Source: a virus. From it: a DNA stretch of 64,000 nucleotides. This document shows, piece after piece, positions 1 to 64,000 of this stretch. A program made the translations under genes and the position numbers. The notes beneath the pieces were generated by a model, which made no database searches, was not told the origin of the DNA, and saw nothing but the letters and a program-made list of their open reading frames with translations. Within the stretch, counting starts at the first letter, position 1, and every line of letters starts with the position of its first letter. The stretch is taken from positions 1-64,000 of the IMG/VR virus record IMGVR_UViG_3300045988_177154. One strand, given 5' to 3'.

Positions 1-458
1 TCTATTTTATTTGAACTGACTTCTGAGGAAGTCCATAATGCTAAATCTTCAGCAAAGAATGAAATGAATTTTTTATCAATTTTATAAATTTGTTCATCTT
101 CTAGTTGTAAATTAGCTTCAGCTTTGATTAGTCGTTCTTTTGCTTCAGTTCTTAACAGAACTAAATTTGAGTTAACTAAAAATAAAATCATATTTAATTT
201 ATTAGTTTTATATTCTTCTAGGTATTGTAGTTTCATCTGTTCTGCTAATGACAACCACAAATTAGGCGTTTCATCATATTGTGCATAAGCAGAATTAGGA
301 TAATTTAAATTTTTAGCTAAAAGAATATTATCCTCGTTATATTTCATTTTAAATTTAGCAATACCATTAAAAAATACAAAAGATTCATTTTTATTTAACA
401 AGTAATAAGTTTGAAGCTTTTGAGCTTCCAAAAATTTTTTAAGTTCTTTACTATTCAT
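1..458 (-). CDS. hypothetical protein, 5' part only (gene runs off the left edge); begins MNSKELKKFLEAQKLQ
   Basis: Minus-strand frame is open from ATG 458-456 to position 1. AAGGA SD-like tract lies just upstream. Absent from the ORF track because it is truncated. Confidence 0.6.
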   Translation of the reverse strand, partial: MNSKELKKFLEAQKLQTYYLLNKNESFVFFNGIAKFKMKYNEDNILLAKNLNYPNSAYAQYDETPNLWLSLAEQMKLQYLEEYKTNKLNMILFLVNSNLVLLRTEAKERLIKAEANLQLEDEQIYKIDKKFISFFAEDLALWTSSEVSSNKI

Positions 459-473
459 TTATTTTCCTTATCT

Positions 474-592
474 AAGTTTAAGCGTTTCTGAGCTGTTTTT
501 CTCAGTCTTTGATGGTTTTATCGAAAATCAGTTTAGACTGTTTTAGCGTTGCTTATATTTCGATATAACGACATTCAAAATCAGTTTCAGAT
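474..592 (+). repeat. intergenic repeat family A, copy A1
   Basis: Alignable to copies at 14566, 15577, 28905, 36654, 45190(rc), 57070 and 59055(rc). Ends TTCGATATAACGACATTCAAAATCAGTTT. Carries CTGTTTTT/AAAATCAG motifs in alternating orientation. Confidence 0.85.
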
Positions 593-605
593 TGGTATAA
601 AAAGT

Positions 606-809
606 CTATTTTTCACTTTTTGAGCGTTTGAATAGATTTCGGATAAATTCAATAGCAATTACAACCAAAAGAAATTGCCAAAAAGTTAATTTTGGAAGAA
701 CTGTAAAGATTCCAGCTAGAAAATTATAACCCCAAAATGCTAACATATATGGCAAACCAATGAGGAAGATTGTTCCTAGAAATGCTAGGATAAGTTGGAT
801 GTACTTCAT
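606..809 (-). CDS. small membrane protein (two hydrophobic helices)
   Basis: 67-aa ORF. GAAAGGAG SD lies upstream of the ATG. Hydrophobic stretches LILAFLGTIFLIGLPYMLAF and FWQFLLVVIAIEFI. Confidence 0.75.
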   Translation of the reverse strand: MKYIQLILAFLGTIFLIGLPYMLAFWGYNFLAGIFTVLPKLTFWQFLLVVIAIEFIRNLFKRSKSEK

Positions 810-830
810 TTTTATTTGCTCCTTTCAATT

Positions 831-1241
831 TTAAAATTTCATATTAGCTTCTGCATCTGCTAACGTTATAGCATTTTCTACTGTATCAATAAGAAACTTA
901 TAAACAGTATTGTAAATATCTGCGTACGGGGGCTCCATGAGTTCAATTTCTTTAACTTTTCCATTACGTTCACATTTCAAAGTAACAACAAGGTCAGTTA
1001 CTTTTACAATTTTAACTTTCAATTCAATAGAGTCAATTTTGTAAGTCCACACATAACCATTTTCAGTATTTTGAAATTTATATTTTTGAAGAATATTGTT
1101 ATTGTTATAACGGTCAACAAATTTAGTAATAAATTCTGTTTTTCCATTTCTAGTTTCAATTACTGCTTTTGCATAAGCAAGATAATCGACTAAAAACGGT
1201 TTAATTTCTGCTGTTAGAATTTTTTGATTTTCTTTTTCCAT
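831..1241 (-). CDS. hypothetical protein
   Basis: 136-aa ORF, co-oriented and tightly packed in the minus-strand block. Confidence 0.75.
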   Translation of the reverse strand: MEKENQKILTAEIKPFLVDYLAYAKAVIETRNGKTEFITKFVDRYNNNNILQKYKFQNTENGYVWTYKIDSIELKVKIVKVTDLVVTLKCERNGKVKEIELMEPPYADIYNTVYKFLIDTVENAITLADAEANMKF

Positions 1242-1282
1242 GTTACTTCTTCTTTCTTTTATTTCTTATAACTAGGATTTTG

Positions 1283-1825
1283 TTATTTCTTCATCTTTTT
1301 AATTAGATTGTCTAGTTGTTTTAGTTCTCTAAGATTTAATTTGTCAAAATCAACCTTAGTAGTAATATTTCGTTTCAATCTACGAGTAATAGAATTTCGT
1401 TCATCTTGTTCTGCTTGATTTTCTTCTGCTTCAATCTTAGCAACTTCTTTATCAATCTTATCAATAATTGGAGCAAGTGCTTTAATAAATTTTTCAATTT
1501 GTACTCGATTAAGTTCAGAAACAAAATTCAAGTAGTATTGATTTGCATAAAGTTGAGTTCTATGACGCCAAACTTCTTCTCCTTTTTTGAATAATTGTAA
1601 AAACACTGAAGAATAAACTTTCGTTTTGTTGTAGCTATATGGGCTTACTGTTAATTTAACTTCGCCCAAATCAACTTTTGTTCGATTTTGACAAATAGAA
1701 TAAGTAAGGTCTGAAGCTCTAACAACATCATTATCAATTAAGACAACTCTATTGTTAGTTAATTTAGTAATATAATTCTTTAGCAATTCTTTTCGATAGT
1801 TTAGATTTGGTTGTTTCTTTTTCAT
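1283..1825 (-). CDS. hypothetical basic/coiled-coil protein
   Basis: ORF track 1283..1876. Start moved to MKKKQPNL (1825) because AAGGAAG SD sits 6 nt upstream and the track start lies inside the promoter -10/leader. Confidence 0.75.
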   Translation of the reverse strand: MKKKQPNLNYRKELLKNYITKLTNNRVVLIDNDVVRASDLTYSICQNRTKVDLGEVKLTVSPYSYNKTKVYSSVFLQLFKKGEEVWRHRTQLYANQYYLNFVSELNRVQIEKFIKALAPIIDKIDKEVAKIEAEENQAEQDERNSITRRLKRNITTKVDFDKLNLRELKQLDNLIKKMKK

Positions 1826-1867
1826 TGTTTTAACTTCCTTTTCATAAGTTATTTTATCTTTAGTTAT

Positions 1868-1896
1868 ATTGTACAATAAAATCTCTATTTTGTCAA
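1868..1896 (-). promoter_or_regulatory. sigma-A-type promoter TTGACA-17-TACAAT
   Basis: Plus strand reads ATTGTA (1868-1873) and TGTCAA (1891-1896) with a 17-nt spacer. Confidence 0.75.
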
Positions 1897-1898
1897 AG

Positions 1899-1928
1899 AA
1901 AAAATAAAAAAGAGCATAACTATGCTCT
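1899..1928 (-). terminator. intrinsic terminator after the 1930..2364 gene
   Basis: Hairpin AGAGCAT-aact-ATGCTCT (1911-1928), followed on the minus strand by a T-run. Confidence 0.7.
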
Positions 1929-1929
1929 T

Positions 1930-2364
1930 TTAGTCATTTGTAAATTCTAAATATTTGCTAAGACTAAGTTCATCTTTATGCTGTATTACTGATTTGTAAA
2001 TCGCTTCTACAGCTGGCATTTTGCTGGCGTAACTGTTATAAATAGCCCCATCTGAAAAAATTTTATTATCATCAGTATTATGCTCTGATTTATTTGGGCT
2101 GTTGAAATGAAATTCAAACACATGATAGCGGTCACCGATTTTGGTCATAGAAATTTTTACTCCTCTCTCACCAGGGCTTGAACCATTCGCTGCGTATAAG
2201 TTTAACCAAACCTTTGCTTCTTTTAGAACTCTTTTAGCAACTTCGTTTGATTGAAAGTCATAAGGCTTAAAATAGGACTGAAATGAAGGTTTGTCAAATT
2301 TGATTTGTAAATTAGACATCCTATTAACCCCATTAAAAAAGTTATCAATTTCTAGTGCGTTCAT
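1930..2364 (-). CDS. hypothetical protein
   Basis: 144-aa ORF, co-oriented, with a terminator immediately downstream. Confidence 0.75.
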   Translation of the reverse strand: MNALEIDNFFNGVNRMSNLQIKFDKPSFQSYFKPYDFQSNEVAKRVLKEAKVWLNLYAANGSSPGERGVKISMTKIGDRYHVFEFHFNSPNKSEHNTDDNKIFSDGAIYNSYASKMPAVEAIYKSVIQHKDELSLSKYLEFTND

Positions 2365-2390
2365 TTTTATTTCCTTTCTTTTCGTAATTT

Positions 2391-3539
2391 TTATAAAGCA
2401 TTTTTTAATCTATTTAGAGTTGAATCTATATAATCATATAAGCTTTTAATCATATTAACATCTTCTAAACTGAAATAACGATTCATAATTTTATGACTAA
2501 ATTGTGGCTTGACAGAGCCTTTATAATCCTTATAGCGCCCCTCTAACATGATGTCATAATTGTCTTGTTCTGAAATAAGGAATCTATCAAAGTTATCAGA
2601 AATCCCTACTTTAAAATTGTCAGCTCCATTAACAATAGTAATACTAAATTTAAATTCTTCCTTACATCTATAAATCATTCTATTAGTATCCCAACTAGTA
2701 GGGAATGAATAATTTAAAATAAGTAATTGATAGAAATATTCTCTAATAGCAGAAATATATAAGCTTTCAAGATTTACTTCAATATATTTAACAAAATCTT
2801 GCATAGTACTTACTTTGTTATTAAGAAGCATATTGAAAAAGAAATTAGCAAATTCAGGTTCAAGAGATTTCTTCTTCACTTCAAAATAGAAAGTAGTATT
2901 TAATCCAATCTTCAAGAAAGGAGAAATAGCTCTATTAGCATTTTCAAAGAGCTCATGAATATTAAGTTTTTCTTCTGCTTCTTTTTTAATTTTACCGCAT
3001 TTAATTAGTAATTCTTCTCTAATTCGGTCTTGTAAATACTCACAAGTTTCTGTAATAATTTCAAATTTAGTAACTTCAATATTGATTCGTTCTTGAATAG
3101 ATTTGTCTTTATTCATAAGCCATGGAGTAATAAGTAAATTTTGATACTCTTGAATTGAACTATTTTCAGTCATACTATTAAGAACTGTTAAAATTTCTTC
3201 ATATTCATTAGCTTTAGACCACATTAAACTTCTTCTGGCTTCTTTAGTAATAGCTTTTTCAATTAGATTAAGTACTACAGCCATTAAAGATTCTTTTAAA
3301 TCTTTTACTTTATCAATGTAAATAACGTGCTCATCTTTCTCAAAGTTTTTCTTTTTCGTAAGGATAAATTTATTGCTATCTACTAAATATTTGATTTCAA
3401 CAGAATGTGGCCCACATTTGTAATTGAAATTGTTTTTTATGTTTTGAAAACCTGTAATATGTAGATTAGTTGGATAGATTTCTTTATTGATTTTGTCTAT
3501 TTCGTTTTGGATTTCATCTATGCTTATATAAATATTCAA
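2391..3539 (-). CDS. hypothetical protein (382 aa)
   Basis: Long ORF with no competing frame. No motif recognised. Confidence 0.8.
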   Translation of the reverse strand: MNIYISIDEIQNEIDKINKEIYPTNLHITGFQNIKNNFNYKCGPHSVEIKYLVDSNKFILTKKKNFEKDEHVIYIDKVKDLKESLMAVVLNLIEKAITKEARRSLMWSKANEYEEILTVLNSMTENSSIQEYQNLLITPWLMNKDKSIQERINIEVTKFEIITETCEYLQDRIREELLIKCGKIKKEAEEKLNIHELFENANRAISPFLKIGLNTTFYFEVKKKSLEPEFANFFFNMLLNNKVSTMQDFVKYIEVNLESLYISAIREYFYQLLILNYSFPTSWDTNRMIYRCKEEFKFSITIVNGADNFKVGISDNFDRFLISEQDNYDIMLEGRYKDYKGSVKPQFSHKIMNRYFSLEDVNMIKSLYDYIDSTLNRLKNAL

Positions 3540-3632
3540 TTGGTTCAGCTCCTTTTTCTTTTCATTTTATCAAATTGTTAAATTTAAGTCAAATAAAAAA
3601 GAGTCTGATAATGACTCTTTTCTTATATTTTA

Positions 3633-3845
3633 TTAGTCTTTTACTACTTGTAAATACGCTTCACATAAGATTCCTTTATAACCAATAAGTGTAACTTCGG
3701 TACAGGTTTCCCATTCTTCAATAGTTGGAGATTCATAGAGTTCCCACTTTTCTTTTTTAAGGAACTTTAAAACTTCTTGTTTAGATTTAAACAAATCTAA
3801 ACGGAATTTCCTTTGATTATCAAATGTTGCTAAAATGAATTTCAT
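3633..3845 (-). CDS. hypothetical protein, paralog of 3850..4080
   Basis: MKFILATFDN..LDLFKSKQEVLKFLKKEKWELYES aligns with MKYILAMSNK..LELFNSKEELLKYLNENEWYLLNS. Confidence 0.75.
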   Translation of the reverse strand: MKFILATFDNQRKFRLDLFKSKQEVLKFLKKEKWELYESPTIEEWETCTEVTLIGYKGILCEAYLQVVKD

Positions 3846-3849
3846 TGTC

Positions 3850-4080
3850 TTATCCTTTCATTACTCGTAAATGAGCTTCACTGTTTGGGCCAAAGAACTC
3901 AGGCTTCTGGGCAATATATTCTGCTTCAACATTAGTATAATTTTCCAAATTATCCCAATCTACTGAATTAAGAAGATACCATTCATTTTCATTTAGATAT
4001 TTAAGTAATTCTTCTTTGCTATTAAAAAGCTCTAGTGCAACCCCGTTAATTTTATTGCTCATTGCTAAAATATATTTCAT
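3850..4080 (-). CDS. hypothetical protein, paralog of 3633..3845
   Basis: Tandem duplicate separated by 4 nt. Confidence 0.75.
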   Translation of the reverse strand: MKYILAMSNKINGVALELFNSKEELLKYLNENEWYLLNSVDWDNLENYTNVEAEYIAQKPEFFGPNSEAHLRVMKG

Positions 4081-4095
4081 TGTTTTCTCTCCTTT

Positions 4096-4350
4096 TTACA
4101 AAATATTATCTTCAAAGTAGCTTATCAATTCATCAGCATTATTAAAAGCTCGACCAATTGCAGTAGCAGATTTTGGATAACTACAATTATCTAACTCATT
4201 TAAATCTTTTAGGATTTCGCTCCATTTTGTTATCAAATTACAAGTTTCAAATTCATAGTAAAAACCATTTTTAGTAGTTTCATTAAAGAGTAAAATTGTA
4301 ACGTAATTACCGTCATTGTAGGTTTCAATCACCTTTGTAATATTTTTCAT
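4096..4350 (-). CDS. hypothetical protein
   Basis: 84-aa ORF in the same operon-like string. Confidence 0.7.
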   Translation of the reverse strand: MKNITKVIETYNDGNYVTILLFNETTKNGFYYEFETCNLITKWSEILKDLNELDNCSYPKSATAIGRAFNNADELISYFEDNIL

Positions 4351-4367
4351 TTTTCTTATCCTTTTCT

Positions 4368-4556
4368 TTATTTATAAATTCGGTATTCTTGATTTCCAAC
4401 AAGAGCAGTTTGTACTAGGAAGAATACAGCATAAGTAAGTTCTCCCCAAAAGATAGCTAAAATCCAATCTTCAACAACAAAATGAGCAAGAATTGGAAAG
4501 ATTACCCATCCAAATACGATTATAAACATTAGTAGCAAGTTCTTAATAATTGTCAT
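4368..4556 (-). CDS. small membrane protein
   Basis: 62-aa ORF with two hydrophobic helices. First gene behind the promoter at 4589-4617. Confidence 0.7.
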   Translation of the reverse strand: MTIIKNLLLMFIIVFGWVIFPILAHFVVEDWILAIFWGELTYAVFFLVQTALVGNQEYRIYK

Positions 4557-4588
4557 TGTTTTTTACCTCAATCCTTATTTCTATATTC

Positions 4589-4617
4589 ATTATACAACAA
4601 GAAATATCTTTTGTCAA
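4589..4617 (-). promoter_or_regulatory. sigma-A-type promoter TTGACA-17-TATAAT
   Basis: Plus strand reads ATTATA (4589-4594) and TGTCAA (4612-4617). Confidence 0.8.
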
Positions 4618-4655
4618 CAATTTTATAAAAATAAAAAGAGCTATATAAGCTCCTT

Positions 4656-5087
4656 TTAAAAATCATCATATGCAGCCGCTAAAGCATCCCAATGAATTGC
4701 TTCATCTAGTTCATCTGCATAAAATTCTTTTTCATCTTCAGTACATTTGCTATAAGATTTATGACGACCCCAAGCGTCTTTTTCATCAGAATATAAAATG
4801 TTTTCATCTCCAACTCGTTCACCAATTTTATATTCTTCTTTTGTGCCATGCTCTGGCATGCAGTCAAAACAAACCCAACAACGACCTTTGTCTTTAGGAT
4901 TGATTGTGTAGCAGCTTGATTTAGCTTTAATTAGTTTAGAGCATTCTTCACAGTATCTATCTTTCTTAATAGCAACAATTTTGAAGTTGCTTGTTGGATT
5001 CATTAAAATAAAATGGTTTTCTTCATAGATAGCTCCATACCTATAAATAGTTACTGTTTGAGAATTTACTAATTTAGGTTTATTCAT
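4656..5087 (-). CDS. Cys-rich putative zinc-binding protein
   Basis: 143-aa ORF with CEEC..C...CWVCFDC spacing (CxxC ... CxxCxxC). Confidence 0.7.
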   Translation of the reverse strand: MNKPKLVNSQTVTIYRYGAIYEENHFILMNPTSNFKIVAIKKDRYCEECSKLIKAKSSCYTINPKDKGRCWVCFDCMPEHGTKEEYKIGERVGDENILYSDEKDAWGRHKSYSKCTEDEKEFYADELDEAIHWDALAAAYDDF

Positions 5088-5111
5088 AGTTATCCCCTTT
5101 CAATCAAATTT

Positions 5112-5930
5112 TTAGCTTAGTATCATAGTAAAGAATCCAACAACTACAACTAAGAGTAAAATAACTACAAAAATCATATAAGGTTTCTGTTTTTCAGCAT
5201 CGTCACTTTCTTCATCTTTACTTTCTGAAGCAGTATAATCATCATAATAATAATAGTAGTCATTATAATAATAATTATCATGGTTACGGTTATTCAACAA
5301 ATTCATAAACAATAATTGCTGGGTCAGTGTTGGATAAGCGAAGTTATTCTCAACAGGTGGGTAATAACTCCTATTTGAATATGAGTTCCATGATTCAATA
5401 GGAAGTGTTGGCGGAGCCAAATTCGGATTCTGTACATATGAATTATTTTGAGAAGAGCTTGATTGTCTAGCATTTTTACTAGGGTCATAAATAGCATTAG
5501 GTTGTTTAGCCTTAGAAGTATTTGAGCTTGATTGTGAGTCATTTGACTTCGGTTGTGCATCTGCTGGACGAGAATTTACACTTGGGTCATAGATTGCATT
5601 AGGCTGCTTTGGCTTAGTACTTGATTTTGGAGTACTGCTTGATTTATTAGATTTATTTGACTTGTTTGAGTTTGATTTATTTGAACTCTTATTAGAGTTA
5701 CTATTTGAACTTTTGCTTGAACTCTTTGATGAGCTAGATTTGCTCGAGCTGCCCGAAGAACTTTTTGAAGAGCTTGAACTTCTTGACGAGCTATGACTAG
5801 AACTTCTACTTGAACTATGAGATGAGTGAGATGAATGTCCACCACTATGGCCTCCACGAGCAAGTGCCGTGCCTGGCGATAACAACATAAGTAGAGCAAT
5901 CAGAGCTCCTAACATTTTGATTTTTTTCAT
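5112..5930 (-). CDS. secreted, C-terminally membrane-anchored Ser/His/Lys-rich low-complexity protein
   Basis: Signal peptide MKKIKMLGALIALLMLLSPGTALA. Long HSS/KSS tracts. Duplicated KPKQPNAIYDPS motif. Tyr/Asp-rich stretch, then TM MIFVVILLLVVVVGFFTMIL. Confidence 0.75.
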   Translation of the reverse strand: MKKIKMLGALIALLMLLSPGTALARGGHSGGHSSHSSHSSSRSSSHSSSRSSSSSKSSSGSSSKSSSSKSSSKSSNSNSNKSSNKSNSNKSNKSNKSSSTPKSSTKPKQPNAIYDPSVNSRPADAQPKSNDSQSSSNTSKAKQPNAIYDPSKNARQSSSSQNNSYVQNPNLAPPTLPIESWNSYSNRSYYPPVENNFAYPTLTQQLLFMNLLNNRNHDNYYYNDYYYYYDDYTASESKDEESDDAEKQKPYMIFVVILLLVVVVGFFTMILS

Positions 5931-5975
5931 TTAGTATAATTCCTTTTCAAAAGATTTTAGTTCTTTGTATTTTTA

Positions 5976-6350
5976 TCACGAATAAATCACCACAAGCACT
6001 AAGATGAGTACGATTAAGATTGGTATTACTACAGAAGCAATGGAAGAAGATTCTTTTTGAGCACAACCGCTTTCTGAATTGTTATCATGATTTTTCTGGT
6101 GTCGTATATATGTAGGTTGATAAATTATTGTTGGATAAGTGCCTCCTTTGCCATCAGGCATATACATTGTAATTGGCAAAGGTACCCATTCACCATCAGT
6201 ATCATCTGATGTTTCTGTACAAGGATTATTTGATGAGGTTGTAGTAATTTCTGAGTTAGAGTCAACCGAGGTTTGCTCTTCATTGGCTAATGCTGTACTG
6301 ATTGACAACAAAGCAAGAAAAACAATTAAAAATCCAAATATTTTCTTCAT
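5976..6350 (-). CDS. secreted, C-terminally anchored small protein
   Basis: Signal peptide MKKIFGFLIVFLALLSISTALA and C-terminal TM IASVVIPILIVLILVLVVIY. Confidence 0.75.
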   Translation of the reverse strand: MKKIFGFLIVFLALLSISTALANEEQTSVDSNSEITTTSSNNPCTETSDDTDGEWVPLPITMYMPDGKGGTYPTIIYQPTYIRHQKNHDNNSESGCAQKESSSIASVVIPILIVLILVLVVIYS

Positions 6351-6375
6351 TTAGTAAATTCCTTTTTTAAGCAAC

Positions 6376-6711
6376 TTATCGAATGTTAATGTTGTTTTTT
6401 TGTAAATATTCAACAGAATCAGGTGAAAGCAATTCTAAGATTGATAAATCTGAGCATTGACTGTAATCATACTCGAAATGGATTTCATCAGCACATTCAA
6501 AACTGTATTCTCCACCTTTATAACCATAAAACTCTTTGCCTGATGTTAAATCGTCAAATGCTTCATTAAGTTCAGAAATTGGAATGTACTCATCTTTGTT
6601 ATCAAAGAATAGAGCTGGTTCAGCATAAATGCCTCGCCATGAGCCATATTCACGAATTTTCTTAATCTCAAGTGGTAATGTTAGTAAGTATTCAAATTTT
6701 GCAATATCCAT
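6376..6711 (-). CDS. hypothetical acidic protein
   Basis: 111-aa ORF, co-oriented. Confidence 0.7.
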   Translation of the reverse strand: MDIAKFEYLLTLPLEIKKIREYGSWRGIYAEPALFFDNKDEYIPISELNEAFDDLTSGKEFYGYKGGEYSFECADEIHFEYDYSQCSDLSILELLSPDSVEYLQKNNINIR

Positions 6712-6726
6712 TTTAATTATTCCTTT

Positions 6727-7107
6727 CTACGCTCCTAAGTCAATTCCTACTTCTTTTAATTCATTAAAAGCTCGTTCAGAATTAAGAGCATTCTTTTTAA
6801 TCTTTTTACGGATTTCTGGGTAACCTTCTTCAGCAATAGATAGTAATGCACCAGTTTCTTTAGCAGCTTTCGCAATAGCAGAAGTCATATAATCTGAGCG
6901 AGAACCACCAAGATATGGGTAAAGATAAACGAACAAACGGTCAATGACTTGGTAAGCACGTTTCTTATCTTCTTCTGTTTCTACTTTTTCAAAAGTAAAA
7001 TCATATTCATTCATAACTGATGTAAATTCATAGCTTTCGTCTGAAATGTCAAAATCCTTAGAAATATTGATTAAAGCTTGTTTTGTAAAAGTTTCTTTCA
7101 CTGTCAT
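6727..7107 (-). CDS. hypothetical protein
   Basis: 126-aa ORF, first gene behind the promoter at 7139-7167. Confidence 0.75.
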   Translation of the reverse strand: MTVKETFTKQALINISKDFDISDESYEFTSVMNEYDFTFEKVETEEDKKRAYQVIDRLFVYLYPYLGGSRSDYMTSAIAKAAKETGALLSIAEEGYPEIRKKIKKNALNSERAFNELKEVGIDLGA

Positions 7108-7138
7108 TGTTTTTCTCTCCTTTATTCTTCATATGTCT

Positions 7139-7167
7139 ATTATATTATATGCTTTTTAATTTGTCAA
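7139..7167 (-). promoter_or_regulatory. sigma-A-type promoter TTGACA-17-TATAAT
   Basis: Plus strand reads ATTATA (7139-7144) and TGTCAA (7162-7167). Confidence 0.8.
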
Positions 7168-7210
7168 CAAATTTATAAAACAAAAAAGAGCATATGGCTC
7201 TTATTTTAGT

Positions 7211-7720
7211 TTATGCAATTTCCTTATTCAAAATTTTAGTAATGAAGTGTTCCATAGTTGGCTTCAAATTGATTTCCACTCTGTTTAGGTAATCTTCATT
7301 TAAGAAACATTTATATTGGTCTAGTTCTTTAATATATTCATCAGTAAGAGCATAGAAATCATTATAAAGTTTGTTCAATGCTTTTTCTTTGTCATTTGCT
7401 TTTGAATTTAGAATTTTTTCATATTCATCTTTATATGTTACAGCAATTGTTGTAACTGTTCTTTGTACAATCTTTCCAGCTTTTTTCAATTTGTAATATT
7501 CATTTTTAGAAATTGGAGTAGTCTCAAATTTATATATAGGAAGTCTGTCGTATTTACCATTGTCACCCCAGCCCCATTCAGAGCCAATTTTAACTTTTTC
7601 TGTTAAAGTAAAATGTTCTTTCTTAACTTCTTTATAATCAATAGAATTAAAAAGCTTCTTTGAGAGCATATGAAGATTCATATAAAGCAAATCGTCAAGT
7701 TTCATTTCATTTAATTTCAT
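7211..7720 (-). CDS. hypothetical protein
   Basis: ORF track 7211..7744. Start moved to MKLNEMKL (7720), which has an AGAGG SD about 7 nt upstream. Confidence 0.7.
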   Translation of the reverse strand: MKLNEMKLDDLLYMNLHMLSKKLFNSIDYKEVKKEHFTLTEKVKIGSEWGWGDNGKYDRLPIYKFETTPISKNEYYKLKKAGKIVQRTVTTIAVTYKDEYEKILNSKANDKEKALNKLYNDFYALTDEYIKELDQYKCFLNEDYLNRVEINLKPTMEHFITKILNKEIA

Positions 7721-7748
7721 AAGTTTACCTCTTTCATTTAACAATCTT

Positions 7749-7777
7749 ATTGTATAATAAAGTTTTCACATAGTCAA
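7749..7777 (-). promoter_or_regulatory. sigma-A-type promoter TTGACT-17-TACAAT
   Basis: Plus strand reads ATTGTA (7749-7754) and AGTCAA (7772-7777). Confidence 0.75.
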
Positions 7778-7837
7778 CGATTTTATAAAAAATAAGGCAA
7801 ATACTGATATAGTAAAATAAAAAAGGAAAATTTATTT

Positions 7838-8104
7838 ATGAATAACTTAAAAAAGAAAACTTATAGAAATACTTCGTCATTCATTTTTATGGCATGGGGT
7901 TCATTCGCTTTCTTCGTTATCTTAATGGCAATCGGATTATACACACTTAAAGAGCCATTAATGGTTAAGGGTTATTACTTAATGGGTTCTGTTGGATTGA
8001 TTTCAAGTTCATTCACATTAGCTAAAGTAGTAAGAGATAATCAAGAAGATGAAGAACGTTATAACCAAATGTTCAGAGCAGTAGATGTTGATAACGAAAA
8101 ATAA
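7838..8104 (+). CDS. YiaA/YiaB-type two-helix inner-membrane protein
   Basis: FIFMAWGSFAFFVILMAIGLY..KGYYLMGSVGLISSSFTLAKVVRD matches the YiaAB repeat pattern (W..G..iGL...KGYY....l....K..RD) from memory. Confidence 0.6.
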   Translation: MNNLKKKTYRNTSSFIFMAWGSFAFFVILMAIGLYTLKEPLMVKGYYLMGSVGLISSSFTLAKVVRDNQEDEERYNQMFRAVDVDNEK

Positions 8105-8135
8105 AGAGGCTATTTAATATAGCCTCTTTTTTATT
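8103..8135. terminator. bidirectional intrinsic terminator between convergent genes
   Basis: 11-bp stem AAAGAGGCTAT/ATAGCCTCTTT (8103-8129) flanked by A- and T-runs. Confidence 0.8.
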
Positions 8136-8469
8136 TTAACAATTCTTCAAATTCAAGTTCAAGAGCTTCTCTTTGCTTGTAATTCTTTTCAAATTTAAGG
8201 AATAGTTTAATCAACTCTTTTGGCTTCATATACTTATGAATACCATATCTATTCAAAAAAGGAAATTCTCTAGCGCCCTCTGTATAGACCAAAAAAGTAT
8301 ATTTATATTCTGTTTCAAGTGAAATACTAATACTGCCATTAAATAATTTCTTATTCTTATAAGTAATTCCTTTTAATTTCGCCAATCGCTCAACTTCTTT
8401 CCAATATTCATTAGAAAGTGTAGCTTTCCATTTTCGGTTTAAAAATTCTAGTTTTTCTTCATGAGTCAT
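8131..8469 (-). CDS. hypothetical protein
   Basis: 112-aa ORF. Confidence 0.7.
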   Translation of the reverse strand: MTHEEKLEFLNRKWKATLSNEYWKEVERLAKLKGITYKNKKLFNGSISISLETEYKYTFLVYTEGAREFPFLNRYGIHKYMKPKELIKLFLKFEKNYKQREALELEFEELLK

Positions 8470-8489
8470 TTCACAATACCTTTCTTATT

Positions 8490-9416
8490 TTACAAGCCAT
8501 AAAGTTCTTTCTTGAACTTCGCATAATTTTCCCATTTTTTAGCCAATAAATCTTCATTATCTTTAAAGTATTCATATTGGAGAGCTTCGTTTAAATTATC
8601 ATAATCAAATCCACTTGATTTAGATTCATAGTAATACCCCCAGTTATCAACTCCAGCATCTTCCAAATAGCTTAATTTTTCTTCGGCTTTTAATGAGCTC
8701 CATTCTTTTTCGTCATTTTCTGCTAATTCAATAGCATAATCATAACCACCCCAGTTATCTACTCCACCATTACTCAAATTTCGATAAATGTCTGCTTTGG
8801 TCAAACCATCAACATAATCAGATTTAATAATGCTCATATACTCATAACAATCTTTAATGTTGTATTTATCAAGCAATTCTAATGTTTTCATAAAATCTGC
8901 TTCATGAGTAGGATAAGAGAAGAAATAAACAAAAATCTCTCCTGGTCGTTTAACAATTTTATGAAGGTAGTATTTTTTAGGATTAAATTCTTTAAAGGTA
9001 ATCTTAGTTTCATCAAATTCTGATTCTTTAATTAGATATGATTTAATTGTCTTTGAGCCAATAATGATGTTTACTGTTATTTTTTCATCTTTGACATCAG
9101 CTAGAGCTTTAGTAATAATAGTTTCCAAATGATTTTCTATTTCTGTTAAAGGAAAGCTCGGGAGTCGTTTTTGCAGTTCAATTACTCGGATTTTTACTGC
9201 ACCATTATGAATTTTATCAATATTGTTATTTAGGTAAAAAATCAAATCGAACCAGCTCGAATAGCCAAAGCGTTTAGCTAAATTCTCAGCAAATATTGTA
9301 ATTTCTTTCTTTTCTGATAATTCTTTTGCTTTTTGTTCAGACTCTTTAGCTTCTGAAAGAGTTTTGAAAATCTTTCCAGTAATTTCATCTTTATAAGCAG
9401 TAACTTCTTTAACCAT
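8490..9416 (-). CDS. hypothetical protein with duplicated GVDNWG(G)Y motif
   Basis: 308-aa ORF. GGVDNWGGYDYA and AGVDNWGYYYES lie about 40 aa apart. Confidence 0.75.
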   Translation of the reverse strand: MVKEVTAYKDEITGKIFKTLSEAKESEQKAKELSEKKEITIFAENLAKRFGYSSWFDLIFYLNNNIDKIHNGAVKIRVIELQKRLPSFPLTEIENHLETIITKALADVKDEKITVNIIIGSKTIKSYLIKESEFDETKITFKEFNPKKYYLHKIVKRPGEIFVYFFSYPTHEADFMKTLELLDKYNIKDCYEYMSIIKSDYVDGLTKADIYRNLSNGGVDNWGGYDYAIELAENDEKEWSSLKAEEKLSYLEDAGVDNWGYYYESKSSGFDYDNLNEALQYEYFKDNEDLLAKKWENYAKFKKELYGL

Positions 9417-9433
9417 TTTTATAAACCTTTCTT

Positions 9434-9877
9434 TTAAAAACCTTTTACAATATCTTGTTGTTTTTCTGATAAAGCAAAGTAATTAGCATTTAGCCATTCT
9501 TCTTGTTTTTTACTTAATGAATCTGTATTTTTAATAACCATTTCAAATAGTTCATTATAAACATCTTTTCCATAACTGAAATAAATAGCATTTTTAATTT
9601 CATTTTCATAAATGCTCAACACTTCTGAATGAGCCCCATAAACACATTCATAAAATTTGCCATCTTCACTGAGCCATCCACATAAACCTTCATTTTCCAC
9701 AAATGGGCGTGTGTCTGAATAATCCCAATCTTCGATTTCATCATTGTCAGGTTTCAAAAAGAAACCACCAACTTTATTTACATATAAAGTTTTATGTGTT
9801 CGCAATTCATCTTCCATTTTAGGCAATTTGCTTAACATTCGTTCCAACAAATCAATGTTATTAGCAAGACGAATCAT
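9434..9877 (-). CDS. hypothetical protein, now separated from its upstream promoter by the IS607 element
   Basis: ORF track 9434..10006. Codons upstream of MIRLANN (9877) are read-through into the IS left end, so the start is placed at 9877. The SD is weak. Confidence 0.6.
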   Translation of the reverse strand: MIRLANNIDLLERMLSKLPKMEDELRTHKTLYVNKVGGFFLKPDNDEIEDWDYSDTRPFVENEGLCGWLSEDGKFYECVYGAHSEVLSIYENEIKNAIYFSYGKDVYNELFEMVIKNTDSLSKKQEEWLNANYFALSEKQQDIVKGF

Positions 9878-9879
9878 TA

Positions 9880-9894
9880 AATTTTTCTTGTGAA
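9880..9894 (+). repeat. 15-bp direct repeat at the left boundary of the IS607 element
   Basis: AATTTTTCTTGTGAA is identical to 12076-12090. Confidence 0.8.
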
Positions 9895-9943
9895 ACAAAC
9901 AGTTTCTGATATTATATGCAAATATAACTAAGGATGGTGAAAT

Positions 9944-10573
9944 ATGACTATATATAAAGTAGGAGAATTTGCAGAAAAAATTGGAGTTAGTATAAGTACT
10001 TTGCAAAGATGGGATAGAACTGATGTGTTAAAATCAAAGAGAACACCCACTAATCAAAGATATTACACTGACGAAGATTTGAATAAAGTTCTGAACTTAG
10101 AAGCTGAAACAAAAACTAAGCGAAAAAACGTTGGATATTGTAGAGTATCAACACAAGGGCAAAAACATAATTTAGAAAATCAAAAAGAATTTGTTTCAGT
10201 ATATAGTTTAAGTCACGGAGTAATATTAGATGAAATTTATACAGATATTGGAAGTGGCTTGAATTACAAAAGAAAAAATTGGAGTATATTATTAAAACTT
10301 GTTGAAAATAACGAAATAGATAAAATATATGTTACTTACAAAGATAGATTTGTTCGTTTTGGCTATGAATGGTTTGAAGAGTTTTGTGCTTCACATGGAA
10401 CTGAAATAATCGTTTTGAATCAAAAGCAAACAAGCCCCGAAGAAGAATTAACTGAAGATTTATTATCTATACTCCATGTTTTTAGTGAAAGAAATAATGA
10501 TTTGAAAAAATATAAAACAGAAATCAATAAGGAATTGAAAGAAATCAATGAGAAGAAAGAAGAAAGAGACTGA
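9944..10573 (+). CDS. tnpA: IS607-family serine recombinase TnpA (MerR-like HTH + resolvase catalytic domain)
   Basis: N-terminal YKVGEFAEKIGVSISTLQRWDR HTH. Catalytic-serine motif VGYCRVSTQGQ. Overlaps tnpB by 26 nt. Confidence 0.85.
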   Translation: MTIYKVGEFAEKIGVSISTLQRWDRTDVLKSKRTPTNQRYYTDEDLNKVLNLEAETKTKRKNVGYCRVSTQGQKHNLENQKEFVSVYSLSHGVILDEIYTDIGSGLNYKRKNWSILLKLVENNEIDKIYVTYKDRFVRFGYEWFEEFCASHGTEIIVLNQKQTSPEEELTEDLLSILHVFSERNNDLKKYKTEINKELKEINEKKEERD

Positions 10574-11807
10574 AAATCCAATTCCAACTATAACAAGAGC
10601 TCATAAAATTAGAATATATCCCAACAAACATAATCAAGAAGTTTTTCAAAAATATTATGACTATCAACGTTCAATATGGAATAGAGCAATAGATGAAAGA
10701 AATGCTCAATATAAAATCTATAAAGAAATGAAAGCTACTGGATTATATACTCAAAAAGAATTGAATAAGAATTATTTTCCACATACCAACAATTTAAGAA
10801 AAATGGAAAAATTTGATTGGGAAAATAATTTCCATTGTAGAGTAAGAGAGATTCAATTTGATAATTTATGCCAAGCTTGGGATAATTTCTTTAATCCAAA
10901 CATGCCTAATCACAAAAAGCCTAAATACAAGAAGAAAAAAGATGTTGAAACTCATAAGAAACTTGCTTTAAGAAGAGTGAGAACAAAAGGCAAATGGCTT
11001 TTCTTGCCAAAATCTCTAAAATCAAAACCTGAATATAGATTTACTAGAATCAAAATGGCGCAAGAATTAAGATTTGATGGACGAGTAGTAGATGATTTTT
11101 CTGTTTCTGTTGAAAATAATAAATGGTATGTAACTATAACTGTTGAAACACAACTTGAAGAAAAAATTGCAATATCTAATCATTCTACTGGTATTGATGT
11201 AAATGTTGGTTCTATTGACTACTTAAAGAAAGACGGTACAAATAAAGAATATGATAAATTTTATTTATTACCGAAATCATTGCTTAGACAATATGATAAA
11301 ATTAAATTTTATTCAAGAGTAATTTCTAAGAAACGGAATAAAAATCCTTATTATAAGTATAGTAAAAGTTATAAAGAAACGATAACCAAGCTTAATAATG
11401 CTTATACTAAAGCTTATAATATTCAAGAAGCAAATTTAAACAATATGGTTAAATATTTCTTTGATAATTACAATAGGATTGTTATTGAGGATTTAGATGT
11501 TAATTCTATGAAAATGAATAAAAGATTATGTAAATCATTACATAGAAATGCTTTTGGTCGTTTTAAACGAAAGATGGTTAACAAAGCTGAAGAATATAAT
11601 GTAGAGTTCATATTGGCAGATAGATATTTCCCAAGCACTCAAACTTGTTCAGAGTGTGGTCATATTAAGACTGGTGATGAAAAATTATTCCTATGGGGAG
11701 ATAAATATGGTAATGACCACAATACTTATGTTTGTTATAATTGTGGAACAATTCAAGATAGAACTGAAAATGCCATCTTAAATCTCGTTAATTATGGAAA
11801 ACGCTAA
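10548..11807 (+). CDS. tnpB: TnpB RNA-guided endonuclease (intact RuvC and zinc ribbon)
   Basis: RuvC-I GIDVNVG, RuvC-II IVIEDLDV, Zn ribbon CSECG...CYNCG, RuvC-III DRTENAILNL. Confidence 0.85.
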   Translation: MRRKKKETENPIPTITRAHKIRIYPNKHNQEVFQKYYDYQRSIWNRAIDERNAQYKIYKEMKATGLYTQKELNKNYFPHTNNLRKMEKFDWENNFHCRVREIQFDNLCQAWDNFFNPNMPNHKKPKYKKKKDVETHKKLALRRVRTKGKWLFLPKSLKSKPEYRFTRIKMAQELRFDGRVVDDFSVSVENNKWYVTITVETQLEEKIAISNHSTGIDVNVGSIDYLKKDGTNKEYDKFYLLPKSLLRQYDKIKFYSRVISKKRNKNPYYKYSKSYKETITKLNNAYTKAYNIQEANLNNMVKYFFDNYNRIVIEDLDVNSMKMNKRLCKSLHRNAFGRFKRKMVNKAEEYNVEFILADRYFPSTQTCSECGHIKTGDEKLFLWGDKYGNDHNTYVCYNCGTIQDRTENAILNLVNYGKR

Positions 11808-12075
11808 TTAAAAGTTAGTAATTTATATTACTATTGAGCGAAGTGTAGGTGGCACTTGCTCGTTAAATAAGAATGGGTGAACAATCAACCTCTGTGACTT
11901 GAGTTATTGCTTTCTTAGGAGAGAATAATTTTTGTTGGAATGTTGGTGACAGAATACGCACCCGAAGAAAGTGTATATAATAAAAGTTTCTTATATAGTG
12001 AAGCATAAATTAGAATATTTAATTATGTTTCAACACACTTTCTACACCTGAATTAAATCAATGTACCAAAGATAG
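11780..12075 (+). ncRNA. candidate omega (re)RNA of the IS607 TnpB
   Basis: About 270 bp of ORF-free, locally GC-richer sequence lies between the tnpB stop and the right-end repeat, where TnpB guide RNAs are encoded. Boundaries are not determined. Confidence 0.4.
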
Positions 12076-12152
12076 AATTTTTCTTGTGAAGTATATTCTT
12101 CCTTGAATTGAAGTTCCTTGTACCAATTTCCGTTAATTTTAACATAAGTCAT
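12042..12152 (-). CDS. small ORF (36 aa) whose 3' end reads into the IS607 right end; probably an insertion-truncated phage gene
   Basis: MTYVKINGNWYKELQFKEEYTSQEKF... sits behind the promoter at 12188-12216. The frame crosses the 15-bp repeat into IS sequence. Confidence 0.4.
   Translation of the reverse strand: MTYVKINGNWYKELQFKEEYTSQEKFYLWYIDLIQV
12076..12090 (+). repeat. 15-bp direct repeat at the right boundary of the IS607 element
   Basis: AATTTTTCTTGTGAA is identical to 9880-9894. Confidence 0.8.
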
Positions 12153-12187
12153 TTTATAAAATGTCCTTTCATATTCTTTCTTTAAAT

Positions 12188-12216
12188 ATTGTATAATAAA
12201 AATTTTCTTTTGTCAA
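12188..12216 (-). promoter_or_regulatory. sigma-A-type promoter TTGACA-17-TACAAT
   Basis: Plus strand reads ATTGTA (12188-12193) and TGTCAA (12211-12216). It now drives only the truncated small ORF and then runs into the IS. Confidence 0.75.
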
Positions 12217-12246
12217 CAAAAAATAAATAAAATTAAATAGTTATAA

Positions 12247-12365
12247 AAACGAACAATTTAGCCAGATGCTGGCTAAGAATGTAGCACGATTCACGAATAT
12301 TAAAAACCAATTTTAGCCATGAATGAAGCCTAGTTTACGAACAATAGAAATTGTTATTAGCAATT
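12247..12365 (+). repeat. intergenic repeat family B, copy B1
   Basis: Aligns over about 100 bp with the reverse complement of 49899-50028 (ACGAACA.TTTAGCC...GAATGTAGC...TTTACGAAC). ACGAAC and TAGCC/GGCTA units are iterated. Confidence 0.8.
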
Positions 12366-12390
12366 CAATTTTAGAGATTTATAAAAATTT

Positions 12391-12419
12391 TTGACTATTT
12401 TGAAAATAAAAGATATAAT
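12391..12419 (+). promoter_or_regulatory. sigma-A-type promoter TTGACT-17-TATAAT
   Basis: TTGACT at 12391-12396 and TATAAT at 12414-12419. Confidence 0.8.
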
Positions 12420-12452
12420 TAAAATGAAAGACAAAAGTAAAAGGAAAAAAGA

Positions 12453-12875
12453 ATGAAAATATATACAGTAATAGAAAAACGACATATTAAACAAATGACA
12501 CCAAGAGAAAGACAATATTTAAATAACACTGTCAGAAATAACATTAAAGAAAATTGTGAGAATGACGAGCTTGTTGTTTCTTGGCATTCCTTAAATAGAT
12601 TCAAAGAAAAATTTCCAGTAGAACTTACTGAAGAAGATTTGATTGACACTCTATTAACTGGGGATTTCATTGAATATAAAAAAGTTTACGAAAATAACAT
12701 TTTGAAAGATAAGAGAGTGGTACTTAGAAAGAATATGAAGAATGACTCTGAATATGATTTAGTAATTGTTTATTCCTTAATTGATAATAAAATCATTACA
12801 GTTTGGGATAATAAAAATACTGACCAACATTACAGTTTAAATTTGGAAAAATATTCTCGTAGACCTATTTGTTAA
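12453..12875 (+). CDS. hypothetical protein
   Basis: 140-aa ORF with AAAGGAAAAAAGA SD region, a promoter upstream and a terminator downstream. Confidence 0.8.
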   Translation: MKIYTVIEKRHIKQMTPRERQYLNNTVRNNIKENCENDELVVSWHSLNRFKEKFPVELTEEDLIDTLLTGDFIEYKKVYENNILKDKRVVLRKNMKNDSEYDLVIVYSLIDNKIITVWDNKNTDQHYSLNLEKYSRRPIC

Positions 12876-12884
12876 TAAAACTAG

Positions 12885-12916
12885 AAAAGAGCTTATTTAA
12901 TATAAGCTCTTTTTTA
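12885..12916. terminator. bidirectional intrinsic terminator
   Basis: Hairpin AAAAGAGCTTAT-ttaa-ATAAGCTCTTTT between convergent genes. Confidence 0.8.
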
Positions 12917-12929
12917 TATTTCATAATTT

Positions 12930-13523
12930 CTAATTTGGAATTACTTCTAAATTAGTTATATTCAGTTTAACAAGATTGATGAAATCTTCTATATCTTTGT
13001 AAGTTACTTTATCCGTTGTTTTGTAATAATGCAGATTAAGATTTCCATTTTCATTTTCAGTTAGCCTAATAAAGAATTTAGCTGATTGAAAATGAAGCAT
13101 TTTATATTCGTGATTGTTAAATAAATAGCGTTTAAATAAATAACACCAATTTTCTTTATCAATTCTTATTTTACTAAAATCTGAATAAGTTAAATTAACT
13201 ATCTTATAGAACAAATCTTTAAACTCATATTTAACAGCTTGACAGCAAGGTATTGCTTCACTTTTTTGAAAAGCACAATTGAGCAAATCCTCTCTTGTCA
13301 ACGAGTCTAAAGTCTTAAATGCTAATTCTTCAATTCCACCTTTAAATGTAACAAACAATGATGGCAATTCTCTTTTTGTTTCAACGATTTCTATACTGTT
13401 ATAATAAGGGAAAATATTTATTATTCCATATTCAAAAGGTACTTCAATCATAACATCTGATTGATTAAAGGATTCCGGCAAATCAAATTTTCTTAAATTA
13501 TAGTGGCTTTTTATTTTATTCAT
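12930..13523 (-). CDS. hypothetical protein
   Basis: 197-aa ORF. Confidence 0.75.
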   Translation of the reverse strand: MNKIKSHYNLRKFDLPESFNQSDVMIEVPFEYGIINIFPYYNSIEIVETKRELPSLFVTFKGGIEELAFKTLDSLTREDLLNCAFQKSEAIPCCQAVKYEFKDLFYKIVNLTYSDFSKIRIDKENWCYLFKRYLFNNHEYKMLHFQSAKFFIRLTENENGNLNLHYYKTTDKVTYKDIEDFINLVKLNITNLEVIPN

Positions 13524-13595
13524 TTATTAAACTCCTATTTTATTTTGAAATATCTATTAGAAGAGCAATATTTTAAAATTTTTATCTTTTCTTTA

Positions 13596-13624
13596 TTGAC
13601 AAAAGTTAAATATTATTATACAAT
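13596..13624 (+). promoter_or_regulatory. sigma-A-type promoter TTGACA-17-TACAAT
   Basis: TTGACA at 13596-13601 and TACAAT at 13619-13624. Confidence 0.8.
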
Positions 13625-13656
13625 TAGAATATAAAGAAAAATAAGAGGAAATAAAA

Positions 13657-14094
13657 ATGAGAAAAACATATCCTGAGTTTATTGAAAATGCTTATCGTGG
13701 ATTAACCAATTTTGCAAATGTCGGTAGAGATAGATGGGGCACCTTTGAAATAGATGGTTATAGAAAGCTATCAGATGTTCTTAAAAAATCTAAAGATACC
13801 TCTTGGGAATACTTATATGTATATTATAGCGATTTATATATTATGATTCAATTTCTAGCAAATTATGATGAAAAATATGAGCTAGATGAAAATGTTAATA
13901 AAGAAGAATTTATCAAACTTATGGAAAAGAATTTGAATAATCCATATATAAACTGGGATATGATTTACTATCACTTTGAAGATAAATATAAATATAAGTA
14001 TAAATTTGGTTATTTAGGCCGCTCTGACACAATTGTATTGAATGTGCTATTCAAATTTAGCAGAAAACTAAAACAAGAAAATGATTTCTGGTAA
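13657..14094 (+). CDS. hypothetical protein
   Basis: 145-aa ORF with AAGAGGAAA SD. Confidence 0.8.
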   Translation: MRKTYPEFIENAYRGLTNFANVGRDRWGTFEIDGYRKLSDVLKKSKDTSWEYLYVYYSDLYIMIQFLANYDEKYELDENVNKEEFIKLMEKNLNNPYINWDMIYYHFEDKYKYKYKFGYLGRSDTIVLNVLFKFSRKLKQENDFW

Positions 14095-14129
14095 TAATTC
14101 GTGATAAAAAAGAAAATGAGGTGATTGTT

Positions 14130-14549
14130 ATGAATAAAGACATTTTGAATTTTAATAAAGAAATTGCTTTAGAAGTAAGAAAAATTATCAAGAAAACGCA
14201 AGATTTTACAAAAGAACTAATTTTGAAAAGTGCAAAAGAAAAAGGACTTTGTTTAGAAGTTTTGAATGAAGGTGAATGTACCCAATCTTATTTAGTTAAA
14301 AATGTTGAATACATTCTTGAATTGATTGAAAATGAAAAGATTAAATGTACTTCAAAAATGGGTAATAAATTCGGCTTAGCTTATAAAACTTACACTTTTG
14401 AAGATTTACTAATTATTGAAAATCTTAATAAAAAAGATTATTATACAGTAATTTCAAAAGACGAAATTATCAACTTAAACAATTACGAGTCAGATTTTGA
14501 ATCTTTACAATCATTCTTAGATAAATTTATTGAAGTTGAAAAAAATTAG
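14130..14549 (+). CDS. hypothetical protein
   Basis: ORF track starts at GTG 14121. ATG 14130 is preferred (GAGGTG SD, then MNKDIL). Confidence 0.75.
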   Translation: MNKDILNFNKEIALEVRKIIKKTQDFTKELILKSAKEKGLCLEVLNEGECTQSYLVKNVEYILELIENEKIKCTSKMGNKFGLAYKTYTFEDLLIIENLNKKDYYTVISKDEIINLNNYESDFESLQSFLDKFIEVEKN

Positions 14550-14565
14550 AAATTGTTATTCAAGT

Positions 14566-14680
14566 AAAAATAAGCAACTCTAAGCTGATTTACTGTAGAG
14601 TCGATACATTTATCGAAATTACGATTTTTCAGTTTTAGTGTTGCTTATATTTCGATATAACAACCCCCAAAATCAGTCTT
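14566..14680 (+). repeat. intergenic repeat family A, copy A2
   Basis: AAAATAAGCAACTCTAAGCTGATTTACTGTAGAGTCGATACATTTATCGAAATTACGA...GTTGCTTATATTTCGATATAACAACCCCCAAAATCAGTC. Confidence 0.9.
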
Positions 14681-14754
14681 ATAGATGAATAAAATAGCAA
14701 TTTTTAACTCTCGAACTGTACAACTTAGAAATGTAAAAAAATTTATTATTTTTG

Positions 14755-14783
14755 TTGACAAACTAGATTTCTTGTTGTATAAT
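14755..14783 (+). promoter_or_regulatory. sigma-A-type promoter TTGACA-17-TATAAT with conserved leader
   Basis: TTGACA at 14755-14760 and TATAAT at 14778-14783, followed by ATAACTATAAAGAAATGAAAAAGAGG. Confidence 0.85.
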
Positions 14784-14818
14784 ATAACTATAAAGAAATG
14801 AAAAAGAGGAAATAAGAA

Positions 14819-15082
14819 ATGAAAGATGTAATCAAATTCGAAGTACTAAATTGTAAAAAAGTTGAAACTGCTCTTAAACGTGCTGAAAAACAATTGATTA
14901 AAGACGCTAAAGAACATGGTCTTTATGAAAATATTGGGCAATCTTATGCTCGAGTAATTCGTGATGAATTTCTTTACTCTAAAGGCAAAGATTTTCAATC
15001 TCAAATGAAAGTTGTAGATTTGGTTCAACAATTTGCTAACCGAATGAGTAATCTTTCATTGGCAGAATTGCAATATGCTTAA
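14819..15082 (+). CDS. hypothetical protein
   Basis: 87-aa ORF behind the consensus promoter and leader. Confidence 0.8.
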   Translation: MKDVIKFEVLNCKKVETALKRAEKQLIKDAKEHGLYENIGQSYARVIRDEFLYSKGKDFQSQMKVVDLVQQFANRMSNLSLAELQYA

Positions 15083-15085
15083 TAT

Positions 15086-15114
15086 TTGACTTTTTCAAAT
15101 CATTTTGTTATTAT
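15086..15114 (+). promoter_or_regulatory. sigma-A-type promoter TTGACT-17-TATTAT driving the structured leader
   Basis: TTGACT at 15086-15091 and TATTAT at 15109-15114, followed by ATAAC as in other promoters. Confidence 0.75.
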
Positions 15115-15120
15115 ATAACT

Positions 15121-15338
15121 ATAATTTATTTAGTAGGTTAATTACTGATAGAGGAAGGTTTAGAGTTCTAACCCGGGAAAGGACTCACGAACAGGGCAAT
15201 GGCTGAAATCAAATTCATTTAAGCCGTACAACTTGAAAGAATTGAAAGTAAAAGATTGCCTAAATGGCGGGTCGGCACCGTCCTAAATAAATTTAGATTT
15301 TTGTGAAAATTTTACCGCTACACTAAGAAAGGTAAAAG
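15121..15338 (+). ncRNA. candidate structured 5' leader / riboswitch-like RNA upstream of the 63-aa ORF
   Basis: About 220 nt with no ORF and GC-enriched relative to its flanks. A 12-bp closing helix pairs 15123-15137 with 15282-15293. GGCAAT (about 15195-15200) can pair with ATTGCC (15255-15260). The hairpin 15310-15316/15331-15337 overlaps the SD. Confidence 0.55.
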
Positions 15339-15340
15339 TC

Positions 15341-15532
15341 ATGAAAATTACTATTATGATAAATGGTGTTATCATTTATAAAGGTGGAATCACTTCTTAT
15401 ACTCCTACTCCTTATATTACTCCAAAAGAAAAAGGATATATTTCAAATCTTTTAGAGCTAATTGAAAAAGGAAACAAAAAAGAATGGATTAAACTAAAAG
15501 ATGGTACAACCATTACTATAACTACTTTATAA
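15341..15532 (+). CDS. hypothetical small protein (63 aa)
   Basis: ORF with GAAAGG SD, followed by a terminator. Confidence 0.7.
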   Translation: MKITIMINGVIIYKGGITSYTPTPYITPKEKGYISNLLELIEKGNKKEWIKLKDGTTITITTL

Positions 15533-15534
15533 AA

Positions 15535-15565
15535 AGAGAGCAGAGAAAATCTGCCCTCTTTTTTG
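15535..15565 (+). terminator. intrinsic terminator
   Basis: Hairpin AGAGAGCAG-aaaatct-CTGCCCTCT followed by TTTTTT. Confidence 0.75.
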
Positions 15566-15576
15566 TTATATTCAGA

Positions 15577-15690
15577 ACTGAAAATAAGCAACTCTAAGCT
15601 GTTTTACCCTAAAGTCGATACATTTATAGAAAATCAGTTTTAGCGTTGCTTATGTTTCGATATAACAACCCTTAAATTCAGTTTCAAGAC
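15577..15690 (+). repeat. intergenic repeat family A, copy A3
   Basis: GAAAATAAGCAACTCTAAGCTGTTTTACCCTAAAGTCGATACATTTATAGAAAATCAGTTTTAGCGTTGCTTATGTTTCGATATAACAACCCTTAAATTCAGTTT. Confidence 0.9.
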
Positions 15691-15792
15691 TTAACTAAAA
15701 ACCAAAAATCACTTAAATAAGTAGTAGATTTCATTACTCGTTTTTATTAGATATAACTAAAAAAGAATAATAAAAATAAAAGGAGCTTTTTT

Positions 15793-16242
15793 ATGGATAG
15801 AGAACAATATATTTCTATGATAGCTCAAGAGATTTATGACGCTGAATATCAAGCCAAATATTATTATTATAAAATGATGGAAGAGCCTGATGAAGAATGG
15901 GTTATGAGGCATTTGGAAGCTATAGATAAAGATATATCTTATAGAAATAAATATGGGTGGAATAACAAGGAACTAGAAGATGCTATTGAGTTTTTGAGAG
16001 CATGCGAGCTTCTAAGTGATAATCACCCAGATTACTCTTATGAAGAGCAAAAGGATATATTAAAAAAAGCAGTTGAAAAAGGGCTAAAATTTGATTGCTT
16101 GAAATCATATTATTATTCTACTGAGGATTCTCATAAAATTGTAACAGCTTTAGCAACCAATAATTTTAATAATAATATGCAATTTTTTGACTTCGTTTCA
16201 AAAATTGAATCATTGTACAATAAAGGACGCTTCTCATTTTGA
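15793..16242 (+). CDS. hypothetical protein
   Basis: 149-aa ORF with AAAGGAG SD. Confidence 0.8.
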   Translation: MDREQYISMIAQEIYDAEYQAKYYYYKMMEEPDEEWVMRHLEAIDKDISYRNKYGWNNKELEDAIEFLRACELLSDNHPDYSYEEQKDILKKAVEKGLKFDCLKSYYYSTEDSHKIVTALATNNFNNNMQFFDFVSKIESLYNKGRFSF

Positions 16243-16307
16243 GAGGCACTTTTATTATAAAAACTAAATTGATATAAAAACTAAAAATTAAAAAGGAGAA
16301 TAGAAGT

Positions 16308-18893
16308 ATGAGCAACTTATCAAAATTTGAAGAGTATAGCTTAAAGAATGAGTTTCTAAGTAATTACTTCGAACCAATCAACAAAGAAGAAGCTACTCGT
16401 CAAATTTTTATTTTAGATAAAATACAAGATTTAGATGATGTTACTTGTATTTCATCTAAAAAGCCTGAAAAGAAAGCACAAGCTAAATCAACTCAATCTG
16501 TTCCTTTTTATGTTGCAGATAGAGACTTAAGAAATAAAGACATTTGGAAAATTACTGGTCGTTTCCTTAATGATTATAATGATAAACTTGATTTAACTAG
16601 ACTTAACATTAACAATATTAGAGTTTATTTTGCTCCAGGTACTGCTTCTAAAAATAAAGAATTAGATTATCTACATAGCTTAGTTTTAGATGTGGACCCA
16701 ACTAATATAGAAACAATTCAGAATTTAGAATTTGTAATGGAACGTTACTATAATTATTTACCTTTTAATATGGTTGTAAATTCAGGTAATGGACTTCATA
16801 TTTATTTTAACTTTGATAAACCTATTAAATTAACACAATTAACTAAATTCCATTTAAAAAATATTAAAGATGTAATTAGTTATATTTTCACTTATTTATT
16901 AGGATTAACTACTCATATTCCCGAAGAATACAAAAAGAAAGGGGCTGCTAATACAACACAAAGTATTATGCAAAAAATGAGTGTGCCTGGTTGTAGAACT
17001 AAATTCTATACACCTCAAAATAAAGCCGTTGTACAAGCTTTTAGAATAAAAAAAGACAAAGTCACTTATCAAGATTTTTTAATCTCAATTAGCAACTTTG
17101 TCGATTTATTCCGTGGCGATTTGCCAAGTGGGTTGTACAATAAGGTTAAAATGTTTATCGAAGATTCCTCAATTTTTGATGAGTTGATTGCAACACAAAA
17201 TCAATTATCTCATACAGATTTAATTTTGGAAGATTTCGATAAGTTATATCGTTTATCCTCAACCCCTCATAAACTTTTATCAAGTAGTAAAGCATCTATT
17301 TTGAAAAATGTTTCAGAAGTTAAAAGATTGCTACAACAACAAGATGAAAGAAGAAATGAGATTGTTAGAGGCTATAGAGCCAAGGCTCTTAAAGGTAGGG
17401 GCAAAATGCTCACAATTTTAGGATTTACTCGTAATATTGCAAGTAATCTTAAATCATTTAACAGACAATTAAATGAACCTTTAGAGAATAAAGAAGTAAA
17501 AGCAATTATTTCTGAAATTCGTAATCTAAAAGGTAATGTGGGATATAACCACCGTACATTTAAGAGAGACCATGGATTCTATTATATTAAACGTAATAAG
17601 TATATCAATAGCGCTCATAAAGCTGCTGAAGAAGCTTATTATGTTGAATGTGGATTGAATTATGGTCATGGCTACGGAACTTATGTGAATCCTACTAATT
17701 CTGTTGCAGCCGTTTATTCAGAAAATCAAGATTACTATTATGCTAATCAAGATGAATTGGCGAAAGAGCTTCGTTTGAGAGGTATTGTTGGAGAAAAACA
17801 ATATGCTGAAGCTAAAAAGAAAGTAACTAAATTCTTCTCATCTCAAGCTCATAATAACTATATGAATAATTTTAGACGCTTGAGAAGTGGTAATGATTTA
17901 ATGGAAAGACCTTTAAATTTCGTTAATTTATTTATCTCTGAAGTAACTTTAGATGAAACAAAACAAAAACGTAAACAAATAACTCATACAGAAAAAGCTA
18001 TTAAACAAATACAAAGATTAGAACAAGCAGTTAATATTATTACTACTTTAGAAAATGCTATTCATTGGAGTGTAACTAAAGAAAAACAACTTCAAAAAGT
18101 AGCTAAATTCTTCCAAAGATTCAGAGCTATTAACAATTCAGTTAAAACTGCTTTCTTATCTAATGAATTGGAAGTTTCTTTAGAAAAAGTAGTCCAAGAA
18201 GCATTTGCTCTTTATGATAGATATAATGTTGTTCTAATCCAAAGAAAAGCACTCGTTAAAAATGGTAGCTATACTGGGTCTGATGAATTTGCACAAAGCA
18301 TCTTGACTAATTTTAATAATTATAGAAAAGATAAAAGACAAGAGCAATTTATTAAAACAGTATCAAACTTAGCTGCTAATAAAGTATTTACAAATAGTAA
18401 ATACAGTAATTTTGAAATTAACTCTTTATTATATAGATTTAAGAGTAGACCAAGATTAGTCACTCTAACAAGTGATGATGTAGTTAATTCATACCTTGCA
18501 ATTCATAATTTAGAAGATAATAGTAAAAATCAAACTATTGCTAAAGTTAACCTAACCTATGAATTAAGCTCTATTATTAAAGATTTAAGATTTAATATTA
18601 GAGATGGTTATTATACTACTATTCAAAGATTAGACAAAGAAACAGCAAGATTAACAAATGAAACTTATGGTAAGAATACTATTGCTACTGCAACTGAAGT
18701 AGAATCATTTATTAGAAATGTTTTAAATCCTTTACTAAATGAATTAACAGATAATCTAATTTTTGAAATGGATTATACTGATTTCAGTACTATTCTACCA
18801 AGAAATAATTTTTATGTTGCTGAAAAGCTAAATAGAGTTATTGAAATGAATCTTAACAACAATTCAACAAGTACTACTTTATTAGCTGCTTAA
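16308..18893 (+). CDS. AEP-superfamily primase-polymerase-like replication protein (861 aa)
   Basis: Motif I LVLDVD and motif II VVNSGNGLHIYFNF lie in the N-terminal third. AAAGGAG SD. The long C-terminal region is unassigned. Confidence 0.6.
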   Translation: MSNLSKFEEYSLKNEFLSNYFEPINKEEATRQIFILDKIQDLDDVTCISSKKPEKKAQAKSTQSVPFYVADRDLRNKDIWKITGRFLNDYNDKLDLTRLNINNIRVYFAPGTASKNKELDYLHSLVLDVDPTNIETIQNLEFVMERYYNYLPFNMVVNSGNGLHIYFNFDKPIKLTQLTKFHLKNIKDVISYIFTYLLGLTTHIPEEYKKKGAANTTQSIMQKMSVPGCRTKFYTPQNKAVVQAFRIKKDKVTYQDFLISISNFVDLFRGDLPSGLYNKVKMFIEDSSIFDELIATQNQLSHTDLILEDFDKLYRLSSTPHKLLSSSKASILKNVSEVKRLLQQQDERRNEIVRGYRAKALKGRGKMLTILGFTRNIASNLKSFNRQLNEPLENKEVKAIISEIRNLKGNVGYNHRTFKRDHGFYYIKRNKYINSAHKAAEEAYYVECGLNYGHGYGTYVNPTNSVAAVYSENQDYYYANQDELAKELRLRGIVGEKQYAEAKKKVTKFFSSQAHNNYMNNFRRLRSGNDLMERPLNFVNLFISEVTLDETKQKRKQITHTEKAIKQIQRLEQAVNIITTLENAIHWSVTKEKQLQKVAKFFQRFRAINNSVKTAFLSNELEVSLEKVVQEAFALYDRYNVVLIQRKALVKNGSYTGSDEFAQSILTNFNNYRKDKRQEQFIKTVSNLAANKVFTNSKYSNFEINSLLYRFKSRPRLVTLTSDDVVNSYLAIHNLEDNSKNQTIAKVNLTYELSSIIKDLRFNIRDGYYTTIQRLDKETARLTNETYGKNTIATATEVESFIRNVLNPLLNELTDNLIFEMDYTDFSTILPRNNFYVAEKLNRVIEMNLNNNSTSTTLLAA

Positions 18894-19134
18894 CAATAAA
18901 ATAAGCTAAAACTCAGCTTGACTTTCCACATATAGCACACCTTGCTTTTTTTCATTAAGAGTCAGGTTACTTTTGTAGTGTCTTTTTTAGTAAAAAATAA
19001 AACTTTTGGAACAACTTAACAAAAATAAAAGAATTAAAGCAGAACTACTCTAATTTTAATTAGTTTATATATGAATTTGTATTAAATAAGTTATAAATGC
19101 TTACATTAAAGCCTAATTCATTAGTATTACACTT

Positions 19135-19167
19135 CGTTACATAATAACTAACAACTCAAAATATTAT
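19135..19167 (+). repeat. direct repeat copy 1 in the ORF-free region
   Basis: CGTTACATAATAACTAACAACTCAAAATATTAT versus CGCTACATAATAACCAAAGAGTTAAAATATTAT at 19406. Confidence 0.7.
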
Positions 19168-19405
19168 GCTATAAAACAGCTATAAATAAGGATAAAAGTC
19201 ATTCATAATAGAATAGCTCTTTCAGAAAAAAGGAAAAGGAATTTTTTGCTTAGAAGTTTTGAACCAAACTTGTTACTAATAGAATAAATAGATAAACACT
19301 TCAAAAGATACTCATTTAATTCTATACTAGATGAATAAAAGAGATAATTCCTTGTTTAGTGATTGAAGTAATGAAAAGCAGCCTAGTATATAGAGCAATA
19401 GCTAT

Positions 19406-19439
19406 CGCTACATAATAACCAAAGAGTTAAAATATTATT
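19406..19439 (+). repeat. direct repeat copy 2 in the ORF-free region
   Basis: See 19135-19167. About 26 of 33 positions are identical. Confidence 0.7.
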
Positions 19440-19485
19440 CACTTAGTTCAAATAAAAAAGGACTACTTAAGTAATCCTTTTATTG

Positions 19486-19707
19486 TTATTTAATATTTGA
19501 GTTAAATAGTGCTCGTACAGAAACAACATCATAAACATCATAAAATTCAAACTCTAACTCAGGATTTTGCTTTCTGAGCTCTTGTATAATCATTGTTGGT
19601 GATTCTAAAATATAATTAACTTGAAGCCAAAGATTCCATTCTAATTGAGTTCCAACTAGAAGCGTATTAGTTGTAATGTTCCTAATTGCAATAATTTTAG
19701 CTTTCAT
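19486..19707 (-). CDS. hypothetical protein
   Basis: 73-aa ORF with AAAGAGGCAAG SD and a hairpin terminator at about 19455-19485. Confidence 0.75.
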   Translation of the reverse strand: MKAKIIAIRNITTNTLLVGTQLEWNLWLQVNYILESPTMIIQELRKQNPELEFEFYDVYDVVSVRALFNSNIK

Positions 19708-19808
19708 TTATCTTGCCTCTTTTCATTTATTTATAGTTATATTATATAACTTCAATTTCAATTATGCAACAATAAAGTCAAATGAAAAATAAATAGATAA
19801 GAGTAATG

Positions 19809-19905
19809 ACTTAAGCATTGACTAGCGACTGTAGCTCATCCATAGCTCGATTTTATAGTCAAAGTCGATAAAACCTTTATGATTTTAGTAGCGTTGCTTA
19901 AGCTG
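19809..19905 (+). repeat. intergenic repeat family A, diverged copy A9
   Basis: Retains AAAGTCGATA and TTTTAGTAGCGTTGCTTAAG. The outer helix is changed to CTTAAGCA/TGCTTAAG. Confidence 0.6.
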
Positions 19906-19910
19906 CAGCT

Positions 19911-19940
19911 AATAAAAGATTACTCAGAAATGAGTAATCT
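19911..19940 (-). terminator. intrinsic terminator after the 19950..21536 gene
   Basis: 10-bp stem AGATTACTCA/TGAGTAATCT, followed on the minus strand by TTTTATT. Confidence 0.75.
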
Positions 19941-19949
19941 TAATTGTTT

Positions 19950-21536
19950 TTATTCAAAAGTAATATTTGATAGGAAATTGTTTTCATCTGTTTCAGCAGT
20001 AATAGTTTGATTTACTTCTAAGAATGGAAGTTTATCAAGAGTATTTTTATTAGCTTGAATTTTATAAATCTTGTCATTGATTTTTAAATAATAAATAGTA
20101 GTACCATCAACAACTTGTGTCTTGATTGAAGTAACAGTTCCATTAACCTTTTCTTTTTGTTTTGCTTTCTCACCAGTAACAGCTTCATCAATGTTGTTGA
20201 TTTCTTCTCCAGTCACACTCTTAATCAATTCGTTAATATTAGTATTGACAGTAACTTTTTGGAAATCTTCTGCATTAACAAGAGCATAAGCTTTAATAAG
20301 ACTTCCTTTATCCTTGAGTGATACTAAGTAATAAGCTTGACCATTAAGTTTTGCAAGAATAGGAGCTGTTGCATTATATCCTTTTTCTTGAACTGCACCT
20401 TCAGCAGATTTCATAGCAGAAGTTTCAGTAACAGATGGCAGACGATAGAAATTAGTTTCACGAGTTCTCATATTAACAAGAACAAATCCTAAGTTTGAGT
20501 TATCAGCATTAACAGAAGTTAAACCAGTATAAAGGTAAATGTCAGAACCAATTGTAATATAGTTATATTCATCTGTTGTTTGACGAACACCCTCTTTAGA
20601 AAAGATAGAGTTCCAAAAACCATTTTTATAAGCGTAGTGTTGATTCACACGTTGGATAACATTAGTAGCAGAATATACACGGTCAACCCATTCAGGTACA
20701 TCATTTAATGAATATTCTTGAGTTTCACCAGTAACTGCATTCAATAGGACTACTCCATTTGGTTCTTTTGGTCCAAAGATAAATTTACGAGCATAAGTAG
20801 TAGCTACGTAGTATGGATTGCCTTTATCATCAACTTCAAAAGATGGGTCACCGAACATTGTTGTAGGGTAAGATATACGAAGTTTCACACTTACATCATC
20901 AGCAAAATAAGATGAAGCAGTATATTTCATTCCTTTTTCAAGCTTAACAAGTTCGCCTTTACCTGTTGTTTGATTGATTTTAATATAGTATTGGATTCCG
21001 TCTTTTCGGTTGTTCAACCAACGGATAAAACTTGCATAACCAAGTGGTGATACTCGATAAGGTTCATCTTTGATTGTAATTTGTCGATACTCTTTAGAAA
21101 TTTCAAATTGGGATTCTTTATCAATCGTACCCATCAAAGAATTACCAATCTTAACAGCAGAATCTTTGTCAAGTAGTGCAAGTTTATTTACATCTGTATT
21201 TTGGAAATCTGAGTTAAATTCCTTATTTTCTACTTGAATTAGATTTGAGTAATTCTTAGCTTGGAATAATGGGGTAGAAAAAATTGATAGTACAATAGCT
21301 CCAACAACCCAGATTGAAATGAGTGAAATCACAATAATATTAGGAATTGATTTTACTGAGTCAGTATCTTCAGTAAGCAATACAAGAGCGACATAATAGA
21401 CAAAAGCAAAAAGAACTACTCCACCAAGGAAGTAAAAATCTGCTAAGTTAAAAGCGGGTAAGGTAACATACCAATAAATAGCAGAAACGATTAAGGAAAT
21501 TACTAACGAAGTAATTTGAGCAAGTGATTTTTTCAT
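19950..21536 (-). CDS. large membrane protein (three N-terminal TM helices + about 430-aa extracytoplasmic domain)
   Basis: 528-aa ORF. Hydrophobic helices within residues 5-90. The remainder is beta-rich and hydrophilic. Confidence 0.8.
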   Translation of the reverse strand: MKKSLAQITSLVISLIVSAIYWYVTLPAFNLADFYFLGGVVLFAFVYYVALVLLTEDTDSVKSIPNIIVISLISIWVVGAIVLSIFSTPLFQAKNYSNLIQVENKEFNSDFQNTDVNKLALLDKDSAVKIGNSLMGTIDKESQFEISKEYRQITIKDEPYRVSPLGYASFIRWLNNRKDGIQYYIKINQTTGKGELVKLEKGMKYTASSYFADDVSVKLRISYPTTMFGDPSFEVDDKGNPYYVATTYARKFIFGPKEPNGVVLLNAVTGETQEYSLNDVPEWVDRVYSATNVIQRVNQHYAYKNGFWNSIFSKEGVRQTTDEYNYITIGSDIYLYTGLTSVNADNSNLGFVLVNMRTRETNFYRLPSVTETSAMKSAEGAVQEKGYNATAPILAKLNGQAYYLVSLKDKGSLIKAYALVNAEDFQKVTVNTNINELIKSVTGEEINNIDEAVTGEKAKQKEKVNGTVTSIKTQVVDGTTIYYLKINDKIYKIQANKNTLDKLPFLEVNQTITAETDENNFLSNITFE

Positions 21537-21542
21537 TTGTTT

Positions 21543-21947
21543 TTATCCTTTCTTCAATTCAATCAATTGGTCAATGAGGTGTTGGCAATTTTCTTCAACA
21601 TAAGCTTCATCACGCCATACTTCATCTTCATTGACAACCCAATCTGGTAACATAGCATCAATAAATGGGTTTTTGTCACCTACATGGCTACAATCAAATC
21701 CAATATAATTGTCTTTTGAATTATTAAACAAGAGCTTCAAGTTCCCTTTATAAGTAATTCCACCATGACAATCAAGCTTATTGATGGGATTACTTTCCAA
21801 AGTAACTTCATCAATAGATTTTAGTTGAATAAACCCACACAAACTACCGCTGTTGGGATGTTGAAATACTATATAATTATAATCTTTATAATTCTTTAGA
21901 TAGAATCCATTAGGATAGTTAATCTTAAATTCATGCCATTTTTCCAT
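21543..21947 (-). CDS. hypothetical protein with CHGGITY...GFDCSHVGD motif
   Basis: 134-aa ORF. The His/Asp-rich motif suggests metal binding. Family not recognised. Confidence 0.75.
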   Translation of the reverse strand: MEKWHEFKINYPNGFYLKNYKDYNYIVFQHPNSGSLCGFIQLKSIDEVTLESNPINKLDCHGGITYKGNLKLLFNNSKDNYIGFDCSHVGDKNPFIDAMLPDWVVNEDEVWRDEAYVEENCQHLIDQLIELKKG

Positions 21948-22077
21948 AGTTAATTTTCTTCTTTCTTTATTTTATAGTTCTATTGTATTATATAAAAACA
22001 AAAAAGTCAACAAAAGATTGCGAACTTATAGAAGTTTTGATAGAATATATTTATATAAAGAAATTGAGGTAACAAAA

Positions 22078-22650
22078 ATGAATTTAGATGAGCGCTCAAG
22101 TTATGAAAAGAATATTATTCAGAAAGCTGTTGATAAAGGATTACCAATAGAGAAATACCTTAACCCTAAATTTTCTATTTGGACTATTAAGTATTTGATA
22201 GCTGTACTAGAAGAAGAGAATAACTTAGATGATTTCCCATTCGATAAGTACAATGATAAACAAATCCAAGTTCTTTTATACTGTATTTATCGAGGTAAAG
22301 AATGGAAGAGCTGGGCTGAGCCAAATATGAATTTTAGAGTAATGGACTTGTTTTACTATTCAAAAAATACTCAAGAATTGCTTTATTTCTATAAACGAGG
22401 ATTTAAACTAATAGAACTTCACCAGATAAATAAATTCATCAACGATGGTTTTGACCCTAAAATTATTGATAACTTAGATTTCAATTTTCAACAAATGAGA
22501 GAGATTAGGAAAGCTCTACGAAGTGGAATCTCTATTACTAAATTAGCTAATCCCAATTTAACATGGAAAGAAATAAGAGCTAGAAGAATAAAAGCTTATG
22601 GAGTTAAAAAAGGAATTGAATTTTATATAACTCATTACAATGAACTTTAA
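22078..22650 (+). CDS. hypothetical protein
   Basis: ORF track 22018..22650. Start moved to MNLDERSS (22078), which has a GAGGT SD. Confidence 0.75.
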   Translation: MNLDERSSYEKNIIQKAVDKGLPIEKYLNPKFSIWTIKYLIAVLEEENNLDDFPFDKYNDKQIQVLLYCIYRGKEWKSWAEPNMNFRVMDLFYYSKNTQELLYFYKRGFKLIELHQINKFINDGFDPKIIDNLDFNFQQMREIRKALRSGISITKLANPNLTWKEIRARRIKAYGVKKGIEFYITHYNEL

Positions 22651-22680
22651 AAAAGAGCAATATTGAATTGCTCTTTTTAT
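22650..22680. terminator. bidirectional intrinsic terminator
   Basis: Hairpin AGAGCAAT-attg-AATTGCTCT between convergent genes, flanked by A- and T-runs. Confidence 0.8.
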
Positions 22681-23504
22681 TTTTTAGTAAAACTTCCGTC
22701 AGAATAATTGATTTCGTAACCAGAAGCGTTATTAAATACTTTCACTTTTTCATTGATTACTCCATCTTCTGATTTTGCATTAACAATAACATAGCGAGGA
22801 ACCAATTCATTTCCGTTATATACAGGTGTTACTTCATAATAAACATTGTTTTTTGTTTTTAGAACATAATCAACAACTTTCTTTTCAATATATTGCATAC
22901 CGCCGTCACCATTGTTACCAACGTTTTGTTGACGAGTACCAGTAACAACATTATATTTATAAGAGCGACCGCCAAGAGAATCAGCAATCAAGTGAGAACG
23001 ATTATAAAAATAACCGTTATAAATTTTTCCATTAGGTAGTTTTACAGAAACCTTTTTGTTATTAGATTTCTTTCCAATAAACCAGCCGCTAGGTTCAGAA
23101 TTTGGTTCGAAGTCAGCTCTCCAACCTTTTGAATCCATTACTGCTTTATAATTAACCAAACCATATGCAGTTGTAGTTCTGTCTAATTCATCATGTGAAT
23201 ATGAATATGTAGTAGAGAATTTACTTTCATCAATTTCTGCTTCACCTAATACTTGATACATATTAGGAAATTTTGCTTCATCATAATCTGATTCAACATC
23301 ATTATTTGAATTTGAAGAAGCAGAATGTTCATTTTTAAAATCATTTACTTTATCTTTTGCTTTTTCATATAAAGATTTTGATTTTTCTTTGATTTCTTGT
23401 TTGACACCAGGGATTTTTTGATAACCAGTTGGGTGAATTTGGCCGCAACCTGTTAGAGCAATTGCTCCTGCTAAGATAATAATTGATTTTGTTAGTTTAT
23501 TCAT
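22677..23504 (-). CDS. lipoprotein DNA/RNA non-specific endonuclease (EndA/NucA-like)
   Basis: Start moved to MNKLTKSIIILAGAIALTGC (lipobox LTGC) with an AGAGG SD. The SHLIADSLGG motif is typical of streptococcal DNA-entry nuclease-type enzymes. Confidence 0.65.
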   Translation of the reverse strand: MNKLTKSIIILAGAIALTGCGQIHPTGYQKIPGVKQEIKEKSKSLYEKAKDKVNDFKNEHSASSNSNNDVESDYDEAKFPNMYQVLGEAEIDESKFSTTYSYSHDELDRTTTAYGLVNYKAVMDSKGWRADFEPNSEPSGWFIGKKSNNKKVSVKLPNGKIYNGYFYNRSHLIADSLGGRSYKYNVVTGTRQQNVGNNGDGGMQYIEKKVVDYVLKTKNNVYYEVTPVYNGNELVPRYVIVNAKSEDGVINEKVKVFNNASGYEINYSDGSFTKK

Positions 23505-23600
23505 TTTTTGTTTACCTCTTTTCTTTATGTAGCTATTATATAATATCTTTAAAAACTTGTCAACCATTTTCTGATATAAAAATAAAAAAGGAGTAAAGTT

Positions 23601-23783
23601 ATGAGAGATTTAATTGTTTTTTCAATGTTCCTAGCTATGGCTATCTTTTTAGGTTTGTTCATACTCTTACCGCTAGCAATAACTTTTACGGTTCTTTTCT
23701 TTAAATTTTTAATTTGGTTAATCTTATTCATCTTTATTCTAGGATTAGTAACTCTATTCAAATTCTTTCTTAAAAAAGAGTAA
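23601..23783 (+). CDS. small membrane protein (60 aa, almost entirely hydrophobic)
   Basis: AAAGGAG SD with two or three TM helices. The opposite-strand ORF 23549..23761 is rejected. Confidence 0.7.
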   Translation: MRDLIVFSMFLAMAIFLGLFILLPLAITFTVLFFKFLIWLILFIFILGLVTLFKFFLKKE

Positions 23784-23855
23784 AACGAGCTATTTAGTTC
23801 GTTTTCTTTCTTTTTGGAATAATAAAAATAAATAGAAAATAAAGGACAGCAAGAA

Positions 23856-24317
23856 ATGAAAGATAAAATAGATTTGATTTACATTAGCTTGAGTGGAAAC
23901 ACGGATAGCTTCGTTAAGAGATTGAGAGGTTATCTCTTGTTAAATACTAAGCTTAAAGAAGTTAATTTATTAAACGTAAAAGAGCTAGTAAAGAATAATA
24001 TTCCATTCAATGAAGTAAGTAATGATTTTGTAGCATTTTTACCAACATATTTAGAGGGTGGAAATGGTATTGATAATGGTGATAAAGAAATTTTAACAAC
24101 TCCATTAAGAGAGTATATACGTTATAAAGAAAATTACAAAAAATGTTTAGGAATTGTTGGCTCAGGTAATAAGAACTTCAATAATCAATATTGCCTTACG
24201 GCTAAGCAATATTCCCAAGAGTTTGGTTTTCCAGTATTATATAATTTTGAATTAAGAGGATTAGATGTAGATATTCAAAAAGTTAGTTCTATCATTGAAG
24301 CTTTGACCGATATTTAA
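23856..24317 (+). CDS. nrdI: NrdI-like flavodoxin (class Ib ribonucleotide reductase stimulatory protein)
   Basis: N-terminal IDLIYISLSGNTDSFVKRL and a size of about 150 aa match the NrdI pattern. No nrdEF is visible in this window. Confidence 0.65.
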   Translation: MKDKIDLIYISLSGNTDSFVKRLRGYLLLNTKLKEVNLLNVKELVKNNIPFNEVSNDFVAFLPTYLEGGNGIDNGDKEILTTPLREYIRYKENYKKCLGIVGSGNKNFNNQYCLTAKQYSQEFGFPVLYNFELRGLDVDIQKVSSIIEALTDI

Positions 24318-24333
24318 AATTAAAAAAGGTTGA

Positions 24334-25230
24334 ATGCTACAAATGAAAAAACTAGAAGAAAAGGAATGGAAGTATTGGATTCCCTCTGCTGGTAGAGCTG
24401 AAAATATAAAAACTGTTGATTATTTATTATCCATAGGAGTACCGAAAGAAAATATAAATATTATGGTACGAGATGATGAATATGAAGCTTATAATACTAA
24501 ATATAAAGGAATGGCTCATATTCTACCAGAGCAACAAACAAAAAACATTGGTATTATTAGAAATGGAATAGTTAAACTTTGTAATTTTGAAGATTATATT
24601 AACTGTATCTTAGATGATGATACAACTTCATTTTTGATTTGGAGTAATGACGGTACGAAATATGGAAATAGAGCTAAAGTAACCAATATTAAAGATTGGC
24701 AAAATAGATATATTGAAGTATTAAATACATTAGATTTGGATTTAGTTCCAGCAATAGGCCAAAGAGCAGGTGGAAATAATTTTCTATTCCAAAAATGCCT
24801 TACTGAAGAAATCACTTATTTTGGAAGTTTAAGCGGCTCATGCTTTGTTGTATTAGACCCAGATTTTCAATTTATCAATCATTCATTTTATGAAGATAAA
24901 TTAACTTGTTATGATTATTGGGTTAAAGGAAAGATAACACCAATCATTAACAATTTAGGTATGTTACGTTTGCCTGAAAGAACTGCAAAAGGTGGAATAG
25001 ATTATAAAGGCATAGCTAAAGAAATAGAAGAAGCTGTTGACTGGGGAGCAGAACAATTCCCATTTACAGAAAAGAGATTAACTAATGAGAAATACAGAGA
25101 TTACCAACCATGTGAGTTATATACTAACAAATTCCGAATTTTAAAATATTTAGCTTCTATTGGTATTGACCACAAATACATTCCAGAGGAATACAAAAAG
25201 AAAGCTAAGAGAAAAAGCTTATTTGAATAA
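24334..25230 (+). CDS. hypothetical protein, possibly GT-A-like nucleotide-sugar transferase (DxD-type ILDDDT)
   Basis: 298-aa ORF. The weak pattern WIPSAGRAE...ILDDDTTSF suggests a Rossmann-like glycosyltransferase. The start may be at MKKLEEKEW. Confidence 0.3.
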   Translation: MLQMKKLEEKEWKYWIPSAGRAENIKTVDYLLSIGVPKENINIMVRDDEYEAYNTKYKGMAHILPEQQTKNIGIIRNGIVKLCNFEDYINCILDDDTTSFLIWSNDGTKYGNRAKVTNIKDWQNRYIEVLNTLDLDLVPAIGQRAGGNNFLFQKCLTEEITYFGSLSGSCFVVLDPDFQFINHSFYEDKLTCYDYWVKGKITPIINNLGMLRLPERTAKGGIDYKGIAKEIEEAVDWGAEQFPFTEKRLTNEKYRDYQPCELYTNKFRILKYLASIGIDHKYIPEEYKKKAKRKSLFE

Positions 25231-25269
25231 AAAACAAAAAAGTAATCCTTGGTTGGATTACTTTTCTTT

Positions 25270-25584
25270 TTATAGCATTTCTTTCAATTCTTTAACAGCT
25301 TGTTTTAAAGCTGCATTAAAGTCTTTATAGAACCATTTAGTAATATATTTATTTGGGTCACCGCAGATTGGTAATACTACAGTTGGTAAAGGAGCAGTAG
25401 TAGTTTTTGTTTTGAAATCATAAACAGAAATCCAATAATTGTATTTGCCTTCTTCTTTTAATTGTTTCAAAAGTCTTGGATTATCAATAGTTTCTTCATT
25501 TGCTTGTATCAAACGATAATATCCTCTACTTAGTTTAATGAATCCGTCAGTTTTTAATTTTTCTTTAATTTGTTTTGGAGTCAT
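25270..25584 (-). CDS. hypothetical protein, paralog of 25722..26039
   Basis: MTPKQIKEKL...QANEETI..LLKQLKEEGKYNYWISVYDFKTKT...GDPNKYITKWFY aligns along its full length with the neighbour. Confidence 0.8.
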   Translation of the reverse strand: MTPKQIKEKLKTDGFIKLSRGYYRLIQANEETIDNPRLLKQLKEEGKYNYWISVYDFKTKTTTAPLPTVVLPICGDPNKYITKWFYKDFNAALKQAVKELKEML

Positions 25585-25721
25585 TGTTATTACCTCTTTT
25601 GTTTTTCTTTATGATTATATGATACAACAATAATTTCATTTTGTCAACACAAAATTACAAAAAAGAAAAAATTATTTAAAGAAAAACAAAAAGTAATCCA
25701 ATTAACGATTACTTTTCTTTT

Positions 25722-26039
25722 TTATAGCAAATTTTTCAATCGTCTTACTGCTTCACGCATAGCACGTTCTTTATCAGAGTAGAACCATTTAGTTACGTAT
25801 TTATTTGGGTCGCCAAAAACAGGTAACACTTCACTAAGAATAGGTTCATCAGGTGTTTTTGATTTGAAGTCATAAGCAGTAAACCAATAATTATATTTGC
25901 CCTCTGCTTTCAATTGTTCCAACAATGCCTTGCTAGCAATTGTTTTTTCATTTGCTTGAGCAATTCGGAAAAAGCTATCACTTCCAACTTCTACATATTC
26001 TTGAGAATTTAATAAAGCTTTAATTTCTTTAGGAGTCAT
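25722..26039 (-). CDS. hypothetical protein, paralog of 25270..25584
   Basis: MTPKEIKALL...QANEKTI..LLEQLKAEGKYNYWFTAYDFKSKT...GDPNKYVTKWFY. Confidence 0.8.
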   Translation of the reverse strand: MTPKEIKALLNSQEYVEVGSDSFFRIAQANEKTIASKALLEQLKAEGKYNYWFTAYDFKSKTPDEPILSEVLPVFGDPNKYVTKWFYSDKERAMREAVRRLKNLL

Positions 26040-26053
26040 TGTTTTTGCCTTTC

Positions 26054-26653
26054 TTAATAGTAATAAGTGTCAATGATAACTTCTGAGTCAATAGAAGAAA
26101 TAACAGTATCAGAGAATTCATAGCCATCATAAGCTTTTCCATGATTTGTTTCTACTGTTTCAACTTCATGTTGAATACGGATAACTTCAAATTTTACAGT
26201 CAAGCCTGTATCTTCTTTTAATTTCATCAAATCATCAAAATAACAACGAGTGCTTGTCAAATCATAGCCAACTTGGAAAAGACGAATATCATTGATAAGA
26301 GTTGATGTACCCAAAGAAACTTTCACATTGTCTTGATGAAGAAGTGAATCAAAGAATGCTTCTGTACGAGCAATTCGGCGTTGTTCTTTTCGGATTGCCG
26401 CAATTCGTTTGGCTTCTGCTTCTTGTTGAGCAATTTCTTCAAGTTTATCTTGGATAAGGACAGCTTGGCTATATCGTTTAGCGATTGCAATGTTTTGAAC
26501 TCGACCGAAATGAGAATAAGCCGCACTTACTAGTAAGTCCTCAGTAAGAATTTCTCGGTCAAAGTATTCAGACCATTCTGCTAATGTTCCAGCGTAAACA
26601 GTCGGTTTAGTTACACCTAAGTATTTTACTCGAATTGCGATTGTTGTTTCCAT
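26054..26653 (-). CDS. hypothetical protein
   Basis: 199-aa ORF behind the promoter at 26698-26726, with an AAAGAGGAAA SD. Confidence 0.8.
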   Translation of the reverse strand: METTIAIRVKYLGVTKPTVYAGTLAEWSEYFDREILTEDLLVSAAYSHFGRVQNIAIAKRYSQAVLIQDKLEEIAQQEAEAKRIAAIRKEQRRIARTEAFFDSLLHQDNVKVSLGTSTLINDIRLFQVGYDLTSTRCYFDDLMKLKEDTGLTVKFEVIRIQHEVETVETNHGKAYDGYEFSDTVISSIDSEVIIDTYYY

Positions 26654-26697
26654 TGTTATTTCCTCTTTATTTCATTTGTTTGTTTTATTATAGTTAT

Positions 26698-26726
26698 ATT
26701 ATACAATAGAAATTTCATTTTGTCAA
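26698..26726 (-). promoter_or_regulatory. sigma-A-type promoter TTGACA-17-TATAAT with conserved leader
   Basis: Plus strand reads ATTATA (26698-26703) and TGTCAA (26721-26726). Confidence 0.85.
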
Positions 26727-26779
26727 CAATAAAATTCAAAAAAAAGAAAAATTTTTTAAAAATCTTTCTTTTCCTTTTG

Positions 26780-27082
26780 TTATAACGACTTATCAAAGAC
26801 AACATCATCAATAAAGCTGTTGGAGTCACGGTCAAAATGCTTGAGTGTGAGTTTAATTCCTTTAATAGAGCAGAATTTGATAACAGCAACAGTTGCTGGA
26901 GTCAATCCTGTCACATAAACATCAAGCTTATCTCCGAAATTAACAAAATTAAGTTTAGTAGCAACTTTATCAAGAAGTGCTGTTGGATTGATAGGGAAAG
27001 TAATATCCCTGTCAGCAAAGATAAAATCAGTTACTGGTAAATCATGACGACCAGCACAAAGTCCAAAAGTAAATGTAGTCAT
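26780..27082 (-). CDS. hypothetical protein (100 aa, GLCAGRHDLP motif)
   Basis: ORF with an AAAGAGGA SD. The overlapping ORFs 26656..26889 and 26837..27040 are rejected. Confidence 0.75.
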   Translation of the reverse strand: MTTFTFGLCAGRHDLPVTDFIFADRDITFPINPTALLDKVATKLNFVNFGDKLDVYVTGLTPATVAVIKFCSIKGIKLTLKHFDRDSNSFIDDVVFDKSL

Positions 27083-27104
27083 AGTTAAATCCTCTTTTCT
27101 TTAT

Positions 27105-27434
27105 TTAATTCTGTTCAAACAATTTGTATACTGCTTGTTTTTTCTCTTGATACTCTTTTTCAATTTCATCAAGTTTTCGTTGAAGTGTAGTTCGATGAAT
27201 TGAATAGTAGTTTGGTTCGTCCCAGTCACCTGAATGAGGGAACACTGCAAAAGATAGCTCACCGTTAATGAATTTTACATAATCAGATTTGTAATAATCA
27301 TTATCACATAGCCATTCATATTCTTTCATAGCACCTTCAAGTTCATCAATAGAATTTACAACAAAACTCTTAAATTCTTTTTTAGCATCGCCTTTTCCAT
27401 AGACTCCAAAAATCTCAATTAAATATTTTTCCAT
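27105..27434 (-). CDS. hypothetical protein
   Basis: 109-aa ORF behind a TTGACA-17-TATAAT promoter at about 27463-27491. Confidence 0.8.
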   Translation of the reverse strand: MEKYLIEIFGVYGKGDAKKEFKSFVVNSIDELEGAMKEYEWLCDNDYYKSDYVKFINGELSFAVFPHSGDWDEPNYYSIHRTTLQRKLDEIEKEYQEKKQAVYKLFEQN

Positions 27435-27561
27435 AGTTATTTGTACCTTTCATTTTTCGTTAATAGTATTATATAACTTTTTAAATAATTTGTCAACAAT
27501 TTTTTAAAAAATTTAAGTAGCTATTTGATATATTTAAAGAGTAATTTAATAGAGGTGAAAA

Positions 27562-28365
27562 ATGGCTAAATATCATATAAAGAAAGACGGAACACCAGGT
27601 GTTTGCAGAGCTCAAAATGGTAAGTGCCCTTTTGGTGGCGAATCAGAGCATTTTCCAACTAAGGAAGAAGCACAAAATTATGCTGACAAAAGACATGAAG
27701 CAATAGAGCAAAGAAATAAATTGGCTGTACAATTCATTAGGAATAGAAGCTTAGAAATTGAGAGAGCACTTTATCCAACATACGAAAATATAGATAAAGT
27801 AAAAGACTTTGACTCAGATGTAAAAGTTCTAATGGATAATGGTCAAATATTGATTCAAAAAGCAATCAATGTAAATGTTTCCACAAACAAGCATGATAAA
27901 ATTTACAACAATACTAATATAAATATTAGAATAGACCCAGACAATCCAAGTAAGATGAATGTAAAAGTAGAAAGAGAAGATAGCACATGGAAAAATGCTG
28001 TATCAACTCCTCTTGGTGGGTTAAGACATATGACTGCTGAAGAAACAGAAATCTTACAAAAAGTGGAAAATAAAGTAAAGAACAAAGTTGCTAAAAATAA
28101 AGAACAAATTTTAGAAGCTTGTTTAGAGTCAGATAATTTTGTTTTCAATGATTTAGACCAATATAAAGGTAAATCTGTTTCAGATACTATTGATGGGTTA
28201 GACTCAGAAAGATACTATGTTATCAAAGATAAAGACAACAAAGAACTTGCAGAAGGTAGATTATCAGATGGTGATTTTAATAACTCATTATTATCAAAAC
28301 CTATTAACAATATAGAAGTTAAAGAACCAGGTAGTGAAGAAGAAATGATTTATTTGTATATTTAA
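27562..28365 (+). CDS. protein with N-terminal MAKYHI His/Cys mini-module (H-C-C-H) + unassigned C-terminal domain
   Basis: MAKYHIKKDGTPGVCRAQNGKCPFGGESEHFPTKEEAQNYAD aligns with the N-termini of the 40084 and 60239 ORFs. GAGGTG SD. Confidence 0.8.
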   Translation: MAKYHIKKDGTPGVCRAQNGKCPFGGESEHFPTKEEAQNYADKRHEAIEQRNKLAVQFIRNRSLEIERALYPTYENIDKVKDFDSDVKVLMDNGQILIQKAINVNVSTNKHDKIYNNTNINIRIDPDNPSKMNVKVEREDSTWKNAVSTPLGGLRHMTAEETEILQKVENKVKNKVAKNKEQILEACLESDNFVFNDLDQYKGKSVSDTIDGLDSERYYVIKDKDNKELAEGRLSDGDFNNSLLSKPINNIEVKEPGSEEEMIYLYI

Positions 28366-28400
28366 AAAAAGCACAACAGTAAAGTTGTGCTTTTCTTTTT
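28364..28400. terminator. bidirectional intrinsic terminator
   Basis: Hairpin GCACAAC-agtaaa-GTTGTGC (28371-28390) with flanking A- and T-runs. Confidence 0.8.
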
Positions 28401-28824
28401 AGGGCTCAATGCCATAAAAAATAAATTCAATGAGTTTAGTTAAGTTTCTTTCTGCCCAATCAAAATTATAGAAAGAATCATCTTGATTAAAATAGAATTT
28501 TACTTCTTCATGTGGGTGTTTAATCATAACTAATGAAATTTTGCTATCAATATTTTCATTCTTGATGTAAATAGCAACGTTTCTCCTAATTGCATTTCTA
28601 GTTTCAGTTGACTCATATGATTCTTCTTCAGCTCTAACTATAAATGTATAGTCTAAATCATCAATAGTATATTTTTTATTTTCATCAATAATAAATTTCA
28701 ATAAATCTTTTAATCTTACTCCGTTTGAAGTAAAGCTGTCTAAATACTTATCAAAGTCAAGAAAGAACTTAAGCTTATTAGCTTCGTACTCTTGTTTTTT
28801 GTTATAATCATCAATAATTGCCAT
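28399..28824 (-). CDS. hypothetical protein
   Basis: ORF track 28399..28878. Start moved to MAIIDDYNK (28824), which has a GAGGA SD. The upstream codons overlap the promoter -10. Confidence 0.75.
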   Translation of the reverse strand: MAIIDDYNKKQEYEANKLKFFLDFDKYLDSFTSNGVRLKDLLKFIIDENKKYTIDDLDYTFIVRAEEESYESTETRNAIRRNVAIYIKNENIDSKISLVMIKHPHEEVKFYFNQDDSFYNFDWAERNLTKLIEFIFYGIEP

Positions 28825-28904
28825 TTTTAAAAATCCTCGTTTCTTTTTGTTAGTTATATTATATAATAATTTCTTCACTTAGTCAATAAGGAACAATAAT
28901 TTCA

Positions 28905-29013
28905 AACTGTAAAATAAGCGACTCTGAGCTGTTTTATTGTAAGGTCGATACATTTATCGAAAATCAGTTTTAACCGTTTTAGCGTTTCACTAGTGACGAT
29001 ATAACAACCCTAA
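28905..29013 (+). repeat. intergenic repeat family A, copy A4
   Basis: AAAATAAGCGACTCTGAGCTGTTTTATTGTAAGGTCGATACATTTATCGAAAATCAGTTTTAACCGTTTTAGCGTTTCACTAGTGACGATATAACAACCC. Confidence 0.9.
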
Positions 29014-29053
29014 AAATAAAAGAGAGCAATGTAGATTGCTCTCTTTTTAAGTT

Positions 29054-29830
29054 TTATTTTTTATATTTGTAAGTCTTTTGTGACTTAACACCTTCTTTTC
29101 GCCTTACTCCAACTTCAATAATGAAATTCTTGTACTCACGAAGTACATTTTGACGAATAAGATTTTTATTTGGCAAAATAGCTTTAACAAGATTTAGAAT
29201 TTCTGTAACAGTAAATTCATACCCGAGCATTTGGAAGAAGTTTGGCTTCCATGAATCGTGACCTTGCATACGAGAAATTGCTTCTTGAATTAAGTCATAA
29301 TGGTCAAAAGCAAAATCTTCTTTAGCTAATAATTTGTCACCATCATAAAAAGCATTATCTTTTACATTAACTGTAATAAGTTTAACTTCAAGAGCATCAT
29401 CTTGAGCTTGCATCTCCAAAACTTGCTCATATGGAAGATAAACAATATAACCAATTGTAATAATCCAAGTTCGTGGGTCCCGACCGGGTGTCGATACAGT
29501 TTTTAATTGTTCAATCTGTTCTAAGTTAATAGTAATATTTGTTTCTTCTTTTACTTCACGTAGTACAGCTTGTTCAGCACTTTCATGAGAGCCAACGAAC
29601 CCACCAGGCAAAGCATATTTCAAACGATATGGGTGAGCTTTACGTTGAATCATAAGTAATTTAAGCTCATTATCAATGAATGTAAATGCTGTCATATCTG
29701 TTGTAACAGATGGTTGCTCATATGTAGGTAAATCTTGTTTTTTGTACCAGTCTAAAAATTCTGCTTCAGAAGCAACTTGTTCATAGTAAGTTTTTTCTTC
29801 TTGTTTTGAGTTAAATTTAATTTTTTTCAT
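29054..29830 (-). CDS. Nudix hydrolase with C-terminal winged-helix-like domain (NrtR-like ADP-ribose pyrophosphatase/regulator)
   Basis: Nudix box GGFVGSHESAEQAVLREVKEETNI is nearly complete. The C-terminal ~90 aa (FDHYDLIQEAISRM...FTVTEILNLVKAI...) resemble the NrtR DNA-binding domain. Last gene of the nadR-pnuC string. Confidence 0.65.
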   Translation of the reverse strand: MKKIKFNSKQEEKTYYEQVASEAEFLDWYKKQDLPTYEQPSVTTDMTAFTFIDNELKLLMIQRKAHPYRLKYALPGGFVGSHESAEQAVLREVKEETNITINLEQIEQLKTVSTPGRDPRTWIITIGYIVYLPYEQVLEMQAQDDALEVKLITVNVKDNAFYDGDKLLAKEDFAFDHYDLIQEAISRMQGHDSWKPNFFQMLGYEFTVTEILNLVKAILPNKNLIRQNVLREYKNFIIEVGVRRKEGVKSQKTYKYKK

Positions 29831-29883
29831 ATTCTAACTCCTTTCAATCTTATTATAAACTTATCTCAATAATAAGTCAATCT

Positions 29884-30645
29884 TTATTTAGTACTTTTAA
29901 CCCAGTTGTACCAACCAATAATACTGTTTAATAGATATACCCAGTACATTCCTTGAATATGAATGTTGGTTCCCCACCATAGATAAATTGAGAATACGTT
30001 AGTTAGTACCCATAATAGCCAAGATAAGTTAGCAAAACGTTGAGTTTGACCGATTTGAGCACCAACACTTAAGCCGTTTGTGATAGCATCTCTGAATGGA
30101 CGAGCTGAACCAATGCTTTGGAAAGCAAATCCCATACTTAACCAAGCAATAAATACAAACACGAAGTATTTCACATAATCCATAATTGACTCTTTACGAG
30201 CAACAAATTCAGAAGTTTCAGTATTTTTGATACGAGCAGTTAACCAAGCATAAATTCCAATTGGTTGCATAATTACATAGAATACTGCTATCATAACTTC
30301 TCCATAGAATAAGTTAGATAATGCTAAATAGAAATAAATGATGTTAGAGATTAAACCGAATAGATAATTACTAGCACGACCTTCTGCTACAAGGATAACA
30401 CATAATATACCAGTTAAACTTGATGTAAGACCTAAATAGTCATGCTCATTTCCACTTGTAAACTCCAAGATAATTGGAACAGAAGCAAGAATTAGTAAGT
30501 ATAGCCAGGCACCCAGACTTCGGTTATCAAAGAAATCATCAACGATTCCTTTTAACACTTTCTTAAATCCAAGTTCTTTTGCTTTGCCTGTAATGAGGCC
30601 AATATTTTGAGGGATAGCTGCAATGTTTGATTGTAAATTTTTCAT
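29884..30645 (-). CDS. pnuC: nicotinamide riboside transporter PnuC
   Basis: 253 aa with about 7 TM helices and Trp-rich helices (WLLWVLTNVFSIYLWW, WVYLLNSIIGWYNW) typical of PnuC. The start lies 2 nt after the nadR stop. Confidence 0.75.
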   Translation of the reverse strand: MKNLQSNIAAIPQNIGLITGKAKELGFKKVLKGIVDDFFDNRSLGAWLYLLILASVPIILEFTSGNEHDYLGLTSSLTGILCVILVAEGRASNYLFGLISNIIYFYLALSNLFYGEVMIAVFYVIMQPIGIYAWLTARIKNTETSEFVARKESIMDYVKYFVFVFIAWLSMGFAFQSIGSARPFRDAITNGLSVGAQIGQTQRFANLSWLLWVLTNVFSIYLWWGTNIHIQGMYWVYLLNSIIGWYNWVKSTK

Positions 30646-30647
30646 AG

Positions 30648-31703
30648 TTAGTACTCCTTATAAATGTTTTCAATTTCTTTAATAGCTTTATTGTAATTTC
30701 CTAGATAATCTTCATCTAGGAAGATAAGTTTTGTGTCTTTATGATTTTCTTTAGTAATTTGTAATAGATAATCTGTAAATGCTTGTCTGATTTGTTCATC
30801 AGCCATAGTCATGTCACGGAACCCATCATCAACATACTCACCTGTTGGTTGTACAAATAAGATTAAATCCCATTTTTCTTTAGTTACAAGTGATTTGTAA
30901 AGGTGTTCAACTGCCTTAATGTCTAAATCAGTATCAGATGAAGATTCATCTAAGTAATAGTCATAATAAGCTTTAGTTACGGTAGAATTTGTATCAGCAA
31001 TAACCAAACCTTTATTTTCTTTTGAGTCGATAGCTTTAGAAGTTTGAGCATATTGACCGTCTAACAAGTAGAAATAATCTTTAGCAGTAAGTTCATCATC
31101 TCTAACATTATTAGTTGTTTGGTATTCTCTTGCATATTCCAAACTTGTTGGAGCAGAGTAGAACAATCCTAAATCTTTAACAAGAGTAGTTTTTCCATTA
31201 GAAGCAGAGCCTAATACAAGAACTTTCTTAGTAAAGTGTCGTTTGAATGGTTGAGCAATAAATCTCCAATATTGGAAAGGATTTTCACGAATTAGACTAG
31301 CGCTAATTCCAAAGTTTCTTTCTTCTGATTGAGTTTTAAAGCCACGTTTTTGTAATTCTTCCACATATTCATCTTCATTAACAAAGAAGAGTAAATCATC
31401 ATCTTTATTAGTATTAGATACGTTGAAGAGTTCGTCTAGCCAAACGTCCCAACCTTCAGGCATAAGTGGCATATTAGCTTCATCTAATTTTGAGACTTCC
31501 ACAAGAGCATCATCATTAAATACTTCTCGGATATAGCGGAAACGTTTTTGAAGTGACAGTCCAATTTGGTCACCTCTATCACCTTCTCTGCCAGACACGA
31601 TAACTTTAACAGAATCGCAAATTCGTTTAGCTTTAATAATTAGGTCAATATGACCTCTGTGCATAGGAGCAAACGTTCCAAACACAATTCCTACTGTTTT
31701 CAT
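30648..31703 (-). CDS. nadR: bifunctional NMN adenylyltransferase / ribosylnicotinamide kinase (NadR type, no N-terminal HTH)
   Basis: GTFAPMHRGH nucleotidyltransferase motif at residues 9-18. Second-domain P-loop LVLGSASNGKTTLVKDL. 351 aa. Confidence 0.8.
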   Translation of the reverse strand: MKTVGIVFGTFAPMHRGHIDLIIKAKRICDSVKVIVSGREGDRGDQIGLSLQKRFRYIREVFNDDALVEVSKLDEANMPLMPEGWDVWLDELFNVSNTNKDDDLLFFVNEDEYVEELQKRGFKTQSEERNFGISASLIRENPFQYWRFIAQPFKRHFTKKVLVLGSASNGKTTLVKDLGLFYSAPTSLEYAREYQTTNNVRDDELTAKDYFYLLDGQYAQTSKAIDSKENKGLVIADTNSTVTKAYYDYYLDESSSDTDLDIKAVEHLYKSLVTKEKWDLILFVQPTGEYVDDGFRDMTMADEQIRQAFTDYLLQITKENHKDTKLIFLDEDYLGNYNKAIKEIENIYKEY

Positions 31704-31716
31704 ATAGATTACCTAT

Positions 31717-31736
31717 AAGTATCAAATTTGATACTT
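31717..31736. promoter_or_regulatory. perfect 20-bp palindrome in the nadR leader (candidate NrtR-type operator)
   Basis: AAGTATCAAATTTGATACTT is its own reverse complement and lies 14-33 nt upstream of the nadR ATG. A degenerate relative, ATAAATATCAAAATTTAT, lies at 31771-31788. Confidence 0.5.
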
Positions 31737-31801
31737 TCCTTTCTAAAAAAATTTGAATGGTATTTCATACATAAATATCAAAATTTATATTTTTGTTATT
31801 T

Positions 31802-31832
31802 ATATTATTCCACAACTGAGCTATAAAGTCAA
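31802..31832 (-). promoter_or_regulatory. promoter of the nadR-pnuC-nudix operon (TTGACT -35; AT-rich -10 region)
   Basis: Plus strand reads AGTCAA at 31827-31832. A -10 candidate, AATAAT or TAATAT, lies 17-19 nt downstream on the minus strand. Confidence 0.55.
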
Positions 31833-31889
31833 CCATTTTGAAAAACTTTTTTAAAAAAATAAAAAATCAGTAATTAAACTGATTTGTTT

Positions 31890-32555
31890 TTATAGTTTTT
31901 GAATCTTCACAATGCTTGTGAAATCATGCTCTAAGGAATGCTTGAAGAATATTTCAAAGCGTTCCTTTTTCCTTTCTTCATCTTCCCAATTTAAAAATAC
32001 AGGTGGGAAAGTTAGCATAGCATCTAATTCAGCAGAAATATCTGCAACTTTTTTAGATTTGTCTAAGTGTGGCCAAGCAGTAGCAATATTACTGAATAAT
32101 TCTTTATAGCAATCTTCTAGGGTTTCTTTAACAATAATATTTTCATACTCAAAATTCTTTTTTCGTTTAGGTGGAATATAATAAAGTCCAAGTTGAGCAA
32201 ATTTAATAGCATTTTTCTGCAAAATAAAATAAATTATATAAGGAACAACTTCATCAGGTGAGCCATAAATAAATTCGTGGTCAATCTGACACCCATAATA
32301 ATTACAAGGCATAACAAAGATTTTTTCGTATGGTTTTAATTTTGAGTAATCCACAATAATAGAATCTTTTTGAATAGTAAGAGTAAATTCACCTTGCAAC
32401 AATCTACTTAATTCATTTTCAATTAGTTCTTTTATAACCGGTTGGTTTTGTTCAAAAGATTTTTCATAATATTCTTTTAGTTCAAGTTCTGTTTTAAAAG
32501 AGCCTGTAATTAACTCTCTTTGGATAAAATCTTTCCATTTACTTCTATAAGTCAT
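31890..32555 (-). CDS. hypothetical protein
   Basis: The ORF track starts at GTG 32561. ATG 32555 (MTYRSKW) is preferred because a GGAG SD lies 5 nt upstream. Confidence 0.75.
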   Translation of the reverse strand: MTYRSKWKDFIQRELITGSFKTELELKEYYEKSFEQNQPVIKELIENELSRLLQGEFTLTIQKDSIIVDYSKLKPYEKIFVMPCNYYGCQIDHEFIYGSPDEVVPYIIYFILQKNAIKFAQLGLYYIPPKRKKNFEYENIIVKETLEDCYKELFSNIATAWPHLDKSKKVADISAELDAMLTFPPVFLNWEDEERKKERFEIFFKHSLEHDFTSIVKIQKL

Positions 32556-32567
32556 TAACACTCCAAT

Positions 32568-32855
32568 CTACTCTTCAAATTCACGCAAGTAAACAATTTT
32601 ACCGCCATTTTTAAGGTCGATACTAATCAAAAACGAATCTTTGCTATAATGAATACTGAATAGATAGCGGTCATCATCTTCTAAAAAGAAAGCATTTGGT
32701 AACTCAACTGAAACTTCAGCATTTTTAATTCGTTCCTTTAATGATTGAGCTTCTTTTGAAGTATAATCTTCCAATGCTTTTTTTACTGCATTTACAATAT
32801 TATCTTCAGTTGGTTCAACATTAACTCCATTGATTGTCAAAAATTCTCTTGCCAT
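32568..32855 (-). CDS. hypothetical protein
   Basis: 95-aa ORF behind the promoter at 32890-32918, with an AAAGAGGACAAA SD. Confidence 0.8.
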   Translation of the reverse strand: MAREFLTINGVNVEPTEDNIVNAVKKALEDYTSKEAQSLKERIKNAEVSVELPNAFFLEDDDRYLFSIHYSKDSFLISIDLKNGGKIVYLREFEE

Positions 32856-32889
32856 TGTTTTGTCCTCTTTATTCTTTCTTTATAGTTAT

Positions 32890-32918
32890 ATTGTATAATA
32901 AAAAAGATTGCTTGTCAA
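32890..32918 (-). promoter_or_regulatory. sigma-A-type promoter TTGACA-17-TACAAT whose -35 lies in a terminator-like hairpin loop
   Basis: Plus strand reads ATTGTA (32890-32895) and TGTCAA (32913-32918). The stem arms are AAAAAGATTG (32901-32910) and CAATCTTTTT (32919-32928). Confidence 0.8.
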
Positions 32919-32930
32919 CAATCTTTTTAA

Positions 32931-33374
32931 TCATTTTTTAATCTTTTTAAACCTAGCAAAAGCTTTTTGATGTAAATGAAATTCTATATTTTTATAATCA
33001 ATAAGGATATAGTCCATTTCTAAGTTGTATTTGCTTTTCAAATCAAATTTTATTTTATTGTATTTGTCTTGTACAAAGTTTGATTTTTTAACAATAGGAA
33101 GTTTAATCTTTTTAGAGATTAAGAGGAAGCAGAAAATATAAACAATCAGAAATAGAATTAAGCTTGTTTCATAAGAGATTAAATTGAATTGATTTTTTAA
33201 TACTAGTATAGTAATTACAGGTAAATAAAAGAACCATAAAATCAATTTTGGATTATGAGGTTTAAAATATTTACCATTTTCTTCATATTCATCTTGATAG
33301 ACTTTACTAAGTTCCTTTAATTGAAGTTCAATTTCTTCCAATTCTTTATTGTGAATAATATGGTTATCAGTCAT
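32931..33374 (-). CDS. two-TM membrane protein, member 3 of a tandem paralog triplet
   Basis: N-terminal NKELEEIELQLKELSKVYQDEYEENGKYFK, two TM helices, and C-terminal KLPIVKKSNF...DLKSKYNLEMDYILIDYKNIEF, shared with its neighbours. Confidence 0.8.
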   Translation of the reverse strand: MTDNHIIHNKELEEIELQLKELSKVYQDEYEENGKYFKPHNPKLILWFFYLPVITILVLKNQFNLISYETSLILFLIVYIFCFLLISKKIKLPIVKKSNFVQDKYNKIKFDLKSKYNLEMDYILIDYKNIEFHLHQKAFARFKKIKK

Positions 33375-33873
33375 TTTGGCCTCCTATCTTTTGAGCTCTT
33401 TTTAACATTTTTAATTTTTTCATTGATTTATGGTCATCTTTATTTAAAGAAATTTCTAAATTTTTACTATCAATAATTACATCATCTAAATTCAGATTAT
33501 AATTATTTAATTTAGTTATTAGTAATGATTTATTTTGTTTTAAGAAACTTTTTTTGCTAACAATTGGTAATTTAAAACGAGGTATAATATAACTAGTTGT
33601 AAAATTTACTGAAGCAATAAACAGAGAAATATCCAATATAATTAAAAGAATATTCGTAATTGCTGAAAGTGGTTGCATAAATGCTAACAAATAAAGGAAC
33701 AAGAAAACAAAAACAATAGGATATAAAATAGCTGTAATCACTCTAGTAACAGTCCTCATATATAAATATTTACCATCTTCTTTATATTTTGTTTGAAGCT
33801 CGTTACTTAGTATTTTGAGATAATTTTCAAATTCTTCTAGTTCTTGATTATCAGTAATATAATTCATTTTCAT
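33367..33873 (-). CDS. two-TM membrane protein, member 2 of a tandem paralog triplet
   Basis: Same architecture as its neighbours. Overlaps both by 4-8 nt, which suggests translational coupling. Confidence 0.8.
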   Translation of the reverse strand: MKMNYITDNQELEEFENYLKILSNELQTKYKEDGKYLYMRTVTRVITAILYPIVFVFLFLYLLAFMQPLSAITNILLIILDISLFIASVNFTTSYIIPRFKLPIVSKKSFLKQNKSLLITKLNNYNLNLDDVIIDSKNLEISLNKDDHKSMKKLKMLKRAQKIGGQND

Positions 33874-34292
33874 TTCTTTCTAAGTCTTGATAAAGCTTTT
33901 TGATTAAGAGTAAACTCAATTTTATCATAATCAATAGAAATGTACTGAATATCTAAATTGTAGTTACTCTTTAAGTCAAACTTAAATTTAGGATAAATCT
34001 TCTTTACATAGCTCTTTTTACTAACAATTGGCAATTTTAGATTCTTCCCAAATGTTAGAACAAATGAAACTATTAAACCATAAATTGCTACACAAATAAG
34101 TCGCCCTAAATCATCAAGCTTGATAAATATTACTAAAGTCAAAATGAAATTAAGATAAAGAATTGTAGCTTGTGCTGTTTCAGACTTAATATACTTGCCT
34201 CTTTCAGCATAATCTTGTTGATACTTCTCAGTTAATTCTTTTAACTCATTTTCTATTTCTTTTAGTTCTTCATTGTAAGAAATGTAGTTCAT
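33870..34292 (-). CDS. two-TM membrane protein, member 1 of a tandem paralog triplet
   Basis: YNEELKEIENELKELTEKYQQDYAERGKYIK ... KLPIVSKKSYV...DLKSNYNLDIQYISIDYDKIEF. Confidence 0.8.
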   Translation of the reverse strand: MNYISYNEELKEIENELKELTEKYQQDYAERGKYIKSETAQATILYLNFILTLVIFIKLDDLGRLICVAIYGLIVSFVLTFGKNLKLPIVSKKSYVKKIYPKFKFDLKSNYNLDIQYISIDYDKIEFTLNQKALSRLRKK

Positions 34293-34328
34293 TCTAATTC
34301 CCCTTTAGTAATATATTCTTTAAGTTAT

Positions 34329-34357
34329 ATTATATAATAAAAAAGATTGTCCGTCAA
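34329..34357 (-). promoter_or_regulatory. sigma-A-type promoter TTGACG-17-TATAAT whose -35 lies in a hairpin loop
   Basis: Plus strand reads ATTATA (34329-34334) and CGTCAA (34352-34357). The stem arms (34340-34349 and 34358-34367) are identical to those at 32901-32928. Confidence 0.8.
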
Positions 34358-34372
34358 CAATCTTTTTATTGT

Positions 34373-34633
34373 TTAATATTCCCAATAAAGTTTATTAGCA
34401 GATTTAGCAATAAACCAACCAACAAGAAGCAATACAATCAAACTAAAGATGAATGATTTATTTTGTTCACCCATGTACCAAATAAATGTTACAAGTGCAA
34501 TTACTGCATCAAGCAATGAATGAGCAATAGTGTGGCCCCAATTCTTTTCATGAGTTTGAATCCAGTAAATTTTAAATCCAGTATATCCAATGGCAATAGC
34601 CATGGCTGATGTTGAAATAATAAATGTTAGCAT
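34373..34633 (-). CDS. small membrane protein (three TM helices)
   Basis: 86-aa ORF with an AAAGGAGAG SD. Confidence 0.75.
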   Translation of the reverse strand: MLTFIISTSAMAIAIGYTGFKIYWIQTHEKNWGHTIAHSLLDAVIALVTFIWYMGEQNKSFIFSLIVLLLVGWFIAKSANKLYWEY

Positions 34634-34649
34634 GTTTTATCTCTCCTTT

Positions 34650-34790
34650 TTAGTTCCAAGTAAGAAGTTCCCAGCCGAATGTTTTAGCAATTTCGTGAGC
34701 TCGTTCTTCAGCATGGAATGGCCCATTAGCTTGGAAGCCGTAAGTTGTTACAGTACCGATTTCAGTTTTAAAAGTTCCTATATATTTCAT
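34650..34790 (-). CDS. small protein (46 aa) missed by the ORF track
   Basis: MKYIGTFKTEIGTVTTYGFQANGPFHAEERAHEIAKTFGWELLTWN. GAGGAAA SD. Sits behind a TTGACA-17-TATAAT promoter at about 34820-34848. Confidence 0.65.
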   Translation of the reverse strand: MKYIGTFKTEIGTVTTYGFQANGPFHAEERAHEIAKTFGWELLTWN

Positions 34791-34881
34791 TTTGTTTTCC
34801 TCATTTCTTAATTTCTATATTCATTATACAATACAAATTATTCTTTGTCAACACTTTTTTGAAAAAATTTTAAAAAAGTTT

Positions 34882-35499
34882 TTAAGCAGTTAATTCTTTG
34901 ATTTCATAACCAACATGAGTAAGACTTCCACGGTAATATACTCCTTGCTGATTGTTCTTAACTGAGGCACTGGCGTAATAAGATTTACCTGAAGCAAAAA
35001 TAAATTCTTCGTTGTTATCACCTTTATAAATTTTATAAGGTTTGTACAATTTCATTGTACGTTTTGTGAATTTTTTGCTAGCAGGTGTTTTACCAGATGA
35101 ACTAATATTCAATTCATAAAGTTTCATTTCAAAGTCATAAGAGCCATCATTAAAATTCTTTCCTTGTACTGATAAAGCATAATGAACAAGCTCATGCTTC
35201 AAAGTATCGTAAACTTCTTCTAAATCTCCAACAATAAGAGCCGCTGTAAGATGAGTCTTGGATAATTCAATACTAATAGGCATAAACTCTCCAAAATACA
35301 TTCTTGACATATAGCGACCTAATGTACTACTTAAACGGCCATTCATTTTGATAGGAATTTCAAGTCGCATATTAAAGTTTTCCATTAAGAATTTATTAGC
35401 AAAAGCTTTTGCTTCTTTTAGGAATGCTGAAAATTCTTTTGCTTTTTCGATTTTAAGTTTTTCATATTCTCTAATTGATAGTTTTACTGTCTTTACCAT
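34882..35499 (-). CDS. SprT-like zinc metalloprotease domain protein
   Basis: Start moved to MVKTVKL (35499), which has a GGGGGA SD. HELVHYALSVQGKNFNDGSYDFEMKL matches the SprT-like HExxH...DF pattern. Confidence 0.6.
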   Translation of the reverse strand: MVKTVKLSIREYEKLKIEKAKEFSAFLKEAKAFANKFLMENFNMRLEIPIKMNGRLSSTLGRYMSRMYFGEFMPISIELSKTHLTAALIVGDLEEVYDTLKHELVHYALSVQGKNFNDGSYDFEMKLYELNISSSGKTPASKKFTKRTMKLYKPYKIYKGDNNEEFIFASGKSYYASASVKNNQQGVYYRGSLTHVGYEIKELTA

Positions 35500-35512
35500 A
35501 ATTTTATCCCCC

Positions 35513-35731
35513 TTATTTAACTTGATTGAATCGTGTAACCATTTCTTTCGTAACAACAACTGAAGTAGAAAGTGGATTAGCTTGATTTACAGGTTTAAAT
35601 TCCATAACAATTGGTTCATTCAAGAATGATTCAATATAGTAGCGAATAGCTTTCATTTGTTTTGAAGTAATTTTCTTGTAATCTGTAAATAGAGTAATTG
35701 TATTACCACTTTTTGTTGCAAGTTCAAACAT
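35513..35731 (-). CDS. hypothetical protein
   Basis: 72-aa ORF behind the promoter at 35775-35803. Confidence 0.75.
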   Translation of the reverse strand: MFELATKSGNTITLFTDYKKITSKQMKAIRYYIESFLNEPIVMEFKPVNQANPLSTSVVVTKEMVTRFNQVK

Positions 35732-35774
35732 AGTTAAATCCTCGTTTTCATTTCTTTCATTTCTTTATAGTTAT

Positions 35775-35803
35775 ATGATACAACAAAAAATATCTTTTGT
35801 CAA
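35775..35803 (-). promoter_or_regulatory. sigma-A-type promoter TTGACA-17-TATCAT with conserved leader
   Basis: Plus strand reads ATGATA (35775-35780) and TGTCAA (35798-35803). Confidence 0.75.
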
Positions 35804-35841
35804 CAATTAAATACAAAAAAGAACTATTTTTAAATAGTTCT

Positions 35842-36219
35842 TTAAGAATGGAGTAAAACTTGTATAGAGATTGAATATTGATAATGGCGGCTGCCATCTA
35901 AAGGTTGGAATATTCTATGTGATTCAATTTGAAATAATGATTCAGATTTAGATATAGCAAGCTCATAAATGATAGTATCAATATTGGAGCGCTCTTTTGA
36001 AGTTTCATTGTATGAAGAATAACTTAAAATATCTTTTTCTTTTAATTTCTCTAATGCAGATTTAGTTTTATGAATTATAAGAGAGTCAGTATTTAATTGG
36101 GAGATTTGATTTAACAAAAAGTTATAAAGCTTGTCATTAGCTTCTGTTTCTAATGGAGTAGAGAAAGTATTATAAGTATCACAGTGATTTACGCTAGTAA
36201 TTGAAATAAGGGATTTCAT
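35842..36219 (-). CDS. hypothetical protein, paralog of 36244..36639
   Basis: Shared MK(S/F)(L/F)ISI..VNH.D, SALEKLKEKDILSYSSYNETS / SILESLKEQDILSYSSYKEAS, and SISIQVLL/SISVQVLL. Confidence 0.8.
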   Translation of the reverse strand: MKSLISITSVNHCDTYNTFSTPLETEANDKLYNFLLNQISQLNTDSLIIHKTKSALEKLKEKDILSYSSYNETSKERSNIDTIIYELAISKSESLFQIESHRIFQPLDGSRHYQYSISIQVLLHS

Positions 36220-36243
36220 ATTTATTCCTTTCTATGAGTTGTT

Positions 36244-36639
36244 TTACATATTGAGTAAAACTTGTACCGAGATGGAATGAGTATAACTCCGACTATCTAC
36301 TAGGAAAGGATTTCCACTTTTTCGATTAAAAAGTCTATGTAATTCAATTCGAAGTAAAGTTTCAGATTTACTAATAGTTAGTTCATGAACTACATCATTA
36401 TCATTAGAGTATTCTGTTGAAGCTTCCTTATATGAGCTATAACTCAAAATATCTTGTTCTTTTAAGCTTTCTAGGATAGATTGAAATTTATGAGTCATAT
36501 TAGGGGTAGTATTTAACTTAACAATTTGTTTAGTGAGGAAGTTGAAGATGTAATCGTTAGTGTTTGCTTCTCCCTCATATGCAAAATGGTCGCAAGAATC
36601 ATTGTGGTTTACATTAACAATTGAGATAAAGAATTTCAT
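36244..36639 (-). CDS. hypothetical protein, paralog of 35842..36219
   Basis: Tandem duplicate. The start abuts repeat copy A5. Confidence 0.8.
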   Translation of the reverse strand: MKFFISIVNVNHNDSCDHFAYEGEANTNDYIFNFLTKQIVKLNTTPNMTHKFQSILESLKEQDILSYSSYKEASTEYSNDNDVVHELTISKSETLLRIELHRLFNRKSGNPFLVDSRSYTHSISVQVLLNM

Positions 36640-36653
36640 ATTTAGCCCTTTCT

Positions 36654-36765
36654 ATAAGCTGTTTTAAGCTGTTTTTTCATAGAGTTGATGGTTTTATCGA
36701 AAAACAGTTCAAACTGTTTTAGCGATTAACTAGTGACGATATAACGACATTCAAAATCAGTTCTA
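36654..36765 (+). repeat. intergenic repeat family A, copy A5
   Basis: Fills the whole gap between the 36763 stop and the 36639 start. Contains the perfect hairpin AAAACAGTT-caa-AACTGTTTT and ends GACGATATAACGACATTCAAAATCAGTT. Confidence 0.85.
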
Positions 36766-37083
36766 GCGTTTGAATCCATTCTGTTTATATTGTTGATTGA
36801 TAAGCATAATAATTCGCTCTGATTTTTCAGACATTCGGTTCCAAACTGTATTTGGTACCAGGTCAAATAGAATAGTAACTGATGGAGCTAAGCTTTCCTT
36901 GTGATTCCAAACGAAATCATTCAAAAATTGAGCATAATCATGAATGAATTGCCAGCGTTTTTGGAAAAGTGATTTCTTTTCTTCTTCATTTTCACAATTA
37001 ACAGCTTGTTGAGTGAGTTGTTCAAATTTCTTATTATGGTTGGTAAGAGCAATTTCTAATTCATTTCTAAGGTCTTGTGTCAT
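36763..37083 (-). CDS. hypothetical protein
   Basis: 106-aa ORF. Confidence 0.75.
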   Translation of the reverse strand: MTQDLRNELEIALTNHNKKFEQLTQQAVNCENEEEKKSLFQKRWQFIHDYAQFLNDFVWNHKESLAPSVTILFDLVPNTVWNRMSEKSERIIMLINQQYKQNGFKR

Positions 37084-37110
37084 AGTTATTCTCCTTTGCT
37101 TTATTAAAAT

Positions 37111-37317
37111 TTATTCAAGTTCTAGGTAAAAATCATTGTACCAGTCTGAATCGTATTTAATCCTATTTGTTTCAAAAGAATATTGAGATACTGCAGTTGA
37201 ATCACATAGAATATATTCAGTATTGTTAATAACTTTCAAAGTGTCTTTATCATCTATTTCAAAATATTCTGATGGCAACCAAACACTTTTCACTTTTAAA
37301 TTGTTAGTTAAATTCAT
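37111..37317 (-). CDS. hypothetical protein
   Basis: 68-aa ORF behind a TTGACA-17-TACAAT promoter at about 37365-37393. Confidence 0.75.
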   Translation of the reverse strand: MNLTNNLKVKSVWLPSEYFEIDDKDTLKVINNTEYILCDSTAVSQYSFETNRIKYDSDWYNDFYLELE

Positions 37318-37444
37318 TTTGAATATTCCTTTTTATCATATTTCTTTATTTCTTTTTATAGTATTATTGTACGATAACATTTCTAATTTGTCAACAGAAA
37401 AATAAAACTTTTTTGAAAAATTAAAAAAAAGAGAAACTGCTAAA

Positions 37445-38236
37445 TTAAGCAGCTTCTTCTGAATGGTATTTCTTTTTATAAAGTTCTAATGCTTCTTCAT
37501 TTTCTTTATCTGTCTTGATTGGTGGAATGACTAAATTAAGAGTATCTTCAATACCATTTTCAGTTTTGTTTCTATCTATTCCTAAGCTATAAATATTTAC
37601 TACTCCAGCATTGTTGGAACGTATATTTAATTCAGAAATTTTCCTTTCAAAATCTGAATCACCATCATTGAATTTTTTGTTTTGATACCAAAGCGCATAA
37701 TGTACAAGTTCATGCTCAAAAATCGGTTGAACTATTCCAAAATCATTAAATTTTACCATAGCATATAGGAAAGGTTCGCTTATTAAGATTTGAGTAGCAT
37801 TTCTTTCTTCAAATAGGATTTTTTGATTTGGAGTCATATTAAGAAAAGAACCTGCTGAATAATTATTATATTCTGCTAAAAGGATTTTACTATTCCATTC
37901 AACACCAGGGAAATTCTTCTTTAGAAATTCTATGGCAAATGAATTGAGCTTGAGTTTTATTTCTTCCCATTTTTCTTTTGTTAGTAGTTCTTCATCTACT
38001 TTGTAAGAAGTAATCTTTTCAACTTTAAATTTTGCTTGTGATAATGATGGCTCAGAAATTGGAGAGGGGCTTACTAATTGATAATTTTTAGAATTATCAT
38101 CGAGAATGAAACTGATAACAAGGTATAAATAGCAAAGAAGAATTATAACAAATCCTACAGTTATGTCTTGAGCATTGCCACTGCTCATTAGATACATTGC
38201 TAAGAAATTTAGCAAAATCAATATAAGTTTTTTCAT
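37445..38236 (-). CDS. membrane-anchored SprT-like zinc metalloprotease domain protein
   Basis: N-terminal signal/TM plus a second TM. FEHELVHYALWYQNKKFNDGDSDFERKI is paralogous to the motif in 34882..35499. Confidence 0.6.
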   Translation of the reverse strand: MKKLILILLNFLAMYLMSSGNAQDITVGFVIILLCYLYLVISFILDDNSKNYQLVSPSPISEPSLSQAKFKVEKITSYKVDEELLTKEKWEEIKLKLNSFAIEFLKKNFPGVEWNSKILLAEYNNYSAGSFLNMTPNQKILFEERNATQILISEPFLYAMVKFNDFGIVQPIFEHELVHYALWYQNKKFNDGDSDFERKISELNIRSNNAGVVNIYSLGIDRNKTENGIEDTLNLVIPPIKTDKENEEALELYKKKYHSEEAA

Positions 38237-38257
38237 TTTATATTTAAGTAATCCTTT

Positions 38258-38746
38258 CTATCTTTTTACAATGTAATAGTTTTTCACACTCTTAAAATAA
38301 AAATATTCTTTTAAGAAAGTAAAAACAATATATTCAAAGAAATTTCTTTTTTCTTTATTTTGCAATTTGTAATATTTTTCTATAAACTTTGGATTTAGAG
38401 TTGTATTATTGAAGTGATAACTTCGCCAAGGAAAAATAAGTGTGATGTTTTCTGATTTAGAAATAGAATTAGAATCATTAGTAATATTCTCTACTTTATA
38501 TTCAGAAGTTCCTCTATCAGAAGCATTTGCCATAACAATCATTGGTAAACTTACTAATAAATTTAAAATGAATATGCTCATTCCCAATATAAACACAATT
38601 TCAGAATTAAGATTTACAGTCATTAGAGTAGCTAATAAAAGAATAGCATTAACCAAGATTTGAAAATTAGTATTGTCTTTATTAGGAGAGCTTAAAAATA
38701 AACTCCAATCTAATATAACCCATAGAATATTTAATAACAAAAACAT
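38258..38746 (-). CDS. membrane protein, paralog of 38746..39237
   Basis: ATG 38746 is preferred over the track's TTG at 38752 (GAAAGG SD). Shared C-terminal ...FPW..Y.F...TLN.KFI.KYY.LQNK......F.IFTFLKEYFYFKSV. Confidence 0.75.
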   Translation of the reverse strand: MFLLLNILWVILDWSLFLSSPNKDNTNFQILVNAILLLATLMTVNLNSEIVFILGMSIFILNLLVSLPMIVMANASDRGTSEYKVENITNDSNSISKSENITLIFPWRSYHFNNTTLNPKFIEKYYKLQNKEKRNFFEYIVFTFLKEYFYFKSVKNYYIVKR

Positions 38747-39237
38747 TAGCAATCCTTTCTATGTTTTTCTCTTTTGATAAGATGAAAACTATGAACACTC
38801 TTAAAATAGAAGTATTCCTTTAAGAAAGTAAAAATTAAAAATTCAGAAAAGCTTCTGCTCTTGTTTTGTAATTCATAATATTTAATAATGAATTTTTGAT
38901 TAAGAGTAACTTTTGAAAAATCATATTTACCCCAAGGAAAATTAAGTACAATATATGGCTCGGAAATGAAATTAAATTTATTATCTATCTTATAAGAAAC
39001 TGACTCTTGAGAATCAGAACTCACACCAATAAAAAGCCAAAGAAGAATATTACAGCCAAATAAAATTTGAAACCAAGCAGTGCTTAGATAAGCTGGATTA
39101 TAAGTAGCTTCTACTATGTTATCTACAACTATAACAATTGATGGTAACATGAATTGAAAAGATGTAATACCTTTGTTAGGCGATTTCACCAAGAAAAGAA
39201 GTAAAACAAAGGCTAATATATTAAGTGTTATAATCAT
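38746..39237 (-). CDS. membrane protein, paralog of 38258..38746
   Basis: ATG 39237 is preferred over the track's TTG at 39243. Its stop overlaps the next start (TAATG). Confidence 0.75.
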   Translation of the reverse strand: MIITLNILAFVLLLFLVKSPNKGITSFQFMLPSIVIVVDNIVEATYNPAYLSTAWFQILFGCNILLWLFIGVSSDSQESVSYKIDNKFNFISEPYIVLNFPWGKYDFSKVTLNQKFIIKYYELQNKSRSFSEFLIFTFLKEYFYFKSVHSFHLIKREKHRKDC

Positions 39238-39249
39238 TAACAAACCTTT

Positions 39250-39861
39250 CTAATCGTTCAAATACCAAGCTGCACAATACAACGCATCTTTTTTAAGTGT
39301 TACTAAATCTTTCCACTTTTCTTCAACTTCTGCTGTTTTGAAACGCTCTTCCAAAATAACTGCATAATAGTTAGGAGTAGTTCGCACTTCTACTTTAAAT
39401 TCACCTAACTTCTTGTTTACTTTCTTTGTTTCTTCATGTGCTAATGCCAAATCAGAAATAAATTCTTTTAATTTCTCAGCATTACTATCAAAGTCATAAA
39501 AATATTTACTTTCCAAAGCATGCTCAGGTTGAGCTGCAATCATAGCAATTCGTGAATCAAGACTACCTAAGTTCAAATCTTGATGGTCTAACAAGTAGTG
39601 CATAAGACTATGTTGAACTGTTTTATGGTTGCGTTTGTTCAATGAAACATACATACGGCTAAATTCATTCTTTTTGCCTTGTTTAGCCCAAGCTTCAAAA
39701 ATAGGAACTAATTCTTCATCAGTCATTGTACTAATAAATGAAGTCTTACGACTTGAAAAATCTTCAACTTCAATATTATCTTTTGGTCGTGATACAAAAG
39801 ATATTACTCTCAAGTCAGTTTTTTCTTCAGCTGTTTTATACCATTTGTTTAAGTTACTCAT
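39250..39861 (-). CDS. hypothetical protein, paralog of 57826..58392
   Basis: Start moved to MSNLNKW (AAAGAGGA SD). Shared motifs: (I/L)(S/L)FVSR.KD, F.R.Y..(L/I)N.R, (Y/L)FDFD(S/D), (T/K)TPN..AVI, LKKD...C..W. Confidence 0.75.
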   Translation of the reverse strand: MSNLNKWYKTAEEKTDLRVISFVSRPKDNIEVEDFSSRKTSFISTMTDEELVPIFEAWAKQGKKNEFSRMYVSLNKRNHKTVQHSLMHYLLDHQDLNLGSLDSRIAMIAAQPEHALESKYFYDFDSNAEKLKEFISDLALAHEETKKVNKKLGEFKVEVRTTPNYYAVILEERFKTAEVEEKWKDLVTLKKDALYCAAWYLND

Positions 39862-39926
39862 TGTTAAATCCTCTTTCATTTCTTTATAGTTATATAATAC
39901 AATAAAGAATTTATTTTGTCAATATT

Positions 39927-40009
39927 AAAATAAAAAAGAAAGAGAAATTTTCTCTTTCTAGTAGATTTAAACCGAACCTAGCTCAATTTAAGATACCTGA
40001 CTGCGAATC
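39927..40009 (-). ncRNA. candidate ~80-nt small RNA with its own promoter and terminator
   Basis: The consensus promoter at 40016-40044 points into an ORF-free stretch. That stretch ends in a 9-bp hairpin (39937-39959) followed on the minus strand by a T-run. The only ORF is a 7-codon one with no SD. Confidence 0.5.
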
Positions 40010-40015
40010 ATAGCT

Positions 40016-40044
40016 ATTGTATCAAAAAGAGCTTTCAAAGTCAA
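40016..40044 (-). promoter_or_regulatory. orphan sigma-A-type promoter TTGACT-17-TACAAT
   Basis: Plus strand reads ATTGTA (40016-40021) and AGTCAA (40039-40044). No protein gene lies downstream before the terminator. Confidence 0.7.
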
Positions 40045-40083
40045 GATTTACTTGTGATATACAAATTAAAAAGGAGTAAGTTA

Positions 40084-41316
40084 ATGGCTAAATATCATAT
40101 AACTCCAAGAGGCGAAGTTAAAAAATGTAATGCTAAAGTACATTGTCGCTATGGAGATTACAACCCTCACTTTGATGACCCAGTGACAGCTCAATTATTT
40201 GCTGATAATTGTTTTGATAGATTGAAATTTGACTCTACAATCAGAACTTTAGATACAAGTGGTTTTGATTTAAGAATGAAAAATAAAAATAGTTTACCAA
40301 GTAGAGTGAAAGATATAACTGGAGTAAAGCAAAGAGGTTTTGATTATGAATGTTACATGAGCTCTTGTTATGCTGAATCTCTAGGCCTTAGAAATGTTTT
40401 AGTGCAAGATAAAAATGGCTCATGGCATGCTATCAATCAAAACGGTGCTATTCCAGATATTGATGAAGAAAGAATAAAAAGCTTAATTGACAACGCTAAA
40501 CAAAGTTTAGAAAATGCTTATGATGTTGCTAATGAAACTAATTCAGAAAAATTCTGTCGTGCTATTTATTACAGTGACGATTCTGATTCATTATTCATTC
40601 AAACTGGAGCACCTGAGCTATTAGATGCAGCTGTTGTAGAAAATGGAGAAACTCAACTATTAGAAATCAAGAAAACTCACTCTAGTGGTGCTCAAACATT
40701 TGAAAGAACTTTAGGAATTGGCCACGATAGTTCTTTTGAATTAAGAGATGAAGATTACGATACTCTACACCCAGAAATCTTAGAACAAGTAGAGAAATTT
40801 AGAAATGATAATAGTACTAATCAATACAATCTAAAAGTTTCTAATTTTGTTGCTACTGAGCAATTCGTAAGAGATTATCAAAGAAGTGGAAGTTCTGAAT
40901 TTGTTTGTACAGATAAAAGGGGTAGAGCTATTTCAATAGATATGACTAGACCACCTGAAATTGTTGCTAAAGAATTAGTAAATAATGGATTTGTTACTAC
41001 TCTTAAAATCAGAACTAATCTAAATACTCGTAAATTAGACAGCAATGCTATATATAGATTAAGAGAAAATAAAGAAAACCTTTATACTGGTGACTATGTG
41101 AAAGCACCTGGTGGACATAGAGCTATTCCATTTGAAAACTTTGATAAATCTAAAATGACGAAAGTTAGAGGCAAAGTTAGAATTGGTGAATATATGTTGC
41201 CAGTTAAATGGGAAGATAAAGATAGCTTCACTGGCCCAATTACACTTGATAGAATGGAATATTTTGCTCCAGTTATGGGTGGCGATATTAAAAAAGTACG
41301 AGATGAAGAATACTAA
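40084..41316 (+). CDS. protein with N-terminal MAKYHI His/Cys mini-module + C-terminal domain with a possible PD-(D/E)xK-like motif
   Basis: Start moved to MAKYHITPRGEVKKCNAKVHCRYGDYNPHF (AAAGGAG SD). The D...E-x-K pattern in PELLDAAVVENGETQLLEIKK is only suggestive. Confidence 0.75.
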   Translation: MAKYHITPRGEVKKCNAKVHCRYGDYNPHFDDPVTAQLFADNCFDRLKFDSTIRTLDTSGFDLRMKNKNSLPSRVKDITGVKQRGFDYECYMSSCYAESLGLRNVLVQDKNGSWHAINQNGAIPDIDEERIKSLIDNAKQSLENAYDVANETNSEKFCRAIYYSDDSDSLFIQTGAPELLDAAVVENGETQLLEIKKTHSSGAQTFERTLGIGHDSSFELRDEDYDTLHPEILEQVEKFRNDNSTNQYNLKVSNFVATEQFVRDYQRSGSSEFVCTDKRGRAISIDMTRPPEIVAKELVNNGFVTTLKIRTNLNTRKLDSNAIYRLRENKENLYTGDYVKAPGGHRAIPFENFDKSKMTKVRGKVRIGEYMLPVKWEDKDSFTGPITLDRMEYFAPVMGGDIKKVRDEEY

Positions 41317-41346
41317 AAAAGATAGCATTGAGCTATCTTTTTTTAT
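41315..41346. terminator. bidirectional intrinsic terminator
   Basis: Hairpin AGATAGC-attga-GCTATCT with flanking A- and T-runs between convergent genes. Confidence 0.8.
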
Positions 41347-41757
41347 TTATAATTCAAGTTCATAAGTGACTTCATCATTGTTTGTTGTTTTGGTGCTATT
41401 AAATTTGTTATAAAAGTTAATAGCATTTTTATTTTTAATAGAGCAATTTAGTTTTAAGACTTTATTTTCATTTAGTAATTGCTGAATTACAGCAGTACCA
41501 TAATTCATTTTACGATACTCTGGTTTGATATACAGGTATCTTAAAATTTGAGAGTTACAAGGCGATAAGGAATAGAAACCCACAATATTGAAGTTTTCAT
41601 CATGAATGAAATAAGAGCAATCATCTAGTATTAAATCTTCAGCATAGTTCATAAATAAATTATCATGATAAGATTGCAATTCCTCATAAAAGTCACCCAA
41701 CAAATCATCAAACAAAAATATATTAGTTTGATTTGAGTAAATCTTTGAAACAATCAT
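41347..41757 (-). CDS. GNAT-family N-acetyltransferase-like protein
   Basis: LYIKPEYRKMNYGTAVIQQLL (motif A-like R..G.A) and AINFYNKFN near the C-terminus. 136 aa. Confidence 0.5.
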   Translation of the reverse strand: MIVSKIYSNQTNIFLFDDLLGDFYEELQSYHDNLFMNYAEDLILDDCSYFIHDENFNIVGFYSLSPCNSQILRYLYIKPEYRKMNYGTAVIQQLLNENKVLKLNCSIKNKNAINFYNKFNSTKTTNNDEVTYELEL

Positions 41758-41768
41758 AACTTATCCCC

Positions 41769-42137
41769 TTATTTAGAAAGCATTTTTTGGAAGAAGTTTT
41801 TTGGCTCTGGAAGATTTTGAGCATGAAATGATTCTAGCTTTTCTGTAAGAGTATCTGTTGCTACTGTAAGAGGGGATTTTGGAACAACTGATTTATATTC
41901 ATTTACGTTTTCCTTTTTTTCATCTTGATAGTCACAAAGATATAAATAGTCAGCATAGTATTTTAACTCATCATCAAAATTCATCATTCGAGCGAAGTCA
42001 GAAAACATGGAATTTTTCAAAAATGCGGGACTGTTACGCTCAGTTAGCCATTTGAAGTATAAATCATAAATGTAGCCAACAAGAATTTTTTCAGCTGCAG
42101 TCAATTCGTTATATTGTTTTTTGTTTGGAATAAACAT
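41769..42137 (-). CDS. hypothetical protein
   Basis: 122-aa ORF. Confidence 0.75.
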   Translation of the reverse strand: MFIPNKKQYNELTAAEKILVGYIYDLYFKWLTERNSPAFLKNSMFSDFARMMNFDDELKYYADYLYLCDYQDEKKENVNEYKSVVPKSPLTVATDTLTEKLESFHAQNLPEPKNFFQKMLSK

Positions 42138-42154
42138 ATTAGTACTCCTTTATC

Positions 42155-42814
42155 TTATAAAAAGCGTTCATAGTGGCCATCATGTAGGACACTTGCTTCG
42201 TAGTGGAAGTTACAGTAAGTGAGCAAATCTTCGATTCGTTTTTTAACAATTCGTTTAGTAGTTGTTTTATGAAGCGAAGTTAATTCTTTTAATTCATCTT
42301 GTGAGAATGAATAGTTCAAATCTTTTGCTATTTTCTCCACTTGCATACCACGTAGAGCCTTTTCCCAATTATCTGTAATGTGTAATCGAGTCATAGCTGG
42401 TTGGAAGTTTTCATCAGTTAAAGTGAAAGCTTCTTTAAACAAGTTTTTGATTTCTTCAATTGTTTCAAGTCGTTCTTTTGGAGTTTTATTTTTCAAGATA
42501 ACATCAAATTCATTTTGTAAATGATAAATGAAACGAGCTTCATCGTCAACTTCCATAGCATTAAGTAGAGCTTCAATTTCATCATCAGAATCATTAAAAT
42601 AAACTTTTGAGTAAAGACTATATTTAGCTTTAATAAGTTCTGCTTTATCCAAGATAGCTTTTTCTTTTTGATAAGCTTCAATAACAGAAGCAATAGTTCG
42701 CAAATCAGTAACGTCCATATTTTCATAGTCATTGAAAGATAAGATTGTTTCAATGTGTTGAGCTTTTTCTGAATTTTTCATTTCTGCAATTTTCTTTGTT
42801 AAATCAATAATCAT
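42155..42814 (-). CDS. hypothetical protein
   Basis: 219-aa ORF behind a TTGACA-17-TACTAT promoter at about 42849-42877. Confidence 0.8.
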   Translation of the reverse strand: MIIDLTKKIAEMKNSEKAQHIETILSFNDYENMDVTDLRTIASVIEAYQKEKAILDKAELIKAKYSLYSKVYFNDSDDEIEALLNAMEVDDEARFIYHLQNEFDVILKNKTPKERLETIEEIKNLFKEAFTLTDENFQPAMTRLHITDNWEKALRGMQVEKIAKDLNYSFSQDELKELTSLHKTTTKRIVKKRIEDLLTYCNFHYEASVLHDGHYERFL

Positions 42815-42924
42815 TTTTCATTCCTCATTTCATATTTCTTTTATAGTTATATAGTACAATAAAAATTTTACTTTGTCAACAATAAAATAAAAAAGAAAGT
42901 AACTTTTTTGTTACTTTCTTAATT

Positions 42925-43290
42925 TTAATATATAGAGGTTGTTGCAACTGCAATTTTCAAATTTGAGTTTTCAAGAGCACGATTTTTAGTCCATAAGTTA
43001 CAAACAGTATAAAACTTATCTCTTGTATCAATTTCTAAGTAGTAATCCTCATCTGGATAACGAATAAGTTCGTTTTTAATCATTAACAAGTTATTAGGAC
43101 TTGAATAATTCCATTTATCCCATTCTGCTTTGAATAAATTTGTTGAATATTCTAGTTTTTCTAAAACTTCAATCATTTTTTCTAAAACAGTATAATATTT
43201 AAATTTAATAAAAACCACACTGTTTTCAACTACAAATTTTTGAATTTTTTCGTCTAAATTTTGTGTGCTAATCCAATTTTCGTTAGTCAT
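42925..43290 (-). CDS. hypothetical protein (distant paralog of 45312..45686)
   Basis: ATG 43290 is preferred over the track's GTG at 43299 (GAAGGTG SD). Overlaps the upstream gene by 8 nt. Confidence 0.7.
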   Translation of the reverse strand: MTNENWISTQNLDEKIQKFVVENSVVFIKFKYYTVLEKMIEVLEKLEYSTNLFKAEWDKWNYSSPNNLLMIKNELIRYPDEDYYLEIDTRDKFYTVCNLWTKNRALENSNLKIAVATTSIY

Positions 43291-43591
43291 GTTGGTCACC
43301 TTCGAAAATTTTTGAAGTTCCTAAGAAGTAAGGAGCGATTGCTTCAAATTCTTCATCATTCATAACAACCATAGCTTTATCAACAATCATTGCTTGGATA
43401 GTAATGTTATCAGTCTTTAAATCAACTGGACATTCAGTAGCTACATAACGGACTGCTTCTGCCAAAACCCACGGGTCAAGATGATTTAGTAGTGCAATTG
43501 AGAAACCTTGCGTTAGAGCTCCATTTTCCTCAATATTTTTACGCAGTTCTGCTAAGCTTAATGCTTTTTTAGATTTCTTATCTGGCTTCAT
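43283..43591 (-). CDS. hypothetical protein
   Basis: 102-aa ORF with an AAGGAGAAA SD. Confidence 0.75.
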   Translation of the reverse strand: MKPDKKSKKALSLAELRKNIEENGALTQGFSIALLNHLDPWVLAEAVRYVATECPVDLKTDNITIQAMIVDKAMVVMNDEEFEAIAPYFLGTSKIFEGDQHD

Positions 43592-43592
43592 T

Positions 43593-43757
43593 TTATTTCT
43601 CCTTAATTGTTTTGATTGTTTTGTTTTCTAATTGAGCAACTAGTTTGAAATATTCATCTGCTAAATATTTATCAGTACCAACTGTTTCTCGTTTAGTTCC
43701 ATCAGTAAAGACACAAACAAAAGTTTTGATTTCATTGTTTAGTACTACATTGTTCAT
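43593..43757 (-). CDS. small protein (54 aa) missed by the ORF track
   Basis: MNNVVLNNEIKTFVCVFTDGTKRETVGTDKYLADEYFKLVAQLENKTIKTIKEK. AAGGAAG SD. First gene behind the promoter at 43791-43819. Confidence 0.65.
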   Translation of the reverse strand: MNNVVLNNEIKTFVCVFTDGTKRETVGTDKYLADEYFKLVAQLENKTIKTIKEK

Positions 43758-43790
43758 TGTTTATCTTCCTTTTCGTTTCTTTATAGTTAT

Positions 43791-43819
43791 ATAATACAAT
43801 AAACATTTTGTTTTGTCAA
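43791..43819 (-). promoter_or_regulatory. sigma-A-type promoter TTGACA-17-TATTAT with conserved leader
   Basis: Plus strand reads ATAATA (43791-43796) and TGTCAA (43814-43819). Confidence 0.8.
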
Positions 43820-43882
43820 CAACTTTTAATAAAAAATTTAAAAAATAAAAAGGTAGTTTCCACTACCTTTTAAATTGTTATT

Positions 43883-44272
43883 TTATTTTTCTAGCAACGC
43901 TGAATTTTCATGAATATTACCGATGATTGTCATAGATGAACCATCTTCAATCAATTCAGCTAAAGCAGACTTTTTGTTGTATGTTTTTGATTCAACCATA
44001 AACAAAGCATGTTCATTATCCCAAAATACAATTACTTTAACTAAACCATCTTTAGTTTCGGTTGCCAGAATATCACCATCAAAAATTTCTTTGCTATCTT
44101 TATCAAGCAATCCTGTTGATTGCATGAGAATAGCATCTTCATCTTCAAGATAAAAGTCATAAGAATAACCACATACACATCTTGTTTTGTCATTTTCAAA
44201 AACAAGAGCTTTGACTCTTAACATTCTTTTAACATCTGGGTCTGGCAGCCATACTCGAAATTTTGGTATCAT
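43883..44272 (-). CDS. YopX-family phage protein
   Basis: MIPKFRVW...IFDGDIL...IIGNIHEN pattern, typical of YopX-like proteins of Firmicute phages. Confidence 0.6.
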   Translation of the reverse strand: MIPKFRVWLPDPDVKRMLRVKALVFENDKTRCVCGYSYDFYLEDEDAILMQSTGLLDKDSKEIFDGDILATETKDGLVKVIVFWDNEHALFMVESKTYNKKSALAELIEDGSSMTIIGNIHENSALLEK

Positions 44273-44478
44273 TTATCTTCCTCCTCGTAAAACTCAATCT
44301 TACCAAAATGTTTTGGGTGTAGTGTTATCATAGTTTCAGTAGGTTCAATCTGTTGTAATTGGAGGCATTGTATATTACCCACTTCTAACCAACCTAACAT
44401 ATCAGTTATATGTTTGTAACTTTCCTTTACCTTTATTTCTTCCTCAAAGTAAGGATTTTTCAATATAATCTTGGTCAT
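44269..44478 (-). CDS. hypothetical protein
   Basis: 69-aa ORF that overlaps the next gene by 4 nt. Confidence 0.7.
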   Translation of the reverse strand: MTKIILKNPYFEEEIKVKESYKHITDMLGWLEVGNIQCLQLQQIEPTETMITLHPKHFGKIEFYEEEDK

Positions 44479-44487
44479 ATTATGCTC

Positions 44488-44802
44488 CTATTCAAAATTG
44501 TCGGCTGCATCTAAAACAGCATCTTCATCTTCATAATAGTTATAGTTATAATCATTGCTTTCTAATCCAATGTAAACTTCAAACAGAAGATACTCAATAG
44601 ATTCAAACGTTTCATCGTCAACACAAAATAAACAAACTTCGGTACCATCTTCTTGAATTGCTTTCTTTAAGAATGTTACCTTATCAAAGAGCGTTTTTAA
44701 AACTTCTTTGGCAGTTTGACTATCTTTGATAAGTGGATTTTCTTTAATCAAATATTGAAATGCTGTTTCTGGTTCTTCGTCCCAAAATCTTCCTTTAATC
44801 AT
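44488..44802 (-). CDS. hypothetical acidic protein
   Basis: 104-aa ORF. Confidence 0.7.
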   Translation of the reverse strand: MIKGRFWDEEPETAFQYLIKENPLIKDSQTAKEVLKTLFDKVTFLKKAIQEDGTEVCLFCVDDETFESIEYLLFEVYIGLESNDYNYNYYEDEDAVLDAADNFE

Positions 44803-44822
44803 ATTTTTAATCCTTTCTGAAA

Positions 44823-45071
44823 TTATAGTTCAACGTAACTTACACTAACTGGACAATTTTGTTGTTCTTCCAAAGCTTTTTCATAATTAGAGATAAAACT
44901 TTTGATTGTCTTTGGGTGGAGATTGATTTTACGATTATAGCTGTAACCAACTTCAAATGTGTAACGAGTTGCTTCAATCAATTCTTTTAATGTGCCTTCT
45001 AATGTGTAAGTACGAGTACGAGCCATGCCGTAAATATTTTTAGTAACTTGATAAATGTTTTCTTTTGCCAT
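44823..45071 (-). CDS. hypothetical protein
   Basis: 82-aa ORF behind a TTGACA promoter at about 45104-45132. Confidence 0.75.
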   Translation of the reverse strand: MAKENIYQVTKNIYGMARTRTYTLEGTLKELIEATRYTFEVGYSYNRKINLHPKTIKSFISNYEKALEEQQNCPVSVSYVEL

Positions 45072-45189
45072 TTGTATTTCCTCTTTTCATTTTTTACAAT
45101 CTTATTGTATAACAACTTTTTTACTTTGTCAACAATAAAAATCAAAAAATAAAAAATATTTTTCAAATGCTAAAATCTTTAATTCTTGG

Positions 45190-45310
45190 ATTGCTTAGAC
45201 TGAATTTTAATGTCGTTATATCGTCAATAACTGCATGCTAAGACTGAAAAACTGCAATTTCGATAAATGTATCGACTTTGCAGTAAAACAGCTTAGAGTT
45301 GCTTATTTTC
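45190..45310 (-). repeat. intergenic repeat family A, copy A6 (inverted orientation)
   Basis: The reverse complement reads GAAAATAAGCAACTCTAAGCTGTTTTACTGCAAAGTCGATACATTTATCGAAATTGCAGT...GACGATATAACGACATTAAAATTCAGTCTAAGC. Confidence 0.9.
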
Positions 45311-45311
45311 A

Positions 45312-45686
45312 TTAGATGTACAGATGGCCATTGTGAATATATTCTGATTTTTCTAACATTGTTCCATAAGCAACTTTTTGATTATTGAAAACACCTTTTT
45401 GTACATGATAGAAAGTGGATAAGTCAATAGTTTTTCTTTCAGTACAAATATTAAGCCATAAGGATTCATAACGCTTTTTCAAATCTTCTTCAACAACTTT
45501 CAGATTCATAATACTAGTCATATCTTCCTCTTCAGTCCATTCAGAATTATAGCCCAATTGTTCAATAGCTTTAAATAATTCAATGAATTTTTCATAGTTA
45601 TTAAACTCAACAAAAATCATTTTGTAACTTTCAAGATTATTGATAATTTCTTCTTTAGTAAGTTTATTACCCAAATATTTTTTCAT
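45312..45686 (-). CDS. hypothetical protein
   Basis: 124-aa ORF. Confidence 0.75.
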   Translation of the reverse strand: MKKYLGNKLTKEEIINNLESYKMIFVEFNNYEKFIELFKAIEQLGYNSEWTEEEDMTSIMNLKVVEEDLKKRYESLWLNICTERKTIDLSTFYHVQKGVFNNQKVAYGTMLEKSEYIHNGHLYI

Positions 45687-45700
45687 TTTAGTAAGCCTTT

Positions 45701-46012
45701 CTAATTCTTTTCAATTCCAATAGTTGTTTCAGACCAATTAACTGGATTCCAATAAGAAATTTCAAAATAATTTTCATTTTGAATCTGTTTATAGATTTCT
45801 TTAATGATTTTAGATTTCTTAGAAATGCTTTCATCAAAATAATCATAGTTAGAGCTTATTTTTAATTTATTAAATATTAAATGGCTCAAAATCAAATTTA
45901 AAATTTGAATAGTTGATTTTTCTTCATCTTGGATTAGATATTCTTCAGGTTGACCAGAATAATTCCATGTTCCGTAATGAGCAGATTGGATTGTTACAGT
46001 ATATCTATTCAT
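45701..46012 (-). CDS. hypothetical protein
   Basis: 103-aa ORF. Confidence 0.75.
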   Translation of the reverse strand: MNRYTVTIQSAHYGTWNYSGQPEEYLIQDEEKSTIQILNLILSHLIFNKLKISSNYDYFDESISKKSKIIKEIYKQIQNENYFEISYWNPVNWSETTIGIEKN

Positions 46013-46015
46013 TTT

Positions 46016-46231
46016 TTAACTTTCTATATAGATTCCATAAATAATTGTAGTTGTGTAATGATAATATTCTTGTCTGTTTGTATTGACAGAAATAGCAATA
46101 ACTTTAAATCCTTTTTCAGTAATACTATCAATAAAATCATTAACTTCTTTATCAAGTTTCCAAGGTGTGTCAGCATAGATGATTTTTTGTTGTGGAACAC
46201 GAACATTAGTAGGTATCATAATTGGCTTCAT
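46016..46231 (-). CDS. hypothetical protein, possibly Cse60/DUF2758-like
   Basis: 71-aa ORF. LDKEVNDFIDSITEKGFKVIAISVN...TTTIIYG loosely resembles the Cse60 pattern from memory. Confidence 0.6.
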   Translation of the reverse strand: MKPIMIPTNVRVPQQKIIYADTPWKLDKEVNDFIDSITEKGFKVIAISVNTNRQEYYHYTTTIIYGIYIES

Positions 46232-46346
46232 AATAAATTTCCTCTTTCTTTATTTCTACAACCATTGTACAACAAAAATCTTTCATTGTCAACTAAGAAG
46301 ATTTACAAAAATAAAAAAGTAGCTATACAGCTACTTAATTGTCAAA

Positions 46347-47024
46347 TCAATTTACAATATGTTGAGATTGTTGTTTTTTATCATCGTCCTTATGAACAAA
46401 AGCTTTTAATTCTGCGACAAAATCATCTGGCAATGTTACAATTACAGAAGCTTCACGCTCTTCAAGTACTTCTTTAATATAAGGACTCGTTACTTTGTAA
46501 GTCAAGTTAATTTCTTCAATTTCTGTATAGGGAAACTCTTGCTTTTCCTTAATGAAATTCACCAAATTCTCAATCTCAGTGTATTTCATAATTTCGCTAT
46601 TTCGGATTCCAACATTACTAATACCATTTGATTTGTAAACTAATCCATTCTTTTCAATTAAATAGATTACTTCGCTAAAATAACCAGTCTTAAAAGAGAT
46701 AGTATAACCTTCATCTCGTTTGAGAATTGTTCCAGTTGAGTAATATTTAGATGTGAGTTCGCTATTCCATTCCCAAAGACTTTTTAGAGTAAAGAAAACA
46801 CTAAAAAAGGAAATCATAGAACCCATACTATAAATCAAAATAAATATTGCAAAAATCATAATGTGTGTATTGCTATTTGATACAAGAATACTCCCTACAA
46901 CAGTAGTAAATATGCTTAATATAAATTCAAAGCAGATAGCAAGACGAAAATTATCTCCAGTCGTTGCATACTTTAATTGCACTTTATTTCTTTTTAGAAT
47001 TTCAATCAAAATCTTTGTAATCAT
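46347..47024 (-). CDS. membrane protein (two TM helices + cytoplasmic domain)
   Basis: 225-aa ORF. Confidence 0.75.
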   Translation of the reverse strand: MITKILIEILKRNKVQLKYATTGDNFRLAICFEFILSIFTTVVGSILVSNSNTHIMIFAIFILIYSMGSMISFFSVFFTLKSLWEWNSELTSKYYSTGTILKRDEGYTISFKTGYFSEVIYLIEKNGLVYKSNGISNVGIRNSEIMKYTEIENLVNFIKEKQEFPYTEIEEINLTYKVTSPYIKEVLEEREASVIVTLPDDFVAELKAFVHKDDDKKQQSQHIVN

Positions 47025-47031
47025 TTTTTCA

Positions 47032-48021
47032 TCAACCTTTCTTTCCTAGCAAACTCATATATTTTTCATAAATCACTTCATCAATAACTCGACTAGCAGA
47101 ATCAATCTTAGAAAAATCTGTAATTAAAGCAAGTACATCTTCATCTAGTTTATCTTTCTTGATAGCTTTTGCTGAAATACCATCATGTGCTTTCATATGT
47201 TGATAAATTGCTTCAACAATCTTCAAATGTGAATCACTTAAATCATCTTTGAATTTAACAAGAGCGTACATTGCTCCAACATATTGATGGTTTGCAAACA
47301 TACTATGTGAACCATGAACTTCAACAAAGTAATCATGTGCTACTCCTTTTGACTGAGAAGGTTTCTTAGTAATTCCTTTACCCAAATCATGCAATTCTGC
47401 CAAAGTAACAATTTCATCTTTTGTGTAATGAATTGATTCAGATTGAGCTTTAGCACCATCAATAGTCATTTGAATATGTGTGTCAACATCTTCGGCATGA
47501 TATGGAGAATCGTGCTTCATTCCTTTAATCATAGCAATTTCATCTTCAAAAGCTTTGTAATCACCAATAACTTCAATTTTATCACAATCAACACTAATAC
47601 GTGGCACTTGTAAGCTTTCATACATACGGCGAATAACACTTTCAGGTACTTTTGCAAATCCACTACGTTGAGCATTTTGTTCCAAAATAGTAGCAAGAGG
47701 TTTTACTAATACAATAGCTTCAATTTCTGTATATTTCTTGAATTGTTCATAAAATCCTTTACGAAGTTTACGATTCAAGTTAGTAGCGTCATAAAAGATA
47801 GTATCATATTGTTTAGACAAAAGAGCTTCTCTCATTCGCTCATGAAGTGTTTTGAAAACAACTGGAATAGCTTCAGGTGCATTACCAGCTTCCAAATCGC
47901 CAAACAATTCAATGCGTAATTCATCAGAAGATAGTACTAATGATTTTTCTGTTTTAACTTTTTGAATATATGTTGATTTTCCTACGCCAGCAACTCCAAT
48001 CAATACTTTAATCTTAGTCAT
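47032..48021 (-). CDS. P-loop (polynucleotide-kinase/AAA_33-like) kinase fused to an HD phosphohydrolase domain
   Basis: Walker A IGVAGVGKST at the N-terminus. HD signature LAELHDLGK and downstream His residues in the C-terminal half. Confidence 0.6.
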   Translation of the reverse strand: MTKIKVLIGVAGVGKSTYIQKVKTEKSLVLSSDELRIELFGDLEAGNAPEAIPVVFKTLHERMREALLSKQYDTIFYDATNLNRKLRKGFYEQFKKYTEIEAIVLVKPLATILEQNAQRSGFAKVPESVIRRMYESLQVPRISVDCDKIEVIGDYKAFEDEIAMIKGMKHDSPYHAEDVDTHIQMTIDGAKAQSESIHYTKDEIVTLAELHDLGKGITKKPSQSKGVAHDYFVEVHGSHSMFANHQYVGAMYALVKFKDDLSDSHLKIVEAIYQHMKAHDGISAKAIKKDKLDEDVLALITDFSKIDSASRVIDEVIYEKYMSLLGKKG

Positions 48022-48134
48022 TTTTCTTTACCTCGTTTCTATAATTCTATTATATGATATAATTTTCTGATTGTCTACATAAAAGTTGAAGAAAGAAGAA
48101 TAATATAACTATAAGTAAATAAAGGATTGAAAGA

Positions 48135-49898
48135 ATGAATAATAAAGAATTACTAAATGAAATATTACTTGAAAATTCAAATCTTAATGAAGCTCTAAAA
48201 GGAGCAGAATATACTTCACAAACCGAAGCAATTATCCAAATGTTAATGGGTAATAATGTTTTCCTTAGTGGCCCAGCGGGATCCGGTAAATCTTTCGTGA
48301 TTAGAAAATATTGCGAATTAGTTGAATCGTTTAATCCCAAAGTGAAAATCCATAAAACAAGTACTACTGGATTAAGTGCTATTAACATTGGTGGACAAAC
48401 TATTCAATCATTTTCAGGTATGGGTATTTATAAGCATACTTACGAAGATTATTTAAAATTACCGGGAGTTACAGATTCTGGCTTGTATAGAGGAAGTCTA
48501 TACAAAATTAGAAGTAGCCAAATCTTAATTATTGATGAAGTTTCTATGCTAAGTGCTAGAGATTTGCAATTTCTTGTAGATAGAATTAAAGACATTAAAA
48601 AGAATATTAAATACTTACAAATTATAGTATCTGGTGATTTTACTCAATTACAACCAGTTGCTACTAAAAAAGACATTGAAACATATGGCCAAGATTTAGC
48701 TGATTTTTGTTATGGAACTAAAGCTTGGGAAGAACTTAATTTCTCACTTTGCTATTTAGATAAAATCCAAAGAACAAGCGATAGAATATTGAAAGAATTA
48801 CTTGATAATATTTCTTTAGGAAATGGATTATCAAAAGAAGTGGCAGATACGATTAGAACTATTCCAATCTCTACTACTAAATACAAACCTGGTGTAGCAT
48901 TATTAGTTTCAACTAACTTCCAAGTAGACAAAATCAATGAAGATAATCACAAACTAAATAAAGGTGAATTATTTACTCATGAAACTTGGTGTAATCCAAG
49001 AACACCTGAAGATAGTGAAAAATACGCTTTTAGAGAATTAAAATTACCTGAAGTTCTAAGAGTTAAACATGGCGATACCATTATGATTACATCTAATGAA
49101 TCTGCAGCTATGCCGTATTCTACTCCACATATTAAATATATGTTAGATGATAAAGAGCGTTTAATTAGAACAAATGAAGCTAAACTTCTAAAGAATGGAA
49201 TGATTGGAACTTTTGAACTAATTGACCATGAACCTTACTTTAAATATTTCGATTCTGATTTAGATAAAACTTTCTATTATTTGCTAAGTGAAATTTACTA
49301 CACAAAAGAAGAAGTAACACCAGAGCAACTTAAGAGAAGAGAAGAATTAAAGAAAGGCATTAAAGAGAATGTTTTAAGTCATTATACTAAAGATGAGCAA
49401 AAAGCTTATAAGAAGAAAACAAACAAATGGTTAGTAGCACAAATTGATTCAGAAGTAGAAGATGAATTATTAAGAGCAACTAAAAAGAGTAAATTGTCAA
49501 TCATATTAGCAGAATGTACACAATATCCGATTAAGCTTGCTTATGCGATTTCAATTCATAAATCACAAGGACAAAGCTTTGATAATATTACTGTAGATTT
49601 AACTAATTGTTGGACTCCAGGTTTGGGTTATGTTGCATTATCAAGAGCAACTTCTCTTAAAGGAATTTCATTATTAAGAAATGCGACTAATGGAAAAGTA
49701 CTTAATAAAAATGCCATATTAGTAACAGATAAATCTATTGAAATTAAAAAAGATATTATGAGAAAAGCAAAAGAACTTAGAAAAGCAAATTTAGACTTTT
49801 ATAAGAAGTTATTTAATAATGAAATTGATTTCATAGAGTTACTTCAAGAAACAAGACCTAGAATTTTCCCTAAAATAGATGAAGATTCTCCATTTTAA
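48135..49898 (+). CDS. PIF1/RecD-family (SF1B) DNA helicase
   Basis: Walker A LSGPAGSGKSF, Walker B LIIDEVSMLS, C-terminal AISIHKSQGQSFD and YVALSRATSLKGISL. Confidence 0.8.
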   Translation: MNNKELLNEILLENSNLNEALKGAEYTSQTEAIIQMLMGNNVFLSGPAGSGKSFVIRKYCELVESFNPKVKIHKTSTTGLSAINIGGQTIQSFSGMGIYKHTYEDYLKLPGVTDSGLYRGSLYKIRSSQILIIDEVSMLSARDLQFLVDRIKDIKKNIKYLQIIVSGDFTQLQPVATKKDIETYGQDLADFCYGTKAWEELNFSLCYLDKIQRTSDRILKELLDNISLGNGLSKEVADTIRTIPISTTKYKPGVALLVSTNFQVDKINEDNHKLNKGELFTHETWCNPRTPEDSEKYAFRELKLPEVLRVKHGDTIMITSNESAAMPYSTPHIKYMLDDKERLIRTNEAKLLKNGMIGTFELIDHEPYFKYFDSDLDKTFYYLLSEIYYTKEEVTPEQLKRREELKKGIKENVLSHYTKDEQKAYKKKTNKWLVAQIDSEVEDELLRATKKSKLSIILAECTQYPIKLAYAISIHKSQGQSFDNITVDLTNCWTPGLGYVALSRATSLKGISLLRNATNGKVLNKNAILVTDKSIEIKKDIMRKAKELRKANLDFYKKLFNNEIDFIELLQETRPRIFPKIDEDSPF

Positions 49899-50028
49899 AG
49901 ACGAACAAGCTTTGCTAAATGAAATTTTGAATGTTCGTAAATCAGGCTGCAATGCTGTAAAATTATGGCTATAAATGTTCGTAAACTAGGCTACATTCTC
50001 GGCTAAACAGCGGCTAAAATGTTCGTCT
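49899..50028 (-). repeat. intergenic repeat family B, copy B2 (inverted relative to B1)
   Basis: Closed by the 11-bp helix AAAGACGAACA/TGTTCGTCTTT. Has three AATGTTCGT units and five GGCT(A) units. Confidence 0.8.
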
Positions 50029-50042
50029 TTTTAAAAAACAGA

Positions 50043-50073
50043 AAAACCACTTAGATTTTTGTCTGAGTGGTTT
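50043..50073. terminator. hairpin terminator between convergent genes
   Basis: AAACCACTTAGA-tttttg-TCTGAGTGGTTT stem. Confidence 0.7.
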
Positions 50074-50076
50074 CTT

Positions 50077-50484
50077 TTAGTTAAAGTATATTTTTAAAAC
50101 TTTTTCATTTTCTTCTTCGTCAAAAGTTATATATTGACTTTCATTTATTCCATTCTCACCCTCAATTGGTAAGATTAGAGTTTTATTGTTATTGCTGTTT
50201 TCATAATCAATTGCAAAAGCAACAATATCATAGCATGATGTCAACCTGTTGTATGCGTCCTTTGAAAGAGCAGTCTTTTTGCCTATAAGTTTTTTAATGT
50301 TGATAACTATCAAAGCTTTTTCAGCACAAATGAAATCTTCTTTGAAAGTTTCTCCTTTAGCTGTATAGTTTGTAATAGTTTTATTTACCTCCAAAAAATG
50401 AGAAGTAATCAAATCACTAGGGTCTAAAGTTAGAGTATCTTCATCATTAAATAAAATTCTATATTCTTTTACTTTTTCAGTCAT
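50077..50484 (-). CDS. hypothetical protein, paralog of 50502..50945
   Basis: YRILFNDEDTLTLDPSDLITSHF versus YELILENCETIILSATDLIEANF. Both have the same length class. Confidence 0.75.
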   Translation of the reverse strand: MTEKVKEYRILFNDEDTLTLDPSDLITSHFLEVNKTITNYTAKGETFKEDFICAEKALIVINIKKLIGKKTALSKDAYNRLTSCYDIVAFAIDYENSNNNKTLILPIEGENGINESQYITFDEEENEKVLKIYFN

Positions 50485-50501
50485 TATATAACCTTTCTAT
50501 A

Positions 50502-50945
50502 TTAAACAGTTGTAGAAATTTCTTGCACATTTTTACCGAAGTAAATTTCTAATCGTTCTTTTCCTTGTACTTCTTCAAGGGTAGTTTCTTGTAATTTATT
50601 TTCGTAATCGCCATCAAATGGAACATAAATAAGTTCATTTGAACTGTCACTGTAAAAAATTTCCAATGCAACAATATCTGAATGTTTTGTTACCCGTTCA
50701 TAAGCATTGTATTCGCCATTAGAGAAAGAAGTTCGTCTAGCTTTGAGATTTTCTGCATCGAAAATGAGCAAAGCATCTTTAGCTACCAGAGATTCTTTTC
50801 TAAGAACTTGATTTTCTGATTGCCAAATATCTATGTGTTTATCTAATCCAGCAAAATTAGCTTCAATTAAATCTGTTGCTGATAAGATGATTGTTTCGCA
50901 ATTTTCTAGTATAAGTTCATAGCTTGTTACTGATTTTTCGTTCAT
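50502..50945 (-). CDS. hypothetical protein, paralog of 50077..50484
   Basis: Tandem duplicate. Confidence 0.75.
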   Translation of the reverse strand: MNEKSVTSYELILENCETIILSATDLIEANFAGLDKHIDIWQSENQVLRKESLVAKDALLIFDAENLKARRTSFSNGEYNAYERVTKHSDIVALEIFYSDSSNELIYVPFDGDYENKLQETTLEEVQGKERLEIYFGKNVQEISTTV

Positions 50946-50981
50946 TTAATCTCCTTGATTTTATATTTTCTTTAAATATAT

Positions 50982-51581
50982 CTATTTTAGAACTTTAAAT
51001 TCAACTGTTGACGCTTTTAATTTTCTTGTTAAGGTGTTGTTATTCCAATTGTTTTCAATTTTATAGATAACTAAAGTTTTATGGCTTTCTTTTTCATATA
51101 AAACTTTAAAATAGTAATCGTAAGAATCATTTCCTTTGTAATATGCTTTTCTAGTAAAATCAACAACTAAGTCATTATAAAATAATCTTGTTAATTCTTT
51201 AAAAGGCTCATCTGATTTATAAGCTTTAAAAACTTTTTCAATAGGAACAAAATCATTTCCTAACTTAGTATCTTCTAATTTAACTGATTTTAAATCTTGC
51301 TCTTCAAAAGAATTGATTACATCATCTTTAGAAATATTAACAACAAGCAACTGCTCTTTTAAAAATGTTTCCATTTTTCGTTGGGGCATAAAAATGTCAG
51401 TTTTTTTACCGTTAATAACAAGTTGGAATTGTGTTGATTTTAATTTAGCGTAGCTAGAATTGCTTGAATCTAAATACCCAATTAAATTGATTTTATCTCC
51501 AACATTTAATCTCTTAGTTAATGTAGTTTTTTTGATAACTTCTTTTACAATATATAAATCCGTTTTAACTGTAATATTCAT
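50982..51581 (-). CDS. hypothetical protein
   Basis: ORF track 50982..51668. Start moved to MNITVKTD (51581), which has an AAAGGGG SD. Confidence 0.7.
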   Translation of the reverse strand: MNITVKTDLYIVKEVIKKTTLTKRLNVGDKINLIGYLDSSNSSYAKLKSTQFQLVINGKKTDIFMPQRKMETFLKEQLLVVNISKDDVINSFEEQDLKSVKLEDTKLGNDFVPIEKVFKAYKSDEPFKELTRLFYNDLVVDFTRKAYYKGNDSYDYYFKVLYEKESHKTLVIYKIENNWNNNTLTRKLKASTVEFKVLK

Positions 51582-51684
51582 TCTATTACCCCTTTCTTTT
51601 TCTAATTTAATTATATAATAATTTAAGAAAAAGAGCAATATATAATTAAAAATAAAAAAGAACTTCATTTAGAAGTTCTTTCTT

Positions 51685-52308
51685 TTATTTTTTATTTTTA
51701 GTAATTTCATTCATAAATATAACTTCTGAAGCTATAATATAAGGCTGTAACCATATTGATAAAATTCCCATAGTGAAAACTGATAAAAATTCCCAACCAA
51801 AGAAGCTTAAATGTTGAATGAACAATGTCATTTTATTGCCGTTCATATCAATTCTACTCTTTGTAATATTTTCCATAGGACTATTTTCTTTATAATCATT
51901 AGAATGGTATATAGCTAAAGCATAAGAAAAGCCTTTAACTGTAGCAATAAATGGCCCAGCAAGTGGAATCAATGCCCAACAAAATACTAGAACATCTGAT
52001 ACAAGGAATGTATATATATTTTCTCTAGTTAGACAGTTGAAAATGTCTTTAACTTGATTTGAAAAGCCTTCAGCAATTTCTATTTCATTTTTTACAACTT
52101 TATATAAATATATTTGGGCAGCCAAAGCATAAAAAGCCATTATAAATCCAAATGAATATACTGGAAAATGATAATTTTCAGGCATTAGAAATACTGTTAG
52201 AAAAACTATAACTGATAATATAAGATATGGTATTCCTATTGCTTTCCAAACATGATTTCTTTTAATCAAAGCTCTTGCTTGTTCTTTGATTTCAATTCTT
52301 GACATCAT
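51685..52308 (-). CDS. DUF975-like integral membrane protein
   Basis: N-terminal MSRIEIKEQARALIKRNHVWKAIGI followed by 4-5 TM helices, resembling the DUF975 pattern. Confidence 0.55.
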   Translation of the reverse strand: MMSRIEIKEQARALIKRNHVWKAIGIPYLILSVIVFLTVFLMPENYHFPVYSFGFIMAFYALAAQIYLYKVVKNEIEIAEGFSNQVKDIFNCLTRENIYTFLVSDVLVFCWALIPLAGPFIATVKGFSYALAIYHSNDYKENSPMENITKSRIDMNGNKMTLFIQHLSFFGWEFLSVFTMGILSIWLQPYIIASEVIFMNEITKNKK

Positions 52309-52411
52309 AAAAATTTACCTCGATGATTTTAATATTCTGTTAAAATATCGAGGTTTATTTATAACTCAACAATTGGCTTCAAAGTTAGTAATATTACTTG
52401 CTTTTTGGCAT

Positions 52412-53068
52412 TTAATATCTGTTATATTTATAGCTAAGTTTCGGAAGAGCAGAATCTTCGGGAAGAGTATTAAGTAATTCTTTCAATTCCTTAACAGTGT
52501 TAAATTTTGTAAAATCAATAGTTTTATCAAGAGTTGTAAATGGAGTAACACCTGTATCAGAAAAATCATCATCACTATATGTGACTTTCCATTCAAAATA
52601 GTTTCCAAAATCTGTTTCTACTACATTCAAATAGGTAATTCCAACCCAATAATCGCCATATTCAAAATAAGGATAAGCTAGATGATTAAGTAATTCAATC
52701 AATTCATTTCTAGTAAGCATTGAAGCTGCTTTTGGAAGAGAGCTTATTGTTAATCCAGCACTTGGGTAAGTATCATAAGCTAATACACCAGAAATAAATT
52801 TAAGATAAAGTGGTACTAATTCTTGAGTAGGATTTTCAATTTCCTCTTTAGTAATTTCATAGTCTAAATCAACTGAATCAGAAAAATTTTCAATCGGAAC
52901 ATTTCTCGACTCGCTATTGAACATTGCAATATTTTTAATGATTTCTGATAGTTTCTTTGGAGTTAAATATTTGAGATTAGGATTTTGAAAATCTTTCCCA
53001 TGATAGTATTCATTTTTGCCCCATTCTTGTTTAAATTTCAATTCAATTTTTGTTTTAGTAATAGTCAT
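52412..53068 (-). CDS. hypothetical protein
   Basis: 218-aa ORF. Confidence 0.75.
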   Translation of the reverse strand: MTITKTKIELKFKQEWGKNEYYHGKDFQNPNLKYLTPKKLSEIIKNIAMFNSESRNVPIENFSDSVDLDYEITKEEIENPTQELVPLYLKFISGVLAYDTYPSAGLTISSLPKAASMLTRNELIELLNHLAYPYFEYGDYWVGITYLNVVETDFGNYFEWKVTYSDDDFSDTGVTPFTTLDKTIDFTKFNTVKELKELLNTLPEDSALPKLSYKYNRY

Positions 53069-53092
53069 ATTTAGTAAATCCTTTCTTCTTAA

Positions 53093-53890
53093 TCAATAGT
53101 GTTCTTCTTCAAAATCTGTGTAATTTAAGATTTGTTCTGCAGTTTCTTTAATTAAATCATTTAGAGAAGTTTCATCAATGCTATATCTTCTAGCTACTAA
53201 GTAAACATTAAATTCTTCATTAGGTTCAAAATCTCTATCATCAAAACTTTCTTCTGCTTCTGGTGTTACAATATGAGCGTCCAAACCATTATTATCTAAG
53301 GAAAGATTACACTTGACTGCATTGCTTAAAATTTTCTTATAAGCCATTAAATCAAAAGTAGAATAATCAAGGGTGTTGAACTTTAATAAATATAGAACTT
53401 CTTCATAATCGTGGTTGTCATAATTACATTTAAAAGATACTATGGAATCTTTGTAATTGTTGTTATATTGGCTTTTTACTCTGGTATATATTAAATTCTC
53501 GCCTAAATCTTCTAAGTATTTATAAATTGGAATAATTCTGTTTTGAAACTCAATCCATTTTTCAAGTTCATTAAGCATTGTAGAACCTGAAGTTGAAATC
53601 TCTACTGGCGAAAAATCTTCACAATAATAAATCAATGTTAACTTATTGATTGTATAATCACTTTCGATTTTAAGTTTGTGTTTGAAATGAAAATTATCAA
53701 TCTTATTTTGCAAGTCTTGAACTTTGCTTATAATAAATTCTTTGTTTAAATTGTTAGCGCTATTACTTTCTTCTTCCTCTCGTATTCGATTCTCAAAATA
53801 AGCTTTGCTCTCTTCAAGTTTTGTTATTTCTTTTTTCAGAGCTTCAATTTCTTTGTTCTTTTTCTCTACAATTTCATATAAGTTTTCCAT
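53093..53890 (-). CDS. hypothetical protein with N-terminal coiled coil
   Basis: 265-aa ORF with a heptad-like N-terminus, KNKEIEALKKEITKLEESKAYFENRIREEEE. Confidence 0.75.
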   Translation of the reverse strand: MENLYEIVEKKNKEIEALKKEITKLEESKAYFENRIREEEESNSANNLNKEFIISKVQDLQNKIDNFHFKHKLKIESDYTINKLTLIYYCEDFSPVEISTSGSTMLNELEKWIEFQNRIIPIYKYLEDLGENLIYTRVKSQYNNNYKDSIVSFKCNYDNHDYEEVLYLLKFNTLDYSTFDLMAYKKILSNAVKCNLSLDNNGLDAHIVTPEAEESFDDRDFEPNEEFNVYLVARRYSIDETSLNDLIKETAEQILNYTDFEEEHY

Positions 53891-53893
53891 TGC

Positions 53894-54430
53894 TTAATTC
53901 TCCTTACGAGCCATATCTTTTAAAACAAACTCTAAAATTGTTTCATCTTCTGGCACATGGTCGAAATTCCAATTAAGACCGTCAAGTAATCTGGTTCTTT
54001 TCCAAGCATAGACCCAATCTTCCATTCGTGATTGAATATATTTATTAGTCCAACTTGTTTCAAAATATTCTGCATCATCACCAATTTCTTTTTCTAAGTA
54101 TATAGGATTGCCTTCTAATTGCATAATTTCATTTAAGAAAGGCCCCTCGTGGTCATTCTTGTTTAATGAATCTTCATTTAGGATATTTTCTATTTCTTTC
54201 ATGGTGGTTTCTTGTAAGATATAGATTGGTAAATAAGTTTCTATTGGATAACCATTCTCAGTTTTAGCTTCTTCTAGTTCTTCGCTAGACAACCAATCAT
54301 CATCATTACAAAACTCAAAAAACAATTTATTATCTTTTGTTGTAATAATATTAAGTATTGAGCCTTCCATTCCAGCAATACCACCTAATAGATATAGACA
54401 GGTTCTGTTTTTTATTTCACTAAATTTCAT
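53894..54430 (-). CDS. hypothetical protein
   Basis: 178-aa ORF, 3 nt from its neighbour. Confidence 0.75.
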   Translation of the reverse strand: MKFSEIKNRTCLYLLGGIAGMEGSILNIITTKDNKLFFEFCNDDDWLSSEELEEAKTENGYPIETYLPIYILQETTMKEIENILNEDSLNKNDHEGPFLNEIMQLEGNPIYLEKEIGDDAEYFETSWTNKYIQSRMEDWVYAWKRTRLLDGLNWNFDHVPEDETILEFVLKDMARKEN

Positions 54431-54438
54431 TTATAACC

Positions 54439-54867
54439 TCAATCTTTTGTTTTTAATCTTTTTAAAGTAGAATATAGAGAGCTTAATTTATGATAACTGT
54501 CATGTGTAAGTGTTTCATTCTCTGCAACAGTATTTATATTCCCTCTAATCCAATCAGCAACAGTATCACAATCTTTCAACAATTTACTTTGCTCAGCTTT
54601 AGTCAAAAGATGATTGTTTCTTTTTAGAATAATCAAAGCATGATTCACTTCAAAAGTAGAAAAACCCACCTCAAAAACCTTGAATAATCCATGCTCGAGA
54701 GCAAGTTCTATAATCTCTTTATTGAACTCATATTCAAATTGATTTACAAGATTGTAGGGTTTCTTACTTAAATAAGATAATTTATTTAATTTGTTTGTGC
54801 AGTCATTCAGAGTTATAGAATGAGGCTCTGCAATCAAAGAATGAAGAAACAGTCTATTAGTATCCAT
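54439..54867 (-). CDS. hypothetical protein
   Basis: 142-aa ORF behind the promoter at 54902-54930. Confidence 0.75.
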   Translation of the reverse strand: MDTNRLFLHSLIAEPHSITLNDCTNKLNKLSYLSKKPYNLVNQFEYEFNKEIIELALEHGLFKVFEVGFSTFEVNHALIILKRNNHLLTKAEQSKLLKDCDTVADWIRGNINTVAENETLTHDSYHKLSSLYSTLKRLKTKD

Positions 54868-54901
54868 TTTTTTATTTTACCTTTCAGTTTTCATTTGTAC
54901 T

Positions 54902-54930
54902 ATTATATAACATTTTTTAATTTTTATCAA
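54902..54930 (-). promoter_or_regulatory. sigma-A-type promoter TTGATA-17-TATAAT
   Basis: Plus strand reads ATTATA (54902-54907) and TATCAA (54925-54930). Confidence 0.75.
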
Positions 54931-54946
54931 TTAAAAATTTTTATGA

Positions 54947-54975
54947 TTGAAAAATTAACATTTTTGTTATATAAT
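54947..54975 (+). promoter_or_regulatory. sigma-A-type promoter TTGAAA-17-TATAAT upstream of the tnpA remnant/TnpB-like unit
   Basis: TTGAAA at 54947-54952 and TATAAT at 54970-54975, followed by ATAACTATA as in phage early promoters. Confidence 0.75.
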
Positions 54976-55025
54976 ATAACTATATTTATGAATATGAAAT
55001 AGAGGTTAGAAATGAAATTAGAAGC

Positions 55026-55202
55026 TTTATAACTACTAACAAAGAAAGATTAGTGGGATTTGGTTTTAAATATATAGAAGCTATATGTAATCCTCATAAT
55101 GTAGAAATAGTTGTAATACAATCAGAACAAGATAATAAATCAGTTGAACAAGAATTAACAGAAGATATTAAGAACTTATTAGCAACATTAGAAAAGGAGT
55201 AG
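55026..55202 (+). pseudogene. IS607 serine recombinase remnant (C-terminal ~58 codons only, no start codon)
   Basis: FITTNKERLVGFGFKYIEAICNPHNVEIVVIQSEQDNKSVEQELTEDIKNLLATLEKE aligns with residues ~130-190 of TnpA at 9944..10573. The HTH and catalytic Ser are absent. Confidence 0.75.
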
Positions 55203-55212
55203 TTATCAAATA

Positions 55213-56565
55213 ATGAGTAATGTATTTACGGTAACAACTGAATTAAAATTGAATAAAGAATATAATCAGTTGGTTGGTAAATACATTTCTGATTATATTG
55301 AAATATTCAATAAAATTCAGAGATTAACATTTCATAGAATTAAAAATTACTATATAAAAAATGGTAAAATAACTCAAAAAGATAGAAATATTATTCATGC
55401 TCAACTAAAAGAAGAATTTAATCTAACTAGTCGAGCTATTGATGCAATATTAAGTAATATGTTAGGTCGTTTTGAATCTATCAAAGAATTAAAGGAATTT
55501 GAAAGAAAAAGTTTAGAAAGAAAGATTTTTGCTCTTGAAAAAGAACTAACTAAATTAAAAGATGAAAGAACTTTACAAAGAATAAATTTAAATAACAATT
55601 TAAAAGATTTCAACTTTGTTAAATACAAAAATCTAAAAATAAAAATCTACTGGAAACAAAACAGATTAAATACTAAAAAGCAAAAACTTAAAAATCTTGA
55701 AAATGAAATTGAAACGAGTAAATATAAAGTATGTTTTGGCACTAAGAATTTACTACAAAAAGATTATAGCAAATTTATTAAGAAAAGAGATAGTGAAATC
55801 TATTTCTTAGGTAGAGCTGGCGATAAAGCTTGCAACTTCAATTTCCAAGTGGAATATAACTCTAAAACAAATCAATTCTATTTTAGAATTAGAAAAGAAA
55901 TTGACTTAGATAATGACAAATTCGTTTATGGCCAATTTCATTTTAATAATAAAAATTATACTAATTTATTAAAGAAGTTACTAAAAACCAAAGAAAGTGC
56001 TTTAACATATAGAATTAAGATAAAAAATAATCGAGTATTTCTCCAAATCATATACAACTTTGAGCATAACAAAGATTTATGTGTAACTAGAGATAGTTAT
56101 GGTGTAATTGGAGTAGATTTTAACAAAGGCTTTGTATCTGTAAGTGAAACAGATAAATACGGTAATTTAATAAACACTTTTAATATAGATTATCAATATA
56201 GTAAAGGTAATCAAACAACAAATGATTTTCAATATATAGCAACTAAATTAAAAGATTATTGCTTAAGAACTGGAAAAGATTTAGTTATAGAGAAACTTGA
56301 CTTTACTAAAAAGAAAGATAATTTAATAAGTAAGAAAGGTAAAAAATATAATGAAATGTTATCAACACTTGCTTATTCTAAATTTGATTCTATTATAACT
56401 TCTAAATGTGCTAAAAACAGAATTTTTTTACATAAAGTTAATCCGGCATGGACGAGTTGGATTGCGAAACGAAAATATTGTCTGAAAATGAAATTAAACA
56501 TACACTCTGGAGCTTCTTATGTTATTGCTCGTAGAGGTATGTTCTTAAAAGATAAAGTAAAATAA
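55213..56565 (+). CDS. TnpB-like protein lacking the zinc ribbon, with His at the RuvC-III Asp position
   Basis: RuvC-I GVDFNKG, RuvC-II LVIEKLDF, then VNPAWTSWIAKRKYCLKMKLNIHSGASYVIARRG. No CxxC pairs. The canonical D-x-NAA is replaced by H-S-GAS. Confidence 0.7.
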   Translation: MSNVFTVTTELKLNKEYNQLVGKYISDYIEIFNKIQRLTFHRIKNYYIKNGKITQKDRNIIHAQLKEEFNLTSRAIDAILSNMLGRFESIKELKEFERKSLERKIFALEKELTKLKDERTLQRINLNNNLKDFNFVKYKNLKIKIYWKQNRLNTKKQKLKNLENEIETSKYKVCFGTKNLLQKDYSKFIKKRDSEIYFLGRAGDKACNFNFQVEYNSKTNQFYFRIRKEIDLDNDKFVYGQFHFNNKNYTNLLKKLLKTKESALTYRIKIKNNRVFLQIIYNFEHNKDLCVTRDSYGVIGVDFNKGFVSVSETDKYGNLINTFNIDYQYSKGNQTTNDFQYIATKLKDYCLRTGKDLVIEKLDFTKKKDNLISKKGKKYNEMLSTLAYSKFDSIITSKCAKNRIFLHKVNPAWTSWIAKRKYCLKMKLNIHSGASYVIARRGMFLKDKVK

Positions 56566-56760
56566 CATAGTATTTCTACTTAACCAGAATAAGACCAAGT
56601 GATTGATGTCTGGCTCTGTGTAGAAATTCAAAAATAAAATAACTTTTCATTATCTTTGAAGTTGTAATTCCTACGTGGTGAAACTAAAAAGAAAATGAAA
56701 TTAAAATGTTCATCTGAATTAAGATGAAATAGTCATTGTGGTCACGGACGAAAAACAATC
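56566..56760 (+). ncRNA. candidate guide/scaffold RNA region downstream of the TnpB-like gene
   Basis: ORF-free. Nested helices ATTTCTAC (56572-56579) / GTAGAAAT (56620-56627) and CCAGA (56584-56588) / TCTGG (56609-56613). Hairpin TTCATCT/AGATGAA (56709-56728). Confidence 0.4.
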
Positions 56761-57036
56761 TTGAATTATGGAATATACACTATTCTATATTTCTTGTACC
56801 ACATTCCACAAGAATTTCAAATAAAATACCCGTTAGAATTAGTCTTTAAATACCCTAATCTTGTTTCTTCTTTGAGTGACTCACAAATCTCTAATATTCC
56901 AAGCGCTAATCATTTACTTATGATTGGCTACAAAATCAAAGATTGGAATTATGACTATTTTGATGCTAGAGAAATTATGAGAGCAAGAGAAATATTTAAA
57001 AATGGCACCTATCAAGTAATTGAACATAAAAAGTGA
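56761..57036 (+). CDS. hypothetical ORF with doubtful start (TTG); possibly the 3' part of a gene disrupted by the IS-derived element
   Basis: No in-frame ATG until codon ~55 and no clear SD. The frame is open from 56731. Confidence 0.4.
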   Translation: MNYGIYTILYFLYHIPQEFQIKYPLELVFKYPNLVSSLSDSQISNIPSANHLLMIGYKIKDWNYDYFDAREIMRAREIFKNGTYQVIEHKK

Positions 57037-57069
57037 TAAGTCCTTTAGTTTTTACTTGTTAGATTGATG

Positions 57070-57180
57070 AAATAAACAATTCTAAGCTGCTTTACTGCAA
57101 ATCCGATACATTGCAGTTTCTCAGTTATAGCGTTTTATTAGTGACGATATAACGACATTCAAATTCAGTCTAAGCAATTC
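57070..57180 (+). repeat. intergenic repeat family A, copy A7
   Basis: AAATAAACAATTCTAAGCTGCTTTACTGCAAATCCGATACATTGCAGT...TTAGTGACGATATAACGACATTCAAATTCAGTCTAAGC. Confidence 0.85.
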
Positions 57181-57235
57181 TAAAAATCAACATTTCAAAC
57201 AGTTGAAACTATTTTTATTTTTTATATTTTTATTG

Positions 57236-57264
57236 TTGACAAATTATAAACTTTGTTGTATTAT
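57236..57264 (+). promoter_or_regulatory. sigma-A-type promoter TTGACA-17-TATTAT
   Basis: TTGACA at 57236-57241 and TATTAT at 57259-57264. Confidence 0.8.
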
Positions 57265-57313
57265 ATAAATATAGAAAAGGAAATTAACAACAAAAGAAAT
57301 GGAGTTTTTTACT

Positions 57314-57490
57314 ATGACGAAAGAAGCTATTAAGAAAAATATTGCAACTCTTGCTAAATCACAAGGATTCTATGGGCGACTTCTTAATCAAATTGAAGAA
57401 GATGAAGCTGTCCTTGATTACCTTCATGAGAAATCAATTCAAGAAGGCTGGAAAGATGCTGTAGATATGGTTCTAGCTATTGAATGCTAA
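57314..57490 (+). CDS. hypothetical small protein
   Basis: ORF track 57299..57490. ATG 57314 (MTKEAIKKN) is preferred because a GGAG lies 9 nt upstream. Confidence 0.7.
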   Translation: MTKEAIKKNIATLAKSQGFYGRLLNQIEEDEAVLDYLHEKSIQEGWKDAVDMVLAIEC

Positions 57491-57573
57491 TCTTTTAAAA
57501 TAAATGAATTTAATATTTAAAGAGGTGGTGGAAAACTACCTTTTTATTTTTTAAAATTTTTTATTAAAAATTG

Positions 57574-57602
57574 TTGACAAACTATAAATTTTATTGTATT
57601 AT
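57574..57602 (+). promoter_or_regulatory. sigma-A-type promoter TTGACA-17-TATTAT with conserved leader
   Basis: TTGACA at 57574-57579 and TATTAT at 57597-57602. Confidence 0.85.
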
Positions 57603-57642
57603 ATAACTATAATAAAACAAATGAAAAAAGAGGACATAAACA

Positions 57643-57813
57643 ATGAAAAGAAATAAAATGACAATCAAAATTACTGTAAAACCACATCATAAATCAAAAA
57701 TGACTAAGGAAGAACTACAATCTCACTTGAATGAGATGCGTAGAGGTGCCTCTGTTACTAAAAATGGAAAAGGCTTCCAGCGCCACCAAAAACATAAAAA
57801 TCGTGAATATTAA
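57643..57813 (+). CDS. small highly basic protein (56 aa) missed by the ORF track
   Basis: MKRNKMTIKITVKPHHKSKMTKEELQSHLNEMRRGASVTKNGKGFQRHQKHKNREY. AAGAGGA SD. First gene behind the promoter. Confidence 0.65.
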   Translation: MKRNKMTIKITVKPHHKSKMTKEELQSHLNEMRRGASVTKNGKGFQRHQKHKNREY

Positions 57814-57825
57814 GAGGTGATGAAA

Positions 57826-58392
57826 ATGACTAAAGAACTCAAACCATTAAAATCAATTCTATTCGTAAGTAGAAATAAGGATAATAAACACTTGCCAGAT
57901 TTTAAAGAACGAAGATATGTTCGACTAACTACTAAAACAGCTGAAGAACTTAAAAAAGATTTTGACCATTGGGCTGCTAAAGGGCCTGAAGGTGAATTTT
58001 GCCGTTTCTATATGAAAATCAATGCTCGAGACCCAGAGAAAACTAAAAAGAATCTCATTAAAGAACTTATTTTTAATGACAATTTCGATTTAGTATCTGC
58101 TGAAGCAAAAATTGCTGGTATTGCTAATAAAAAAGAATGTGCAGCTGAACGAAAATGGCTATTTGACTTTGATGATACTGAAGATAAACTTGAAGAGTTC
58201 ATCAATGATATTAAGGAATATGACAAGGCTTCTGTTCCACTAGAAATAGAAGTTCATAAAACTCCAAATGGGCATGCAGTTATCGTCAATCGTGGTTTTG
58301 ATACTAGAGAATTGATGAAAAAATGGAACGCTACTGTCGAACTTAAAAAAGACGAAATGCTATGCGTTAACTGGACAGGTAAGGAGAATTAA
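57826..58392 (+). CDS. hypothetical protein, paralog of 39250..39861
   Basis: ATG 57826 (MTKELKPLKSILFVSRNKD) is preferred, with an AGAGG SD 8 nt upstream. Shared motifs FDFDD, HKTPNGHAVIV and ELKKDEMLCVNW. Confidence 0.75.
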   Translation: MTKELKPLKSILFVSRNKDNKHLPDFKERRYVRLTTKTAEELKKDFDHWAAKGPEGEFCRFYMKINARDPEKTKKNLIKELIFNDNFDLVSAEAKIAGIANKKECAAERKWLFDFDDTEDKLEEFINDIKEYDKASVPLEIEVHKTPNGHAVIVNRGFDTRELMKKWNATVELKKDEMLCVNWTGKEN

Positions 58393-58665
58393 GTGGAAAG
58401 AAAAGGATATGAAATGCTCAAAGGAATTTTTGAGCTAGATAAAGATTGGAATTTATATTCCCAAGAAGAACAAAAAGAAATTGTAGCTAAAAAAGCAAAA
58501 GTTTTGCTTCACCTAGTAGAAACAAATCCCCGATTAGAAGAAGCTCTAATCGGACACTTAAAACAAGAATATATTGCTTCAGTCGAAAAGAAAGCCAAAG
58601 AATATATTCTTGGAGGATTCCCTACTCTATCAAAGATGAATAACAAATCTCAAAAAGAAAAATAA
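58393..58665 (+). CDS. hypothetical protein
   Basis: The GTG start lies 6 nt after an AAGGAG and abuts the previous stop. Confidence 0.7.
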   Translation: MERKGYEMLKGIFELDKDWNLYSQEEQKEIVAKKAKVLLHLVETNPRLEEALIGHLKQEYIASVEKKAKEYILGGFPTLSKMNNKSQKEK

Positions 58666-58725
58666 ACTGCTCATTAAGGCAGTTTTTCTTTTTATAAAAA
58701 ATTTTAAAAAAGTTTTATTTTTCTG

Positions 58726-58754
58726 TTGACAAATTAAAATTCCTATTGTATAAT
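58726..58754 (+). promoter_or_regulatory. sigma-A-type promoter TTGACA-17-TATAAT
   Basis: TTGACA at 58726-58731 and TATAAT at 58749-58754. Confidence 0.85.
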
Positions 58755-58789
58755 GATATTATAGAAATGAGAAATGAGGAAAAATAACA

Positions 58790-59050
58790 ATGATTGAAGT
58801 ATGGTACTATGATAGAAATAAACAAGCTGACAAAACTTATCCAAACAAACTGTCAGAATATGAAGTTGCTGACCTAATCAAAAATGGCTTGACTACTACT
58901 TCAGAAGAAAATATTGCTCAATATATGAGTCCTTGGTATAGCACTTATAAAGATAAAAAAGATGCTAAGGAAAATTGTCCATATTCTAAAAAACGGGGCA
59001 ATGTAGTAATCTTCAAAAACATTAAAACAGGTAAATTTACTCGTGCTTAA
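58790..59050 (+). CDS. hypothetical protein
   Basis: 86-aa ORF with a GAGGAAAA SD. Confidence 0.8.
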   Translation: MIEVWYYDRNKQADKTYPNKLSEYEVADLIKNGLTTTSEENIAQYMSPWYSTYKDKKDAKENCPYSKKRGNVVIFKNIKTGKFTRA

Positions 59051-59054
59051 TAAC

Positions 59055-59172
59055 TCTCAAACTGATTTTGAGGGTTGTTATATCGCCAATGAGTTGTTCA
59101 AAATGCTATTGTTTTCCAACTTCGATACATTTATCGAAACTTAGAAAAGAACAGCTGAGAACAGCTCATTTT
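59055..59172 (-). repeat. intergenic repeat family A, copy A8 (inverted; central hairpin flipped relative to its flanks)
   Basis: Plus strand reads CTCAAACTGATTTTGAGGGTTGTTATATCG... (reverse of the A-family end) but TCGATACATTTATCGA in forward polarity. Confidence 0.75.
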
Positions 59173-59198
59173 TCTGTTTATAAAGATTTACTTTTTTG

Positions 59199-59227
59199 TT
59201 GACAAAATCAAATGTTTATGATACAAT
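59199..59227 (+). promoter_or_regulatory. sigma-A-type promoter TTGACA-17-TACAAT
   Basis: TTGACA at 59199-59204 and TACAAT at 59222-59227. Confidence 0.85.
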
Positions 59228-59261
59228 AAAATAAATTAAAGAAATAAAGGAGTCTTATATC

Positions 59262-59630
59262 ATGGCAGAAATTGAAGTTATTAAAACTTATCGAGTAGGA
59301 AATGAATCGTTTGATACTCAAGAGGAAGCAGAACGCTACTTAGAAGAACAAAAGAAACTTGTTTTGCTAGAAAATCCAATCTATAAAGATAGTGAATTTC
59401 ATGCTACTTCTTATTATGAGCATTATGTTTATCAAGGTGGAGAGCATGAGCACCGTCATTGTGTGGGTAGATTTACTACATTAGCTGAAGCTGTAAACAA
59501 TATGAAAAATTTTCAAAATAGCATGGGTAAACCAGGCTCAGGATATATTGATTTTGTCAAAATCACAAAGCAAGAAAATACACAAGGATTAGTTAAGATT
59601 GAACGAATTACTATTTTATCCGTAGTTTAA
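59262..59630 (+). CDS. hypothetical protein
   Basis: 122-aa ORF with an AAAGGAG SD. Confidence 0.8.
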   Translation: MAEIEVIKTYRVGNESFDTQEEAERYLEEQKKLVLLENPIYKDSEFHATSYYEHYVYQGGEHEHRHCVGRFTTLAEAVNNMKNFQNSMGKPGSGYIDFVKITKQENTQGLVKIERITILSVV

Positions 59631-59662
59631 AAAATAACATTATTAAATCTAAAGGAGTCTTT

Positions 59663-60205
59663 ATGCCTAAACAAGAAAAACAAGCTAAACAATTTGCTTA
59701 TAAAGCACATAAAGGAATGAAAAGAAAAGGAAAAGACACCCCCTTTACTTATCATTTAGAATTAGTAAATAAAATTTTAAAAACTTTAACAACAGATGAT
59801 GAAATATTAGCTGTTGGATGGCTTCATGATGTTATTGAAGATACTCCAATCACATTAGATGAACTTAAAAAAGAATTTAATTCTAAGATTTGTTATTATG
59901 TAGACTTAGAAACAGAAGATAAGTCTTTGCCTTGGAAAGATAGAAAATTAAAACAAATCGAAGAATTAAGGCGAAATAATTTTGAAGTTGCTCTTATTGC
60001 TTATGCAGACAAAATGGCTAACATGACTGAAATGTTTGATGATTACAAAATTATCAAAGATGAACTATGGCAACGCTTCAATCGTGGAAAAGAAAAACAA
60101 TATTGGTACTACTTAGAGTTTTATAAGATTTTTTGCTACAATGAATTGATTGATAAAGAACATTTAAAAGAATATGAAATGTTACTAGAAAAATTATTTA
60201 AGTAA
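59663..60205 (+). CDS. RelA/SpoT-type HD-domain small alarmone hydrolase-like protein
   Basis: QAKQFAYKAHKGMKRKGKDTPFTYHLELV...AVGWLHDVIEDT is the classic (p)ppGpp-hydrolase HD signature. 180 aa, single domain. Confidence 0.7.
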   Translation: MPKQEKQAKQFAYKAHKGMKRKGKDTPFTYHLELVNKILKTLTTDDEILAVGWLHDVIEDTPITLDELKKEFNSKICYYVDLETEDKSLPWKDRKLKQIEELRRNNFEVALIAYADKMANMTEMFDDYKIIKDELWQRFNRGKEKQYWYYLEFYKIFCYNELIDKEHLKEYEMLLEKLFK

Positions 60206-60238
60206 AAAGATATAACTCCTAAAAGGAGTAAATCCAAA

Positions 60239-61279
60239 ATGGGTAAGTATCATATAAATTTAAAGGGTGAAGTTGCTATTTGTAGAGCAATGGAGCATTG
60301 CCCTTTGGGGGGAGCACATTTTGAGCATCAAGCAGAAGCAATAGAATATGCTGATAGAATGAATGAAACTGTTATCAATAGTAATTTGCCTGAAGATTTA
60401 GCTAGAATGGAATATATTGAAGAAGATATTTTTAGGCATAAATTTATTCATGATGAAGATTATTCTATGCAAGAAGCTCTGAAAAGAGGTGAGTACGTTG
60501 AGAAAAGAGTAGAATATGCTAGAACAGTTGAAAAACTAGATTCTAAAAGCTTATACTATGATGAAACGATTGAAGATTATTCACCAGAAAGAAAAGCACT
60601 TCACAATAGATTGCTAAGAGAAGTCTTAGATAAATATAAAGATGTACCATGTGAAGCAAAAGTCTTTATGTCTGGTGGAATTTCAGGTGCTGGTAAAACT
60701 ACAATCCTATCAAAAATGGGAATAGATTTTCAAAACTATGCTACTGTTTCATCAGATGACTTCAAAGAATTACTTGCTAGAGAAGGTGCAATACCTCATG
60801 TAGAAGGCTTAACTCCTATGGAAGCATCAAGTCTTGTACATGAAGAATCTTCTCATTTGGCAGATAGATTATTACTCAACCTAGCTAACCAAAGAAAGAA
60901 TTTAATTTATGATTTTACTATGAAATCTGAATCAACTACTATGACTAGAATTGGAACGTTGAATAACTTCGGTTATCAAAATGAAGATATAAGGATAGTC
61001 TTTGTAGATGTTCCATTATCTGTTTCTAAAGGTAGAGCTAAAACAAGATACATGGTTGGATTAAATAACTTTGATTTAGGTGGAAGATGGGTGCCATCAT
61101 TTGTAGCAGATAAACAAAAAGCTAAGACTAATAGATTTAATACTGCTAATGCAGAAACATTAGTTACAATGGGAAGTAAATTAGAAGCAGACGGTTTCCC
61201 AACTCCAATTGTTTACGATAACACGGATGTTGCTAAGAAAATAGACTTTAATGAATTTAGAAAGGGATATAGAGAATGA
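60239..61279 (+). CDS. zeta-toxin/AAA_33-like P-loop kinase with N-terminal MGKYHI His/Cys mini-module
   Basis: MGKYHINLKGEVAICRAMEHCPLGGAHFEHQAEAIEYAD at the N-terminus. Walker A FMSGGISGAGKTTILS followed by VSSDDFKELL. Confidence 0.65.
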   Translation: MGKYHINLKGEVAICRAMEHCPLGGAHFEHQAEAIEYADRMNETVINSNLPEDLARMEYIEEDIFRHKFIHDEDYSMQEALKRGEYVEKRVEYARTVEKLDSKSLYYDETIEDYSPERKALHNRLLREVLDKYKDVPCEAKVFMSGGISGAGKTTILSKMGIDFQNYATVSSDDFKELLAREGAIPHVEGLTPMEASSLVHEESSHLADRLLLNLANQRKNLIYDFTMKSESTTMTRIGTLNNFGYQNEDIRIVFVDVPLSVSKGRAKTRYMVGLNNFDLGGRWVPSFVADKQKAKTNRFNTANAETLVTMGSKLEADGFPTPIVYDNTDVAKKIDFNEFRKGYRE

Positions 61280-61515
61280 ACTTAATTAAAATTGCTGAAA
61301 AATGGAAAAACAACTTATATAAAGATGATAAAGAATTAAAGGAAGATTTAGATAAAGTTAAAATCTTTACGCCTATTACTTCTGCAACCGTTGATGAAGA
61401 TTCTATCTCATTTGACGGAAGCGGTAATAGCTTCCTTGAAGTAGGGGAACTTGTTTTCAAAGATGATTCACAAAATTATCATGAATTTGTTAAATTAGTA
61501 AAGAAATTGAAATAA
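61276..61515 (+). CDS. small acidic protein translationally coupled to the zeta-like kinase
   Basis: ATGA start/stop overlap. 79 aa, rich in D/E. Confidence 0.7.
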   Translation: MNLIKIAEKWKNNLYKDDKELKEDLDKVKIFTPITSATVDEDSISFDGSGNSFLEVGELVFKDDSQNYHEFVKLVKKLK

Positions 61516-61525
61516 AAATGTAACA

Positions 61526-61557
61526 AAAGAGCCGTATTTTTATATGGCTCTTTTTCT
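61526..61557 (+). terminator. intrinsic terminator
   Basis: Hairpin AGAGCC-gtatttttatat-GGCTCT followed by TTTTT. Confidence 0.75.
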
Positions 61558-61690
61558 TATTCTAAGCAGTTCTGAGCGATTTGTAGCATAACGCACACAT
61601 TCTATCAAGAGTAACATAAAACTGTCTTAGCAGCTGAATTACGGCCACTCATAACGTTTTAGCATAGAGCTAATAACTTAGATTTGCTCA
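61558..61690. repeat. possible highly diverged family-A-like repeat (A10)
   Basis: TCTAAGCAGTTCTGAGCGATTTGTAG and GTCTTAGCAGCTGAATT resemble A-family end motifs. The alignment is patchy. Confidence 0.3.
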
Positions 61691-61773
61691 AAAGGACGAA
61701 AATTTGAAAAAGGTCAGTTTTTGTGATAAAATAGTGATATAAAATAAATACTTTCAAAAAGGAGAAATTTTAT

Positions 61774-62634
61774 TTGAAGAAATATACTAAGAAAATAATC
61801 ATTGGATTGTTAGCAAGTACTGCCTTATTCGGTAGTGTTGCATACAGTGAAGAAATCCAAACAGTTGCTGTTGACACTTTAAATTTTGTTACTAATACAA
61901 AAGTTGCAACAGAAGAAGATGTAATTAAAGCAAAAGATACTATCAATGAGCTTAATCTAACTAAGGAATACAAAGAGTCTACAAAGGACTCTATTAAAGT
62001 TAGAATGCCTGAAGATGAAGTTTATAATATTGTTAAAACTGCTAAAACAGAATCAGAAAATAATTCTAAAGTTGAAAATAACAAAGCTTCTGAATTAGTA
62101 GACAAATATAATTCATCTAAGACAGAATATAATTATAGAACTGCTAAAGATTATATTGCTACTATTTTTGACTCATCTGAACAAAAAACTCTTTTAGAAA
62201 AATTAGATAAATCTTATAAAGACGAACAAAAGAGAATTGAGGAAGAGAAAAAGAAACAAGAAGAAGCAGAGGCGCAAGCTAGACGAAATAATATTCAATT
62301 TGGCTCTAATGGATTACTTGTGGAACATTCAAGTGATAATGCTGAAAGAGTTATTACATTATTACTTGCAATTCCAAATCATAAAAATGGCTCTGCTTAT
62401 CATGCACAAATTGACCCAATTATCGACCAATTATCTGCAGCTGAAGCGGTTCATGTTATCCATAGAATTGAAGGGGCTGGATTTGGTCAAACTGCCGATG
62501 GATTAGCTGGTGTAGATTCACCTGCAACACATAGAGCTTTTGTGGAAAGACAAGTAAATGGACGTAGGGAATTTGGGGGTTCCATTCATCAATTATTAAA
62601 ATTGTGGGGAACATTTGATTACGGCGGATATTAA
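61774..62634 (+). CDS. secreted protein (signal peptide, Lys/Glu-rich linker, conserved C-terminal domain)
   Basis: TTG start 9 nt after GGAG. Signal peptide [20 protein letters not shown]. The C-terminal domain is not recognised. Confidence 0.7.
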
Positions 62635-62654
62635 AACAAAAAGGAACTAAAAAT

Positions 62655-63593
62655 ATGATTAACAAAGACTCATTTAAGAAAAACAAAAATCGAATTATTG
62701 CGGGTGGTGCTCTAATCCTTATGGTTGGAACACCAATCCTATCAATCATTGCTTCAAATACAAATCATTCTACTCATACGCAGACTGAAACTACTACTAA
62801 AGAACCTGAAACTGAAAAATTTGATTTGGATGCTGTAGCAAAAACACAAGAAGAAGTTAAAAAAGAAGCAGATGAAGCTATTGAAAAGCTAAAAGAGCTT
62901 GATTTAACAGAAACAGAAAAGACAGATATTATTCAATCATTAAAAGAAGCAAATTCTAAAGATAGAGTTAAACAAATTCTTGATGAAGCTATTCTGAAAT
63001 CTGATAATAAGAAAAAAGAAGCAGAAGCTAAAAAGGCTGAAGAAGAAAAAGCTAATAAAATCAAGAAATACTCTGATTTAGTAGATAAAGCAGAAAAAGA
63101 TAAAACAGTTGAAGCTTTCAATAAAGCAGCTACTGAAATTGCTAGTTCTGATTTATCTGATTCAGAAAAAGAAACTCTTTATGTTCGTTTAAGAAAATTA
63201 GAAGCAGAAATTACAGAACCTGAAACTACAACTCAAACAACACAAGCTTCTGCTCAATCAAATCCAACACCACAACCGACTTCTTATACATCATCTGAAC
63301 CATCTAATGTTGTATTATCAAATGGTAACACACCTGGTGAAGTTGGAACATATGCAGCTAAAAGAATGGCTGAAGCTACTGGAGTAGCACAATCTACATG
63401 GGAATATATTATTGCTAGAGAAAGCAATGGAAATCCAAATGCTTATAATCCAAGTGGTGCTTCTGGGCTATTCCAAACAATGCCTTTCTGGGGAGATACT
63501 TCAACTGTAGAAGCACAAATCCAAACAGCATTAAAAGCTTACAATGCAGCTAAATCTGCTTATGGAAATGGACTACAACCTTGGGCGCTATAA
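62655..63593 (+). CDS. membrane-anchored/secreted protein with C-terminal transglycosylase-like domain
   Basis: N-terminal [23 protein letters not shown]-terminal [32 protein letters not shown] resembles IsaA/SceD/Apf-type muramidase-like domains. Confidence 0.6.
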
Positions 63594-63612
63594 AATAAAA
63601 TATAAAACTAAT

Positions 63613-63638
63613 AGGAGCAATGATTTGCTCCTTTTTTA
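63613..63638 (+). terminator. intrinsic terminator
   Basis: Hairpin AGGAGCAA-tgat-TTGCTCCT followed by TTTTTT. Confidence 0.8.
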
Positions 63639-63698
63639 TTGACTTTATAAGATTAACTTGTTACAATAAGAATGAATAAAAATATTACGGAGAATAGA

Positions 63699-64000
63699 AT
63701 GAAATATTTTGATTGCTGGTTGAGGCGGATTGATAAGAAAGAATATGCAAGAATACAGCAAAGAAAAGAATTATATGAAAAAGGTTTAGGTAGAGTTTTC
63801 GTTTTTCTTGATGTGGACGGAGTGTTAAATATTAACCGAACTGATGATAAATTTACTTATATAACTTCATCTACGGTATGGAAGATTAGAAATGAAGTTC
63901 TAGCTTGGATAAAAGAAATGAGTAACTTTATCAATGTACAATTCATCTGGTTATCAACTTGGCAAAATGAATGTAATGAGATTAACAAAGCTCTGAATAT
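63699..64000 (+). CDS. HAD-superfamily-like protein, 5' part only (runs off the right edge)
   Basis: ATG 63699 with a GGAG SD, behind TTGACT-17-TACAAT (about 63640-63668). The FVFLDVDGVLN motif is the HAD motif I pattern. Confidence 0.55.
   Translation, partial: MKYFDCWLRRIDKKEYARIQQRKELYEKGLGRVFVFLDVDGVLNINRTDDKFTYITSSTVWKIRNEVLAWIKEMSNFINVQFIWLSTWQNECNEINKALN

Follow-up and report, generated by a model that had tools for sequence, protein, structure and literature searches.

The RIIIr-4 clade is one of the major TnpB clades, in which the aspartate of RuvC-III is replaced by a conserved histidine and the C4 zinc finger is absent; it is enriched in viruses and is considered probably active by the authors who described it (Altae-Tran et al. 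2023, PNAS, PMC10691335). In a survey of 59 orthologues (Nety et al.), the single RIIIr-4 member processed its RNA and is not named with those reported active when a target-adjacent motif (TAM) was screened for, the sole rearranged nuclease named as active in that text being an RII-r5 enzyme. Cleavage of double-stranded DNA by any His-type (RIIIr-4) TnpB has no published demonstration. Insertion sequences of the IS607 family (among them IS607 and IS1535), in which tnpA is followed by tnpB, are known to be devoid of terminal inverted repeats and target duplication (Chen et al. 2018, PMC6188088). Another group of TnpB derivatives, the TldRs, is defined by deterioration of the active site relative to sister TnpBs, by new gene associations and by guides that match promoters (Wiegand et al., 10.1101/2023.11.30.569447).

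We have analysed a stretch of 64,000 nucleotides from a virus (IMG/VR record IMGVR_UViG_3300045988_177154, positions 1 to 64,000; hereafter the window), in which a TnpB-like gene stands behind a recombinase remnant and a promoter (Table 1). The original prediction had taken this arrangement for a decayed IS607 unit recruited by the phage; it is partly supported, inasmuch as the sequence features it listed are real and its interpretation is mostly wrong. Comparison with related phage sequences suggests instead that the locus is a 5'-truncated copy of an IS607-family element residing in a group of AT-rich jumbo phages, and probably an immobilised but functional TnpB-guide RNA unit.

Table 1. Features of the tnpB locus, with positions counted from the first nucleotide of the window
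Feature	Position	Strand	Remarks
Sigma-70-like promoter, TTGAAA-17-TATAAT plus phage-specific extension TATAATATAAC	54947..54980	+	boxes 54947-54975, 11/12 consensus positions
Beginning of the disrupted phage gene, MKLEA (start codon, first five codons)	55012..55027	+	present frame reads MKLEAL-stop
Remnant of IS607 serine-recombinase tnpA, C-terminal ~58 codons	55028..55202	+	HTH domain and catalytic Ser missing
tnpB, RIIIr-4 type, 450 aa, ATG start	55213..56565	+	D302 RuvC-I, E360 RuvC-II, H431 RuvC-III position; zinc finger absent
Putative guide-RNA (omega RNA) scaffold, also transposon right end	56572..56802	+	231 nt, four helical modules
Putative guide segment ATTCCACAAGAATTTC, first bases of right flank	56803..56818	+	identical to unoccupied target (TGAC before it) in L030
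3' remnant of the interrupted phage gene, last 77 codons	56803..57036	+	97% identical to C-terminus of intact 328-aa ORF in L030

The description of the gene as a TnpB-like open reading frame with a histidine for the RuvC-III aspartate and no zinc finger was borne out. The reading frame, preceded by a ribosome-binding site (GGAG, 55196-55199), contains the motifs GVDFNKG, LVIEKLDF, VNPAWTS and NIHSGASYVIARRG and no CxxC pair anywhere in its 450 residues. None of the 114 full-length family representatives shows two CxxC within its last 150 residues, and 108 of them keep the His motif. Across 40 sequences reaching down to 24% identity, D302, N304, E360, H431 and A434 are invariant, the third position of the canonical RuvC D-E-D triad being thus occupied by His431, whose location in the active site is assigned by alignment and secondary-structure position only. 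The family itself is large and comprises 1,511 representative clusters (E<=1e-3, full-length match). BLASTP found no similarity between this protein and the other, canonical TnpB of the window (10548-11807), and profile methods were therefore needed. The TIGR01766 model recognised the protein with 35.0 bits for a cut-off of 32, while NF040570 (guided_TnpB) matched residues 336-433 (E 5.6e-9) with 35.8 bits for a cut-off of 100, which makes the protein a distant member only; Pfam gave a weak TNB match and nothing else, and PHROGs holds no family for it. Using hhalign, the family profile could be aligned with the canonical TnpB of the window from RuvC-I to the TS (93.5%) and with RIIIr-4 orthologue no. 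39, from Nocardiopsis dassonvillei, over 246 columns (99.2%, E 1.5e-19). A phmmer search of PDB sequences returned nothing, and the profile search of the same sequences had UnCas12m4a as its sole match (E 8.8e-4). The AlphaFold2 model (pLDDT 91.9) adopts the WED/REC/RuvC fold of the TnpB/Cas12 superfamily, with AsCas12f as the best Foldseek match in the PDB (E 1.7e-9), together with CasX, Cas12g, Cas12m and Fanzor2, all with a probability of 1.0. As judged from these profiles and folds, the homology to TnpB is real but remote.

The same comparisons place the protein in the RIIIr-4 clade of TnpB, in which the zinc finger is absent and a conserved Asp-Glu-His replaces Asp-Glu-Asp. The locus shares with this clade the conserved histidine at RuvC-III, the absence of a C4 zinc finger, a viral location and a partial association with a serine-recombinase TnpA. 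It differs in that the present subfamily, whose sequences come from AT-rich jumbo phages and from MAGs of Bacillota, bears only a remote sequence similarity to the Nocardiopsis member, and in that the window copy is truncated at its 5' side. DNA searches and tblastn against the INPHARED phages gave no match, and close relatives are thus absent from isolated phages at that level; the earlier statement that no phage example has been described was nevertheless overstated, given the enrichment of the clade in viruses that the literature already records. The TnpB belongs to a clade catalogued in 2023, and the locus, once placed there, is ordinary.

The origin of the unit becomes clear from related loci, which were collected with an 8-sequence alignment. 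Phage contigs of 200-355 kb carry complete IS607 elements (LE-tnpA-tnpB-RNA-RE) in two to four copies per contig, with TnpB 88-92% identical. A complete copy starts after TGAC with a left end that bears its own promoter, continues with tnpA (a serine recombinase with a MerR-type HTH), tnpB and a scaffold of ~231 nt, and finishes with ...TTGTACCAC at the junction with the flank. Such complete elements are found at L011, L015 and 12 further loci, while eight loci possess the left end and tnpB without tnpA; a full TnpA also lies upstream of a TnpB protein that is 51% identical (P0122). The right end (window position 56802) is identical in all copies and is then followed by more than 35 different flanks. 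On the left side, TGAC stands in front of the element, or of the empty site, in most of 20 cases. Two sibling phages (L030 and L031) still have the empty site, which reads ...GATTATGAC/ATTCCACAAGA(A/G)TTTC (the slash marking the insertion point), and comparison of these with the occupied sites of the window and L032 reveals a clean insertion after TGAC; a search for a third empty site by exact pattern yielded a chance match only. The order of tnpA, with its N-terminal HTH, and tnpB, as well as the short repeated motifs at both ends (TGTAGAAT and ATTCTACA at the left end of full copies, ATTCTA(C/T)A at the right end), resemble those of IS607 and IS1535 (PMC6188088), and terminal inverted repeats and target-site duplication are absent as expected of this family. 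The differences from these insertion sequences are (TG)AC in place of GG as the target or crossover motif, a His-type TnpB and, in the window copy, the loss of the left end and of that part of tnpA which is functional. It is worth mentioning that the target motif (TGAC/) closes with AC and so does the right end (CCAC/), which makes a 2-bp identity between terminus and target plausible. The sequence upstream of the ribosome-binding site differs between sub-lineages, and four loci (L001, L047, L048 and L052) have a common left context and differing right contexts. A 'GGAG' left junction in L001, L002 and L016 was considered as an alternative transposon end and was rejected, these copies being differently truncated or mosaic.

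How the window copy lost its mobility can be read from its alignment with the uninterrupted locus of L030, in which homology ends at 55027 and resumes at 56801. Homology to full tnpA begins at ~55015, and the deletion junction thus falls within a microhomology at 55015-55027. The alignments show that the element inserted at TGAC/ATTCCAC... inside a phage gene of 328 aa, after which a microhomology-mediated deletion took codons 6-251 of this gene, the left end and ~136 tnpA codons. Insertion of the element directly after the ATG of the phage gene (ATG/ATT...) is ruled out by the 328-aa gene of L030 and by the position of the junction. The remnant of tnpA (55026-55202) is indeed the C-terminus of an IS607 recombinase, with 43% identity over 49 aa to the TnpA of the window (BLASTP, E 8e-12), a match to positions 124-172 of the 187 of NF033518 (E 3.5e-11) and another to phrog_6620 (E 7e-10); L011 and L015 have a full TnpA of 198-207 aa at the corresponding position. 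This remnant had been called start-less, which does not strictly hold, since a GTG at 55053 opens a 49-aa ORF within it. No functional tnpA with an N-terminal HTH is found upstream of tnpB in the window copy, and the copy, deprived of its left end and of the catalytic region of tnpA, cannot mobilise itself, as had been foreseen. As for the promoter, which is a strong one, its phage-type character stands, the extended motif occurring 7 times in the window for 0.19 expected, and its designation as 'early' is an assumption. In L030 this promoter stands before the 328-aa gene in its intact form and, on this alignment, it belongs to the phage gene that was broken up by the element; it now lies upstream of the truncated unit. 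The deletion brought it to ~240 bp upstream of tnpB, which it would now drive; its presence had been put forward as evidence of recruitment by the phage, a view that its origin in the destroyed gene does not support.

Downstream of tnpB, the prediction of a structured RNA proved correct for the helices at 56572-56627 and 56709-56728 and too short in extent, since the candidate scaffold runs to 56802, 42 nt beyond the end of the stretch first described (56760), where conservation falls sharply between 56802 and 56803. The scaffold has a minimum free energy of -46.5 kcal/mol (z -2.69), is closed by the pairing of GUGGUCAC (56740-56747) with UUGUACCAC (56794-56802), and shares its subterminal repeat with the left end of full copies. 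Over 40 sequences, 94% of the cells pair, against 41-52% in slid controls, and 17 pairs are changed on both sides, against 8-11 in slid and 6.2 in shuffled controls, in a set that is mostly 85-95% identical and with a structure derived from one of its sequences. An RNAalifold fold of the 40-sequence set, in which GGUG at 56676 pairs with the 3' end, was set aside; the window-MFE fold was preferred on account of double compensatory changes that L075 shows in the helix 56740-56747/56794-56802. The Rfam IS605-orfB-I RNA (RF03065) scored 17.5 bits against the scaffold, below its gathering threshold of 94.2, and no Rfam family reached its gathering score anywhere in the window.

The canonical TnpB-omega RNA homing systems, namely ISDra2 and the IS605/IS607 TnpB (Karvelis 2021; Meers 2023), share several traits with the present unit: the scaffold is encoded at the right end, the guide is taken from the flank, a TAM-like motif adjoins the left end, and TAM plus target are restored at the empty site. 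Here, in contrast, the scaffold lies wholly downstream of the ORF without overlapping it and has its own promoter in some copies (in three full copies, a phage-type promoter stands directly before it), and the putative nuclease, known from sequence, has a D-E-H triad and no zinc finger. By analogy with other TnpBs, a guide of ~16 nt may be expected. In the window, the only perfect match to this guide is its own site; among the related phages, it matches the empty sites of L030 and L031.

These observations bear on the idea that the protein has been domesticated as a nuclease-dead, RNA-guided DNA-binding protein, comparable to TldR or Cas12m, by which the phage silences host or competitor DNA. 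The immobility of the copy, its position behind a phage promoter and the purifying selection described below would fit, and so would the non-canonical RuvC triad, inasmuch as a histidine in the RuvC triad of Cas12m2 can abolish dsDNA cleavage with tight binding kept; Cas12m is among the structural and sequence neighbours, and the surveyed RIIIr-4 orthologue was not reported active in TAM cleavage. With TldR (10.1101/2023.11.30.569447) and Cas12m, the protein has in common a derivation from TnpB, a non-canonical RuvC site, a possible phage location and a retained 3' guide RNA. However, the histidine of Cas12m2 sits at RuvC-I (an HDD triad) and not at RuvC-III, and the histidine and missing zinc finger of the present family are no lineage-specific losses, being invariant also in complete, multi-copy and evidently mobile IS607 elements, the sibling copies being ordinary transposons with the same D-E-H site. 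The apparent defects are thus the conserved norm of a described branch of TnpB, and the words 'decayed' and 'nuclease-impaired' are not supported for this protein, nor does it appear to be newly domesticated. The comparison with TldR fails likewise on the guide, which equals the local flank and changes with each insertion instead of being conserved and directed at a promoter; that of the window stems from what is left of the disrupted gene and has no other match within the 64,000 nucleotides. Nor was a new partner gene seen to be conserved beside tnpB. We regard domestication of this kind as quite improbable.

If the unit is neither decayed nor domesticated, one may still wonder whether it is an inert relic, a dying fragment of no function for phage or element, whose ORF is open through recent truncation or overwriting by gene conversion. 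The loss of the left end and tnpA, the destruction of the phage gene and the many differently truncated copies in related phages would agree with this, as would the window and L004 forming a recombination mosaic centred on tnpB, in which the gene is ~100% identical and divergence is seen in the flanks as well as in the RNA over its 3' half. Yet all copies at this locus (window, L003, L004, L010/L032 and L039) have kept an intact ORF, free of the frameshifts or stops expected of simple decay, and dN/dS of tnpB is 0.085-0.11. The lower value is that of the window versus L010/L039, which have the same truncation and whose divergence (about 93%) is in step with that of the flanking genes, dS being 0.34 between the window and L010. 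Against the relic there is also the conservation of the RNA scaffold with compensatory changes, as well as that of promoter plus stub (175/177 nt), which exceeds that of the flanks. On balance an inert relic appears unlikely, if somewhat less so than domestication, and gene conversion, with mobile copies of the same genome as donors, could account for part of the purifying selection seen on the immobilised one. A divergence gradient between the window and L004 was not adopted as a co-conversion tract left by homing, the 3' half of the RNA being diverged.

For the immobilised but functional unit that we favour, the following course of events may be proposed. Once tnpB and the downstream RNA are co-transcribed, TnpB would bind the scaffold, which it would probably trim from its own mRNA, and the guide of ~16 nt derived from the 3' flank would lead the complex to uninterrupted copies of the site that are flanked by TGAC. 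It is the established role of transposon TnpB to cleave the empty site and thereby to favour repair from the occupied allele. During co-infection by sibling phages, such cleavage would act as homing or exclusion, and the window copy, which can no longer transpose, is still under purifying selection. It is tempting to go one step further and to suppose that the cassette of promoter, tnpB and guide RNA has been kept by selection as a weapon for RNA-guided homing or exclusion when jumbo phages infect the same cell. The match of the guide, beside TGAC, to an uninterrupted allele still present in L030 and L031 led us to this reading, which we put forward as a tentative one, with the odds rather against it. 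Were it true, cutting of that allele would lead either to its conversion into the form that bears the cassette or to elimination of the competitor, and a D-E-H TnpB, programmed by RNA and independent of a transposase, would thereby be an analogue of the free-standing homing endonucleases known from T-even phages.

The value of the locus lies above all in the natural test bed that it offers, with a defined scaffold of 231 nt, TGAC as a candidate TAM, natural guides by the dozen, occupied sites with their empty counterparts, and copies that are complete, tnpA-less or truncated. If the enzyme cuts, a compact zinc-free nuclease chemistry would be added and direct evidence would be at hand for homing by TnpB among the genomes of phages; should it bind without cutting, a new explanation would be needed for a very large 'transposon' clade.

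The 450-aa ORF predicted at 55213-56565 is present with the motifs quoted for it and contains, as claimed, no zinc-ribbon CxxC pair. It is a genuine though distant TnpB homologue. The TIGR01766 profile ('TnpB-related') hits it with 35 bits (cut-off 32), the guided_TnpB profile of NCBIfam matches residues 336-433 (E 5.6e-9), and Pfam returns a weak TNB match and nothing else; pairwise BLASTP detects no similarity to the window's other, canonical TnpB, with which hhalign aligns the family profile at 93.5% (E 2e-7). Our search of 1.84 billion representative proteins yielded a family of 1,511 clusters at E<=1e-3, including 881 at E<=1e-10, most of them 430-530 aa long and matching end to end, and MAGs with family members include Bacilli, Enterococcus, Carnobacterium and Erysipelotrichaceae. 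The histidine at RuvC-III had been taken for a lesion; in an alignment of 40 members with identities down to 24%, D302 and N304 (RuvC-I), E360 (RuvC-II), H431 and A434 do not vary, which makes H431 one of nine invariant positions. Among 114 full-length representatives, 108 keep the motif N-x-H-x-[AGS]-A and none has the two CxxC motifs near the C-terminus, so that the "defects" of the ORF are the rule, conserved across a very large family. An AlphaFold2 model built from the 40-member alignment is confident (pLDDT 91.9, pTM 0.76); in the PDB it most resembles AsCas12f (E 1.7e-9), CnCas12f1, CasX, Cas12g, Cas12m2, CasLambda and mimivirus Fanzor2, and in BFVD uncharacterised proteins of Myoviridae and 'transposases' of giant viruses. 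The last helix of the model (430-442) starts with H431 and follows the strand 406-409 (VNPAWTS), a position that RuvC-III takes in the RNase H fold.

The family is already in the literature, where it most probably corresponds to RIIIr-4, a major TnpB clade defined by Altae-Tran et al. 2023 (PMC10691335) in which His replaces the RuvC-III Asp and the C4 zinc finger is lacking; these authors class it with branches 'specifically represented in viruses' and infer from conservation that its activity is retained. The single RIIIr-4 orthologue listed by Nety et al. 2023 (no. 39, Nocardiopsis dassonvillei) matches our family profile over its printed part (hhalign probability 99.2%, E 1.5e-19), and in that survey the orthologue processes RNA. 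The survey text, however, names an RII-r5 enzyme as the sole rearranged nuclease active in the TAM (target-adjacent motif) screen, so that dsDNA cleavage by the His-type site is putative. For this reason, and because Cas12m2 shows that a triad His can turn a nuclease into a binder, a TldR-like, nuclease-dead repressor keeps a low probability; that reading fails its defining tests, for we find neither a lineage-specific loss of the active site nor a partner gene, and no guide that is conserved and matches a promoter.

Two further TnpB-like genes deserve mention. The zinc-finger TnpB at 10548-11807 (tnpA 9944-10573), to which the 450-aa ORF had been compared as the intact form, has Thr at the position of the catalytic RuvC-III Asp361 of ISDra2 TnpB (QDRTENAILNL vs HDRDENAALNI); DRTEN is kept by each of the ~100 close clusters in the group of jumbo phages, and relatives at 42-60% identity read (D/E)RD(E/K/D)N. 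Here one lineage has lost the canonical Asp within an otherwise complete IS607, and this TnpB is a better nuclease-altered candidate than the 450-aa ORF. A third kind, of 444 aa, is inserted in the sibling phage L004 (10780-12114), between homologues of the window gene 58393-58665 and the next, and is absent from the window; it matches Pfam PF27142 Aq_aa04 and, weakly, TNB, carries VLEHLDF and NADLNASYNI without obvious CxxC, and shows no BLASTP similarity to the 450-aa ORF.

The stub at 55026-55202 (58 codons) does match the C-terminus of IS607 TnpA (E 8e-12 against the window TnpA at 9944-10573; NF033518, E 3.5e-11, positions 124-172 of 187). The exact 450-aa protein occurs on seven contigs of 0.2-1 Mb, and close relatives are carried by viral contigs of IMG/VR (207-315 kb) and by contigs from metagenomes (up to 355 kb), a single contig often holding two to four copies. 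Of ~60 loci whose TnpB reaches 76% identity or more, 14 hold complete copies with left end, a tnpA of 198-207 aa including HTH and catalytic Ser, tnpB and right end; the left end directly precedes tnpB without tnpA in 8 and is not recognisable in ~17. The corresponding locus in L003, L004, L010/L032 and L039 is arranged as in the window, and P0122, a distant relative with a 51% identical TnpB, has a full MerR-HTH/resolvase gene upstream. All copies share the right terminus ...TTCTTGTACCAC, beyond which lie >35 unrelated flanks. In 20 cases TGAC or a close variant (T 12, G 14, A 19, C 17) immediately precedes the left end or, in empty sites, the point of insertion, the arrangement expected of a TnpB TAM. 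The motif would also be compatible with a 2-bp serine-recombinase crossover, because the right end likewise ends in AC; the crossover of IS607 is GG, whereas the candidate here is AC. The window unit is thus a truncated copy of an IS607 element that looks active. Arrays of a ~45-bp intergenic repeat (TGTTCGTGAATCGGGCTACATT...GGCTAAA) stand upstream of tnpB in L001 (5750-5960), L047, L048 and L052, whose common left context and three different right flanks suggest rearrangement between element copies. At 9866-9890 the window carries AGAC|GAATCATTAAATTTTTCTTG, which stands unoccupied behind a TGAC-like motif and is exactly the sequence that flanks the His-type copies of L001 and L093 on the right as their putative guide. 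Only a few bases beyond, at 9893/9894 (TTCTTGTGA|ATTAAATC), the other IS607 of the window has its insertion site, which is intact in L001.

The uninterrupted site ...GCTGATTATGAC|ATTCCACAAGAATTTC... is found in the sibling phages L030 and L031, within a 328-aa gene beginning MKLEAY. The window aligns with L030 over 53262-55027 and again from 56801, and its homology to full-length tnpA begins at ~55015; the element was therefore inserted after TGAC, and a later deletion across the short microhomology 55015-55027 removed phage-gene codons 6-251, the left end and ~136 tnpA codons. The predicted promoter TTGAAA-17-TATAAT is present at 54947-54975 (11/12 consensus positions) and is that of the disrupted gene itself, of which ORF 56761-57036 is mostly a 3' remnant. 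Its extended form, TATAATATAAC, is present at 7 places in the window (0.19 expected) and identifies a class of phage promoters. On the minus strand, at 54930-54902, lies a divergent partner promoter, TTGATA-17-TATAAT.

Features of the element and its promoters
Feature	Coordinates	Description
RNA module 1	56572-56627	nested helices
RNA module 2	56645-56700	long interrupted helix
RNA module 3	56709-56728	hairpin
RNA module 4	56740-56748 with last nine bases	closing helix
Right-end boundary in window	56802|56803	end of conservation before differing flanks
~85-nt promoter insert	L011:3860-3944; L014; L015:3875-3951	phage-type promoter TTGAAT/TTGACT-17-TATAATATAACTATAA
TATAATATAAC sites	14778, 19736(-), 26693(-), 28853(-), 33583, 34324(-), 54970	-10 box with fixed downstream extension

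Downstream of tnpB, every close copy conserves 56572-56802, and nhmmer finds this stretch full length down to copies with 56-78% identical TnpB; no Rfam family covers it. The fold computed for the window sequence (-46.5 kcal/mol, z -2.69) has four modules. Across 40 dereplicated sequences, 94% of cells pair, against 41-52% with partners slid; double-sided changes affect 17 pairs (8-11 slid; 6.2 in shuffles, 0 of 500), and the covariation score is 0.103 (controls <=0.052), a moderate support, given that the sequences are for the most part close and that one of them supplied the fold. In the full copies L011, L014 and L015 the promoter insert lies exactly between the tnpB stop and scaffold base 1, and marks the 5' end of the RNA. 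L012 has instead a ~100-nt insert within the right end (4059-4160), with an outward-facing promoter and the start of a short ORF; the inserts of these four copies look like promoter cassettes moving within the element. The scaffold of the window, like that of most remaining copies, begins 7 nt past the stop, and the RNA would then be excised from the mRNA, a processing shown for other TnpBs (Nety et al. 2023).

The window shares its truncation junction with L010 and L039, and between these copies tnpB gives dN 0.029 and dS 0.34 (ratio 0.085), similar to the ~0.10 obtained against mobile copies; against L010/L039, tnpB divergence (~93% identity) matches that of the flanking genes. Both results argue for continued purifying selection on the immobilised gene, although gene conversion from other copies may contribute: tnpB is almost identical between the window and L004 and the flanks have diverged, which is evidence of recombination at the locus. 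Within the 53894-57490 compared, the pattern is a mosaic, identity to L004 being ~100% over 54934-56672, with 5-25% divergence leftward and ~9% in the 3' half of the RNA. Over 54950-55250, promoter and tnpA stub (175 of 177 nt in the stub) are far more conserved with L010 than flanks or tnpB (~93%). An inert relic without function is disfavoured by the selection signal.

The group is known from metagenomes only (contigs 207-355 kb), INPHARED isolated phages giving no match to the locus at DNA or protein level. In the 64-kb window (GC 24-32%) no tRNA gene and no Rfam family at gathering score was found.

The anatomy of the original prediction stands; decay, domestication and novelty do not. The best-supported reading is a unit of TnpB and guide RNA that has lost its mobility but still functions, whose steps from transcription onward we infer: the guide (ATTCCACAAGAATTTC...) would target the TGAC-flanked empty allele still circulating in sibling phages, the established homing logic of transposon TnpB being here applied to phage populations. 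Few natural data sets are as complete as the one these phages provide for testing an uncharacterised TnpB chemistry and TnpB homing between phages.
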